A DNA stretch of 63,224 nucleotides, filler included, from Reticulomyxa filosa (taxonomy: Eukaryota > Protista > Foraminifera): the NCBI GenBank assembly GCA_000512085.1. It is 14 parts of 14 records of this genome, joined end to end, with 100 filler letters (N's around TTAATTAATTAA, not from the genome) between each part and the next. Parts side by side here need not be neighbours in the genome. Positions count along the whole stretch, not along the records: positions 26,165 to 44,149 come from ASPP01005226.1; 13 more parts are not named here. The stretch is one strand, 5' to 3'. The notes beneath the pieces were generated by a model. The model ran no database searches. It was given only the letters and a program-made list of their open reading frames with translations, and had not been told where the DNA came from. This document shows, piece after piece, positions 1-63,224 of this stretch (positions are counted from its first letter, which is position 1; the number at the start of each line of letters is the position of its first letter). The translations under genes were made by a program, and so were the position numbers.

Positions 1-38
<38 letters not shown>

Positions 39-100
39 GTTCTTCAAGTATGCGTATTCTCGGTGCAGGGAGGGATTTAGAAAAAAAAAAAAAAAAAAAC

Positions 101-993
101 GGACCAACGGTAATAAGAAAAGCAAATAGGATCATAAATAGCTTTCTTCCCGGCATGGCGCCACCACAAGGATTTCTGGCACGTGTGAGACGATCACTCC
201 ACTGGGCAAAGATCGGGAGCAGCCACAAGTCGAGGAGAAGCGGGAAGGCGGTGGCGATGGACGTGAGCCAATAGGGACAGCCCAAAGCGAGCAAATAAGG
301 CACCATAAGACATTGTGCCAAAGACCATATGGCTTCACTGGGTATAGCGCCGACGCTGGCGCCAAACAGCAAACGTTGATTGGAATTGAAATAGCAAGAG
401 AACAACAGTGATTTCATTGATGACACTGTATTATTGTTTCCTCTCTCTTGTGCTTGTGGCTGCTGTGACGTGTGCGTAGTTTGTTGGTCTTGCAAAGTTG
501 TCACTGCTACTGCTCTTGCTGTTCTTGTTGTTCTTGCTGTTCTTGCTGTTGATGTGGCCGGGGACTTGTTATTGCTCGGACCGAGAAGAGTTATCTTTTC
601 TGCACTGCCCACTGTCTTGTCTTGCTGCTGGCCCAAGTTCGATACAAGCAACAGTCCACTTGCATTGGCCCCATTGACTGATGGGTTACTCCTTTCCATA
701 AACGATTTCGAACGAGATAGCAATGGGGTTGTTTCGGTCGCGTTTTTTTGTTCGTTTGATTCATTCGTTGTGTGAGAAGCTGGCTTGGCTTCCCATAAGT
801 TTGATATGTCTTGCTTCTTCAGCAAGTGGTATTTATGTGAATAGCGTGAGTACAAATCATCTGTGTTAATTTTGTTGATTTTTTTCGGGGGAACGTCGAA
901 AGGCTTTGTTGCTGACACGCGAGGCACGTTACGTTGCGCCACTGATTCCTGGTAAATTGAAGATATATTACTGAAACTTTCAAATTGCGACAT
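101..993 (-). CDS. SLC45/sucrose-H+ symporter-like (GPH/MFS) transporter, first exon, 3'-partial
   Basis: Manual translation, absent from the ORF track. ATG 993 MSQFESF, long S/T/Q-rich N-tail, then AIPSEAIWSLAQCLMVPYLLALGCPYWLTSIATAFPLLLDLWLLPIFAQWSDR...GRKLFMIL, matching the family pattern E-x-x-W-x-x-Q..PY..LG..P..SDR..GRRxF. Donor GTTTTT at 100. Confidence 0.7.
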
Positions 994-1316
994 TATCCAT
1001 TTTTAAATGCGTCATGTTGCAAAATTAAGTGAAAGGTTTCAGTTCCAACTTCATATCATACAGTGATGGAAAAGTACATAGTTTTGGGGCGTGTAGTTTC
1101 CGTCTGTTTTTTCCTTTCTTCCTCTTTCCATATGCCATTAGTGGTTGCGTTGAAGCGCTTCAAAAGTTTTTATATTCACCTATTGATACACCTAATGCTG
1201 TTGATGCAGCTCGTGCACTATTGATGATACAAAACCTTCGTCTCTTTTATATCCATTGAGGATTTACATCCTGATTCCAAAAAATACAACAACTACAACA
1301 GAAAGAAGGTCCAAAC

Positions 1317-1416
1317 NNNNNNNNNNNNNNNNNNNNNNNNNNNNNNNNNNNNNNNNNNNNTTAATTAATTAANNNNNNNNNNNNNNNNNNNNNNNNNNNN
1401 NNNNNNNNNNNNNNNN
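1317..1416. other. Artificial contig-joining spacer (first of 13)
   Basis: N44-TTAATTAATTAA-N44, which has stops in all six frames. Identical copies at 9765-9864, 10865-10964, 13030-13129, 20727-20826, 22190-22289, 24016-24115, 26065-26164, 44150-44249, 49646-49745, 53105-53204, 55726-55825 and 57246-57345. Confidence 0.98.
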
Positions 1417-4400
1417 AGAGATTTCTTTTGTGAGTCGACGGGAAGTGGTACCACCGGAACAGCTGTTTGCGGCAACGTACAGATCAACCGTCACTGTGTC
1501 GCCAGGACTCTGACCATTGGAATAGACTATATTCATTTTTATTGATTCCGATTATTTATTTGATTAAACTGCTTTGATAAAGCAAACGAAGAGAATATAA
1601 AAAAAAGAGAGACATACAATTATCGGTTTGAGAAAAGACAATACAATCGATGATTGCGTCATTGTTGGCTTGAATAAATTCAGTGGACAGATCGACAGTC
1701 AAAATGATGGAGTGTGTCGAATCTTTCACGATGCAAGTGACTCCCGTGTCGTCGTAGATCTTTTTGCGAGTAAACTGTCCATTTTTATCGGCTGTAAAAA
1801 AAAAGTTGGCTTGATTGGGCAACTTGTCAGTCAAGCTTTTATGTCCCAAATAGCTAAATCCATCCAAGCTATTCGTTTGATAATCGTTGGCCTTGCTCGT
1901 TGTATTGCCAATTGCCGCTTCGACATTCGTAATCAACGCTATTCCCAAACAAACAGAAAGTGTACTTCAAAAAATGAACTTTTTGAAAATTCAACTTGGC
2001 TTACGTAACTAAGAGCCAACAAAGAAGCAGTTTCTACCGATTTGGAGTTATATTCGACGTTGCATTCTTGAGTGTAATTTTGCAAAAATCCAATGACACG
2101 AAATACATAGGTTTGATTCCCTAAAATCGCCTCCACGACCGCTTGGCTTATCCACTCTTTTGCGACTGTAACTGTGTTCAACGTAGAGACGTCATTGATC
2201 AGTTGGCCCACGCTCGTGATTGGCCGCGACACAATGCTTAGCACTATTGACTCCACCGTCGCTGATGCAGTCACCGTAAATGCTCTTTTTTTTATTTTTT
2301 TTTTTTACTTCTTTGTTTATTTGTTTGGAGATTAAAACAAAATTGCGACAAATAAATATACAAACTCGTCGATGGGCTGCGATGTGAGGACATCCCACTG
2401 AGTCAAAATCTCATCGTTTGTTGGATCACTGATATTGGTTAGATTATACACACGGGAAGAAAACACGACCTATTCACACAAATACAAACATATAAATACA
2501 TTATATATGCGTATATATATGTATATATAAGCAAGGATTGTACAAAACTTTAGTTTCCAAACAAGACACAATATCATATCGATTCTTTGCCAAGACAACA
2601 TATGTTTCATTTCCCACAGTAGCAAGGGCTTCAATATTGCTCAACGACTCATTCCATGTGCTCGACAGTAACACATCTATTTTATTATTACTATATTATT
2701 CAAAATTGCGAGAGAGATAGGGGAAAAGAGATAGCGTACCATGGCGCAAGACATTAAACAAGACAGCGCTAGCGGTAGTACAGTTGAAGCTAAATGGAGT
2801 GAATGGTGCCAAAGATGTGGAGCCCGGAACGGAACAAGAAGTCAATAACGGCAAGCTACTCGTTGCAAAATTCCAATAACCAAACACGTATGTTCTAATG
2901 TTATGTAATATTATGCGCTATTGAGCATTGAACAGTATAATCCAAACTTAAATAAGTTACAAATTGTGTATAATGGATTCTAAACAAGTCGGTCGAAGAC
3001 CCTTTGACAGACATCTTGATCCAATACGATTGATCGGGCTGTGCATACCAACTTTGTGAGCGATTATCTGGACAATAAAATGCATGCTTCGTTCGAATCG
3101 ATGGCCATACAAGGTACACATCCAAAATATAGGATGTATCCAACGTTTCAGCCAAGTTGATAAACGTAGTCGTTTCTACATCTGCGTCGGAACTGTTCCA
3201 CACATTGCCAGTCCCCCAAACTCCCCATTTCCATTGAAAGCAATTCGCACACGACACAGTCGGTTGAATGGCACATGAGTTGTTGACCACCACTTTAAAT
3301 TGAAACTCAATATCCGCATAAGGGTCTAGAAGTTTCCATTCCCATTCTTGCAGTACTTTATTTCCGACACGAATTTGCACCAGCTCTACTTCTATTCCAG
3401 TTCCCACATCTTTTGTGGTGACTGTTGCTGTCGGAGCTGCTGTTGATGCTATTGTCACGACAATACACTATCGAAAAATGGAACTTGAACAAAAAAGAGA
3501 GAAAAAAAATTGAACTCGTGGAAGTAAACATGTTGAAAGGACTACTTGTGGGAGCAAGAGATAGAGACGATGTTGAGAAATTGCTCTGCGTCGTTTTTGT
3601 CGGTGTTTCTGTGGACGTTGTGATATTGGTTGGTTCTTTGGTTGGTCTTGTGGTTCTAGTTGGACTATTGGTTGTATTTTTTGTTTTAGTTGGATTTTTT
3701 GTTGGGTTTTTCGTTGGAATTTTAGTTGAGTTATCGATTGGGTTTTTCGTTGGATTTTTCGTTGGATTTTTCGTTGGAATTTTTGTTGAATTATTGGTTG
3801 GGTTTTTGGTTGATGGATTTTTGGTTGGAATTTTGGTTGGATTTTTGGTTGGAATTTTAGTTGAATTATTAGTTGGGTTTTTCGTTGGAATTTTAGTTGA
3901 TGGATTTTTGGTTGGGTTTTTCGTTGGGATTTTAGTTGACGGATTTTTGGTTGGGTTTTTCGTTGGAATTTTGGTTGATGGATTTTTGGTTGGAATGTTA
4001 GTTGGTGAAATTTTGGTTGGAATGTCAGTTGGTGCAATTTTAGTTGATTCAGTCTTGGTCGGCGATGTGGTGTCGGAAAAATTCGTCGGAGAAGGTGGAG
4101 TTGGGTCAACTGTTGGTATTATATCTTTTGATGGAGGGCTACTTGGATAATTCGTGGGCGGACTTATTGTACTATTCATAATAGCCGGATGACTTGTGGC
4201 AGTTCCAATGGTCATGTTAGTGGCGTTGAGGGAAGATGGAGGTCGAAATATAGGTCGAGGCGTGGGGCGTGACATGTTGTAAGCGCTTGAATTATACCTT
4301 GTCACCTGTGTGGCAGCAGTTGGACCTGAAGTCGTCGAGGATGAATCCACAAGTCGTCGTTGGCGTTGTCGATCCTCCACTCCCTTTGCTTCGTCTATTG

Positions 4401-5676
4401 AATCATTAATTAAACCACGCACGCATCCATTTCTTTGTTTTTGTTTAGTATTTTTTTTTCAAGTACCTAAATCAGGCAAGTCTTCACAGGACAAACATCG
4501 CCACGTGTTTGAGGAGGCAGCATGTTCGAATTCACACACATGTTCGTATTTTGAACCACAGCGCTGTAATAAAGCAAGATCATGAAACAAAACATACATG
4601 TATTATATATTTGTACACAAATGGGGAGCAAGACAAAAAAAAAAAGCCACTAAAAATGAAAAAGTGTCCATTGCTATTTTGTATGCCAAGGCTTTGATCT
4701 CGTTCCCATCTTACAGTGTTTATCAAAGTAAGTAAAAAATTGGCTTAGTCATGTTGTTTTTTTTTTGTTCTGACCTACTTCCTCGTGATCACAAATATGA
4801 GGATGCACGCACAAAATGGGAACAGCCAGAAATGAGTGTGAAAGAATAGGAATCAATGGCACACTAAAAAATAAAAAGTTACACAACAGACCATTGTGAG
4901 GTGATGGCAAGCCTTGAGATCTTTGCAGTGGAGATTAATACTAGAGATACCGCCAATGCCCCATAGTGTAAGGTTCTATTTCAAAATCACGTGCAAATAA
5001 AGTTTTTTTTGTATATGCTTTGACCTTAAACATGGAATGAACGGGTCCCATGATGACACACAAACAAAAAAAAAAAAATTGAAAAATACAAAGCCCAAAA
5101 ATAAACTTGACAGGTCGGCCCACGGCCAGCGCCTTCGCATTCTATATTGCAATGGGAAGACATTCGAGGACAATGGATTTCACTATTTGCGCATGCAAAA
5201 TGGGTCAAGCAGGCAATCGATATATCTTTGCTCAACTCGGACCTTACTTCATTGTTGAAACAGCTATGTTCAGCTAAACACAAGACTGTCAACGAATCAT
5301 TTTGGCCGGTGAACAACTTCATTGAGTGAGCAGCGTTTTTAGCTTCACTGGAAATTGTTATCTCTCGCCTCTGGTAGCTATGTGTGTCTATTTTTGCTTG
5401 TTTTTCTTCATCTGTCCAATCACCAATAGTCAATCCATAACCGCTCCATTCACCTTTCAACGTGATTTTCACCTGCAAAACTTTTTGTGAAAACGTATAA
5501 TGCAAATTGCTGCAACTGAAAGGCTCACTACAAACCAGCTCACATCTTTCCTCGTCGCAGGTCAAGTTTTTACCGGAACATTGCCAGCGTTCTTTACATT
5601 CCACTACTGATTTGACAACGCTGCTGGCAAGACTAATCCGAAAAAATAATACAATAAAAGACAACACTAAAATCAT
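1417..5676 (-). CDS. Large multi-exon secreted/cell-surface protein: signal peptide, Cys-rich domain, Thr/Pro-rich mucin stalk, possible REJ-like region; 3'-partial
   Basis: MILVLSFIVLFFRISLA signal peptide at 5676. Exons join plausibly (GPTCQ|NLTLWGIGG..., WRCLSCEDLPDL|..GCVRGLINDS), followed by ORF pieces 3358-4422, 2901-3458, 1939-2274 and 1556-1948 on the same strand. Confidence 0.65.
3560..4110 (-). repeat. Coding tandem repeat of (P/S)TK(N/I) tetrapeptides
   Basis: Degenerate 12-nt units encoding PTKN/PTKI/STKI, with higher-order units such as NPSTKIPTKNPTK. Confidence 0.9.
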
Positions 5677-6057
5677 TCTAGCAGCGTGCTTGTTGTTACT
5701 TTGTTTTACCGGTCACCCTTTTGCCATAAAGGCTTTTTGAAATAGACTTTGCATATTTTTTTTTTAACGTTTGGAAACGGGCCATCAACACCTTGTGTTT
5801 TTCGTGAAGAGTGATGGAGAGAGTAGCAGAAAGTTGTTTGTCTCACAGTCCCTTCTGAAATATGTTTGACGACAGGTACTTCTGGACAGCAGTGAGTTAT
5901 CAAAAATATAATCGTTTCGTTTAAATAAGTTTTGAAAATTAGGAACACCATAACAAAAAATATTCTCCAAACACTAACAAGCAATGACGACAGATCTTTT
6001 GACAATTTGAGCAGAAACAAAATATCCACAAACAATCCCCAGACCACGATTTGTTGA

Positions 6058-9000
6058 TTATTGTTTGGTGATAGTGGGAACGGGGTTGAGTGTCTTTTGT
6101 CCGTGTCGATTTAGCTCAGTACTCAAAAACTCTAAATGTTCTCGTAAGGTCGCGCTAGTATTGACAAGGTGCTGTTCATTCAGTAGTTTCTGATAGGTTA
6201 TGAACGTAAGATTTTTCATTACTCGATAGCTTTCGCTTGACTTTTGAATTTTTTCTTGTGCCTCTTTCCGAGTGCTTTCAATCATTTCTCGTAATTGTTG
6301 TCGTCTTTGTCGACCTTCTTCTTGTGCCTTTTGCAGCATTGCTATTTCTTCATCTAAACATTGTTAATATCCCACCATTTTGTTAAATTTTTTTTTTTTT
6401 TTTGATACCATCAAGTGAATACATCACCTAAATAAATAAATAATTAAAAGAACCTTTGGCTTGGCACACGCTTTGATATTGCTTCACTTGTTTCTCTGCT
6501 TCCATCCTTTGTTTCAGTTCATTGCAATTGTCCTCTTTGAATTGTTGCGTGTCATGAACATTCGAGTTGTTGCTTTGCTGCTTCACATCTTCATGCACCC
6601 CTCGTAAGCCGCTGCATTCAGCTTGAAGCTGGGCGATCTTATTTTTCGAAGCGCTCAATTGCTTTTGGAGGGCTTCTTTGCTCAAAATCAACTGTTCATT
6701 TTCACGTGTGACTTGCGTCCATCGCAAATGTTCATTCTTCAATTTCTCTTCGAGTGTCGCTAATGCCTGCTTACCTTCTTCACTTGCGTGCTTTTTGCCA
6801 TGTTTGGTTTCAACAAAAGGACGCCAACAATGTTATGTACATATACATACATATGTACATATACATATATGTATATATCTATGTGTATGTATATATAAAC
6901 AAACTTGGTAAAATAAAATCTTTTGTTGTGATTTTGCAAGTCTTTTTGGCAAGCATCATATTCCATCATCAGATTGTCTTTCATTGCTTTCAATTCGGAA
7001 TATTTTTCTTGATTCATTAAATTGGCTTGTGATGGAGAGCGTGCTCCTCTGTCTCTCTCTTTCAATTGTTCATCTTTTTGTTTCAATTCTATTTGCAGCA
7101 TTCTTTTTTTTTTTTTTTTTTTTTTTTGTAAGTGCAACTTTTTAGTGGTCCCCCTTTTTTTTTTTTTGTGTTGCTAAAAAATAATAAACTGCTCTTTCTT
7201 TTGCCAGATGGTCCAACTCATCCTTGAGCGAGTTAAACTTGAGTTGAAAATCTTTTTCTTTTTGTTGTCCGAGCTGTTTGAATTGCACAAGTTTCTGTTC
7301 GGTGATTTCGCAGCAGGCCTGCATTTGCTTGATCTTTTCAACCAAAGATTCGCATTCTTGTTGTTTTTGTCCGAGCAAATGGGTCAACTCTTTCAGCTGT
7401 TCATTTTGAAAGCGTTCATCGGCCTCTTTGATTTCGTTCATTTGTGAGTAGTCTTCGCGGAGCCGTTGAAAGCGTCGATCGTGTTCCTCGATCTCGTACA
7501 CGAGTAATTGCATCGCTTTCTTTTGGCGTTTCATTATGCGCAGTTGTCCATCCAATCGCGGCAAATTCTTTTTTGCAAAGCGTTCACGTTCCGACACTTC
7601 GTCTGCGAGTTTGTCCAATCGGGCTTGTTCTTTCGCTAAACTTTCTCGTTTTGTATTCAATCTAATCCGAACACACAATGTATATTCGATCGACTGAAGA
7701 CAATCATAATATATATATATATATGTATATATATGTATATATATGTATATGTTATAGTGCAAAAGGATAGGATATAACTCATAAATCAATTTGTCACTCA
7801 TAACCATTTGAGTAGAAACCCTTTGACGCCGGACAACAGCAGTGTCCGTAACGACATTGCCGATGAGATCGTGCACAATTGACCGACATATGGTTTCTCC
7901 GATTGACCTTTTCATCTCTTCTTTGACGCATTTGCGTATTTCAATCTCCTTTTCTCTCACCGTTTTGGTCAGTAGTGTGTTCCACTGTTCACTTCGCTGC
8001 TCTAATTGATACGTCTTCTCCACGAGCTTTGCCACACAAGTGTGCAGTAGTTCATCCAAGTCGACATTTGGTTTGCAGTCTAACACATGCACACATACAT
8101 ACAAACAGGTCAAAGATGATACATTGGTTGTGTGCATGTTTCTTCTCTCATTGCTTGTTATGTGTGTATTAAAAACCTTCGACGTGATAACAAAAATTCT
8201 GAAATAACGATTCCAATTCTTGACTGCGAAGCAACACGTCATGGTACAGGCGCTTATATTCCGTAATCTTTTCATCTGTTTCTCTGCTTTGTTCGTGATA
8301 TAAACGGCCTTTTCTCGACAGCTCCTCCTTTCATTCAAACAAAAAATAAATACATAAAAGTATATATGTATATATATATATATATATACATATATAAACA
8401 CAATTTTAAAAACTTGAAATTGATTGTGTTTCATTTGAATGTCATTATGCTCTTGACTCAATAATTGATACTTGTCACGAATAGTGGACAAGTCAAGCAG
8501 CTGTTGATTCAATTGTTGCAACGTGTCGATATTTTCTTGCTCTCTCATTCTGTAGTTGTTCAGTTGCAACTTCAGACTCGTCACTTCGTCTTCGCACACA
8601 ACGTGTTTGGCTGTGTGTTCTGCCATTTGCTGATCGTATGCTTTCAGCTGCTCTTTCAACTTCTCGTTGTAATCCACCAACTCTTTGTTCGACGTTTTCA
8701 ACAATATGTTTTCTTTCGTAATACTGTTCAACATCATTTCTTTTTCATTTCTCACCTGGCCCAACTCCTCCGTTTTCTTTTTTAATTCCGTTGCTATATC
8801 TTCCGTATTCATCTCACACATGTCTATTCTTTCTTTGTCTTCAACTCTTTCCGAATTTTTTTCTTCTGCCATTTTTTCCTCATATTTTTTCTGCAATTTT
8901 CCATATCTTGACCGCTTTTATATTATTATTATTATTATTACTAATATATATACATAAATATATGTATATCTTTTTGTGTCGACTTTTAACCATTGTTCTA

Positions 9001-9690
9001 AGCTGATTGGATCGGACAGCAAATTTTCTCGACTGTTCCTCAAATGCTCTTTCGTATTGCGTCAATTTGTTTTTAAGTGTTCGTTTAATTCGGCGTAGTG
9101 CATGGCGACCTCCTCAGCGTTGTCCAATCGCTTTTGTGTCGCGTTGCTGTTCGGCGTTCCATTGGCATCCACGCCTCCCAACAGTTGTTGCATTCGGAGA
9201 TTTCCACAAGAGCCATTGCCTAACACATTCGTCATCGTTGCATTTACATTTACATTTGCATTGGCTACCGTTGTTTGGTCTTTCTCTGTTGCCAATGGCG
9301 ATGAAGCATCATTTCCATTGGCTATTCTCATTCATCCAAAAGAATAATACACGTATAACACCATTTTAAAAAAAAAAAAAAAAAGCAATAGAAATTACCT
9401 TGTGGACTGAAATTGAAGAAATTTTTGGTGGGCAAAGGCGATAAAATTTCAGTTGGAGCCTTTAATCAAAGAAAAAAAAAACGGGAAAACATGTATCGCC
9501 TTTGTCAAATTGGAAAGAGCAACTCAACTCGTGACAAAGCGTCAACCCCAGCAAAGGCCCTGGATAAAGAGTAAGTCCCCGCAAATCCTGCGTTTTCGCG
9601 ACTTTGTGTCTCCGATTCTGCCTTCTTCTTTTTTACATGGCCGCCACCTGTGGTCGCTGAAGCCGGATTTGCATCAACACTTGTTTATAC
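6058..9690 (-). CDS. Multi-exon long coiled-coil protein, 5'-partial
   Basis: E/K/Q/L-rich heptad segments in ORFs 9062-9331, 8880-9065, 7142-8896, 6760-7137, 6428-6742 and 6058-6339, interrupted by (TA)n/poly-A introns read through in frame. Confidence 0.7.
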
Positions 9691-10499
9691 ATACATTACA
9701 TATATATACATATATATATATATATATATGCATATGCATATATAAATATACATATACACATATANNNNNNNNNNNNNNNNNNNNNNNNNNNNNNNNNNNN
9801 NNNNNNNNTTAATTAATTAANNNNNNNNNNNNNNNNNNNNNNNNNNNNNNNNNNNNNNNNNNNNCGCTCCATTTTAACAACTTAAATATCCCCAAATTGT
9901 GTGTTATCACAAAGTACCTTTTCCACCATTTGTCCAATAGCAAATCTGTTTTCATCCTAAACAAAAGCTGTGGTGGCTTTTACATTTTCGGTTTGTTTAT
10001 AAAACCTTTCGATACAATACAATCAATTCAACTCAGTTTGTTTACGTTCGCGAGAATACTCGCTTTCATCATGTTCCCATTTGTCACACAAAACTTCTCA
10101 CATGTTGGAAAGGATAGGGGGTCTTTGAACCAACACAAGAATATTGTTCGAGAAAAAAAGGAAAGATTTAGACATTTGCACTTCTTGGCGAGGTTGGGGT
10201 TCTTTGGTGCTGGCGTTGGATATACGATCACGCCATTTCAATTCTTGATTTTAAATGACTCTAATGTCATTTATCTCAAAGTTGGCCGATACAATATCAA
10301 TTAATAATACAAGGCCACTTTCAACTTGTACAACCAGACCAGCCACTACAAAATCGACAACCACTGACCAAGACAAATATCACACTAACAATTACACAAA
10401 TCGCGAATAAAAATATGGACTCCAAAACTCGTGATCAATCATCAGACTTTGCAAAAATAAAGAGTAGTGTGAATTTCAGTTAATTTCGATTTACATTTC

Positions 10500-10864
10500 T
10501 TTCTATTAAAAAAATAGATAAATAGGAAAAAGGTTGATAGAAGTATGAACAAAAAAATTCGATAATGATATAACATATTTTAATTTCATGTGTGTACATA
10601 TATGTGCAATATATAACAGATAATGGCGATACAAATGGCCAATACAAGATAAGAACAAGAGATAGAATTGGTGGCGCTTTTGGTATTGTGGCAAGTGCCA
10701 AGAATTATGGCCTGGATAATTTCAAGATCATGACAGCGACTGCCTTATAATAAGCATGTGTGAATGTGATGCAATATCCATTATACACTGATGTCCAGGT
10801 GATTGTAATTATTGGCCAATGGGAGCAATCGAAAAAAGTGGTTGTAAGATAGTAGTTGGTTTGT
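10500..10864 (-). mobile_element. Degenerate 3' end of a non-LTR retrotransposon ORF2 (CCHC zinc-knuckle region)
   Basis: Across frameshifts it reads GH..NGY.HHIH...RCHDLEII.H.FL..PQYQKR, like the TGH..LN.YLH.I...C..C..E...HFL..CP.Y..R motif of LINE-type ORF2. Confidence 0.45.
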
Positions 10865-10964
10865 NNNNNNNNNNNNNNNNNNNNNNNNNNNNNNNNNNNN
10901 NNNNNNNNTTAATTAATTAANNNNNNNNNNNNNNNNNNNNNNNNNNNNNNNNNNNNNNNNNNNN

Positions 10965-11450
10965 GTGGCTTGTGCTTAACTTGTCATCTTCTTCGTTTTG
11001 CCCACGGAGATCGTCTAACTTGCTCTTGAGTCTCTTTTTTGTTGCAGTAGCTTTTATGTCTGCCGCTTTTGAAAATATCCTCCCAATCTGTTTGTTCCAA
11101 GTTCAGAACATCATTCATTGTCAAACAATCTTGTGTTTCGGTCAATTCAGTCCACAGTTTCTTTGCAGCCTCTTCTTTGATTTCCACCGATGTTATTAAA
11201 AATGAAAGTATTTCAGGTATTCCATTTTCATTTGCTGTCATAGTCTTCCACCTCACTGATTTTTTTTCCTTTGACTTCGCAAAATTAATATCCACCGCTT
11301 TATTGCATAGTTTTTTTGTTTAATTATTTTCCCACTGTTTTTTAGTATATTATTTGCGACATACTGGTCCAAGATTTTTTGGAAATTCGCGAAACTTATT
11401 TTCGCGTGCCATGCTACACTTAATTTGTGCAAATACACTTTACGCAATTA
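10965..11450 (-). pseudogene. Disrupted coding fragment with a SAM-like helical segment
   Basis: Overlapping frames 11253-11447 and 10984-11295. AKKLWTELTETQDCLTMNDVLNLEQTDWEDIF resembles the SAM core. Confidence 0.3.
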
Positions 11451-13129
11451 CACAAACAACTTTCAACATAGTCTTAACTCATTTCGTGTTTGTGAAAACT
11501 TATCAAAAGAAAAATAATATCGAAACAAATTAAATTGTAATTTGTAATTGAAAAAAAAAACACAGCTCAATAAATTCTGTTAATATACTAAATTTAGATG
11601 TTTCTATTAGTCAATATTGGTTTTGTTCGATTTTGTTTTGTTTTAAATGTGACATACATGTAGTCACAAGGTCTAATATAAAATGGCACATTATAATGAT
11701 TATCAATTTTCTATTTGAAAAATTTTACAAATCTTTGTTTCAAAGCGATTTTTTTCTACAATTTTTTACAATTACTAACTTTTTTATATTCTTATTATTA
11801 ACTTATTTTTAAAAAGTTTGCCATTCGTTTTGGTTGCTTGTTTTTATAATGTTTAGTTTATCAATATAACTTGAAAAATTTTAAAATCATTAATTTCTTA
11901 AAAAAGTAATTAAAAAGTTGAAATTAACAAAAAGATATTAGAAAAAATGAAATGTATTTTAAAATACATAACAGTTTGTATATATTTTTAAAAGTGCTTA
12001 TTTTTCTTCGTATATTTGTTTTGATATTAAAACTTTTAATTGTTTATCCATTATTACATAATTCTTGATATATCATAATCGAACAATTTTTTTCATTATT
12101 TCGATTATCTTTGATATTACTGTAATTGCACTTATTGTTTTCGTCACAATAGTATATAAATTGTATTTATCATTAATTGTGTCAATTTATATGTTTACTC
12201 AATATAAATTGAATCACTATATATTTGTGAATATCATGCAAGAATTTCTTTCAAGTTTGCAACTACATTTTGTAGTTATTGGAACATTTCTTTTCTTTTC
12301 GTTCAAACATTTTAGTACTCATAATCAATTTACTTTATATCTTTATCGTTATAATTGTTTAGTAAATATTAAAAAATTAACTTATTGACAACTTAATAAT
12401 ATATTTAGTTTAATATATAATTGTAATCATATTTTTATTCAGCATGTTAACAAACAATACATCATATGCTTTTTTTAATGTTGTTGACATATCAACTTAT
12501 ATGATACTATAAGTTTAAATGAAAAAATTTCAACAATTTAACAAAAAGAATAATGTTAAATGACAAACAACATATAAACTTAAATTATACCTTGTTAATG
12601 TCATTTTACATTGGCTTTGCACGTTCAAATTTTCCTTTGTGAAATATATCTTTTTTACAAATGTAGCACGAACAATCACAACTACTTGTATGAACCAATC
12701 AGACATTATCGTCAGTTTCGGAATATTTCTGTAACGGAAAATAAAGAATTTTTTTGTAGCACCAAAAAATACTTTTTTATAGGTTTTTTGTTTTCAATTA
12801 AACATGGCCGGTGATTGTTTTAAGATTATAACTTATTAAAGTGGTTTTTCCATCAAAAATATGCAGAATTTTACAATTGTCATTACTTAAACACTTACAA
12901 ATATTGTGTGCAAATAAATCTTTTCAGCTAATTTTTTTTTCGAACATTAAAAAAATGAGTTGTGAAACAAGAAGACAATTTTTAAACAAGAAAGAAGGTA
13001 TCTCTTCAGCCAAATCCCCAAAAAAAAAANNNNNNNNNNNNNNNNNNNNNNNNNNNNNNNNNNNNNNNNNNNNTTAATTAATTAANNNNNNNNNNNNNNN
13101 NNNNNNNNNNNNNNNNNNNNNNNNNNNNN

Positions 13130-15091
13130 TCCACCTGGCAAGGAAGCCTCCGCCTTTTGTGGCGGCTTTTGTGCAGGGGCTTTTGGTTTATTGGGATCGT
13201 TCAAACTTGCTCTCTTCGTTGATTTGGAAGCACTTTGACTGGACTTTCGTTTCTCGTTCTCTTGTACGTTTTTGTGATTGGGCACAGGATCTGCCACCTA
13301 TATAATACAATTTAAACAAATACCACTGCGGATATAACGAGAAGAGAGAAGTTTGTCCAATGATAATAATAATAATAATAAAAATCTAAACATTAATACA
13401 CAATAAAAATACATGAAAAAATATGGACGCACCACTGGTTTTGAAGGCGAGTCTGGATAATCTGTGATTCTCAACAAATGCCTTGTGACGACTTGTGTCC
13501 CTTGTCCGGCAATCGGATAACGCAATTTGACTTGAATCTGCACATCAGCGACTTTTTTCTTCTGTGGATCTTTGATCTGTTGTTAATGTCGAGATCATAA
13601 TGTAAATTGATAATTGAATTGGTGTATATATGAAATAAATAAATAAATAAATATATATATATATATATATATATAACTAACCTCAACAACAGTGTCAAGA
13701 GCCGCATCATTCATCAAGGATTCCATTTTCAAAAGGCCTTTTCCCAGTTCAACACTCTTTCCCAAGAAGCGCGACTGAAATATAGTTAAATTCATTTTCA
13801 TTCGTTTGAACTTTCTCTCCGCTTTTTGGCCCCGTTCGATTTTGAAACGAAAGACTTTGTCAAACTCTGTAAACATATTTACAGAGCCCTTTGTGTGATA
13901 GGGAAAAAGAGAAGAGGAAAAAAACAAACAAAACAACCAAGAATTGTAGAACTCAACGACAGTCAAATTCGACAGACTTGGTATCGGTGATCCCTTCGAA
14001 AAGTTCATTTGCGAATTGAATGTAAATTTGTTTTTTGTCTTTGCTTGCAAAGTTCATGAGTTTGACAATGGTGAACCTCAGTTCATTCTCTTGAATGTCC
14101 TCATTCAACAATTTGGCGACAACTTGTATGGTGACCAGTTCGTGTTTGGGGAGTGGGGACAGTTGATTCTTCGCGCACTGCATCACCTTTGTCAGCGCCA
14201 ATTCCGATTCTCGTTGCCAGTGAAGCAGCTCTTGTGCCTGTTTGCTGTCTCCATGCAATAAGAATGCCGCATCACTTTTGCACTCGTCAATCTTTCAACG
14301 ATACATGCAAAACACTTTTTTATTATTATCATTTTTTTTTTTTTTTTTTTTGACCCCCCTCCTCCCCCTCTCTCCCCTCTCTTCCGACCAAAGAGAAATA
14401 TATGTGTGTCTATCTTTTTTTTTTTTTTTATAAGTGAAAACCTGATTTTTGAGCTTTTTAATAATCTTTTGGTACTCTGTGGAGAGCGCTGAAGAGCCGG
14501 CATCATCCCCGGCCGAGGGGGCGGACTTTTTTGCTAAAGTGCTTGCGTCATTCTTTTGTGCCGATTCTGTTGGGCTTTTGGAACGAGTTGTCGCTCCGAC
14601 TTGAGTCACAACTTTATTTCCAAACACGTCTCTTGATGAAACATGCACGCCTCCAGGATTGACAGGAGGGGGAAGGTCACCTACAGTCATTGTAAGTCTA
14701 CCTTTTTTATTGTTATAATCATTATGTATCAATGCATTAGTCTATTTGTCCATATACACCAACTAAATGTCAAACATATATAAATAATATGGGGATTCTA
14801 ACCTGCCACAACCAAGTCATATTGCTTTTTCAACTCGGTATATTTTTCATAGTATTTTTTAGCCTTTGTAAGGTCCTCATTTTTTTTGGCTTTCAGCGCG
14901 GCCATTTTATACATTTCCATGCGCTCGTTGACCATATCAGCGCTGGCGGTTTGTTTCATGTCATCAACCGACTTGCTTGTCTTCAGTATCTCCGTAGTTG
15001 CCTTTGTTGCTGGCAGCGATTGCACCTGTATGGTAATTGATTTATCAACTACAATAAGTGACACATTCTTATTTGTTCAAAGTCATGTAGT

Positions 15092-15122
<31 letters not shown>

Positions 15123-16407
15123 TTATATATTTATATCTATGTAAATATGCATCTCCAAAACTTGAATGGGTGGCGGAATCTCACTCATCCACACAGTAAT
15201 GCCGTCATCATATTGCTTGATAGCTTGCTCAATATTCTTGTACGTTAGAATGTGTTTTTTGGCAGTCTCTCGATCTCCCGACTTTGCAGAAAGGGCCGCC
15301 GCGACTTTGTACTGTCGAAAGCGTTCCAACAGGAGATCCTTTGTTGCTTCCGTGTCATTCGCACCTGTTTCTTCATGAATCAAATTCGTCACCGCGTCCA
15401 CTACTTTGGGAGGAGGGGCTTTGGGCTGCGGAGCAGGCAGTTCTTTTACACTGGCCACAATTGTACGAATGCGGGCTTCAAAAGTTTTTTTTTTTTTTTT
15501 TTTTATTTATACGATTTTTTTTTTTCTAACCTTCTCAAATATATCATTCTCATCTAATGGTTGTATATGTTATTAGTTTAAAAAATTTGAAGTGAGAGAG
15601 AGAGAGAGAAAGGAAAGGGGGAGGAGGAAAATAAATAAATAAATAAAAACGCAACGAAAGTCATCATGGTGTGTTGCATAGTCCAAAGATTCCATTTCTT
15701 GGACTTCGGACTGGAGCGATTGCAACTGCTGAATTGCTTGTTGACAGTGTCGCGCTTTCACAGTGTCCTGTGCTTGCTGAAACGACTTCAGCTTCACTTC
15801 TATCGTTTGAATTTTCTTTTTTTTGTCCCCCCCCCCCATTCCCACCCAAAAAAAAAAAAGAGTGAACTTTTGTTTAAATGAATTCTTTCGAACTTTTTTT
15901 TTTTGGGAGGGGTTAAAATTAGATTTATGATGATTCTCATGTATATAATGCGTTAATTGTGTTGATTCGTTGAGCTGTTTTTCTTTTCATTCTTTTTTTT
16001 TTTAAATGTTTTATGAACTTGTGGTATATCAGCCAATGTACTCTTTTGTAGTCCTTCAAACATATCTTCGTCCACTTCGTCCGCCTTGCTATCATTTCCA
16101 TCTTCTTTTACATCTTCTCCTGCTTCGTCGTCTGTATCCCCACCCAATCCCAATGCCGCATACTCCTCCAACAAATCTTGGTCATCCACCTCGTTCATAT
16201 CAAAATCCATGTCCTGTATCCATCACACATGCTTTTGTTGTTTTCATGTTCACTGCATACTGCTTCACAGATTCATTCTGTAAGCCAAACAGACATAAAC
16301 ATTTCTTCCACAATCGAAACTTCATCTTCTCCTTCCAATGCATTTGCCGCATGTTTGTTTGCTTGTGCAATCAATGCATCTACGTCCACTTCTTCATCTT
16401 GGGCCAT
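13130..16407 (-). CDS. CC2D1A/B (Lgd/Freud-1)-like DM14-repeat + C2 domain protein, 3'-partial
   Basis: ATG 16407 MAQDEEVDV. Acidic N-terminus with DDQDLLEEYAAL. DM14-type repeats LLERFRQYKVAAALSAKSGDRETAKKH..EIPPP and VNERMEMYKMAALKAKKNEDLTKAKKY..DLPPP. C2 region LNEDIQENELRFTIVK..EFDKVFRFKIERG..FLGKSVELGK..QVKLRYPI. Confidence 0.8.
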
Positions 16408-16751
16408 TGTATTTATTATTATGGAACCACAGGTTGAAGGGCTACCTAGATTTTTTTTTTTAATTTTTTTTTCTTGTTGGAATAAAAACTGTTTTATTTT
16501 TTTAAACTCTTTTTGAAAGCGAGGAAATTACAAAGTACAGTGCACTACTTTTGAAAAGATTGTTATGATTCTTGTTGCTACTGGAGAATTGAAAAGGACA
16601 AAAGCTAGTTTTTTTATGGTGCAGAAGAGAGTGTTTTGTCGCACCAAGGACAGCCAAATAAAAAACAGCACAACACGGGGTTAAACTTTCCTTGTAATCA
16701 AAAGCTGATTAAACAACGAAATCTTTCAAAGTATTTCGAATGATTGCAATA

Positions 16752-18511
16752 TCAATTGGTCGTTTTTTGATCAGTAGTTAAGAAAGGTAAATATAAAAAA
16801 GCATCGGTGCCATAACCGTGCATACTAATTACTCCCAAATATCCACCAAAGTATTGTGCATATAACCTGGCAAGTGGAAGTCCATAGCCTAAGCCAGCCA
16901 TTGGAATGGCATTGTCACTGACTTGCGAAGCAGGTGCAGTAGAGAAGGAATACAGCCAGATTTTGTCCATCTGATCTTGGGGTATGCCTCCCCCTTGATC
17001 GCAGAGTTTGATTGTGATATCTTTGGAAACCGCACTAGCGACAATGACCGCATCAATAGATGGCAGCAAGTTTTCATGGACGTTTTTGTGGTGCTCACAC
17101 GTCGCGCGCATTGAATTTTTCAGCAGCTCAAGTAGTATGTAGTGCAAATGTGTCGGAATATAAGTAAATCGAATGTCTTGTTCATCATAGATGTTTACTT
17201 CAGGGATCTACCTTTGCAAAAAAAAAAAAAAAAGTCATACAAACACATAATGTGTATATATTCATTTATATACATATACATATGTATACATACATACACC
17301 AAAAAAAAAAAAAAAAAAAAAAAAACTTCTTTTGTGTTTGTTTGAAGTAATAAACTTTTCCATAATTTTCGTGACACATTCGACTCGCATCATCAACAGC
17401 CCATTGCAGTACTTCTCTAGGCGAACAGTTATGATCCAATAAACCCAGACATCCGCTCTTTGTGTTTTTGACGACTTTCGCAGAGCCGTCGTTGTTGTAG
17501 TACTCGGCGTACAGCGCGCAGAGTTGACCTGTCAGCAGACGCGTACCAATTCTCGACAGATGAAAGCGATCAAGGAAGCTGTTCAAAAACTTGCATGCTC
17601 GCACTTGTGGCGCCTGAGACGGATGAGTTGCAGTGCACTCTTTTATCCCGCTGCTCAACAATTCCGTAGCATTTGCCAATGACTTGAAGTGGGAGTCCAC
17701 ACCTTGCACAAACGAGGCTAATGTGCTTTCATCTGTTGGATTTGGCAAACTGCGAATCAAATAAAAACTATGTTGATACATATTTCGTAATTTCAAAATG
17801 CTATTCCCCCCCCCCCCAGGACCCATCATGTCCCAAAATAACAATAACAAAACAAAAAATTTGCTGATTGTGCAAAAAAAAAAAAAAAAAATGTTGTTAT
17901 AACCTTTCTTTTTTTTTTTTTTTTTCAATGTTCCAAGAAGTGTTGTTGCGTTTTTATTGGATTTTTCTTTACATTTTTTAATATTAAAAATAAAATAAAA
18001 AAACAAAAAATAAAAAAAAACACGTCTAAAGAGAGAAGAATATGTTGCTTGTGTACGAAGGCATTTCAGAAAGTTCGTATGGAAGGTTTTCCAAATCCAT
18101 GATTCGATGAGAGATACGTATAGGTAGCTCTTGTTTGATGAAAGCTGCAAACTCCAAGAAACGCTCAGGAGAGTTAAATTCTACAATCTGTTTGAGACTC
18201 AATTTCGTGGCTTTATTGTCGGCATGATGGTGTATCACACTGTCGGCCTTGGTCTTAAGCTCTGAAATAGGCAGTTCCATAAACCGCATCACATGATTGC
18301 TGTACACACCTACTTCGCTTCTTTTCCTTTTTCCACACAACAATTTCGACATTTCAAATCGATTCATGCTGCTAACGACCGTTCTCTTGGCTGTGTGACG
18401 TTGTGAACAAGTTTTGCCTTTCAATGACTCCAGCAGCTTGTGATCTAACGCATAGTATTTGCGTGATTGGCTCAAGCAAATGCCAGGCTCTCGAGTTATC
18501 TGTTTAAACAT
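16752..18511 (-). CDS. PDK: Mitochondrial pyruvate dehydrogenase kinase / BCKD kinase family
   Basis: FIKQELPIRISHRIMDLENLP, FLDRFHLSRIGTRLLTGQ, ELLKNSMRAT (N box), DQGGGIP (G1 box), YSFSTA, AGLGYGLPLARLYAQYFGG, GYGTDA. Two introns. Confidence 0.95.
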
Positions 18512-19672
18512 TGAATTCGATGGTGGCACCTTGTGAGTTGAACTAAAATTGATACCATTTTGCACTAAGCTTTTTTTTTAATCTACGATGGTTGTGAAAA
18601 CATATATTCGATTTAATTTTTTCTTTTTGAGTTTCACGCACTTTAACTTAATCAGGCAAACTTCAATTATATACAATATTAAAAAATTTTGATTTTCTCT
18701 CGAGTAAATGAGTAAAATTGAGAAAAATAATTGTTATGTAATATATTGAAGATTGAAAAAATGTACTGATAAAATTTTTCCTTTTACAGTATCGTGCAAT
18801 ATAACTTTCGCAATTAAAGTATTGGATACTTCGAATTGTATTTACTGTTCGAAAAGACACATTTTAATTAAGTAGATCATTGGCAGTAAAACTATGAAAA
18901 TATAGACGGAAATAACCCGTTGAAGTGAACATTTTAAAAAAGGAATTCAATTAAGCAAATATTGAATCCAAGAGCATCTTTCGTTACACGAAAGGAAACA
19001 ATTACCGAAGTGTTAATAACAAAAAAATGAAGCATATTTCCCGAACAAGTGATGTCAGTCTTTTCCGTCTTTATTCCAACAAGCTTTCATTTCTCATCGA
19101 ATGACATGTTCGAGAACCATATGTTTAAGAACTTCAGAATCTCTTCCTTGATTACCCATTAAACGTTCAACCAATTTACTGAATCTTGAACAACTCTTCA
19201 TTTCCAACTTCTTGTGCTAACGAAGCAGCAATATTGGGAGTGAAATTTTCTTGAACATTTCTTACAGCATTATTTAGTGCTCGTTGCCAAGTTTCATTAA
19301 AGTTTTTAACAATAGAAAAGATTGGAGACATATGTCGACTTTGGTTATTGGTTCATTGTGCAGCTTAGTTTCTGTTGGACATAAATCCTATCCATCGAGT
19401 AAAGTGTTCTTTTACATTTTAAAATTAAAATACCATTCTCTTTTTTAGTAAAAAAAAGGAAGGAACTGAAGAGATTAAACTTTTGATCAACTTGGAAGTC
19501 TTCCAATATAAGCAAATAAAAAAGCAAAGTATTGTACCTTAAACTTGAACACTCAATATCCATGAAGAATTAAAAGGTATATACACGTAAAAACGTTAGC
19601 GCAAACGTCAGGGGGTTTCGGAGTGTACATTTTTTTTTAGAAATTAAATATTTTGATTGCATCATTTCTGCC

Positions 19673-20647
19673 ATGTCCATTGCGGAATTGCAAAAGAAAT
19701 TAGGAGCAGGAGTCATGAATGGACTAAAAGGAGGTACAGATGGTTACCAAGCGGCACTTCAAAGTAAGCTTTGTTTCACAAGGGAAAGAAGGACTGCATT
19801 TGGAAAAATATGAAACAAAAATTACAGGGAAAAAAGAGCAAATTGCATCAGAAGAGACGGATTCAGAAATAGATCCCGAAGGTTATAAACAAAATGCACT
19901 TGTATATTCTGCAAGAGAAGACTCACCTAAATAAAGCAAAACAAAAAAACAACGGACCCACAATTCCAACTCCGTTTGTATTTCCCCCCTCCCCCCCCCC
20001 TTTTTTGTCCTCCCCAATCCCTTACCTTTTCATTGTGTGTCCATTTGTACAAAAAAAAAAAACTAACGTTACAGAACCCCAAATGAAAAAGCCAGTCAAG
20101 CCATCATCTCGTCGAAAGCGCAGCGTCAGAGAATTTGAAATGGAAGAGCAAGAAGATAACTCAGATGCATTTGATGTATTACTCGCTTTTTTTTTTTTTT
20201 TTTTTTAAACATGATACTTCTTCACCTTGTATACACCCAATCAAAAAGGGGAGGTTGGGGGGAGAAAGAGGCTCATTTTAAAAGAGGAAATTGGTAAGCT
20301 AACACAAACAAATAACTCTTTAGCACTCGTATGTCGGAAAGCCTATTGATGTTGAAGTCGAAGTTATTTATATATTGTAATACATATATACATATATATA
20401 TATATATGTATATATATGTATATATATGTATATATATGTATATATATGTATATATGAAATTGTATTTGCTTGAAATGCTTCTCTCTGTTGTTTGAAATGA
20501 ACTCGTTAAATAAAATGTCTTCAATGTTTTTTCGCATGTTGCGACTTGCGTAGATAGAAGACGAAGTGCAGGAAAATCAGGATACAGCATTGACAACTAT
20601 CCCAGAGAAAAATGAGGCCTCTGTGGAAGATGCTGCTGACAATGAGG
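19673..20647 (+). CDS. Hypothetical acidic low-complexity protein, multi-exon, 3'-partial
   Basis: ATG 19673 MSIAELQKKLGAGVMNGLKG. Later exon pieces EQIASEETDSEIDPE, MKKPVKPSSRRKRSVREFEMEEQEDN and EDEVQENQDTALTTIPEKNE. Confidence 0.45.
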
Positions 20648-20681
20648 TTTTTTTTAAAAAGAGCTGAACAAATTCAGGTTG

Positions 20682-20712
<31 letters not shown>

Positions 20713-21330
20713 CTTTTTTTTTTTTTNNNNNNNNNNNNNNNNNNNNNNNNNNNNNNNNNNNNNNNNNNNNTTAATTAATTAANNNNNNNNNNNNNNNNNN
20801 NNNNNNNNNNNNNNNNNNNNNNNNNNAAAATGCTGTTAATTGATCAAGAGTGTATTTTGAAATAAATAATAATAAAAAATATCCAATTGAAAAACATGAT
20901 TTAAATAATTTTTAAAGTAAATCAATTTTTACTTCAGACAAACAGTTTTTGCTAATAACATCAATGTGTTCCTGGTTTTGTGATATTAAATAAATCGAAT
21001 AAAAAATGAAATTGATTACATTCTAAAAGTAGTTTTTAATTGTCGATGATTGCTAATGTACTATGCTATGATCTTAAAAAAAAAGGTGAAAGAAAATTCT
21101 ATTTAATCTATCCATTTTTTCTGGACGTTCCTTACTCAGTTTCTTTAAATACATTTTGCACTCTTAAAAAAGATCTTGTCAATATTGTAATTTTTTTGAC
21201 AAAAAAAAAAACCATAATCTTCATTTTTCTAAGTCAGATCACTTCAAAAAATTTGAGATTTTCTTAGTTTAAGGAAGTCATTCCCCTTTTTTAAAAAATC
21301 TAAATCACTTAGTTCCTCTTCATTAACAAC

Positions 21331-21720
21331 ATGAGCAAACAAACCTTTCAAACTTTGAAAGAGTTGCCCATTCTACTTAATCAACGTCAGAACACATGAA
21401 AATTAAAGTGAGTGAATGGTTGAGCGAAGAAGAAATGAAAAAAGAAATTAAATTGAAAATGGAAGAAGAGAGTGATAATGAAACAAAAAATGTAAAAGTT
21501 AAGTATTGAATGTCAATTGTAATGATATAATGTTTTTGTTAAAATAAAAAACTGTAAATAAATAATTATGTAACAAAAAGAAAGATCCAAAATCAAACAA
21601 AATCCAGGAAAAGTATGATGACAAAGTGATGAAATGGTGGAATGAAAGAAAACAAAAAGATAAAACAAAGATAATTGAAAAATTTAAAACATTATCAAAT
21701 AAATAATTTGGTTATTGAAA
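21331..21720 (+). pseudogene. Internally deleted kelch-like family gene relic
   Basis: MSKQTFQTLKELPILLNQ, paralogous to the start at 53974, jumps directly to KIKVSEWLSEEEMKKEIKLKMEEE and DDKVMKWWNERKQKDKTKIIEKFKTLS with stops. Confidence 0.6.
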
Positions 21721-21799
21721 AACATAAAGATTTTGACAAATTCGTTGTCAATTATGTTAGTTCATTTGTATCAAACAAAGTATTTTAATATTTATTTAC

Positions 21800-22010
21800 A
21801 TGTTGGTAATTCAAATGTGATATGTTCTGGAGTCAGTTGATGAAATAATTCGTGTTTGTGATATTCGATTAAATAAGAATGAATTGTATGTGCTGAAAGT
21901 AAATGAATGAATATTATGCATTAAATTTATAATAACAATGAAAAAAAAAATTAAATAGTGTTAATTTATGTTGTAGTTCAAATAAAAATTTAATTCGTAT
22001 TTGGGAGATG
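21800..22010 (+). pseudogene. WD40-repeat gene 3' relic
   Basis: SNVICSG-VDEIIRVCDIRLNKNELYVLK...IRIW, a degenerate SGS.D..IR.WD WD40 ending with frameshifts. Confidence 0.6.
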
Positions 22011-22088
22011 AACATATGTGAATAAAATTTTTTTTGTTTAATTTTAATTATATTACATTTGGAATATTGTTTGATAAATAATAATTAT

Positions 22089-22140
22089 CAATGAAAAGAG
22101 AATGTTATTGATGTCAATGAAAAGAGAATGTTATTGATGT
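22089..22140. repeat. Perfect 26-bp tandem duplication
   Basis: CAATGAAAAGAGAATGTTATTGATGT occurs twice in tandem. Confidence 0.9.
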
Positions 22141-22318
22141 CAAATAAAGAGAAAGATAAAAATTTATTTACTATATTTGAATATAATTTNNNNNNNNNNN
22201 NNNNNNNNNNNNNNNNNNNNNNNNNNNNNNNNNTTAATTAATTAANNNNNNNNNNNNNNNNNNNNNNNNNNNNNNNNNNNNNNNNNNNNAGATACACATA
22301 TTTCACAAAAAAGGTGCA

Positions 22319-23712
22319 TCATAACGTGATATCAAGTTCAAACAGGAAATTCTTGTGGCCAAATTCTTCGATAAACAATGGTTCCACATGCGAAAGGATT
22401 ACACCAAATCCAAAACTTTGATCACTATAATATATACTCGCCATTACATCGCTTCGCGTCTGCAATAAAATAGTTGGCATCCCCTTCCATCCGATGGATA
22501 TACTGATCAAATTTCCACATATTAGTCCTGTGTAGTCACATCATTTGGTATATTCACAGAGCAAATGCACTCTACTCAATATAAATATTGCTGAAGAATA
22601 ACACACACCTGAGATTGCTACCAATTGATAATCACGATGTCGTATATCATGCATCACAATATCGGAATTATTATCCAGCTATACATGGACTGTCCCGACT
22701 TCACTTTGCAATATCTTCATTTTTATTACTCGCTGCTTCAGTTCCATGAGTTCCACTGTCTTGTAACTGGGGATCTTTGTCATTGCACACACCGTATTCA
22801 CCATTTAATCACGCTCTCGTTTTTCACTGTTGACGCAATCATCCGCATGCGAGATAACCTATACAATTCGAAAAATTGCTATGGAATGACACAATCTAAG
22901 ATAACTTTGTAGCAATTATAACCACCAAACATGTATTCCACAGTACTTTCGCAGAAATTCGGACACGAGACAAAGGCGACATTCCATTCAAATCTGTATT
23001 CGAACAGACTCACCCATCTCGAGCACGATAAATAAACAGGACATATGGAGTGTGAGAAAACGTTTGGGGGTGATGTTGGAGAATGAAATGGAGATCATAT
23101 TGGAGGCATAGCAGGTCCATGTGGCGATTGCATACAACAGCAACTTGGGCGGCATGCTTGATTGTAACTAGGATTTCGTGTGTGCGGTTCGTTGGAGCAA
23201 ATGTTGCGAGTTTTGCGAGAGAGAGACGGAAGGTGCATATTCCAAATACGGATTGTGCGTGTCATTGTAGTAACTCGAGTCGATTTTTGAGCTGCCATAA
23301 ATCCACAATTCTTTTGATATGTTGGCCTTGATTTTGGTGCCAATTTTTCATAATATATCGAGATTCCACTTACATTTGTACACGAATCGGCTCCACGACT
23401 TCTATTGCAAATAATTTCTCCATCCAAAAATTTGTTGAAATATCAAATAATTTGTGCTTGACCATTCGACTGTGATCCAACTTGGGTATAATGCAACGAT
23501 CCAATCTCTTTGACCGCATCAACAAATCTTTTTCTACTTTATTCTTTATGTCTTAGCCTTACAAATTATACGTATCAAAGCAACAAAAATTAAATAAAAA
23601 CAATTTGGGTTGTGTTGATGCGAAAAACAGAAAGATTGAACAAATTATACACAAACAAACAAAACTTTGTTCGGCTTGTCGATTGGTTACTGTTATGATT
23701 TTGCACATCCAT
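22319..23712 (-). CDS. Hypothetical multi-exon gene (or pseudogene), product unknown
   Basis: Coding-like composition with short open pieces (RPSCCCMQSPHGP, WVSLFEYRFEWNVAFVSCPNFCES, ISIGWKGMPTILLQTRS..ELDITL*). Structure not resolved. Confidence 0.35.
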
Positions 23713-24168
23713 ATCAACGCATATCCTTTTCACTTGCCATCTATATCAAATAAAATTCCTATTTTAGTTTTGCAAAAAAATGTGGAAACACACAGTACAG
23801 TATGGAAAATAAGTATAAAGTAGAATATATAATTTTTTTTTTGTTACTGGAACTCGTTCTCTTGCCTGCATCATTCTACAATTTATTTTTATTTTAAACA
23901 AGTCAAACAAAAAAAAAAGGATTATTTATCAATATACTTAACTATTAATTGCGATGTCCACCGGACATAGATAGTTCTTGGAGTCATAGCTCCACAAAAA
24001 TTAAAAGTTATTCGANNNNNNNNNNNNNNNNNNNNNNNNNNNNNNNNNNNNNNNNNNNNTTAATTAATTAANNNNNNNNNNNNNNNNNNNNNNNNNNNNN
24101 NNNNNNNNNNNNNNNTATATAATATATATATATATGTATATATGTATTTATAATTTTTAAAAAAAAAG

Positions 24169-25980
24169 ATGTTTGGACCAGAGCCAGGGGATAAAGAAAG
24201 ATCGACAAACAAAGAATTGAATGGGATAGTGCCACGATCCATTGAGTACTTATTGACAAGTTTGAGCCGACGTGTCAGTATGGTGTCCGACACATTGAAA
24301 AGAAAGAATGACGATGACAACAACAACAACGATAACGACAGCGATAACGACGATAGCAATGGCCCCTCTCCCATTAAAGAGTGGAAAGTTTCTGTGGAAT
24401 TTATTCAAATTTACAAAGGTTTGTAATTATATACATACATATATGCATATATATATATATGTATATAAATATATATATTTATATATGTATATATATATGC
24501 ATATATGTATATGTATACATATATAATGTGTAAAAAAAAAAAAAAAAACGTTTGTCGCGAATCCCCTTTGCACGTTTGTGCATGTTAATGAACACAGACG
24601 ATCTAATGGATCTGCTGGATGCCAAGTCGGACAAAAAGCTGCGAATTCGACAAAACTTTCAAACCGACACGACGCAAGTGGAGAACCTAAGCAAAGTGGA
24701 CATTTCGTCTCCACACGACTTTGACATTTCGTTGCAAAAGGCCATTGGCAATCGCATTACGGCGAAGCACGCTTTGAATGCAGTGTCGTCGCGTTCCCAT
24801 ATGTTGGTTATGCTTTCGGTGGAGCAGCAAGTTCTTTTTATCTGATAAATCTCATTATATATATATATATATATGTTTATATGTATATATGTATAGATGA
24901 TAGATGCCTCGGTGAGAATCTCTCGACTGAACTTTGGCGACTTGGCAGGAAGTGAGGATGTGACGAAAGCATTGGGCCCCAACCCCGATCCGGAGAGACT
25001 AAAGGAGGCTATTGCAATCAACAGTTCTTTGTCGGCTCTGACCACCGCCATTTCGCTGCTGTCCAAGGGACAAAGACCTTCGTTCCGATCGTCGGCCCTC
25101 ACGTACATTTTGCAGGATTCTTTGGGGGGTAATTCCAAGACCACGATGGTGGTCAATGCGTCACCGCACATTCGCAACAGAGTTTGCACATAAATAAATA
25201 AATAAATATATATAAATATATATATATATATATATGTATATATTGCATAAAATAAGAAAAGCTTGGATTGTTTGCAACATGTGTATACGTGCGTGTGTGT
25301 GTGTGTGTGTGTGTGAAATCTTTTAAAAGCCAGAAACGATTCGAACATTACGGTTTGCAGAGACAGCGAAGAAGGTGAAGAACAAGGCGAAGGTGAATGA
25401 TCGTCTGACGCGAGCGCAGCTGGAGCGTAAGATCATTGAGCTGGAAGCGGAGAACGCACAACTGCGAGCGCAATTGGTAGACTGGGGAGGAGGAGGAGTA
25501 GGACATGGTCCGTCGGACTCGATGATGCCGATGCATCTGAGCGGCGAACATGTGATAAGTCCGCAGACTTCGATAACGATGGACCCGTATTCGAACAGTC
25601 CATCCGGGATGACTGTGATCATAGAAGAGGCGATCGAAGATGAAGTGGCAATGGCGATGGCGGCATCTACTGCTGTTACTGCTGCTACTGGCGCTGAAAA
25701 GACATCGGACAACAATACCTCTCTAGATGTGTCGCACGCTCGTGTAGATGACTTGAAACCTGCGCAACACAAACAAGTGCGATCGATGCCGGAACCCACT
25801 AAAGTATCCATTTTGGATGTCGACAGCAATGGCAGGAAACGCTCCGGTAGCCACTTCCACGCTGTCTCCGCACCCTATTTGTCCAGAAACAAAGACGTCG
25901 ACGAAAGTCTGCCCTTCATTTCCAGCACCGGGTTAATGCGTCATGCCAGCTTGACCACCGGCTTGGCTGTCATCCAACCT
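24169..25980 (+). CDS. Kinesin motor domain protein (P-loop exon missing) with neck coil and tail; partial at both ends
   Basis: GIVPRS, NAVSSRSH (switch I), DLAGSE (switch II), INSSLSAL, ILQDSLGGNSKTTMVVNASP, ETIRTLRFAETAKKVKN. Introns 24419-24597, 24831-24896 and 25182-25329. Confidence 0.95.
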
Positions 25981-26031
25981 GTTTTGTATTTTCTTTTTTT
26001 TTTTTATTTTAACAAAAAATTGAAACTAAAT

Positions 26032-26063
<32 letters not shown>

Positions 26064-27055
26064 TNNNNNNNNNNNNNNNNNNNNNNNNNNNNNNNNNNNN
26101 NNNNNNNNTTAATTAATTAANNNNNNNNNNNNNNNNNNNNNNNNNNNNNNNNNNNNNNNNNNNNCTCTTCATATAGTGCCATTTAGGTGTGGCGGTTTTT
26201 TTTGCAATATACTGTAATCACAATCTCATTATTTGCATTATAATACGTATCAATTAGATCAACATCTAATGTCATTATAACGTGATAGTATAGTCATTGT
26301 CACATTTTTCATTAATTATTTCTTCAGAAATGAGTAGGATCAAAGGATATTTGTTGGAGATTATCGCAAATATTATCTTCAACATCACCACCCAAATCTA
26401 TCTTATTGATTGTATTTTTAAAAAGATAAGTTGATGTATGCTTACGTAGTAATTCACAGGCAATCTTTTTTTCCTGTTGTTTAGTTACTTACCTTCACAC
26501 TTAACAAGTTATTTTCATTTCGTTTATTTTTGTCTTTTTCAAATTGCCAAATGTTCAAACTATTCTCATTCTTTAGAACACAAATGAATTAAAGATTCAA
26601 AAATGTAAACAAAATATTAACAGTATGATTTTTGTTTGTGTGCTATTTATCAAATCAAGAAATTATCTTATTCAATCTTCACAAGTTTTTCAAAAATTTT
26701 TTTGTTAGTTAATAACAGTCCAACATAACAAATATTCTAATGATGTACTTTTTTGGTCATGCTGTAGTATGTGCATTTTGATTGTTGTCTGTTTTTGAAA
26801 TACTTTGTAGCATTTTTAGACTTATTTTTGAGAAAAAGTTTGCATATGCGTAAGTATTTTTTTTAATGGAATGAATAGGCTCTGAAAATAATTTCAGAAG
26901 ATTTTTTGTTATTAAAACGCCATGCTTTTACATTATTTTTCACAAAAGTGCTTTCAATGGTGGGTATTGTATTGCAAACGACTACTCATTTCTCAGTTCG
27001 TAAATTTGTTAATATTTGGGATGAAAGGAACGAGCCCAAAAAGTATTAAGTAAAG

Positions 27056-30000
27056 CTATGACACAAGACAAACTCCTATTTGTATTAAAGATAACAACAA
27101 AATAAGAATAAAACCAAAACTCCAGTTCCATTGCTTTTGTCTTCGATCCGAATCTTTGGCAAATTCAGCACCACATATCCAAAGTTTTTTGTCATTCCCC
27201 CATATCATAACTTCATGCATGTCATCTTCACCATTGATCTTTTCGTTAAAAGCCCAAAACTCTACGTTAACGCCTTCATCTACACAAAGTGATGTATGTC
27301 CTTTTGTTCGAATGCTGTTCAAAACTGAAAAAGTGAAATTGTCATCAAACCTGAAACACAATAAATTCTTTTGACATTTGTGAGCAAAGGTGGTTTTTTG
27401 TCAAATGCAATCCAATGAAATGGTTGCCAATGTCCAGTGTTGGATTCTTTGTTGATATGAGAGAAGCCAAATTCTAGACATGGGTGATGCATTTGCACAA
27501 AAGAGCTCTGTTTGTCACTGTGGCTTACATGCAAATAGACATTTGGAACTAAATCGGAGCGAATGCGTGTGTAAAAAGAGTCTTTTTGACTCCAATTGTC
27601 TGGTATTTGTTCTTTATAAATGTGGTAGATAAGACCGGGAATAAGCCTATTTTACAAAGACACTATCATTTCATTCTGCGTTGCACTGGGATAATTTAAA
27701 AAAAAAAGACAAGGTTTGTATATACCATAGTCGATCTTGTTTATTTGCAAGCACAATGATTTCATCGATAAAGTCCTCTGTCGGCTTTGAAAATCCCCAA
27801 AACTCAGTGTTGCATATATTCAATGACTTGAGGTCGTCACTTCGTCCGAAAATGGGTTTTTCATTTTTGGCAAACGCCACAAAGTGAAAAGGATAACACA
27901 GCGGATCATTTGTGGGACCATTGGAAAAGCCACTCTTAACAAAGGGTCGATCGATTTGAAGAAACGACTCTTTCTTTGTTGCGTTTTGAGTGACAAAAAA
28001 GTATGTATTGGGAATCAACCAATGAGTGACTTTTGTCCAAAATGTCTCTCGAATCCGAAACCCCCAAAAATTGGATGTGTCAGATCTCATGAAAAATAGC
28101 CCATTTTGTCCCTTGATCGTAAATCGCGCAGGCAAAACAAGAGGAGGCTCCCTTTATCAAAAGTTCAAAAAAAAAAAAAAATCAAAAATGTGCAATTTTC
28201 ATATGCAAGTCTCGAAGATGGACAAATAATGTAGACCTAACATAATAATGATTTCTTCCGTGACGCCGAATTCGGGATAAGGTTTATTGAATGCGTGAAA
28301 AGTAATTCCACTACATTCCTCGCTCAATACGATTTTCTTTAATTCGAATTCCTTGGTATTCGGCTCCACTGCAAAGGCGACAAACTGAAAATTAAACCAA
28401 TGTTTGTTACCTCCATCTGCGGGCTCGTCTCGATAACCGAACTTGTTCATTGGGGCATCTTTGTTTATAAATGATCGCCATTGCCTCTGCGTCACATAAT
28501 AGTTATGGGAATTACATAACGCTTTCCCACAGGACAAGGACGACGACGTAGCAGTATCTTGCTTTCGTTCGTTGGCCGACTCGCATTGTCCTTCCTTTTG
28601 AATAGTAGCGAGTCGGGCTTTCAACAGTCGTTTGAATTTGATTTGATGTGGCTCTTTGGGAATCAATCCTTTCAATATATCTGCGTAATGTTCATCCTCC
28701 TCGACAAACACATCCCAGTCATTAACGTCTGTCCATTGCTCTGTTGGATTGATACAACAGTGCGATCATAAATAACAGATTGTGTGTTATGTCATCCAAT
28801 AGTCAAAAAAGAACAAAGAACAGAGTTTATTGAGGACATGCCTCTTTCAAAATTTGGAATGTATTCATTCAATTCCCATTTTGTCAGGAGTTGTTTAAAC
28901 ACGGCTTGATCCAATCCTTCGGTGGTCGTGGTCTGGCCATTGCCTTCTTTTTCGTCATTGTTGTTGTCATCGGGGTTGCTGTCGTCACACATTTTGATAT
29001 CGCCAATCTTTGGTCGCACGTACGTTTGCGCGTATACGTAGGCGAGATTCTCTCCTGACTCTCTGTCCTCAAACAAACTCGCACGTGCACAAAAGTCATC
29101 CCATAGCTGTCTTCGAGAATAGAACACAGCATGTTGCAATTCAATTTCGCAAATAATTTTTGTGTCGGGCAGATAACAGTTGAGAATCATTTTTCTGTAA
29201 CCAAAGGGCACCGTTTTGAGCTCGAACTCGTCGCTTGCACACAAAATGCCTCCTTGTACATTGTTTGTGTCACACAACACAACAGATAACAGACAAGCAC
29301 GGCACAGATAATACATACATTCCATACCAATGTTGAATTGCTTGTCGTTCGTTAGTTGTTCAATGACGCCAAAGGCCTTGTACAGGTCGACAAAATTGTC
29401 AAATACAAAACAAGATCTTACAATATCTGTCATCTGTTTGTAATCGCCGTGGTAAATATAAAACGCTTCATAAAATGCTCTTTCAATATGTTTTGGTGAT
29501 ACTTGATAGTCAATGACATGTATCCCTTCTTTTTTGCATGCTTTGGCCACCGCGTCTGCGAACGCCTTGAACGGAGTGAAGTTCATGCTGATGATAAACA
29601 TCAAGTCACGGAATCTTGAAATCTATAGTCTCCATCCCCCATTCTTATTTGCATCTTCTTTTTTTTTTTATAAGATCAAAAACAATAGCACGTATACATA
29701 TATAAGTTTGAGATACGTAACATCAGATGTCGGCTTTGGGCTCACGTTTTCATATTGGGAAATACCCTTGGCATATTCGCGTCTTGCCTCTTCTTGGTCG
29801 CCTTTGATGGGCTCATAATGGTGGTCAAACAGGTTCTGCATTAACACAATCTTCTCCAAAAATGTTGACAGCTCGTTGATGTTGTTCAAGATTGACAATG
29901 CCAAGTTTCTTTCTTTTGTTATCACCACTTCTTTCACTTTACTCAAATGGGTTGTGTCTTGCTCTTTAACAATAACATCTATTTCAACCGTGGTACAACA

Positions 30001-30162
30001 AAAACTTTCACTTCTGCTTACACATAAATTATAAATATTCATCACATTAAACTTACCAACCCACTTGTCGTCTTCTTTTAGCCGAGACAACCTGTTCTCG
30101 AGTGTCTGAATCAATTTTATGACGCTTAATCCCTTTATATTATTTTCTGAAGTTTGAGCCAT
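27056..30162 (-). CDS. Multidomain protein: RelA/SpoT-like nucleotidyltransferase domain (divergent) + SAM-like domain + three repeats of an unknown domain
   Basis: PKHIERAF..YHGDYKQMTDIVRSCFVF..FGYRKMILN..ICEIELQH. SAM-like LLTKWELNEYIPNFE..WTDVNDWD..HQIKFKRLL. Three homologous C-terminal units. Confidence 0.65.
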
Positions 30163-31127
30163 TGAATTGTTCGTTATTCGTTGATGATTCTCAAAAAAAA
30201 ATGATATTCAGAAAAAATCATTGACGCAAAGTCCTTCCTGAAGTTTTCTTGCTGTCACCAGGCTCCGATATTTTGGGTGTAGATCAAGGTACTACCTGTA
30301 GAAGCAGATTCTGAAGAATTAAAAAATAAACAAATGTGTGCTTTTATGGATTTTTTTAAAAAAAAATTTTAAAATTTCTTTGTGTAATAAAAATTATAAT
30401 GTAAATGCAAAATCCTTAGATCAAAATCAAAAATTTTCAATGAAGCCTAAAAATGAAGAAAATGTCGTTGAAGCACTAGATATTGCAAAAAATTTATGAT
30501 GCCTTATTATTTAAATAATAATGAGAAATTGTTGTTAAAAAGAATGGAAAGCTGTTTGATGAATTTTAGAGTTGTCATACTATGTAATTTACACTACGCC
30601 TTAAATTAAATTGCAAAAAAATCAAGTAAATATACAATTGTTGAAAGATAATCAATTTTCATTGTTCTGTTTATTTAAAAGAGCAAATGAAATGTTTATT
30701 TGCTAACATATATATGGAAGTGTGAACTTTTTCATTCATTGCTAAAAATTTTTAGCAATGAATGAAAGATGTAATAGAAAAAGTTTAATGCATGTAAAAA
30801 ATAGCATAAATACAATATCAAAACAAAAACATGTTTAAAATTACATCATACATAGCCTTTGAATTATGTGTGGATTTTGAAGTTCTTAGTAATCGTATTT
30901 TCCATTATGTATGTAATCTTTTCTAGATTTGGACAATCACATTCTTTATTGTACAATTTCATAATTATAATATCTTGTGGAAATTATTTAAAATTATTTA
31001 GTTTAAAACTATGCAAATACATATATTTTAAAAAATTTTGAATCAAGTGTTAGTTTTTCATTGCGAAAACTGGTTGTTACAAGACCAACAACTTAAGAAG
31101 GGTCTTTTAGCGTTTTTTTAGGAATAG

Positions 31128-32701
<1,574 letters not shown>

Positions 32702-33253
32702 CCAATCAACTCTTTTTTTTTCTTCCACAAAAAATCGCTCTCTGTAGTGGAATGTACTCTCCAATGGCCAAAATTAGTGCTGTGCACTTTGGACATATTA
32801 GACTGTTTCAATCATTTTTGCAATTCAGGTTGCTTTTTTCGGGTCTAATTTGTAGGTAATCCTTTTTTTTAATTGTTGTTATTTCAGGTGCAATTGTTTT
32901 TGATACGATCAACCTTGATTTAGTTATGAACATCAATTAGCTTTCCTTCATTCGTGAACTTTTTGCAGCGTTTGTGTGTTTTTCATGTCGGAATTTGTTG
33001 TATTTTCATTAAATTGTAAATCCTTTGGCGGCATTTGAGGCAAGGAATATACAAAAAAACTGGATGGCATTACGAAGTACCATTCACCGTATGATCTATT
33101 TTAATTGTTTACTCCGTTATTGCACGTTTTGTAGTGGCGCAAAGAGCGAGTAGTTTTTAACAACAAAAAAATTCTTTTTCATTGGGGGAACCTATCACGG
33201 TTTGCGACGTCGAAAACTAAAAGAGAGTGGTTACTATTGCGATTGCTTTTGTA

Positions 33254-34370
33254 ATGGGAAGAACATGGTTTCAGCTATCATATGAAATATTGTCATGGAT
33301 TGGTGCAACTCTAATGCTCGTCTACGTGGGGCTGTACTTGTGGACACTGCGAAACAAGACGTCCGAATGGAAAGAAGTAACAAAAATAAAAATGAAAATA
33401 ATGGCAATTTGTACCAGTTTTTCATTTTTGTCCTACGGGGCATTGAATGTACTAGCAGCAGTCGAAATAATTCTTGAACGACAACATTGTACAACCCGAA
33501 CCGCGCTGGTTTCATTTACTTGGTTCTTTGGTCGATATTTATTGTACAATGTATTTCTGCTCCGTCTTGAAATTGTCTATTTCGGTTCTGTCTTTGGTTA
33601 TAGTGCCAAGTTTTTAAATTTCTATCGCCTATTTCTCTTTTTAGTGATGTTTATGGGATATATATTGACACTTATGTATTCATGGGGAAAGCGGACCAAT
33701 TTGAGTCAATGCACTTATCGCACGAATGTATACACTATTTCAACTGTCGTCATTTTTGACTTTACCGTCAGTATTTCTTGTTTGATCTTATTTTTGAGGT
33801 TTGTTTGTCATTTTTGTTTGCTTGGTACTTGTTTACTACGTACAAATACCACGCACAAAAAACAGACCTTTGCTGAAGTTATTGTCTAATGAGTGCAATC
33901 AATCTTTCCGTAGCTTGGCCATTAAATCCACGGTTCTCACCGGCATTGCCGTTACCTCAACTTTTATCACTTTTGGAATGATGGGGACGGGTTGGAATAT
34001 TTACCACGTTAATCGGATTGATGATGTTTCGTTCTTTTTTGTTTTTCTCCTTTACTTTATTTGTAATGGTATCCACATAGTGCTCGAAGGAGAGAAAAAA
34101 ACTTCGAGGGGTGTGGTGTCACATTTTAGGAGAACTAATGGACAACAACAAAACACATTTTCTTTCGTGGATAAAACATAGGTGGTAGAGTGTACGTGTT
34201 TGCTATTGATGGGCAGTTCATTCAATAGACAATATGATCTATTGTGTGGATGCTGGTCATATTGTTTCTCAGAGCAAGGCAAGCTTGTTAATTATATTGC
34301 CTCCAATGACACCACTCGAGTGACAAAAACAAAAAAGATTTTCATAACTCACCGGAACCTGTCGATGTAA
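33254..34370 (+). CDS. Seven-transmembrane (GPCR-like) membrane protein
   Basis: About seven hydrophobic segments across three exons, Cys before TM3 (QHCTT) and in the ECL2-like loop (SQCTY), basic loop before TM6 (RSLAIKST), C-terminal YDLLCGC. Introns near 33799-33865 and 34026-34181. Confidence 0.65.
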
Positions 34371-34723
34371 CGACAGAATGATCCATCTTTGTTGTCGCTA
34401 TTTGTGAGCGTCTCACTCTTTGTTTTCGAGTAAAATCACCCCTTTTCTGTTTTTTTTATGTATATTTTGCAGTTAGAGCAGTTTTACCGTCTTGTGCGGC
34501 TCGCTGCATTTTTTTTCCACAATTTGTTCAGAAAAAATTAGCTTTTCACAAATCTTTACTTTGTTATAACCACGGCATTTCTTTTGTATATATTTGTGAA
34601 CGTGATTACTTTTACTTTCGCATTTAATATATTAAACAAACACAGTGAAAAATGTTTCTGGACAAAATGTCGTCTAAGTACAAACAGGTTGTCAAAGTCT
34701 AACAAAAAAAGGGCAATCTATTA

Positions 34724-35086
34724 ATGTTTTTTATTTATTTCCCAATAGTACTGAACATCATTGCTTTTGTTGCTTTCGCAGCAGATAAAGTATTTGCGAA
34801 ATGCAAAAAGAGAAGAATTCCAGAAAAAACGTTGTTTAAATGGATATTTGTCGCGCCGTTTGGGTCTTTTTTGGGAATGATACTGTGTTGTCACAAGACA
34901 AAAAAATGTTCGTTTTGGGGTCGGATAATTGCAGCGCTGTTGATCCACTTGTATTTCTTTGAAGTATATGTAGTTCAAGTATATCACTTTGTTATTGATC
35001 CCTCTGGGACTCTATTTAATCGTGATAGCTTTAAAGACGTCACCGAAAAATTGGGCTCAGCTACAAAGGAACGGTATGAGCTATAA
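34724..35086 (+). CDS. DUF1294 (YsdA-like) small membrane protein
   Basis: NIIAFVAFAADK..AK...RRIPEKTL...G...GM....HKTKK.SF is the DUF1294 signature. Confidence 0.85.
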   Translation: MFFIYFPIVLNIIAFVAFAADKVFAKCKKRRIPEKTLFKWIFVAPFGSFLGMILCCHKTKKCSFWGRIIAALLIHLYFFEVYVVQVYHFVIDPSGTLFNRDSFKDVTEKLGSATKERYEL

Positions 35087-38000
35087 TTTAATTCTTTGAT
35101 GACAAATATGAAATATTTTGAAATTCTACTTGTAACCATAAACCAAAGGAGGTGAAGATAAGACAAAAATTTGAGATACATGTTATTTTATCTAAACAAA
35201 AAGTCATTTTGGCAAACAAAAAAAGTATATAATATAAGAAACAAATTTGAACTACTTACATTATTGTCTGCTAGCATAAGTGCATAACAATTGGCACAAT
35301 GTTATTGGATGAACTTGAGTAACAGCTTCTTCTAAACCAAAACACTATTTCACCACAATTAATACAAAAATAAAGATCTGCCTGATATCTAAAAAAACGT
35401 GATTTTTTGATTGTAAAGCTGACAAAAAATAATCTTGTTTTTACTACCCTGCGCACACTGAGAATAATTTGATTTCAATAATTATAATGAATAATAAACA
35501 CAAAAGCTTGTGTTATTAATACAAAGCAGGAAACAGTGTAAAATGTTGAAAATTTGTTGGAGTAAAGTTCATTTTGTCCCCTTTTTTTACATGAAGCAGT
35601 ATTAAAAAAAAAATGTTCTTTCATTTAACATAAGCTATTGACCAAGATATCAAATAGGACTCCTCTACTGTTCAAAATTAAAAGTTTTATTGAAGAACAG
35701 GAAAAACTTAAACTATAAGACGAAAAACTAGAAAAGAACAAAAAAAGGGACCAAGTAAATCATTGAATGAACATTTCAAGTAGTTGTTACAACAAAAGTA
35801 TATTGCGTATACCATTAGAATAGATCAACTATCTAGTTGGTTAATTTCAACTCTTTTATTAATCATTTACATCAGATGAAAAAGAAAAACGAACGTACAC
35901 GATATCAATTACAAATTGATTTTAAGTATTAATAAATCAAAAATGCAGTATTGTAAAAACAAATTTCAATTCAAAATGAAATGATGAAGTGATTTAGAAA
36001 AAAAAGAATATGTGTGACAATAAGTCACAAGCTAGGAGTGAAGTTTTGTGCTTTGTCTTTTGAATAAAGTAAAATAATAAATGCTGAATCTAAACCAAGT
36101 ATTACGCAAAGTTTAAGCTGATATCTTTTTTTTGTTTGAAACACAAGTCTTTTTTTTCTAAATATGCAAACGAATGAGTGAAAGAAATATAAAGAAAAAA
36201 CTCAAATAGATTATGACGTGTGTATATATGTGTAACTTGTTGAAATATGTGTATTGAACGATGCATATATATTAATATTGAAATACATAATAAAAGAAAG
36301 TAGGGCCATTATAACATCATATATCATTATATATGACAATATTAACAAATTCAGTACTAAAACATATACTATAATACATTAAAGTGGAAAGTTATACTAA
36401 ATTTTAATGACCAGTAGTGGAATGATAAAGTACTTTTTCAAATGAAGAAAAAAACTTGGTAATTTGCTTGATAGTATATGTGTGATCTCTTGTCATTGAA
36501 CTGAAATAACAGAAATATTCGAGAAAGTATGTCCAGCTGAAAAAAAAAAAATTAGTGAAGTAGCAATTTGATTAAAATGGAAATGACAAAAAACTTATTA
36601 ATAAACGCAAATGGCATCATTTAACTTTGCAACTGCGCAACTATTGATCGCACGAAGTAGCGAGTTGGTGAATTGTTCGATTAATTGACACAAAGATAAT
36701 AATCGTTTCAATTATTACACAAACCATGGCGAAATTAAAAGCGTATGACATGACAAAAATGATAAAAAAGATATTGAATAAGAAGATAACTTTGGGTTAT
36801 TAGTTTAAACGTGGCCACAGCCGACGTGTAGACTCGAAACAAGACTGGACGATAAGCATATATTCGTGCTAGCACATGATTGTGTCCAAATGAAGGAATA
36901 ATTGTATAATATAAACAAAATATCATCACAAAGTATGTCATGTATTAATTTTTTTTAAAGTTAATGACAAAATTTTTTTTAGTGTAGACTGTGGTAGTCA
37001 AAACAAAATATACGCTACATTGTAGGTAGATGTCTCATTGAAAACACATTGATGACATTTCTACTAGTAATATAGATGACATTGTGCCAGTGTGTATGCA
37101 AAAATGCAATAACAATGCGCTTAGTACTTAGATACACAAGACTAAATTCAACACATTGACCAACTAAACAACAAATTTTTTTGTGTATGTCTTTTTTACA
37201 TAATCTACAGCAGAATGCAAAAGAAAGTTAACACATAAAACGGTACCTATAAAGATGATTGATTTTCTTCATGAAAAGACAACATCCAGACCTAATTTTT
37301 TTTAAATATATACGAATATTGTAGTTTTTAAATTTGATTTTGATTTTTTATTAAGTCTTTACTAATTGTTTGAAAAATTTGAATCGAGTTAAAAAAACAA
37401 AAATAAGTGACAGTAAAGCAATTTATATGTTAATATTATAGTTTAAATGAAAAATTTTCAATTTTTTTTTTTTGTTGACTTTTTATGTTTTTTTACCATG
37501 CGTGTCAATTTTTTGGATTGTAATTTAAAGATACTGCAAATGCTAAAAGAACAACAATAATCAAAAATAAACACATAAAAACAGCCAAAAAACAAAAAAA
37601 CCGAAAAATTTTCAAAATAGCTTAAAATTTAAGCAATTCTTTCCTTTTACAATTTGAAAAATTTTTTTAAAATATTTTTTTATCACTTTATTGACTTAAT
37701 CATGTTCATTCTGTTTTGTTTAATCTACTTATTTGCCTCTTTGTATTTGTGCCATTTTGCGTTGTCTTGAAAAAAAGAATCAGTTTTTATTATTGTATAG
37801 CAATATTCATTGCCTTTTAGCATTTCATCACAATATTTCTTTATAAAATTGTACAACTAAATCATCATTTAATTTACAAGAAAGCCAACGCCTTTAGCAC
37901 TAAGACACGTACATACTATGATGACGTACCGCTAAACATTGACATTTATAAACATATACATCAATAATATTATGTCGTCCTTTTTTCCGCATATAGTAAA

Positions 38001-40755
38001 TTATATCACTTACATATAAGTTAACTTTTATTTCTTCCAAAAATATTAATTATATACAATCTAATTTTGTGTTCATTAATAAAATTAAGTGCTTTGCTAT
38101 GCCCTTTAGTTAGTTTTTGCTTTATCTTTTTTGCAATAGTATATAATCTATTCAACTTCAAGTCAAATAAAAAACTATTTCACTTTCGATACTTAATAGT
38201 CTTTTTAAATCTTTCAATGTATTAACAATGTAATGTTAAATCACAAAGTTCAAATATAAAAAAAAGGATCTTAATAAAGTAGCATTTTATGTTTACTGCT
38301 TTTTTTTTCAAAATACTGTATTAAAAAACCAAAATCATATTTAAAAACTACAATATTTGTATATATTTTTTAAAAGAATTATACCTAGATGTTGTCTTTT
38401 CATGAGGCAAATCAATTATATCTGTAATGTGATTTTTTTATGTTTCAACTTTATTTTGCATTCTGCTGAATATATCCAATATCACAAGATAATATACCAG
38501 AATAATAAGCATAAAGATATTTTCGATATTTCAACAATAGTAATATGTTTAGTTTAATTTCCTTTGCCTCCAACAAATATATAATATTCAGATTATTTGT
38601 AATCTTTCTATGTATTTCAGCGTTCAATTTTTCTTGTGTTTGCTAAATTTGAGGAGATTGCAATGTTCTTTTTTTTTCTTACTGTAAATGAATATACACA
38701 CTACAAACGTAAAACAAAAAACAACAATAATGGGCAATATTACCTTTTGATCTTTAATAGATTTTGATAATTATCGTTGTTGAACCATCTGACTTTGATG
38801 TAAAACACAGTTTCATCTAAATTTCGTCAAAATATCAAAATTTGAATTATAACGTCGAAATTGATAAATTCCATTGTCAATAATACAAAATCTATAAAAT
38901 TTGAGCTAAAATGTGCAAATCCAGTGAATTTGTAACAAAAATTTTTTGTTTCTTAGCCATTGAAGTACCATTTATTGGAATTAATTTGTCAATTTAGATT
39001 TAATATTGTTTGATATTACTTGCCAACACTCAGAATGACTCATATCGAATATCAATTAATCCTACGTAAATCTTCATTGTCATTTTAATTAACAGAACAA
39101 TATAATAATATTGGAACAATTCTAAATGTCTGGTTATATTTACGATAATCTTTGTCGAAAATGGTGAAGCTATGTTCATACAAACTTTTCCAATACGTTT
39201 ATTCTATTTTTTAATTACTTATAATTATTTGCGATTGCAAATAATAATGAGCAATTACGATATTCTATATGTCTCATATAACTAAAGATTAATCTCAAAA
39301 TCCATATAACGCAATAGACATATTCCAACTATCTGCAAAATAGTTCAATGCTTCGTTATAGTTGTTTTGGTTTAATAAAGCTTTAAAAGATAGTTTATAC
39401 AACAATGAAAACAATACGTGATAAACCCTGTTTTTTAAATAAAGTTTTTTCTAACGAATAGTTTTTTTAACAAAAATTTTTTAATAAAAAATAACATTCT
39501 ATGTCAATGACACATCAGCATTAAACAAGTAAATACTTGATTATTATTAAATTAAGTGCTAAATAATACTTTATATACTAAATTTAAATATAAACTGCGA
39601 AAACGCATCTTCAATTCTTATACATAGTCAATATTTTTTTTGTTTGCTTATATAATTTTTTTCTTAATATTTAATTTATTTGCAAAATATTCAAATGAAA
39701 TTCAGATTAATACTTCTTCATCAAATTTATGCATTTGATTAATAGTGTTTTCATTGAATGATATAATCATACAATAAATATTTTACTTGTTACAATAATT
39801 ATTTCAATAATAATATACTAAATGTGATTTTTATTAGTATGATCTACAAAATATTGGCATTACGATGTTTTGTCTTATATTCAAATTCACAAACTTATCT
39901 ATTTCTTTCAAATCTTCAATTCTTGCTTTTTCATTGAACTATTGCATTGCTAACATCGAGTCATATGAATATGTATTTATTATGTTATTGATTAGTTATT
40001 CTTTTTCTCGTAATATAATACTTACATGGCTTAAACTGTTTGTAATTCATTATTTAAAGCTTCATTTATTTTTTTAAATGCTTTTTCAAATTTTCATAAG
40101 CATGTCAAAACTTATATGTATTTATCATTTTTGCTTATTTAAAAATAGTAAAAATAAAAACTTTTGGTTTTTCATAAGTTGAATTATTGTTTCGTTTTCT
40201 ATTCAAACATAAATCAATTTTTTTAATTATACGTATGTTCGAAAAAAAGTTTTTCCTTTTAAAAATTTTTTTGGTGAATTTCATTGAAAGTTACCAATAA
40301 TAATTGATACAATCATACACTTGCACATCAGTCTCTTTCCGAATTTAATATATCAATATACATTATATCTTTTGGAATAACAGTAAATGTATTATTTCCA
40401 TTTCACACAATGAGCTTTTCAATTATTTTGTCTTATTGTACGTTCGTTCGGTTGTTGGTCTTTTTGTGTAAAAAATAAATATAACTTCGGTACAAACTAG
40501 ACATCACAAAATGAACACAGTTTACCTCAATTTCTGGACGAACTGACGGAATTTTTTTTGCTTCAATCATTTTAGATTGAACTTGTTTGAAAGAGTAGTT
40601 TTTTTTTCCTTTTTTTGAAGTTTGAAAAAAACTTAAATTCTGTAAAATATTGTTGGTTAAAAAATTTTAAATATGTACAAGAGAAATTAAATATTACAAT
40701 TTTTGTAAAAAAAAAAAGTTTTGGCAAGTGGAAAAAACACTACCCGACTAAAAAA

Positions 40756-42384
40756 ATGCAACACGATACAATCATTTGGAACGTGATAAAGCCAGGATCA
40801 GGAGGTTTTTGTTCCTTCCGACGTCGTTTACCGAATAATCCGGCGAAATTTTGTAAGAATCCCTATAATGTACTTGGTTTGTGTCATCCAGGAGCATGTC
40901 CGTTGGCGAACAGTCGTTACGCAACAGTGCGAGAAGTGAAAGGCGAATGTTATTTATACATGAAGACAATAGAACGAGCACATACACCAGCCAAGCTATG
41001 GGAGAAAGTGAAATTGTCAAAAGACTACATGAAGGCATTGAAACAAATTGACGAACATTTGATTTGGTGGCCGCAATGGATGATTCACAAATGCAAATTG
41101 CGACTAACCAAAATCCATCAATACTTAATCCGTTCAAGAAAATTGGCATTATCTTTAGAGTTTGCTTTTTTTTTTTTAAAAAAAAAAAACAAAACAATAA
41201 TAATAATAATAAATGTTACTTAAATAAAGTATTTTTTTAAATCAAATGAATAAACAGACCAAAAATGGTTCGCATTTGGAAACCATATGAACGACAACAA
41301 CAAGTCCGCGAAGAAAAGGCAGAAATTGCAGCAAAGATCACAAACGTGGTTAAACAGGAGTTAATGGATCGATTGCAAGATGGTGTGTATGAAGGTATTT
41401 ACAACTTCCCAAGCAAACAATACAATCAAATTTTGGAAGAGCAAGGTCTTCCTGACGAGGAAGACGCACAATCTGAATCAGACCTCGACTTTGATTTGGA
41501 CGAAAAGCAGCCAAACCAATCCATTACCCCAAAACAAAAGCAGTTGCATTTTTTATTTCAAATCAAAAAAAATAATAATAATAATTTTGTTTCAAGTTTT
41601 ATTGGAAAGGGGGGGGAGGGGAAGAAAGAAAAAAAAGGGGGTACGTATAATTTTTTTTTTTTTAAAAAAAAAAAAAGGCAAGAAAAAAAAAAGAAGTAGA
41701 AGTGGAGGAAGAAGTGATGCCAGAATTTGTTGCCGATTTTGATATGAGTGAAGAAGAAGATATTGAGGACATTGGAAATGCAGAGAAGAATTACGAGTAT
41801 GAATACGAATATGAAACTCCTCATCAACAAATGGCAATTAATAGCGCAAATGCCAAAGGGGGCGCCAAAGCCGCTGCCAACGTTGGCAACTCGAGTAGCA
41901 CTTACGGCAAACCAAAAACCAAACCCCTCTCTAAAAACTCACAAAACATGGAAAAGGATGCTATTAAACACAAGGCAAAAAAAAACAAACACGAAGAAGA
42001 AGAAAAAAAGAGGATGATGGTAATTATGGTGACGATGACGATGATAATGATGAAATTAATGGAAACGAAGAAGTCAATGACAATGAAACAGGAGAGGAAA
42101 TAATCACAGATGAACAAAAACTACGTGAGTCTTTATTGGGCATGATGCAAAGTTTTAACGATCAGCCAATGGAAGACATGAACGAGGATGATGAGGACAT
42201 GCACAACTCGAAAAAACCGGCCTCAAAAAAGGCTCGGTCGAGCAATTCCAAACATAAAGGCACAAAAAAACAAATGCCGAAAAATACCTCATCCAACTCA
42301 CAAAGAAACAAACATTTGAAAAAAAAAAATCGCCTTCCAAAAAAAAAGGCAAAGCTCAGATCGCTTATGATTGAAAACATTTAA
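40756..42384 (+). CDS. MAK16: MAK16 60S ribosome biogenesis factor
   Basis: [23 protein letters not shown]...[66 protein letters not shown], acidic tail with EYEYEYE. Confidence 0.96.
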
Positions 42385-42718
42385 CATTTTTATAGGAATA
42401 AATAGCCCCATCTTCCTCCAGTTGTTTCATCTTCTGATCCAATGTTTACAGTCTTTTTATTTTATTATTACCTCAAAGAGGTTGGATTTATTTTGATTTT
42501 TTAAATTTTTTGTACAATTGAGATGTGCATACACAGAACAGCAAATTTGTGCATTACTTTTTTTTGATTGCTTGCAATCATGTCAGCAAAAACAAAACAG
42601 ACTTTCTTCAACAACAAAAAAAAAAAAAACATGATTTGATTTGGTTTTGATTTATCCTTGTTTCAATTCAGCTTTTTTAGTATAGTTTTCAAAATGATTA
42701 AACAGTTTGTGTTTGTCA

Positions 42719-43215
42719 TCATCTGCGAAAAGGATCCAAAGTAGCTTTTCCTACCGTGGGCTTGCTAAAAAATATTGTGACGTAATAAACTTTTGTCTTT
42801 CGGTTTGTCTCTTTTGTTAACGTCACTGACTTGATGGTCATGTATTGGTTGCCATAGATGGGCTGCCAAGAATCACCAACAGTCACCGCACGCACTTTTC
42901 GTGGATGCAATTTTCTCAATTTTTGATCATATCGTAATTTGTCAAATAAATGCTGCGATATATCTTGTCCTACTTTTATATCTTGTGTCATTTGCTCCTT
43001 TCGAAACTTTTTTATTGCTGATTTCACAACTTCTTTGCATCTTTTTTCTACCTCTGCGCTGAACATTGGATTTGAAGCGCAGACAAAAATCTGTGAGCTC
43101 TGTTGACCAAAACAAAACAACATTCCAATATTACATAAGCAGTTACTCAACAAAACAAACATATCAATACATCTTTTTTATAATTCTCGTCTTCTCCGTC
43201 AAGTTCAAGAGCCAT
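42719..43215 (-). CDS. Small protein, possibly divergent dynein light chain LC8-like
   Basis: MALELDGEDENYKKD|SSQIFVCASNPM..EVVKSAIKKF..QDISQHLFDKL..VTVGDSW..VTIFFSK loosely follows the LC8 pattern. Confidence 0.35.
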
Positions 43216-44013
43216 TGTAACAATTTATTCCGTTAATGTGTCCTCAAAAAAAATTTAAAGAGGGTCTCGGCCCTTTTTACGATCTTGGCCGGCAAAACGT
43301 TGTTACTGCACATACGTGTTTTTTTTCAAGATGATAGATGACAGCAAAACACGTGTTTATTGCACAATTTGTTGCAAAATCATCATCTCCAGTCTGGTAA
43401 TGTGGCGAAGACGCAACGATTTGGTGTTAGAACAAAGAAAACTAGTGAGTTTTTTGTTAATAAAGTTAGCTCAGTTGACAATTTTCTTGCTCCATCCCAT
43501 CAATCTTGCAAAAAAAAAAAATTAGAAATTCGTGAGACATGTTTTATTCATCAGAACTCTTCGCAAAGAAAGGAGGTAAATTGTTTTTAATTTTTGTTGC
43601 TGACGTCCGTTTCTGTCGTTGAGGCACTTCAAAAACGAACAAACACAACTAACAAATCCATTAGCTCTGGCCAAACTTTGGCTAGCCGGTACAGTTTTCA
43701 AGAAACTGAATAAAAAGGCAATACTTGATTCGAGTATTGAATCGCTCTGGTAACATTTATGCGTTTCTGATCTTTGCAAAAAAAAAAAAAATTATTATTA
43801 TTTTTTTTTTGCAACTCCTAAATAGTGACGAAGTAAAAAATAATGAGTTATTAGCAATATCAATTTGTGGGATTTTGACATTAGGAATTGTTCGAATATA
43901 TGACAAAGGAATTTACTACTTATTATCCGATGCTTCGGATGTTAAGTGGAAAAAAACTACAACACAGCAAACAGACAAAAGCCAAAAACGCACGCGGGAA
44001 CACATACACAACC

Positions 44014-44094
44014 ATGTCAACAGGCAAAGACCAAGTTACTGCGAATGATGGTTCACAGCAAAATAGACCTGCCCAAAGACCAATTAAATGCACG
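44014..44094 (+). CDS. First exon of a possible Rho-family small GTPase
   Basis: MSTGKDQ...QRPIKCT followed by an intron/poly-T. IKCx precedes V(V)GDGAVGKT in Rho/Rac, but the P-loop is not in the contig. Confidence 0.3.
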
Positions 44095-44111
44095 GTTGGT
44101 TGGTCTGTTCT

Positions 44112-44149
<38 letters not shown>

Positions 44150-44329
44150 NNNNNNNNNNNNNNNNNNNNNNNNNNNNNNNNNNNNNNNNNNNNTTAATTA
44201 ATTAANNNNNNNNNNNNNNNNNNNNNNNNNNNNNNNNNNNNNNNNNNNNAAAAAAAAAAAAAAAAGAATTTTTAATATATGCATATATACATATATATAC
44301 GTATACGAATTATGGTCAGTGCACTAAAA

Positions 44330-44506
44330 TACATACGCTCCCTTTCCCAAAAATTCCACGAATTCATATCGATCTTTGATATCTTCATACTCTCGGGGGT
44401 CCACTCTCCTCATGTTTGAAAATGAATCCTCCTCTAAGTCAAAATGGTCCATTAGCGCTTTCCCTTCAGACCCAAAGCCGTCATCGATTCGCACTCCTGG
44501 CGACAT
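44330..44506 (-). CDS. Ser/Thr protein kinase, first exon only
   Basis: DIKDRYEFVEFLGKGAY is kinase subdomain I (GxGxY), followed by an intron running to the contig end. Confidence 0.7.
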
Positions 44507-44932
44507 GTTTGGATACAACAACTGTTCATTTTGATTTGGTTTTTTTAGCTTGTATCACTTCTCCTTTTAACTACTTGGACACATAACACGCTTTATTTTT
44601 TGTAGTCATACGCATACCTTACTATTGATATCACCATTTCTCAAAATACATTCAGTTATACTATCTGCACTTTCCATGATTTCATATAAATCCAAATCAA
44701 ATTTATGAAGTGGGTTACCCACATTTTTACTTGAACGAAGCCACCGTATGTTGAAATTTGTTAACACAAGTTCGTCCACACTCTAAACCTTATCATAGTC
44801 ATACGCATCCATCCTTTTGCAATGCTAGAGAAAATGATTTTAAAAATTTTAATTTTAGTGCTAAACAAAGTCAAAAAACCCCGAACAAGTTTTTTTAATT
44901 AAAAGGACACAATTTTTTTGACATACACAAAG

Positions 44933-47290
44933 ATGTCTTCCATACGCATTTTTGTAACAGTAAATTCAAAGAAATATCCCGTCATACTGTCATCCTTGAC
45001 ATTAGAAAATTTAGAGAAGCAGATAGTGGAAGTGAATAAAGAAGACCAGCAAGGAAACACATTAGTTAAAATAGTCAACAGTGACCACAGCATTGAAACA
45101 GACCAACAGCTTCAAAAAGCTATTGAAGATGGTCAGCTTGATTTCAATGCTTATTTTTACCCAAGTTAGGTATTGACTTTTATGCAAGAAAATTATTCCA
45201 TACCTTAATAAGAAATACCAATAGAAGAGCTGACAAAACAGAATGGGATCGTAGAGGAAAAGGAACAAACACTGGCATACAAAATAAAGTATCCATTAGT
45301 GTTGTTAACAGGAGCAATAAAATACGAACATCAACCCTATTCTGAAGATGCAAAGCAAAATCTTCATTTGTTGCAAACGCTGTTTGAGACAAAATTTGGT
45401 TACCAGGTGTTCAGTACTTATAATTTAACAAATCCAACTACTGAATCATTAATATTGAATGCCTTGGAAAATTTTATTTTGAACAATTGTTTACATTTGT
45501 CAGATTCTTCCAAAAATGTGTCTTATGATGGATTGATATTTGTATGGTGTGGATATGGAGAAAGATACAATGGGAATATTTTAATTACCAGTGACAACAA
45601 AAGGAAAGATTTCAAAGACATTCAACATACTTTTGTAAAACAAACTGATTATTTTGTTGGGAAGCCTAAGTTATTTATCAATGTTATATGTGGTGGAGAT
45701 GGAATCAATCAAAATGAAGGCATACAAGGAAATGAAATAGCCTCAAAGAGGGTATGGTATCATCAAGATATAGATTTGTTCTCGATTATCTCAAACACTT
45801 CACGAAAAACAATAATCGATAATTCAAATGAAAATCCAATTGAGAGAAGAGGAAGTCAATTTACAAGCATCTTTTGTCAAATGCTTCAGAACAGCTTGAA
45901 CAAAAGTTTGGAATGTATCATCGAGCAAGTCAATGAAATTCTACTTGATCAAGTACCAGGTAGAGAAGTTGTACAGGCTGTTTCGACAGCTTATTCCGAT
46001 CTTTATTTGATCCCGCATTCACGTGATGATGACAATAAACAAGGAGTATTGGAATCGACAAACCATAGTGCTATAGAATCGTTGGATTTCAAAAGACACT
46101 GGAATCGATATTGGAGAAATGCAAATGTAGAAGCAGCAGAAGCAGTTGAAGAAATGCTTCACAAAAATGAACAAGGTGTGGTTGTTGTTGCTAGTAACGC
46201 TTCTGAATGGAAGAGTAAAGATGACAATCCTTCTTCATTCACTACGCTGGTACAAAAGGACAATGTCAACAAAAAGAAAATTCAGACATATGAGGTGTAC
46301 GTAATAAAGAGTGAATGTATAATATTTGATGAGGTAAATATTGATGGAAATGTATATGTAATTAACTGCAAAATTCAATGTCAAGCAAACATCACTATTA
46401 CAACACAGCTTTTTGTTACTAAAGATAGTACTGTCGAGCAGAAATTAAAACAGCCTCTTCCACTTATTCAATGGAATACCAAAATACATCATGACATTCC
46501 AATACAACTCCAAGACTTTCACGAAAAAAAGGACAAATGCTCAGAAAGAAAGCTGTTTGATGATGCTATCCTTCATTTGCAAAAATATTTACAACTTTGT
46601 GTTGACACTTTTGGATGTAATCATTCTTATGTAGCAATCTCATATAATCTGATTGGAAACACATATTTTGAGAAAAGCGAATACAACGAAGCGATTGAAT
46701 ATTACCAAAAAGCTTTAAAAATTATCTCGGAAATTCATTGTCCTTTTGTTGCTCAACTGTATCATAATTTAGGAGATAGCTTCAATCACAGTAAACAGTA
46801 CAACAAAGCCATTGAATGTTTTGAAGACGCATTAAAAATCAGAATAAAACTGCATGGAAGTAATCACGATGATGTCGGTGATCTATACAGCAATTTAGGA
46901 AATGTATACTATTCGAAAGGAAAATATGAAGAATCTATTGAATGTCATGAACGAGCATTGAAAATCAGACTACAAATTTGCGGAGGCATGGACAGTGATG
47001 TTGCCCATACGTACAGCGATTTAGGATTTGCATATGAAAATATAGAATTGCATGACAAAGCGATCGAATGTTATGAAAACGCATTAAAGATAAAAAAAGA
47101 ATTATATGGAAGCATAAATGAAGATTTTGCTGATTTATGCTGGATTTCGGGCTACTCTTGCGAAAAAGGAGGAAAAATTCTGCTTGCCGTTAAATATTAC
47201 GAAGAAGCGTGGAAGGTGTATAACATTGTGTTTGGAGAATGGAATTATCAAACAACACAAGCGAAAGAAAGTTTGAGAGGATTAATATGA
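44933..47290 (+). CDS. PB1-like + caspase-like (peptidase C14 fold) + TPR-repeat protein
   Basis: Exon 1 44933-45164 is PB1-like (IETDQQLQKAI). Intron 45165-45212. Caspase-fold motifs LVLLTGAIKY, YDGLIFVWCGYG, GKPKLFINVICGG, GSQFT. About six TPRs (SYNLIGNTY, LYHNLGDSF, LYSNLGNVY, TYSDLGFAY). Confidence 0.85.
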
Positions 47291-47818
47291 AAATATTGTT
47301 GGGCCTGAAAATCAAGAAAATGAGAAAATTTATTGTTGTTTTTATAATGTTTTTTGCAAAAGATAATTTTCTTTTGCAAATTCAAAAGTTGCAAAACCTA
47401 ATAAAATGTTACGACATACGTTCACTTCAGTAAAAAAAATTACATTTGCGTCGAAAGCGAGTTGAATCTCAAGAGAACTTTTAATGAGATTTGTGGTATT
47501 TCGGTAATTTAAAACTTTGTTTAGATGTTATTGTTAATTTGGCGTTGGAACAGTAAAATTAGAGCATGAAAACAATCTATGTTTGTATGAAAAAACAAAG
47601 ATATTCCCGTATTACGAAGATGTCCAATTTTTAGTTACAGTCGGAAAGAAGGAATTTAGTTCATCAAGTAATATTAAAAAAAAACTTTTTTTATCAACAC
47701 AAACATTCTCTTTCAATTCAAAGAGATTTAGGAAATGCAATGAATTAAGATATGATTCGCTGATTAAAATCTATTGAGAACTACAAAAAAAATTGATTTT
47801 ACATAGGTTTAATCTGAT

Positions 47819-49046
47819 TTACCATTCCCACAATTGAATTGCTCCATCAGAGCACGATGCCACAATCGTATTGCCATCTGGCGAAATATCTACTCCTGTT
47901 ACATGCTCAGAATGTACCTGTAATTTTTGTATTTCCTCGCCTGATCTCACGTTCCACAACCTAATTCCTTCATTATATGAACATGATATGACAGTTTGAG
48001 CATCTGATGAAAACTTGATGTCCGTTACTCCTTTTGCCAATCCTTTGAATTTTTTTACTTCTTTTCCTGATGTACTGTCCCATATTCGGATAGTATTGTC
48101 AGTCGAGCAGGAAACAATAGATTGACCATCTGGTGAATATTGTGCTCTCCATACTGGACGTAAATGACCTCTCAATTCTCTTATTCTCTCTCCTGATTTT
48201 ACATCCCATACTCCAATTGTGGTATCGTCAGAAGCTGATACAATAGTTTGACCATTTGGTGAAAATTGTGCATCGTTGACCCAATGCAAATGCCCTTCCA
48301 GTATTTTTGTCAATTGCCCTGATTTTATGTCTGATAATTGAATTGTTTTGGCTTGTAAACACCATATAAACATGCTGGCATCTGGTGAAAATTGAACCCG
48401 TGTCTTTTCACCTACATATCTCTGTAATATTTTTACTTTTCGTCCTGATTTTGTATTCCACAACTCAATTTTTGTGCCTAATTGTACAACTACGTTGCCG
48501 TCAGGTAAAAATTGTGTATCGAAAATACGATCTGAAAATCCTTTCAATATTTGAACAGCACCCCTAGATGCAACATCCCATATTTGAACTCTTTTGTCAA
48601 GTGTTGGAAAAATAATTTTGCTACCGTCTTGCGAAAATTTTACACTTGTTATTCCGCTACATTGTTGTTGAAATACGTTTGACAGTTTGAAAAATTTGGC
48701 CTGTTTCAATTTTTGAGTACAATATGTTAAACATTTTATATGATTCTTTAGTAAACAAAAGGAATTCACTCAACATATTTTTCCAACAATTGTGTTGAAA
48801 TCGCCGATCCACCCTCTTTGAGTGTTTACAGATCGCGTCCAGTTGTCTAATACCAGACTTACTCTTTCTTCACTCTGACACATTTTTTTCATATGCTTTG
48901 TCATAACCGCTCTTTGCTGTTTTTTGCCAGCAACTTACTTTGCACTTAATGGATTGTTTGACTTTATTTTCGGATGACGGGTTCTCTTCCGAACATGGAA
49001 CAACTGTGATCTTATTTGTTGATGTCAGGATGACATGGGGCTGCAT
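47819..49046 (-). CDS. WD40-repeat protein
   Basis: About seven WD repeats (GHLHWVNDAQFSPNGQTIVSASDDTTIGVWD etc.). Upstream exons MQPHVILTST.. and LVLDNWTRS..GWIGDFNTIVGKY. Confidence 0.92.
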
Positions 49047-51553
49047 TGCAACTGTAATTGAAGGCTCGCCAATTTAAAAATGTGGCTTGGGGAATATACC
49101 TATTAAAACTGAACTTTACACTTTTCTTCTCACTACTTCAGCACGAAGTAAAAGTTTGTGAAGCTTTGTTTTTTAGGAAAATAGACTGAGTTTGTGTCAT
49201 GTAAAAATCTTCGTTTTATCTATGAAACTGTCTTTATACTCCTAAATTTCACAAAATATATTGCTGTAATCGAACAGCATACGGATACTCTGAAGAGAAG
49301 TCACCAACGAAAAGTTTCTGAACCAAATGATAACAATCAGTTTCAAAGACCGATTAAATGTTTCATCCATAATCAAAAAGGAGGAAAAAAAATGCAACTA
49401 AAGTGCACAAAATAATCCGTAATAATAAAAAAAGCTGAACCAATACAACACAAAAAGCATGCAGAGAGAATAAGCAAGAAAGTACGATCCTCTCCAACCA
49501 GATTGTCCCCTCTTTTGCAAACAGGATCACACGGAAAAACAAAATACAAAAAATTATCAAAACAACCACAATCTATACAAACACAAAAACAAACAAAAAA
49601 AAAAACAAAAAAAACAATCACAATATCTGAAAACTGGAATTATTTNNNNNNNNNNNNNNNNNNNNNNNNNNNNNNNNNNNNNNNNNNNNTTAATTAATTA
49701 ANNNNNNNNNNNNNNNNNNNNNNNNNNNNNNNNNNNNNNNNNNNNTATTGCAATTAGCAACATGACGAAGATTCAACTAGTACTACAAACGGCCACTTAT
49801 CGCAAGCAGTGATTACACACGCTTGGATTTACAAGAATTGCAGAAATAATGAAAGGTAAACAAGTAATGTTGCAGTTCTGACCACCGCGTGCTTGTGCGA
49901 ATTTTCAAATGTCATGAAGACAGACTTTTTTTTGCATAGAAAAATTAATGAAAATGGTTGCATTCAATCGAACGTTGTTTTCCGAAGTAACTGTCTGTTG
50001 GCTTGTGTTTTCAAAATTAAAACTTGGGTTTCATTCTCATCATGGCTGCACCAAAAGCTACTGTTACTAATATTACAACATTATTTGGCGTTTTCGACCT
50101 GCTTCCAACGGGTGTATTGCCTTTAGCTGTGAAAATTTTTGACAAAGTTGTGGATGGCACCTGGAACGTGTTAGTGAAATTTGATAAAGTTACACTGCGT
50201 TTTATTTTGAAAAGCAAATAAAATCTTTCCAATTTGTTTCATTACAAAAACGCTTCCGCGTATATGTGTATGTGATGAACATTGTCGGCATACCTTACCT
50301 ATAAGAAATACACATATAGTAAACACAAAGACGCTGTTGAGAAAATGATGAACATGATATCAAAAACATTATTATTATTTTTTTGAAAGAAGGAGGGTGC
50401 CATTCTAAACTGGATATAAGGTTGAGCGCTCCACGAGCTCTGCGCATGAGCCCGCCACACATGCTCTCCACTAACGATTATCTTGCACCTAGGCCTCTAT
50501 GTTCTTCATCGAGGCAAGGGCCAGCAGCTGAAGATGGCCGGCATAATTTGCGGGTTCCATTATTATCTTTTTACCTGTTTAAATTTTTTTTGTTTTGTTT
50601 TAGACTCAACATTCGACAGACCCTTTCAACTCATTCGCTTTTTTTCGCTAATTGCGTAAACAATGCGCAATTACAGAGCGACTGTACAATCTAACATTAA
50701 AAGATGAGTAAAAAAGAAAAATACGTTCTTCTTCTTTTTAAAATGTGTTTTTTTTGGAACTTTCAATTTTATTCTAAAAAAAAAAGGAAAAAAAAAAACT
50801 GACCAGAACAAGACACACTTTCATCAATTATCTTACTAACTTTGTGGTTTGTAAGCATACAACACAAACAGCATTTTTTATCATTGGGACTAGAATCTGA
50901 CACTATTTTTTCTTAGTTTTCTGGTACATAGCTGACCGAATAAAAGAGAGGAAAAAGCATTTGTTGGAAAAAATTGTTGCTTGACAGCTTTCCAACAAAG
51001 ACAAAAGTTAATGTTAACATACGTTTTTCATTTCCCAAGTCACTTCCTTTTTTTTTCATACATAAACAATATCACAATCAAAGACCAAGCACAAAATTTG
51101 AAAGTTGCGAAAAATTCATCTAACTAACAGAATTGACTGACTTTTCTCAATACTAGATAGTGCTGCGATTGCCGTTTGTTAGTGAAAAAGTAAAATAACA
51201 ATTAATGAATGGACACTGTTGGAATTGTATCATTAAATGTACAGTTAATTGGATTCTAAATGTTTTGAACAAAACGAAACAATCCAATATGATTATTCAA
51301 ACAGATTAAGGCCTATCGCAAAATAATTGTTAGTTCGCGTATGCATTTAAAGTAAGAAATTGAATCTCTTTCTGCAAATTCTCTTACTATTCACTTTTTT
51401 AAATTTTGTTTATTTGTGGCCCATTGTTGTTCCTTCAAATGAGAAATATATTTCTCTGATTAACAATGTTTTCTAGAAACAAGAAAGCAAATATCTTTGC
51501 TGCAGTGATGTCAAAAGCAAACTTACTTCTATATTACGTGGCATACTTATTAC

Positions 51554-52941
51554 ATAACAAAACTGGGTCATTTTCAAAAAATAGGTTCAAAAAATTTAAA
51601 AAATGACACATAAGTTTAATAAAATGACCCACAACAGTAAATATTAGTGAAGATTCCTTTTACACTTTATGTATATAATAGTTGCTTTGAAAGTGAGAGA
51701 ATACTAATTATTGATATCACTTCCTTTCGTCATCCAATAAAAAAGGGGAAAAAAGTTCCTGTCAGCAAATTGGAAATTTTATGTATTGATTGTTTGTGCA
51801 TATCTTAAATGCAAAAACATGATTCCGATCATTAAATATTAGTATTGAGCATATGAAATACCAAAATTTAAATGATTGATATTTTCACTTATCCAACTGA
51901 GGAATAGTCTTCATTGGTTCAATAACAGACGAAAAACAACAATGAGAGTTCTAGTATTTTTAGATTGGAATCACTATGTGAGATGACAAAAAATAGCATA
52001 GATCCTTTTTGATGAATCTTTTATTCAAATATATTATTATTTTTTTGGACAAATTGACAAAAAAATTGAAGCAAGTGCAATTAAATAATTTTGTTTAACA
52101 GTTATGAATCTAATTGATGCATTGAAACATTTTTTAATTAAAATTGGGATGCTAAAGTGAGATTTAGTTTAACTTTTTCTCAAAAAAACTACTTTGAAGA
52201 CAAACTTACTTAAAAAGCGCAAACAAGCCATTCAACTTCATGACTAAGTCCATCTTACTATTTTTTTTTTGGGCAAAGACAAAAAATCATTTTTCTACGT
52301 TGCTAACTAAGCAATTACATTTCCAAAGATTATGTATTATCCATCATCAATGCAAAGTGCTGACAAATTGCCTCTCAAGAAAAAAGATAATAATTGATAT
52401 CAAACAATGTTTTTTGATTTTTGGAAACTTCAAGGAATAACCATTGAAAATGATTATAAAAGAGTTAAAGGGAAATGTACACATTCAAATGAGGAACAAC
52501 AGACAAAGTTATCTAATTTCATGTCTCGCAAACTATGATGAAAAAAAGTCGCAATATCAAATAACAAGCGTTGTGTGGAACAATGCATAATGGTAGCTGA
52601 TACCAATCTGAAGTCGCTGTGGCAACGCACCTCAAACTTTGAAGCGATCACTGAGAATGCAACACAAAATAAATAACCATAATTAAGTATAATGAGTTTA
52701 AGACGAAAAATGTAGTGAAATGAGTTACAAATATTGCATTTTCATCACAATGAAAAAAGACTAGAAATTGTTTGTTTCAGCTTGATAAATAATAAAATTG
52801 ATGAATTCTTATTCATCAAGTAAATTAGAAATCACTTTCTCTAAGGTTAAAGAGGTTTTTTAACTCAAAATTGTGTGTCATTTTCTATTAATTGTGGGTC
52901 ATTTTGAACTTGTTTTTTTGAAAATGACATAGTTTTGTTAT
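51554..52941. mobile_element. Inverted-repeat-bounded ~1.39-kb element (degenerate or non-autonomous DNA transposon)
   Basis: Left end ATAACAAAACTGGGTCATTTTCAAAAAATAGGTTCAAAA versus reverse complement of right end ATAACAAAACTATGTCATTTTCAAAAAAACAAGTTCAAAA. Subterminal AAAATGAC(A/C)CA motifs at both ends. Confidence 0.65.
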
Positions 52942-53204
52942 AAAATAAAAAACGAATTTTTAAAAAAATTTAGCGTGATAATGTAATCTAGTTGTTGTAT
53001 TGTTTTATGGAATAAAGAATACATCAATCAAAACAACGGGTCGCAAGGGGGAGCTTAGTCACAGTTTTTTTATTGCGAAGATGTAATGTTTGTCTTTTAA
53101 GGATNNNNNNNNNNNNNNNNNNNNNNNNNNNNNNNNNNNNNNNNNNNNTTAATTAATTAANNNNNNNNNNNNNNNNNNNNNNNNNNNNNNNNNNNNNNNN
53201 NNNN

Positions 53205-53725
53205 ATTGTTCGATGTTCACAATCAAATACACATTCATAATCTTTCCATTTACCATTCCATAACATACATACTTTTGAACAAATAAGTAGTATAAAGGTT
53301 GTTTGTGAATTAGACGAAATTTGATATGTTTAGGATATTCCACAAAATATGCAAACACATTTCTCGAGTTATTTTTAATTCTTTTTCTTCTTCATATCAG
53401 TATATATACTTTATACATATTTAACTCATTCAAATTGGATATCCATTAATTTATATCAGAATTTGATTGCAATTTTTCCATGTTTGTGATATTGTTGTTT
53501 TTTCCAGTTTTGTGCCAAAATATTTAAATAAATTCATTAAATATTGTTGCTGTAATAAAATATATAATGCAATAATTATCAAAAGAGAAACAAAGTGAGT
53601 AAGAAATCAATTCTCTGCGAGCCAAATTAAAACCTCCTTTATCTTGTCAACATTTTCCTTACATGTTTTCCATGCCCTTAAAATAACCTCTTCACCTATT
53701 TTGGGAAACGTTTGTTCGAAGATAT
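53205..53725 (-). pseudogene. CUE/UBA-like + PUB domain gene relic
   Basis: NIFEQTFPKIGEEVILRAWKTCKENVDKIKEVL (CUE-like). REMCLHILWNI-(YP)KHIKFRLIHKQ (PUB-like NI..P...K.R.I). Stops and frameshifts present. Confidence 0.55.
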
Positions 53726-53973
53726 TATAATGAATAAAATTAAAATTGCAATTTATAGTATTAAACTGTGGCTACTGAATGTCCATGTGCAATTGAAACA
53801 TAATGCTATATTTTACAAATGCATGAATACATATTTTTCACTTTTTAAAGGATTATTAAAATAACAATATTGTGTGATAAATAAATATTTTAATTTTGTC
53901 ATATACTTTTTTTTTTACTTCTAAGAATGACCTTTCCCATATGTGTCCTTCATAATTCCTCAACATTTACAAC

Positions 53974-54109
53974 ATGAGCAACGAAATCTTTCAAATTTTA
54001 AAGGAGTTACCCACTCCACTAATGGATTCTCAATGTATGCTACACAAACACGAGCTCCTCATTTGTGGAGGTCTTTATGAGAAAGCGTGTTATTCTTATC
54101 ATATACTCT
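53974..54109 (+). pseudogene. Kelch-like family 5' fragment
   Basis: MSNEIFQILKELPTPLMDSQCMLHKHELLICGGLYEKACYSYHIL (LICGG..CYSY kelch blade), then truncated. Confidence 0.7.
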
Positions 54110-54149
54110 ATTATTAGTTTTTATTGATAACACTTTTCATATAGTAAAA

Positions 54150-54890
54150 ATTTAGACCAACAAAGATATTTGAAGACATTATTCCTTTATTTTGGTACCA
54201 AAGTTAAAAAGGAAATATTATTACAAATACGGAACATTGAAAGAATTGATTTACCAAAACATGTTGAATTTGGTGACTTTTCTTTATCAAATGAAAAAAT
54301 TAAATTTAATCCGTTATTATATGAATGTGATATTCACAAAACTAAAATTATTAATGACAACGTGCAATACATGGTAACACCAAATGATGAATTGCAGAAA
54401 CTATTATATCAAGTGATAAGGAATGGCTATTTGTGTGATTTAATTACATTTCAATATACAAATAATAAAAAAGAACAACTTTGTGAAAATATCAAACAAT
54501 AAATTAATTATAATGAAGCATATGTAGAATTACTGATATTTATAAACAGATTGGATATCCACTTCAATTACATGAAATTTGTGCGATTTTGTTGTATTGT
54601 GGTAAATCATGTAATACTATATTTAGGTATGATCAAATCAAATATAGACATCATAGATGGTCTTATTTGGATGCATATTTGCAAGATGTTATTTTGATAT
54701 TGCATAAACATGAAAGAAGAGAAGAAAGTGAAATGGAATTATATTGTGGATTGAAAGATATGAGATTGGAAAATATTGAAAAAGAAATAAGAGAGGTTAT
54801 TTTATTAATAATGTAAGTACTTGGGATATTCAAATTGCAAAGATATATAGAAGTGATCAAGGGTGTTTTTACATTTTTATCCTTCTATGA
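54150..54890 (+). pseudogene. ADP-ribosyltransferase-like domain gene relic
   Basis: LHEICAILLYCG..W..LD..L...I..L...MELYCGLKDMRL..G-YFINNVST-WDIQIAKIY..QGC, which parallels the ALxxYT..LYRG..STS..A..F ART pattern. Internal stop and frameshifts. Confidence 0.55.
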
Positions 54891-55725
54891 GAAGATTTCT
54901 TTAAATTTTTCTAAATCATCACTTTGTAATACTTCATTTACAATATATTGATATAAGAAATGTACATTAGATAATGATTCCAATGAAAAATATAATTTTG
55001 TACACGCTCTGGCAAATGGTGTATAAAATTTACTAGCTTCTTCTTGTTCTGATTTTTCTGCTTTTTCTTGTACAACTTTAGCTTTTAATTTTAAATTTTC
55101 TAATGTTGTCACAATATTATTATCATCTAATAATTGATCTTCTAATTCTCTTAATTGAAATTTAAATTCACCTTTGTAATCTTAATTGATCATTTCTTTG
55201 TTCATTATATATCTGGTGCTTCTGATCTTTGTAAAGAACTTGGTGTTCACTAAAATTAACAAAAGTAACACGACTACATAAATCAGGTGCAAATGCAGCA
55301 GAAGGATATTTAGTAACTAAAAACATTGTAAACGAGGTGAAAAATCAACATCTTTACTTATTAATCTTCTATAACTAATGAATTATCAAAACGTAAATCA
55401 TTTTCTAAATTATTTAAAATGTACGTACTATTTTACTTTGTTTATGATAATTTAATAAAAAGTTTGTTGCTTGTCCAGAAGGATCTACCAATTCTTTCTG
55501 CAGGTGCAGATAAATAAGATGCTAATTTCATATGTTTATTATAAGGTAAATTATTAACAGTTAATATTTGTTTCCATTTTTGTATTAATATTTGACGATA
55601 TATTATGATAAATCTTCTAATAATTTTTTTGCTCTTGTCATAGATGTTTGTACTTTTGCCATTTCATTTTTTAATTCTGTTACCCACAATACCATTGGAC
55701 CACATGCTTGTGATGATTTATTAAC
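54885..55725 (-). pseudogene. Cytoplasmic dynein heavy chain relic (stalk end/AAA5/strut) with many deletions
   Basis: [89 protein letters not shown]. Stops and frameshifts present. Confidence 0.85.
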
Positions 55726-55825
55726 NNNNNNNNNNNNNNNNNNNNNNNNNNNNNNNNNNNNNNNNNNNNTTAATTAATTAANNNNNNNNNNNNNNNNNNN
55801 NNNNNNNNNNNNNNNNNNNNNNNNN

Positions 55826-55860
<35 letters not shown>

Positions 55861-56010
55861 GTGTATATACATATATGGTCAGATTAGTATGTATACTACA
55901 TGCACGTGCAATACATGTACATATCACATATGCACACTCTACGTATACGTATACGTATACGTATACTTACATTATGCATAATGCATAATGTATAATGCAT
56001 ATGTATATAG

Positions 56011-57145
56011 AACATTGATGAAAGAATTGAAAAATCGATTTTTCATGGGCATTCCGAACGAGATCCAAAACGAAGAAAAGCAATTGGAGGAGTACAAAGA
56101 GAAGATAATGCGACCGATCCAACTGAACGTGGTGAAGAACTTGCGATCGTGGATGAAGATGTATTGGGAGGAGGACTTTTTAGGCGAGGAGGGAGTGCAG
56201 AAGCAGTTGGAGACGTGGGTGCAGCAGATGCAGACGGAGAGCAAGAAGTACTCGTGGTACGGACTGTTGGCGGAGACCGTAGGGAACGAGTGGAAGCGTT
56301 TGAAGAAGCACGGGAGCAAGCCGCGAGTAGTGGAGAAGGACTACTTGGCAGTGGAGATCCCCAAAAAGTTTAGCTTTCAAAACCTGTCTCCAGACGAGCT
56401 GGCCGACCAAATCACGTTAATGGACTTTCGCATCTTTCGCAAAATCGGAGCCCGTGAGTGCATCGGTCAGGCATGGAAGAAGAAGGACAACCGCGTCAAG
56501 TCGCCCAACATCTTGGCGATGATTCAGCAGTTCAACAACCTGAGCACGTTCGTGCAGATTCACATTCTGCGCGAAAAGACGCTGCGCGATCGCGTAAAAG
56601 CTATCAAGCGCATTATCAAAATGGGCGAGCAATTCCGAGCCAGTCGCAATTACAACTCACTCTGCGCTTTATTTGGAGCCTTGAATTGTCAGCCCATTCA
56701 TCGTCTGAAGTTGGCGTGGGAAAAGGTACCCGAAAAACAGAAACAAGTGTTTGAGGAGTTTATGGTGATCTTCTCCAGAGATTTTAATCATCGCAATCTG
56801 AGACAGCTCTTTCGCAATGCCCCTGCGCCGTGCATCCCTCACATTGCCATCTTCTTGCAGGATCTGGTACTCATCGATGACGGACACGAGGACAAAAAGG
56901 AGGTGGAAAACCTCGGCGGACGCAAGATGGTCAACTTTTCCAAGTCCCAAAAAATGGCCGATCGCATCAAAAACATTCAAATGTACCAACAACATCCCTA
57001 TACCGACATCAAAGAAAACGAGGTCGTTCAAAGGATTCTCCTTGAAGAGTTTGCCAAACTCAAAGATGTCACTGAAGAGGACATTTGGGATATGTCTACC
57101 GAAGTCAAAAAGGCTGATGAAAGAGACAAAGCCAGGCTCTTTTAA
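56011..57145 (+). CDS. RasGEF (REM + CDC25 domain), last exon, 5'-partial
   Basis: VVKNLRSWMKMYWEEDF, ELADQITLMDFRIFRKI, PNILAMIQQFNNLSTFV, NYNSLCALFGALNCQPIHRLKLAW, PCIPHIAIFLQDL, MVNFSK. Confidence 0.96.
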
Positions 57146-57211
57146 ATATACTCTCTCTCTCTCTCTCTTTGTATCTATTTCGTGGTACTTGAAACATTGT
57201 ACATGTATTAC

Positions 57212-57245
<34 letters not shown>

Positions 57246-57345
57246 NNNNNNNNNNNNNNNNNNNNNNNNNNNNNNNNNNNNNNNNNNNNTTAATTAATTA
57301 ANNNNNNNNNNNNNNNNNNNNNNNNNNNNNNNNNNNNNNNNNNNN

Positions 57346-58600
57346 AAAAAAAAAACGGCAAGAGGCAAACATAATAAAGCAAAGGATTCAAGAAATAGCA
57401 CAGAAAATGGCAACCCAACATAAGAATCCATAAATAGTCTATGAGTAGTTCATGTGGAACACATACAAAACAATGTCAAAAACGAAAGCAATCCAAATGA
57501 TACCGCAAAATGACATATGGATAATGAACACAACGATGACAAACTACAAAGAATAATTAATACTGAATAAGGATTAAAACAGCAATGCTAACAGCAATAG
57601 ATAAAGCAATACTAAACCGGATTCAACCAAAACTAAACAGTGTAATATACGAAGATCAAGGAAGATTCATGCAAGGAAAAGGTACCGATGACCAAATCAT
57701 AAACCTGTGCGTAATGTATCATCACAGGAAACATGTGGCAAAAGAATAATGCATAGTAGCACTACTAGGCATGCAAAAGGCTTTCGACAGTGTGTGGCAC
57801 TAATGATTACTATATAAAATACATAAAGTAGGAATAAAGACCAATATTCAGCTTATATATAAACAACATTTTGGACACTATCAAACAAGCAAATAATCCA
57901 ACAAAAATATACAACATGGACACCAACATGCCTACTGTATACAGACGATATAATAACGATAACGAAAGACTCTACAGAAAATGACAACACACTTACCGCG
58001 ATTATATCATACTGCAAAAAGTGAAAACTGGATATAAATGTAAACAAGTGTATCATAGCACCAATGTACCGACAGCAGAGATTAAAACAACACGAAAACT
58101 CAATAGATATCACAAACATATCGCAAAAATTCACATATATCTGTGTAATCTTCAACCTGCGTACACTAACCTGGAAGTACAATGTCGATAACCGAGTACA
58201 AAAATCTCTAGCAATCATATCACATAGTGTTATAAATGTAATACTAGGACGCAGCCTAGAGATAAGTATGCAAATAAAATATTACAAAGCAGTAATAAGG
58301 CTAGTAATAGAATACGGAAGCATAGCAATACTATACATAAACATTATCAAAAAGACTATATAGTATGCAGCAACAAACACTAATAAAAATACTATGTATA
58401 TATCGAACCTCTTTCAAAACAGTAGTCCGAATAATAGCCGGAATACCATCACTGTACGCAAGAAGCTTTGTATTAATAAAACGAACTGGCTAGAGACGAT
58501 TAAAAAGAACACACTAGCAACAAAACTTGTTAGAAGAATACGATTACACCAAGTGCAGAGCATAATACTATCTTGCAAAAATAGCACATAAGAAGGAACT
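57346..58600 (+). mobile_element. Degenerate non-LTR retrotransposon reverse transcriptase (LINE-type)
   Basis: QGRFMQGKGTDDQI, MQKAFDSVWH**LLYKI, LLYTDDI (YADD equivalent), YCKKWKLDINVNKC, YYKAVIRLVIEYGS. Many stops. Confidence 0.85.
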
Positions 58601-59378
58601 ACAGTCACCACTCAACGCGGAAGTACTGCAAGTACTAGCCTATAATGGATTACTCGTTGCAAAGAATTTGGCTTCCATGACGCACGACGCAAGACTTTTG
58701 TAAACTAAGAGACTGGTTAATGCACAAATTATCAACATTTTGTCTTTTAGTGATTGTTCGTACTGGCTAAAGTGATTTATTAAAAAAAAATTGCGCTATC
58801 CTTTTTTTTTTTGTCAAAACGGAAGATATATTCTATTAAATTGCTTTTTTTGTTAACTAAAACCATAAAATCTTTTTTTAAAAAAGATGAAACATGTTTA
58901 AAAAAAATAAAAAAAGGACCACCATCGATCAAGATTGACTTTGATCCGACTTTTTAAAAAAAAACAAAGATGAGAATGGGCAAAAGAACGATAACCCTTT
59001 TCATTTGGTTTTGTGGGACCACAAAAGTTTGTTTATGTTATTACAAAGAAAGCTTAATACGATATCGAATCAAACCAAATCATATGAAATTGATGTTTTT
59101 TGTTTTTTTTTTCAACTTTTTATTTCATTATAAAAGGAAAAGATAACTTTCAAATCGAATTGTTCAAAGATTTCATATCAAAAAAAACATTTCAGTTAAA
59201 TGCATATACTCGTTTCGTCAACCATCCTTGATATCTCCCCCAAAATCTTCCAGCCAGTGAAAACTCAGATGCAATCCACACATACCACGCAATATCATAC
59301 AACCCTACGAAAAAAAACAGTTGGGCGGGGTCTCAAATTTTTTTTTTTAGACTACCTAATTCTCATCTTCAATCTGCA

Positions 59379-60560
59379 ATGTGGAAATATTTGGTACTAA
59401 GCTTACTATGTTTCCTGCTGTTTCATTTAGCCTCTTGTGAAGAAGATGAAAAAGTCAAACTGGACTGGTGCTATGAAGACAATTGTTATGACGTGTTGGG
59501 TTTGGACCAAACCGTCGACCATCGTATGATCAAAACGAGATACAAAGAATTTATCCTTAGAATAGTTATCTTTACTTTCTCCCTTCTCCACGTGATTTGA
59601 ATAAACTAAAGACAGCAACTTTCCAACAACAATAAAAAAAATCAAAGCCATCCAGACAGAAATCCAAACCAAAAACAGGCCGACCGTGAAAAATATGTAA
59701 AGATCAACCGAGCCTATGAAATATTATCCGACTCGCGACTGCGCAGCGAGTATGACCAATATCTGCGAGTTCGAACATTATGGATTCACCAAAAGAGCAC
59801 TTCTTTTTCGTCCTTGCATGTTAAAAACAAAAATAAAAAAAGGGGGAAAAAAAATACATCAGAACATAATTATTAAACAACATCAAAAAAAAAAAGTATT
59901 ATATAGATTGACAGTATTGATTGTCTTGCAATACAAGAAATGGCATTATCGTAATGTCCGCAAAGGTATTTTAGATAATCCCGCTGTTCAACGCTATTTA
60001 GAAAATAAGGGATTTGACCTTAAAAACAAGTTTATATACATACATATATATGTATACACAATGACACTGATATTTTTAAATTGATCAAAAAAAAAAATTG
60101 TTGAAATAAAATAGGTCGGGTAAAATAAAAAAAAGCCGGAAAAGTAAAGATAGCTCGAAGGATAGTAGTCAATGGTGTTTCTTATGAACAAGTCTATCAA
60201 GTATTGTTTTGCTTTGTTTGATTGGTCTGTTTGTGATGTTCAATTGATTGATTTACTTTTGCAAACAAAGATGGCAATGATTCCTGAGGCAATCAAGGCC
60301 AGGTTCTCAATGGTCGGTGCATGGGACCAAGCGACTCCTGAAGGCTATACCCTTGTCCAAGTGTGATCGCTTTTTTTGTTTTGTTCATTCAAACGCCGGA
60401 TAATAATAATAATAAATATATACATATATAATATATTATTATTATTGTTTTGAAAATAAACATGGCTGTTGTAACCACAGTTGAGAATATTGGATTGTGG
60501 CACAAATAGCCCTTTTCAACAATTCTATGTTGTGTTGGTGTATCATCCTACTGATGATGG
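59379..60560 (+). CDS. DNAJC25-like J-domain membrane protein (3' end uncertain)
   Basis: Signal peptide, then WCYEDNCYDVLGL, HPDRNP, KINRAYEILSDSRLRSEYDQYL. Downstream exons are short and intron-rich. Confidence 0.8.
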
Positions 60561-61799
60561 ACATCCGTTTTCTGTTGTCAGTTTAGTCATTATTGCTTTT
60601 TTTTTATTATTCTTTTGTTTTTAATTACAAAAAAAAAGTGGATTGATATTGTGTGATATGCTGGGCTGGCTTGGTAGGTGCAATCACTGGCGTTAGCAAT
60701 TCTCAAGTCGGCATTTGCTGGAAGGTGTGGATTAGATATAACGGAAAAGACATGTTTGTATACGTGTGATTTAAGCAATATGTAAGTTATTAAATACAAT
60801 TGATAAAAATATGGGGATATTCGTCGCGACACGCCATTTACATTTGTGTTGAGAGATATCTTGCAATTTGACAAAACCGAGGAAGACGCAATCAACAGAA
60901 TGAACACAACGGATCGCACGTGCAGCATTTGTGTGTGTTGGAGATAACACCTCTGACCAAACGGACATTGTTGAATACAGCTATAAATCATTGACGCCAT
61001 ACAATAGTACATCTTATCCGACACGTAAAGCTCATCCTTATATCGAAGATTTGATCTATGTAGACAAACACGTACAACCATCCAGTGACCAATGTCTCGG
61101 AAATGTCTTAAATGAGGGATGAGGAAACATTGATGCTAAATACTTGTTCCAGAATGTAGCATATTTGTTTCAGCTGATCTTTCTCTTCCAAATGGAGACA
61201 ACAATGCTTCACGCGGAAGAAGGAATTTGTGTATTTAGCTTTACAGCTATTCATGAGCTGACTCATAATATATTTATGCTTTGCACGTTATACTAAAACT
61301 TTTTCAATTAATTCTTGCAACAATTGTACAAGCGTATTAGAAAGTACGCTAATTTTTTTGATTCATTCAATTGGTCGCACATGACCACTTTTCAGATTAT
61401 AATACAAACTCAAGGCGAAAAAATTATTTGTTGTGGTATCGATAAATTGGCCTTTTACCAGACTACCAAGGGAATTACATAAAAAATCGGGTTAATACAT
61501 TGTCGCGTTATTCGTGATTTCATTTTTTTCGTTTTTTTTTTTTTGAAGTTAAATAGTTGCCCAAGTTTAAATAATTAATAAAAACAAAATCCTCATTTTT
61601 TTACAATGATAGAAAGCAAAAACGAAATATAAAAATAAAACAAAACCTAAAAATTTTATTTTTAAAATTAAATTAAAAACATAAGAATGGGGACGGGGGG
61701 TCCTTGAATTATTTTTGAACACTTAATCATTTTCGAAAAATTATCATTCATGATCATGTTAATGATCATCAAAAAATTTTTATTATTATTATGCGCAAT

Positions 61800-63224
61800 A
61801 CGAGTTAAGCATCTGATCATTCCCCTTTTGAAGTTGAATACTCAGTGTGTTGTACATTTGTGTCTTGGTATTGGCTGGACCCGAGGTTTGTTTATCGGCG
61901 ATGATTTGTGTCGAAGAGCGAGAGCTGGAATTTGCTGGGGCGAGAATTGAGAAAATCAGACGCATGTGGCTTGGATATCGCCTTAATCAATGTGTCAATG
62001 GTAATTGTTGTCTCGCTGTTAGAGCTGATGCAATGAATGCAGCATTGGACTGAATATTTGCAGAATTGAGGCCTAGTCCATATCTTTTTATTAGCATCTG
62101 GCCATGAAGCAATTGACAATTTGTGTGCGGGCAAGCAAGTATGGACTCCTTGCATTGTTTTATTTCCTCGTCGAACTAGGTGGTCCAGTTGTGAGCTCCT
62201 CTGAGGAAATTGGCCATCATGTGGTACGTAGTTTAGTTTTGTTCATTTAGTTTCTGAGGATGATGAGCATGGTCTGTCCGTGTTTCAGACTTAACAAATT
62301 TTCAAAAACTGGACGTTCCACTCCTAGAGAATGACGTCTATTTCTTTTTGTACGCGTTCATCGTCGCCAATGGGCATACTGACGATTGTTGTGTTGAATG
62401 CTTGGTTGTTGGCGATCCATTCGCATTTATTGATGTTGATCCCCGTACCATGTGAAACCCCAGTTGCAAGTAAATTAGTGACTGCTTGAGTAACGTGTTC
62501 TGGTTCATCAGATGCAATAGTCAAATCATCGTGGTATGCAGCATGGCACAGGCTGGAAATTGATAAGAATGAGAATTTTATAGCGCCGGCGAGGGCCATG
62601 GCGAAGAAAGTTCCACCAAGTGGGCATCCTTGATGAACACCTGTTTTGGAAAGAATCGTGTGACCAGTTGGCAAGAATAATGGTGAGTGTGTGGCATATC
62701 ACCCTTTCGCGTACCCGTACAATACACGGACATGTTTCCTTACCAATTTCAGCAACTTTCTCCGTTTACAGGTATTTAAAGCATTCTGGAAATCTATTTT
62801 TACTAATACACTTTTGTTGTTTCTTTGAATGTGTTTGCCTACAACTTTGAAGCCGTAGGAAAACATTTCGATGACGTGTTTGACGTTCACGCCAAGTTGA
62901 TTTGATCCAAGAGTATTGAAAATTTCATGTGAGTGTTTCTGCAGAAGAATAGATCCTGCTGACTTACGAAAAAGAGACTCCACGGCAATTGGTCTTGGCG
63001 TATTATCCGGTTCGATAATGGCAATTAACCTAGCCCCATATGCAATGGCCTGGGCATCTGGCGCAATCTCTCTTCGATTATCAACTGTGCCACTTTCGCA
63101 CAATTGCCAACGTATCCGATTCGATCTGGTATGGTTCTAGATCGATCAAGTGTTGCGCCGTGAAAAGTTTCAATACCCACCGACGACGTTCTGTTCAATT
63201 TATTAATGTATTTTGTCAATTCAT
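61800..63224 (-). mobile_element. Disrupted CRE-clade-like non-LTR retrotransposon RT, runs off the window end
   Basis: GARLIAI..RPIAVESLFRK, NQLGVNV, KIDFQNALNT, GVHQGCPLG, AYHDDL, GININKCE. Frameshift near 62680. Confidence 0.85.

Follow-up and report, generated by a model that had tools for sequence, protein, structure and literature searches.

A remote RelA/SpoT-like synthetase domain with substituted catalytic motifs beside a putative SAM domain in a protein of the foraminifer Reticulomyxa filosa, a candidate pseudoenzyme

Introduction

Does a spliced gene of the foraminifer Reticulomyxa filosa encode a synthetase domain of the RelA/SpoT type (RSH), and could this domain still act as an enzyme with its catalytic motifs changed? 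RSH enzymes are the makers of the bacterial and plastid alarmones. The locus occupies positions 27,056-30,162, on the minus strand, of a window (the whole stretch of DNA that was analysed) of 63,224 nucleotides with filler included, in the part that comes from record ASPP01005226.1. An earlier note, made from the sequence alone, had placed a eukaryotic RelA/SpoT-like domain with substituted catalytic motifs at 28950-29600, inside a SAM-containing protein, and had proposed either an enzyme with a changed substrate or a pseudoenzyme. The only synthetase-type RSHs known from eukaryotes outside plastids are a handful of scattered divRel genes. These encode divergent eukaryotic SAS in Dictyostelium, some Ascomycota and diatoms; standard RSH profiles sufficed to detect them, and their presence was ascribed to sporadic gene transfer (Atkinson et al. 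2011, PMC3153485).

Results

The locus is an intact nuclear gene of eight exons

The five motif strings reported for the domain (PKHIERAFYEA, MTDIVRS, GGILCASDEF, FGYRKM, and CEIELQH) share one minus-strand frame, an ORF of 270 codons (29604..28792), and the interval 28950-29600 does cover the domain. Residue numbers (K38, D60, E153, etc.) are counted along this ORF. The gene model (Table 1) was checked exon by exon in the respective frames: no stop codon interrupts it, the splice phases are consistent and the length is divisible by 3. The GC content is 0.40 in the exons, compared to 0.26-0.39 in the introns. Exons 2-4 are backed by homologue alignments, whereas exons 5-8 were deduced from reading frames and internal repeats alone. 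For exon 2, the tblastn alignments of many homologues begin at ~29982, and the junction '...PKPTSD / ISRFRDLMF' yields the same length as in homologue P0002.

ORF residues 93-117 (29327..29253) are probably intron sequence and not a part of the domain, because they are absent from all 39 aligned homologues and were modelled by AlphaFold with pLDDT <50 (residues 92-112). Nearly all of the 85 homologues align as two stretches that skip query residues ~89-115. The GC content of this putative intron 3 is 0.39, close to that of the exons. For intron 4, the junction chosen is the sole phase-compatible one, and it yields NFER-E-QW where the homologues have KMKDEGW, a segment of the same length. Exon 7 is tentative, as a splice that skips it is equally phase-compatible. 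Repeat 3 was considered as possibly frameshifted between its halves, but a 50-nt GT..AG intron restores the frame and makes this unnecessary.

The gene adjoins MAK16, for which the foraminiferal MAK16 is the closest match (76% identity), and its surroundings are nuclear housekeeping genes. The locus is an intact eight-exon nuclear gene of a foraminifer, in line with the earlier description of a spliced, apparently non-organellar gene. An Rfam search of the piece gave no match, and the tandem repeats in the piece are trivial only.

Table 1. Positions of the gene, its exons and introns, and the active-site and accessory features, counted along the window.
Feature	Positions	Strand	Description
Whole gene	27056..30162	-	8 exons, 2424 coding nt, about 807 codons; ATG at 30162, TAG 27058..27056
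Exon 1	30057..30162	-	Start codon; donor GTAAGT; hydrophilic N-terminus
Exon 2	29722..29978	-	Conserved helical region upstream of the RSH-like domain
Exon 3	29328..29622	-	RSH-like domain, first half, with helix 1, strand 1, PKHIERAFYEA helix, MTDIVRS strand with Asp60
Donor-ATP motif	29467..29493	-	K38 kept (29493..29491), R42 kept, K46 replaced by Glu (29469..29467)
Asp60, putative Mg2+ ligand, kept	29425..29427	-	Family-invariant; aligned to the Asp of the RelA FDVRAVR strand; equivalent to RelP Asp107
Probable intron 3	29253..29327	-	75 nt, in frame, GT..AG (GTATGG...ACAAG), inside the listed ORF
Exon 4	28842..29252	-	RSH-like domain, second half, with GGILCASDEF, FGYRKM, CEIELQH and the degenerate C-terminal helices; acidic Asn/Asp-rich linker; start of SAM
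Lost basic cluster before the GY loop	29227..29241	-	Family R-x-K-D-R, here C-A-S-D-E
G135-Y136-R137-K138	29191..29202	-	Family GYRD; bacterial GYxS
E153-I-E155-L-Q157	29134..29148	-	Family E-I-Q-L-H; bacterial E-I-Q-I-R; Glu kept, Gln replaced by Glu
Degenerate helix	29077..29103	-	Family S-H-x-x-Y-K-x-x-R, here W-D-D-F-C-A-R-A-S
SAM domain	28600..28905	-	Putative; interrupted by intron 4; two exon pieces aligned to the SAM_1-positive region of P0006 and relatives
Intron 4	28741..28841	-	101 nt, GC..AG, splits the SAM domain
Exon 5	28224..28740	-	Second half of SAM, linker, repeat 1 of the beta-rich module; one uninterrupted frame
Exon 6	27726..28151	-	Repeat 2
Exon 7 (tentative)	27351..27517	-	First half of repeat 3; frame and phase consistent
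Exon 8	27056..27300	-	Remainder of repeat 3; hydrophobic C-terminal stretch at 27118..27062, followed by the stop

From its N-terminus, the predicted protein has a helical region and the RSH synthetase-fold domain, followed by an acidic linker, a putative SAM domain, three beta-rich repeats, and a hydrophobic tail. No targeting peptide is obvious in the hydrophilic N-terminus encoded by exon 1, and no signal peptide is visible in the predicted protein. The SAM domain named in the earlier note gave no Pfam match when the exons were searched one by one, but its halves can be aligned one after the other, with matching lengths, to the SAM_1 region of homologue P0006 (E 9e-6 in that protein) and to four relatives. 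In a Pfam scan of the four largest exon ORFs and of 30 homologues, no HD, TGS, or ACT domain was detected, in agreement with the earlier note.

The three C-terminal repeats are related to each other. Repeats 1 and 2 are 32% identical over 79 aa (E 3e-5), repeat 2 matches exon 8 (E 4e-4), and the start of repeat 3 in exon 7 was recognised by eye from a motif common to repeats 1 and 2 (GF-S...HW-x-F-x-W-IAF). They had no Pfam match, the Atlas feature search returned a blank, and comparison with the TLDc region of homologue P0005 gave no similarity. The AlphaFold model of exon 6 from the single sequence was unusable (pLDDT 34.7). The hydrophobic tail of ~19 residues, read directly from the sequence, may serve as a tail anchor.

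The domain is a remote homologue of RSH synthetases

A model of the domain was produced by AlphaFold from a 40-sequence alignment (pLDDT 77.6; the 25 intron-derived residues are retained in it as a disordered loop). Structure prediction and Foldseek had been proposed as a check, and the best 50 Foldseek matches were all RSH synthetases (E 1e-5 to 3e-3). With VIA-align, the first 29 PDB entries were likewise all RSH synthetases (Z 10-16.4), with Bacillus subtilis SAS1 (5ded) at Z 16.4 and rmsd 2.4 A over 142 residues; entries beyond them had Z <10. The structural neighbours in the Atlas carry RelA_SpoT. The same relationship was found between sequence profiles. The family alignment (A1) matched a 20-sequence RelA-type alignment (A2) in hhalign with a probability of 88.7% and E 2.5e-6 over 110 columns, with four motifs in register and in the same order, and matched Escherichia coli RelA alone with E 1.3e-4. 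These structural and profile matches bear out the earlier assignment and show, at the level of the predicted fold and of family membership, that the domain is a remote homologue of RSH synthetases.

A check against the RelA_SpoT profile had also been proposed, and its outcome was divided. Pfam gave no match for this protein, with RelA_SpoT (PF04607) absent even at E<=1, whereas 17 of the 40 family members were weakly matched (E<=1, best 7e-5). Two homologues had full-length RelA_SpoT matches of 16.8 and 18.9 bits, compared to the cut-off of 27 bits. No other Pfam family was matched by more than three of the 40 members.

The likeness to RelA/SpoT might be superficial, with the domain belonging to another nucleotidyltransferase-fold group or to an unrelated protein. 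The missing Pfam match of this protein would fit such a view, and so would two further observations: the family profile found only one weak match among PDB sequences (8vx3, E 0.74), and generic pol-beta-fold proteins (RsfS and Pol X) also appear in the VIA-align list at Z 8-10. However, the 29 RSH entries stand well clear of these other nucleotidyltransferases, the four motifs follow in order in the RelA profile match, RelA_SpoT is the sole Pfam family matched by many members, and the single PDB sequence match is itself a small alarmone synthetase. We regard a merely superficial likeness as extremely improbable.

The domain belongs to a large foraminiferal family

The ORF matched 85 protein clusters (phmmer, E<=1e-3, best E 1.7e-45) among 1.8 billion representative proteins, so the pattern seen earlier by eye lies beyond chance. 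The family comprises at least 85 clusters at 50% identity, and its named members are all foraminiferal (Ammonia, Nonionella, Bolivina, and Elphidium). The closest relative of this copy in the representative library is 46% identical. No close orthologue was found in the 1.8 billion representative proteins or in a scan of metagenome contigs with exon 4, and these searches returned no orthologue carrying the same new residues. A motif-based scan of genome contigs with the family alignment gave no bacterial or archaeal relatives. In the literature searched, we found no paper linking Foraminifera or Reticulomyxa with RelA/SpoT or ppGpp and nothing relevant on RSH fused to SAM and effector domains; we could not find a description of this family, which is apparently undescribed.

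Members of the family are fused to SAM, ubiquitin, Hint, WW, UBA, C1/ZZ, kinesin with EF-hand, choline-transporter-like, and lectin modules. The C-terminal partners vary across the family and include galectin, AbfB, C-type-lectin-like, and TLDc domains, as well as the repeats of this gene.

In Staphylococcus aureus RelP, the phosphates of ATP are bound by Lys80, Lys88, and Arg91 and its ribose by His190, while Mg2+ is held by Asp107 and Glu174 (PMC5794853). Equivalents of Lys80, Lys88, Asp107, Glu174, and His190 are all retained in the family consensus. Because residues that hold ATP and Mg2+ in bacterial small alarmone synthetases are kept, the canonical members are probably ATP-dependent pyrophosphokinases. 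The whole family departs from the bacterial motifs in having GYRD for GYxSxH and no PK lysine.

Predicted active-site residues are selectively replaced in this copy

The RelP residues Lys80, Lys88, Arg91, His190, Asp107, and Glu174 would correspond to K38, E46, Y49, D169, D60, and E153 of this copy, respectively, in equivalences drawn from profile alignment and motif spacing. At the donor-ATP motif, hhalign pairs SPKHIERAFYEA with RelA RPKHIYSIWRKM. The basic pattern R-x-K-x3-S-x3-K-x2-R is replaced by S36-x-K38-x3-R42-x3-E46-x2-Y49, in which the first Lys alone is kept. The second Lys (K46), which by motif spacing would correspond to RelP Lys88, is invariant in 39/39 homologues and is Glu in this copy. 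The basic cluster on the strand that precedes the GY loop is also lost, with R122C and K124S at family-invariant positions and R126E at a position that is Arg in 36/39 homologues. In the acceptor (G-loop) motif G-Y-x-S-x-H, the G-Y pair is kept and the Ser is Lys here and Asp in the family; the His position is hydrophobic and the lysine of PK is absent, both of these family-wide.

The E-x-Q motif is changed to E-x-E (Q155E), as the earlier note had read it; this Gln is present in 39/39 homologues and invariant in the RelA alignment A2. Sixteen residues past the catalytic Glu, H169 (His in 37/39 homologues) has become Asp. The SaEAS His in the HMM alignment lies at the same spacing, as does RelP His190 relative to Glu174. 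Further substitutions are H157Q, K173A, and R176S. Comparison with the 39 homologues upholds the statement that expected basic positions are acidic or neutral here (K46E, R122C, K124S, R126E, K173A, and R176S), and the catalytic motifs are substituted relative to both the protein's own family and bacterial RSH.

Other parts of the site are intact. The Asp, GYR, and Glu listed earlier as retained are indeed kept (D60, G135-Y136-R137, and E153). D60 and E153, the two putative acidic Mg2+ ligands, are family-invariant and align to the Asp of FDVRAVR and the Glu of EIQIRT in RelA. R63 and N142 are also kept. K46E and D138K together amount to a reciprocal charge swap.

No other of the 40 family members is as degenerate as this copy, which departs from the family at 15 of 44 conserved columns (homologue median 1), including seven that are invariant in 39/39 homologues. 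The changes fall on 13 of 23 polar or charged positions and on 2 of 21 positions of the hydrophobic core (Fisher p 0.0014). The terminal branch of this copy is 1.52, compared to a median of 0.4, and is among the longest. Its median identity is modestly lower than that among the other members (37% versus 44%).

Such degeneracy could mark a decaying copy: a functionless paralogue, either not expressed or inactivated recently, that is turning into a pseudogene. The long branch and the lack of an orthologue among the representative proteins and metagenome contigs point in this direction, as do the 3' exons, which were modelled without outside support, and the one intron that requires a GC donor. 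However, 2424 coding nucleotides in eight exons are free of stops and frameshifts and are joined at phase-consistent splice sites, in a genome of 32% GC where a random codon would be a stop in ~7-8% of cases (estimated from base composition). Moreover, the changes spare the core, the SAM domain and internal repeats remain recognisable, and exon GC exceeds intron GC. Decay appears rather improbable to us.

The retained residues could instead belong to an active enzyme with changed chemistry, which would still bind Mg2+ and a nucleotide and, with another donor, acceptor or binding mode, make a product other than (p)ppGpp. Retention of D60, E153, K38, R42, R63, G135-Y136-R137, and N142, together with the constrained hydrophobic core, is consistent with this reading, and so is the apparent charge swap of K46E and D138K. 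Substrate drift is plausible, since the family as a whole has already left the bacterial acceptor-site motifs. RSH relatives do vary in their acceptor: SaEAS and Tas1-type enzymes make (p)ppApp (PMC12691689), and CapRel and FaRel2 are reported to use tRNA. Against this, seven family-invariant positions are altered together, among them the phosphate-site Lys (to Glu) and the ribose-site His (to Asp). Six basic side chains are lost, net, around the polyphosphate site, which makes any NTP donor unlikely, and as no orthologue with the new residues was found among the representative proteins or metagenome contigs, nothing points to an alternative active site that has been conserved. We consider a changed chemistry unlikely.

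The fold is conserved and the residues of the ATP site are selectively replaced, which predicts a pseudoenzyme. We find it somewhat probable, judging from the sequence and the structural model, that this copy is a catalytically dead or crippled pseudoenzyme whose fold is under selection and which would act as a scaffold, sensor, or regulator. This reading is favoured because the equivalents of the RelP Lys that binds the ATP phosphates and of the His that binds the ATP ribose have become Glu and Asp. Counting against it, retention of D60, E153, K38, R42, R63, G-Y-R, and N142 would be unexpected if catalysis were fully dispensable, and the K46E/D138K swap could be compensatory and not destructive.

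Discussion

As a pseudoenzyme, this copy would have lost efficient ATP binding and turnover, and its folded RSH-like domain, SAM domain, and C-terminal repeats would serve as the scaffold, sensor, or regulator, possibly through SAM-mediated association with active paralogues. The loss of activity, the association, and the regulatory role are what we infer from the residues and domains present. A broader picture can be drawn in which foraminiferal cytosolic RSH pyrophosphokinases are wired as innate-immune or cell-fate switches, with a synthetase- or toxin-type effector, oligomerisation through SAM, and interchangeable ligand-binding C-termini; this gene would then encode a dead decoy or regulator that co-assembles through SAM. 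In sequence, the nearest kin of the effector may be the promiscuous (p)ppApp/(p)ppGpp synthetases. We hold this picture to be quite doubtful. If true, it would amount to eukaryotic alarmone-like signalling or an ATP-depleting defence with a built-in pseudoenzyme brake.

To the few divRel genes known outside plastids (PMC3153485), the present work adds a family of at least 85 clusters, with all named members foraminiferal, that lies below the Pfam threshold. The eukaryotic modules to which its members are joined (signalling, ubiquitin, motor, transporter, and lectin) suggest that pyrophosphokinase chemistry has been recruited into eukaryotic cytosolic signalling or defence. This copy offers a ready negative control for assays of the canonical members. 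Were it merely decaying, the gene itself would be ordinary, and the family would still be worth describing.

Among known systems, RelQ/SAS1 and RelP/SAS2 have the same fold and order of secondary structure (Z 15-16.4, rmsd 2.4-3.6 A, 142-154 residues), likewise consist of a single synthetase domain without HD, TGS, or ACT, and share the motif order of basic helix, Asp strand, GY loop, ExQ strand, and His helix. In contrast to them, the protein described here is eukaryotic, spliced, and multidomain, with an identity of ~10-15%, under the Pfam threshold. The foraminiferal family has Arg for the S of RxKxxxS, Tyr for R91, and GYRD for GYxSxH, and this copy additionally lacks the equivalents of Lys88, His190, and the ExQ Gln.

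The domain also resembles SaEAS (8vx3, Z 12.8), a promiscuous synthetase of (p)ppApp and (p)ppGpp that Streptomyces albidoflavus exports, as well as the (p)ppApp toxin domain of Tas1/Apk1 (6ox6, Z 12.2). Both are bacterial single-domain enzymes, secreted or injected, with very high turnover (PMC12691689). The spacing E-x-Q-x-H ... H(+16)-x-x-Y(+19)-x-x-x-R-L is common to SaEAS and the foraminiferal consensus, although the sequence match is weak (E 0.74). Unlike SaEAS, this copy has lost the His, Tyr, and Arg of that helix, and it has no visible signal peptide.

The synthetase domain of long RSH proteins (RelA, SpoT, and Rel; plant RSH1-4) is homologous to that found here (hhalign E 2.5e-6; Z 13-16 to Rel and RelA structures), and the 'PKHI' of the RelA RPKHIYSIWRKM is literally present. 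In contrast to long RSH, the gene's four largest exon ORFs and 30 homologues lack HD hydrolase, TGS, helical/ZFD, and ACT/RRM domains, and nothing in this protein points to plastid targeting or association with the ribosome.

The divRel proteins are likewise synthetase-only eukaryotic RSHs outside plastid RSH1-4 and Mesh1. The foraminiferal family differs from them, going by their published description, in having expanded to at least 85 clusters (50% identity) and in its fusion to eukaryotic modules. In the Atlas fold search, unnamed eukaryotic clusters shared the fold, with diatoms as the commonest taxon.

Gene model and splicing

The five motif strings that had led an earlier note to propose a RelA/SpoT homologue (RSH) domain here all lie in a single minus-strand frame (ORF 29604..28792, along which residues are numbered below). 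Every exon was tested in its own reading frame. The gene is spliced, as had been claimed: its eight exons sum to 2424 nt, all splice phases are compatible, no internal stops occur, and exons 2-4 are matched by homologue alignments. The introns are 50-208 nt long, with a GC content of 0.26-0.39 vs 0.40 in the exons. Intron 4 (101 nt) has GC..AG boundaries (GCATGT...CAACAG); it is the sole phase-compatible splice within the predicted SAM domain and gives a SAM junction of the same length as in the homologues.

The 75-nt segment between exons 3 and 4 begins with GT, ends with AG, and is in frame and stop-free. A mechanical ORF call runs through it, adding 25 Cys/Leu-rich residues to the domain. 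This segment was missing from all 39 homologue segments aligned with this copy (alignment A1), nearly all phmmer matches (85 clusters) aligned as two stretches skipping query residues ~89-115, and the pLDDT of the segment in the AlphaFold model was <50. The alignments and the model suggest that it is probably an intron that stays open by chance. Its GC content of 0.39 resembles that of the exons more than that of the introns, so that its retention may give rise to an insertion isoform.

Coordinates of the RSH-like gene and of neighboring features in the window
Feature	Coordinates	Strand	Support or description
Exon 1	30162-30057	minus	frame check
Exon 2	29978-29722	minus	homologue alignments
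Exon 3	29622-29328	minus	homologue alignments
Probable intron	29327-29253	minus	alignments, model
Exon 4	29252-28842	minus	homologue alignments
Intron 4	28841-28741	minus	phase, junction length
Exon 5	28740-28224	minus	frame logic, internal repeats
Exon 6	28151-27726	minus	frame logic, internal repeats
Exon 7	27517-27351	minus	frame logic, internal repeats
Exon 8	27300-27056	minus	frame logic, internal repeats
C-terminal repeats	28480-27056	minus	three repeats
Hydrophobic tail	27118-27062	minus	final ~19 residues before stop
PFK-2/FBPase-2 gene	31140-32701	plus	spliced; Pfam 6PF2K, His_Phos_1
Two overlapping ORFs	33227-34181	plus	long, no Pfam match
ORF-poor stretch	35200-40600		no ORFs >70 codons on either strand
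Tandem repeat	39430-39490		short, AT-rich
Rad21/Rec8-like ORF	43725-44048	plus	N-terminal domain, E 3.4e-6

A foraminiferal family with an RSH synthetase fold

Searched exhaustively with phmmer, a set of 1.8 billion representative proteins yielded 85 clusters at E<=1e-3 (best 1.7e-45), of which 13 were at <1e-30. The named matches all came from foraminiferal transcriptomes (Ammonia, Nonionella stella, Bolivina argentea, and Elphidium margaritaceum), and the remainder were metagenome sequences. The consensus of A1 comprises a basic helix K-x-I-E-R-A-F-Y-K, a strand T-D-x-L-R, and the motifs I-L-R-V-K-D-R-F, P-F-G-Y-R-D-L-L-I-N, C-E-I-Q-L-H-H, and S-H-x-x-Y-K-K-A-R-L-F.

The RelA_SpoT profile comparison proposed in the earlier note gave sub-threshold matches for the family and none for this gene: Pfam gave zero matches in ORF 29604..28792, and 17 of 40 family members matched RelA_SpoT (best 7e-5) without reaching the curated threshold. 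Other Pfam families were each matched by at most 3 of the 40. In profile-profile comparisons, A1 matched E. coli RelA alone at E 1.3e-4 and a 20-sequence RelA-type alignment with a probability of 88.7% (E 2.5e-6, hhalign), with the motifs in register. In this register, SPKHIERAFYEA of this gene faces RPKHIYSIWRKM of E. coli RelA, the Asp strand faces FDVRAVR, GYRK faces GYQS, and EIELQ faces EIQIR. The domain was modeled with AlphaFold from A1 (pLDDT 77.6), and the best 50 Foldseek matches of this model were exclusively RSH synthetases. Structural re-alignment with B. subtilis SAS1 gave Z 16.4 and an rmsd of 2.4 Å over 142 residues. The best 29 structural entries were all RSH (SAS1/2, RelP, Rel, RelA, SpoT, Tas1, CapRel, and SaEAS), below which Z dropped under 10 (RsfS and Pol X proteins). 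The Atlas fold search matched bacterial RelA_SpoT clusters as well as eukaryotic clusters. Together, the sub-threshold Pfam, profile-profile, structural, and Atlas results make the predicted RSH synthetase fold and superfamily membership a solid assignment, and the RelA/SpoT-like domain first proposed from motifs is upheld; that the domain lies outside RSH altogether is very improbable.

Among PDB sequences, the family profile matched only 8vx3 (E 0.74), an exported Streptomyces synthetase that produces both (p)ppApp and (p)ppGpp (PMC12691689). A motif scan of genome contigs with the family alignment found no bacterial relatives. The RSH reference survey holds only sporadic divergent synthetase-only genes from Dictyostelium, a few fungi, and diatoms (PMC3153485), and our literature search for Foraminifera with RSH or ppGpp found nothing. 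We regard the foraminiferal family as a new RSH subfamily in eukaryotes, expanded and multidomain in architecture, within which this copy is probably a pseudoenzyme.

Substitutions in the predicted active site

The family was mapped onto S. aureus RelP by the hhalign registers, by distances between motifs that are the same in both, and by the E(+16)H spacing of the SaEAS alignment. The ATP/Mg2+ residues of RelP are reported to be strictly conserved across RelP and RelQ (PMC5794853).

Ligand-binding residues of S. aureus RelP in complex with AMPCPP (PMC5794853) and their mapped counterparts
RelP	Role	Family	This copy
Arg78	adenine stacking (with Arg112)	often K or R (variable)	S36
Lys80	ATP phosphates	K38	K38
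Ser84	alpha-phosphate	R42	R42
Lys88	ATP phosphates	K46	E46
Arg91	ATP phosphates	Y49	Y49
Asp107	Mg2+	D60	D60
Arg112	adenine stacking (with Arg78)	S65	C65
Glu174	Mg2+	E153	E153
His190	ATP ribose	H169	D169

By this mapping, canonical members, which keep consensus residues such as K46, Q155, and H169, would thus retain the core of the predicted donor-ATP site. Departures from bacterial RSH are already present in the family consensus, which has no P-K lysine and, within G-Y-x-S-x-H, carries Asp for Ser and no His. Part of what the earlier note described, GYR in place of GYxSxH, is a family-wide trait and not a defect of this copy.

At 44 columns conserved in >=85% of the 39 homologues, this copy deviates 15 times, compared to a median of 1 among homologues and 11 and 7 in the next worst. 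Seven of these changes (K46E, S65C, R122C, K124S, Q155E, K165R, and R176S) fall on columns invariant in 39/39 homologues; the others are L62V, R126E, D138K, H157Q, S168W, H169D, Y172C, and K173A. The substituted catalytic motifs described earlier are thereby confirmed, including the change of ExQ to ExE (Q155E) and the loss of basic residues (K46E, R122C, K124S, R126E, K173A, and R176S), as is the persistence of the Asp, GYR, and Glu: K38, R42, D60, R63, G135-Y136-R137, N142, and E153 are all retained. The changes are unevenly distributed, affecting 13/23 conserved positions that are polar or charged vs only 2/21 that are hydrophobic or Gly/Ala (Fisher p 0.0014). Median identity to the family is modestly reduced (37% for this copy vs 44% among other members), and its terminal branch is long (1.52 vs a median of 0.4).

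In the mapped site, the charge is reversed at the phosphate lysine, Asp replaces the ribose histidine, the ExQ glutamine is altered, and three family-invariant or near-invariant basic residues are gone from the strand preceding the GY loop. Read most economically, this pattern of residues points to a loss of productive ATP binding. Retention of the metal ligands and a possible charge swap (K46E/D138K) would fit an enzyme that is still active but uses its substrates differently, which we consider rather unlikely. An early-stage pseudogene would account for the extreme degeneracy and for the absence of orthologues (no close one was found among metagenome contigs with exon 4 or in the representative protein library), but the spliced 2.4-kb frame is still open and the core residues are spared, and we regard this explanation as improbable. 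We lean towards an intact gene whose RSH-like domain would keep its fold with catalysis dead or crippled, the protein acting as a pseudoenzyme by way of its SAM domain and C-terminal repeats.

H169D also occurs, independently, in the JGI homologue P0026, which in addition has R126L, D138H, and K173E, so that degeneracy may be recurrent in the foraminiferal family. P0073, which deviates at 11 columns, is likewise strongly divergent and the third such member.

Domain architecture

The order N-helical region, RSH, predicted SAM is shared with relatives in homologue alignments, which would fit the SAM-containing protein of the earlier note; its statement that HD, TGS, and ACT domains are missing also held, as none was seen in Pfam scans of the four largest exon ORFs of this gene or of 30 homologues. 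Domain partners in the homologues were ubiquitin with or without Hint, WW, UBA, C1/ZZ, ankyrin, kinesin with EF-hands, and choline-transporter-like membrane domains. N-terminal ubiquitin precedes the RSH-like domain in P0009, P0011, P0014, and P0016 (in P0011 a Hint/intein-like module does so too), kinesin and EF-hands are fused in P0024 and P0061, and choline-transporter-like domains in P0041, P0050, P0062, P0064, and P0067.

The clade nearest this gene by tree path length, a placement that is not firm, combines SAM with a variable C-terminal module: galectin in P0007, AbfB in P0010, and C-type-lectin-like/DUF7495 in P0022. P0005, from another clade, has TLDc at the same position. Where these SAM-clade relatives have lectin domains, this gene has three unrecognized, apparently all-beta repeats of ~80-130 residues each, with motifs resembling HWFxFxFVAFA and EFWGF...EIIV. 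Repeats 1 and 2 share 32% identity (E 3e-5), repeats 2 and 3 match at E 4e-4, and Pfam and Atlas searches with the repeats gave no match. The hydrophobic C-terminal tail is possibly a tail anchor. The layout of an effector-like enzyme, an oligomerization domain, and a swappable ligand-binding domain resembles, by analogy, innate-immune or cell-fate switches.

Genomic neighborhood

The DNA part carrying the gene is AT-rich (32% GC) and clearly eukaryotic, with spliced genes for PFK-2/FBPase-2, a DUF1294 protein, MAK16, and a Rad21/Rec8-like N-terminus, the last near its right edge. The PFK-2/FBPase-2 gene is divergent to the RSH-like gene, ~1 kb upstream of the start of the latter. The two overlapping ORFs are very hydrophobic and multi-pass-membrane-like. 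A ~5.4-kb long intergenic or non-coding stretch, blank in Rfam and with a sole tandem repeat, separates the DUF1294 gene from MAK16. For the MAK16 exon, identity is 93% to the JGI metagenome protein P0090 and 76% to MAK16 of Bolivina, Nonionella, and Globobulimina, above every other eukaryote, which places the source among foraminifera or their very close relatives. P0090 and the canonical RSH-like homologue P0001, encoded on an intron-free contig, come from consecutive JGI samples (3300030740 and 3300030741; L003 and L004); expressed canonical paralogues may thus be found alongside a close relative of the source organism.
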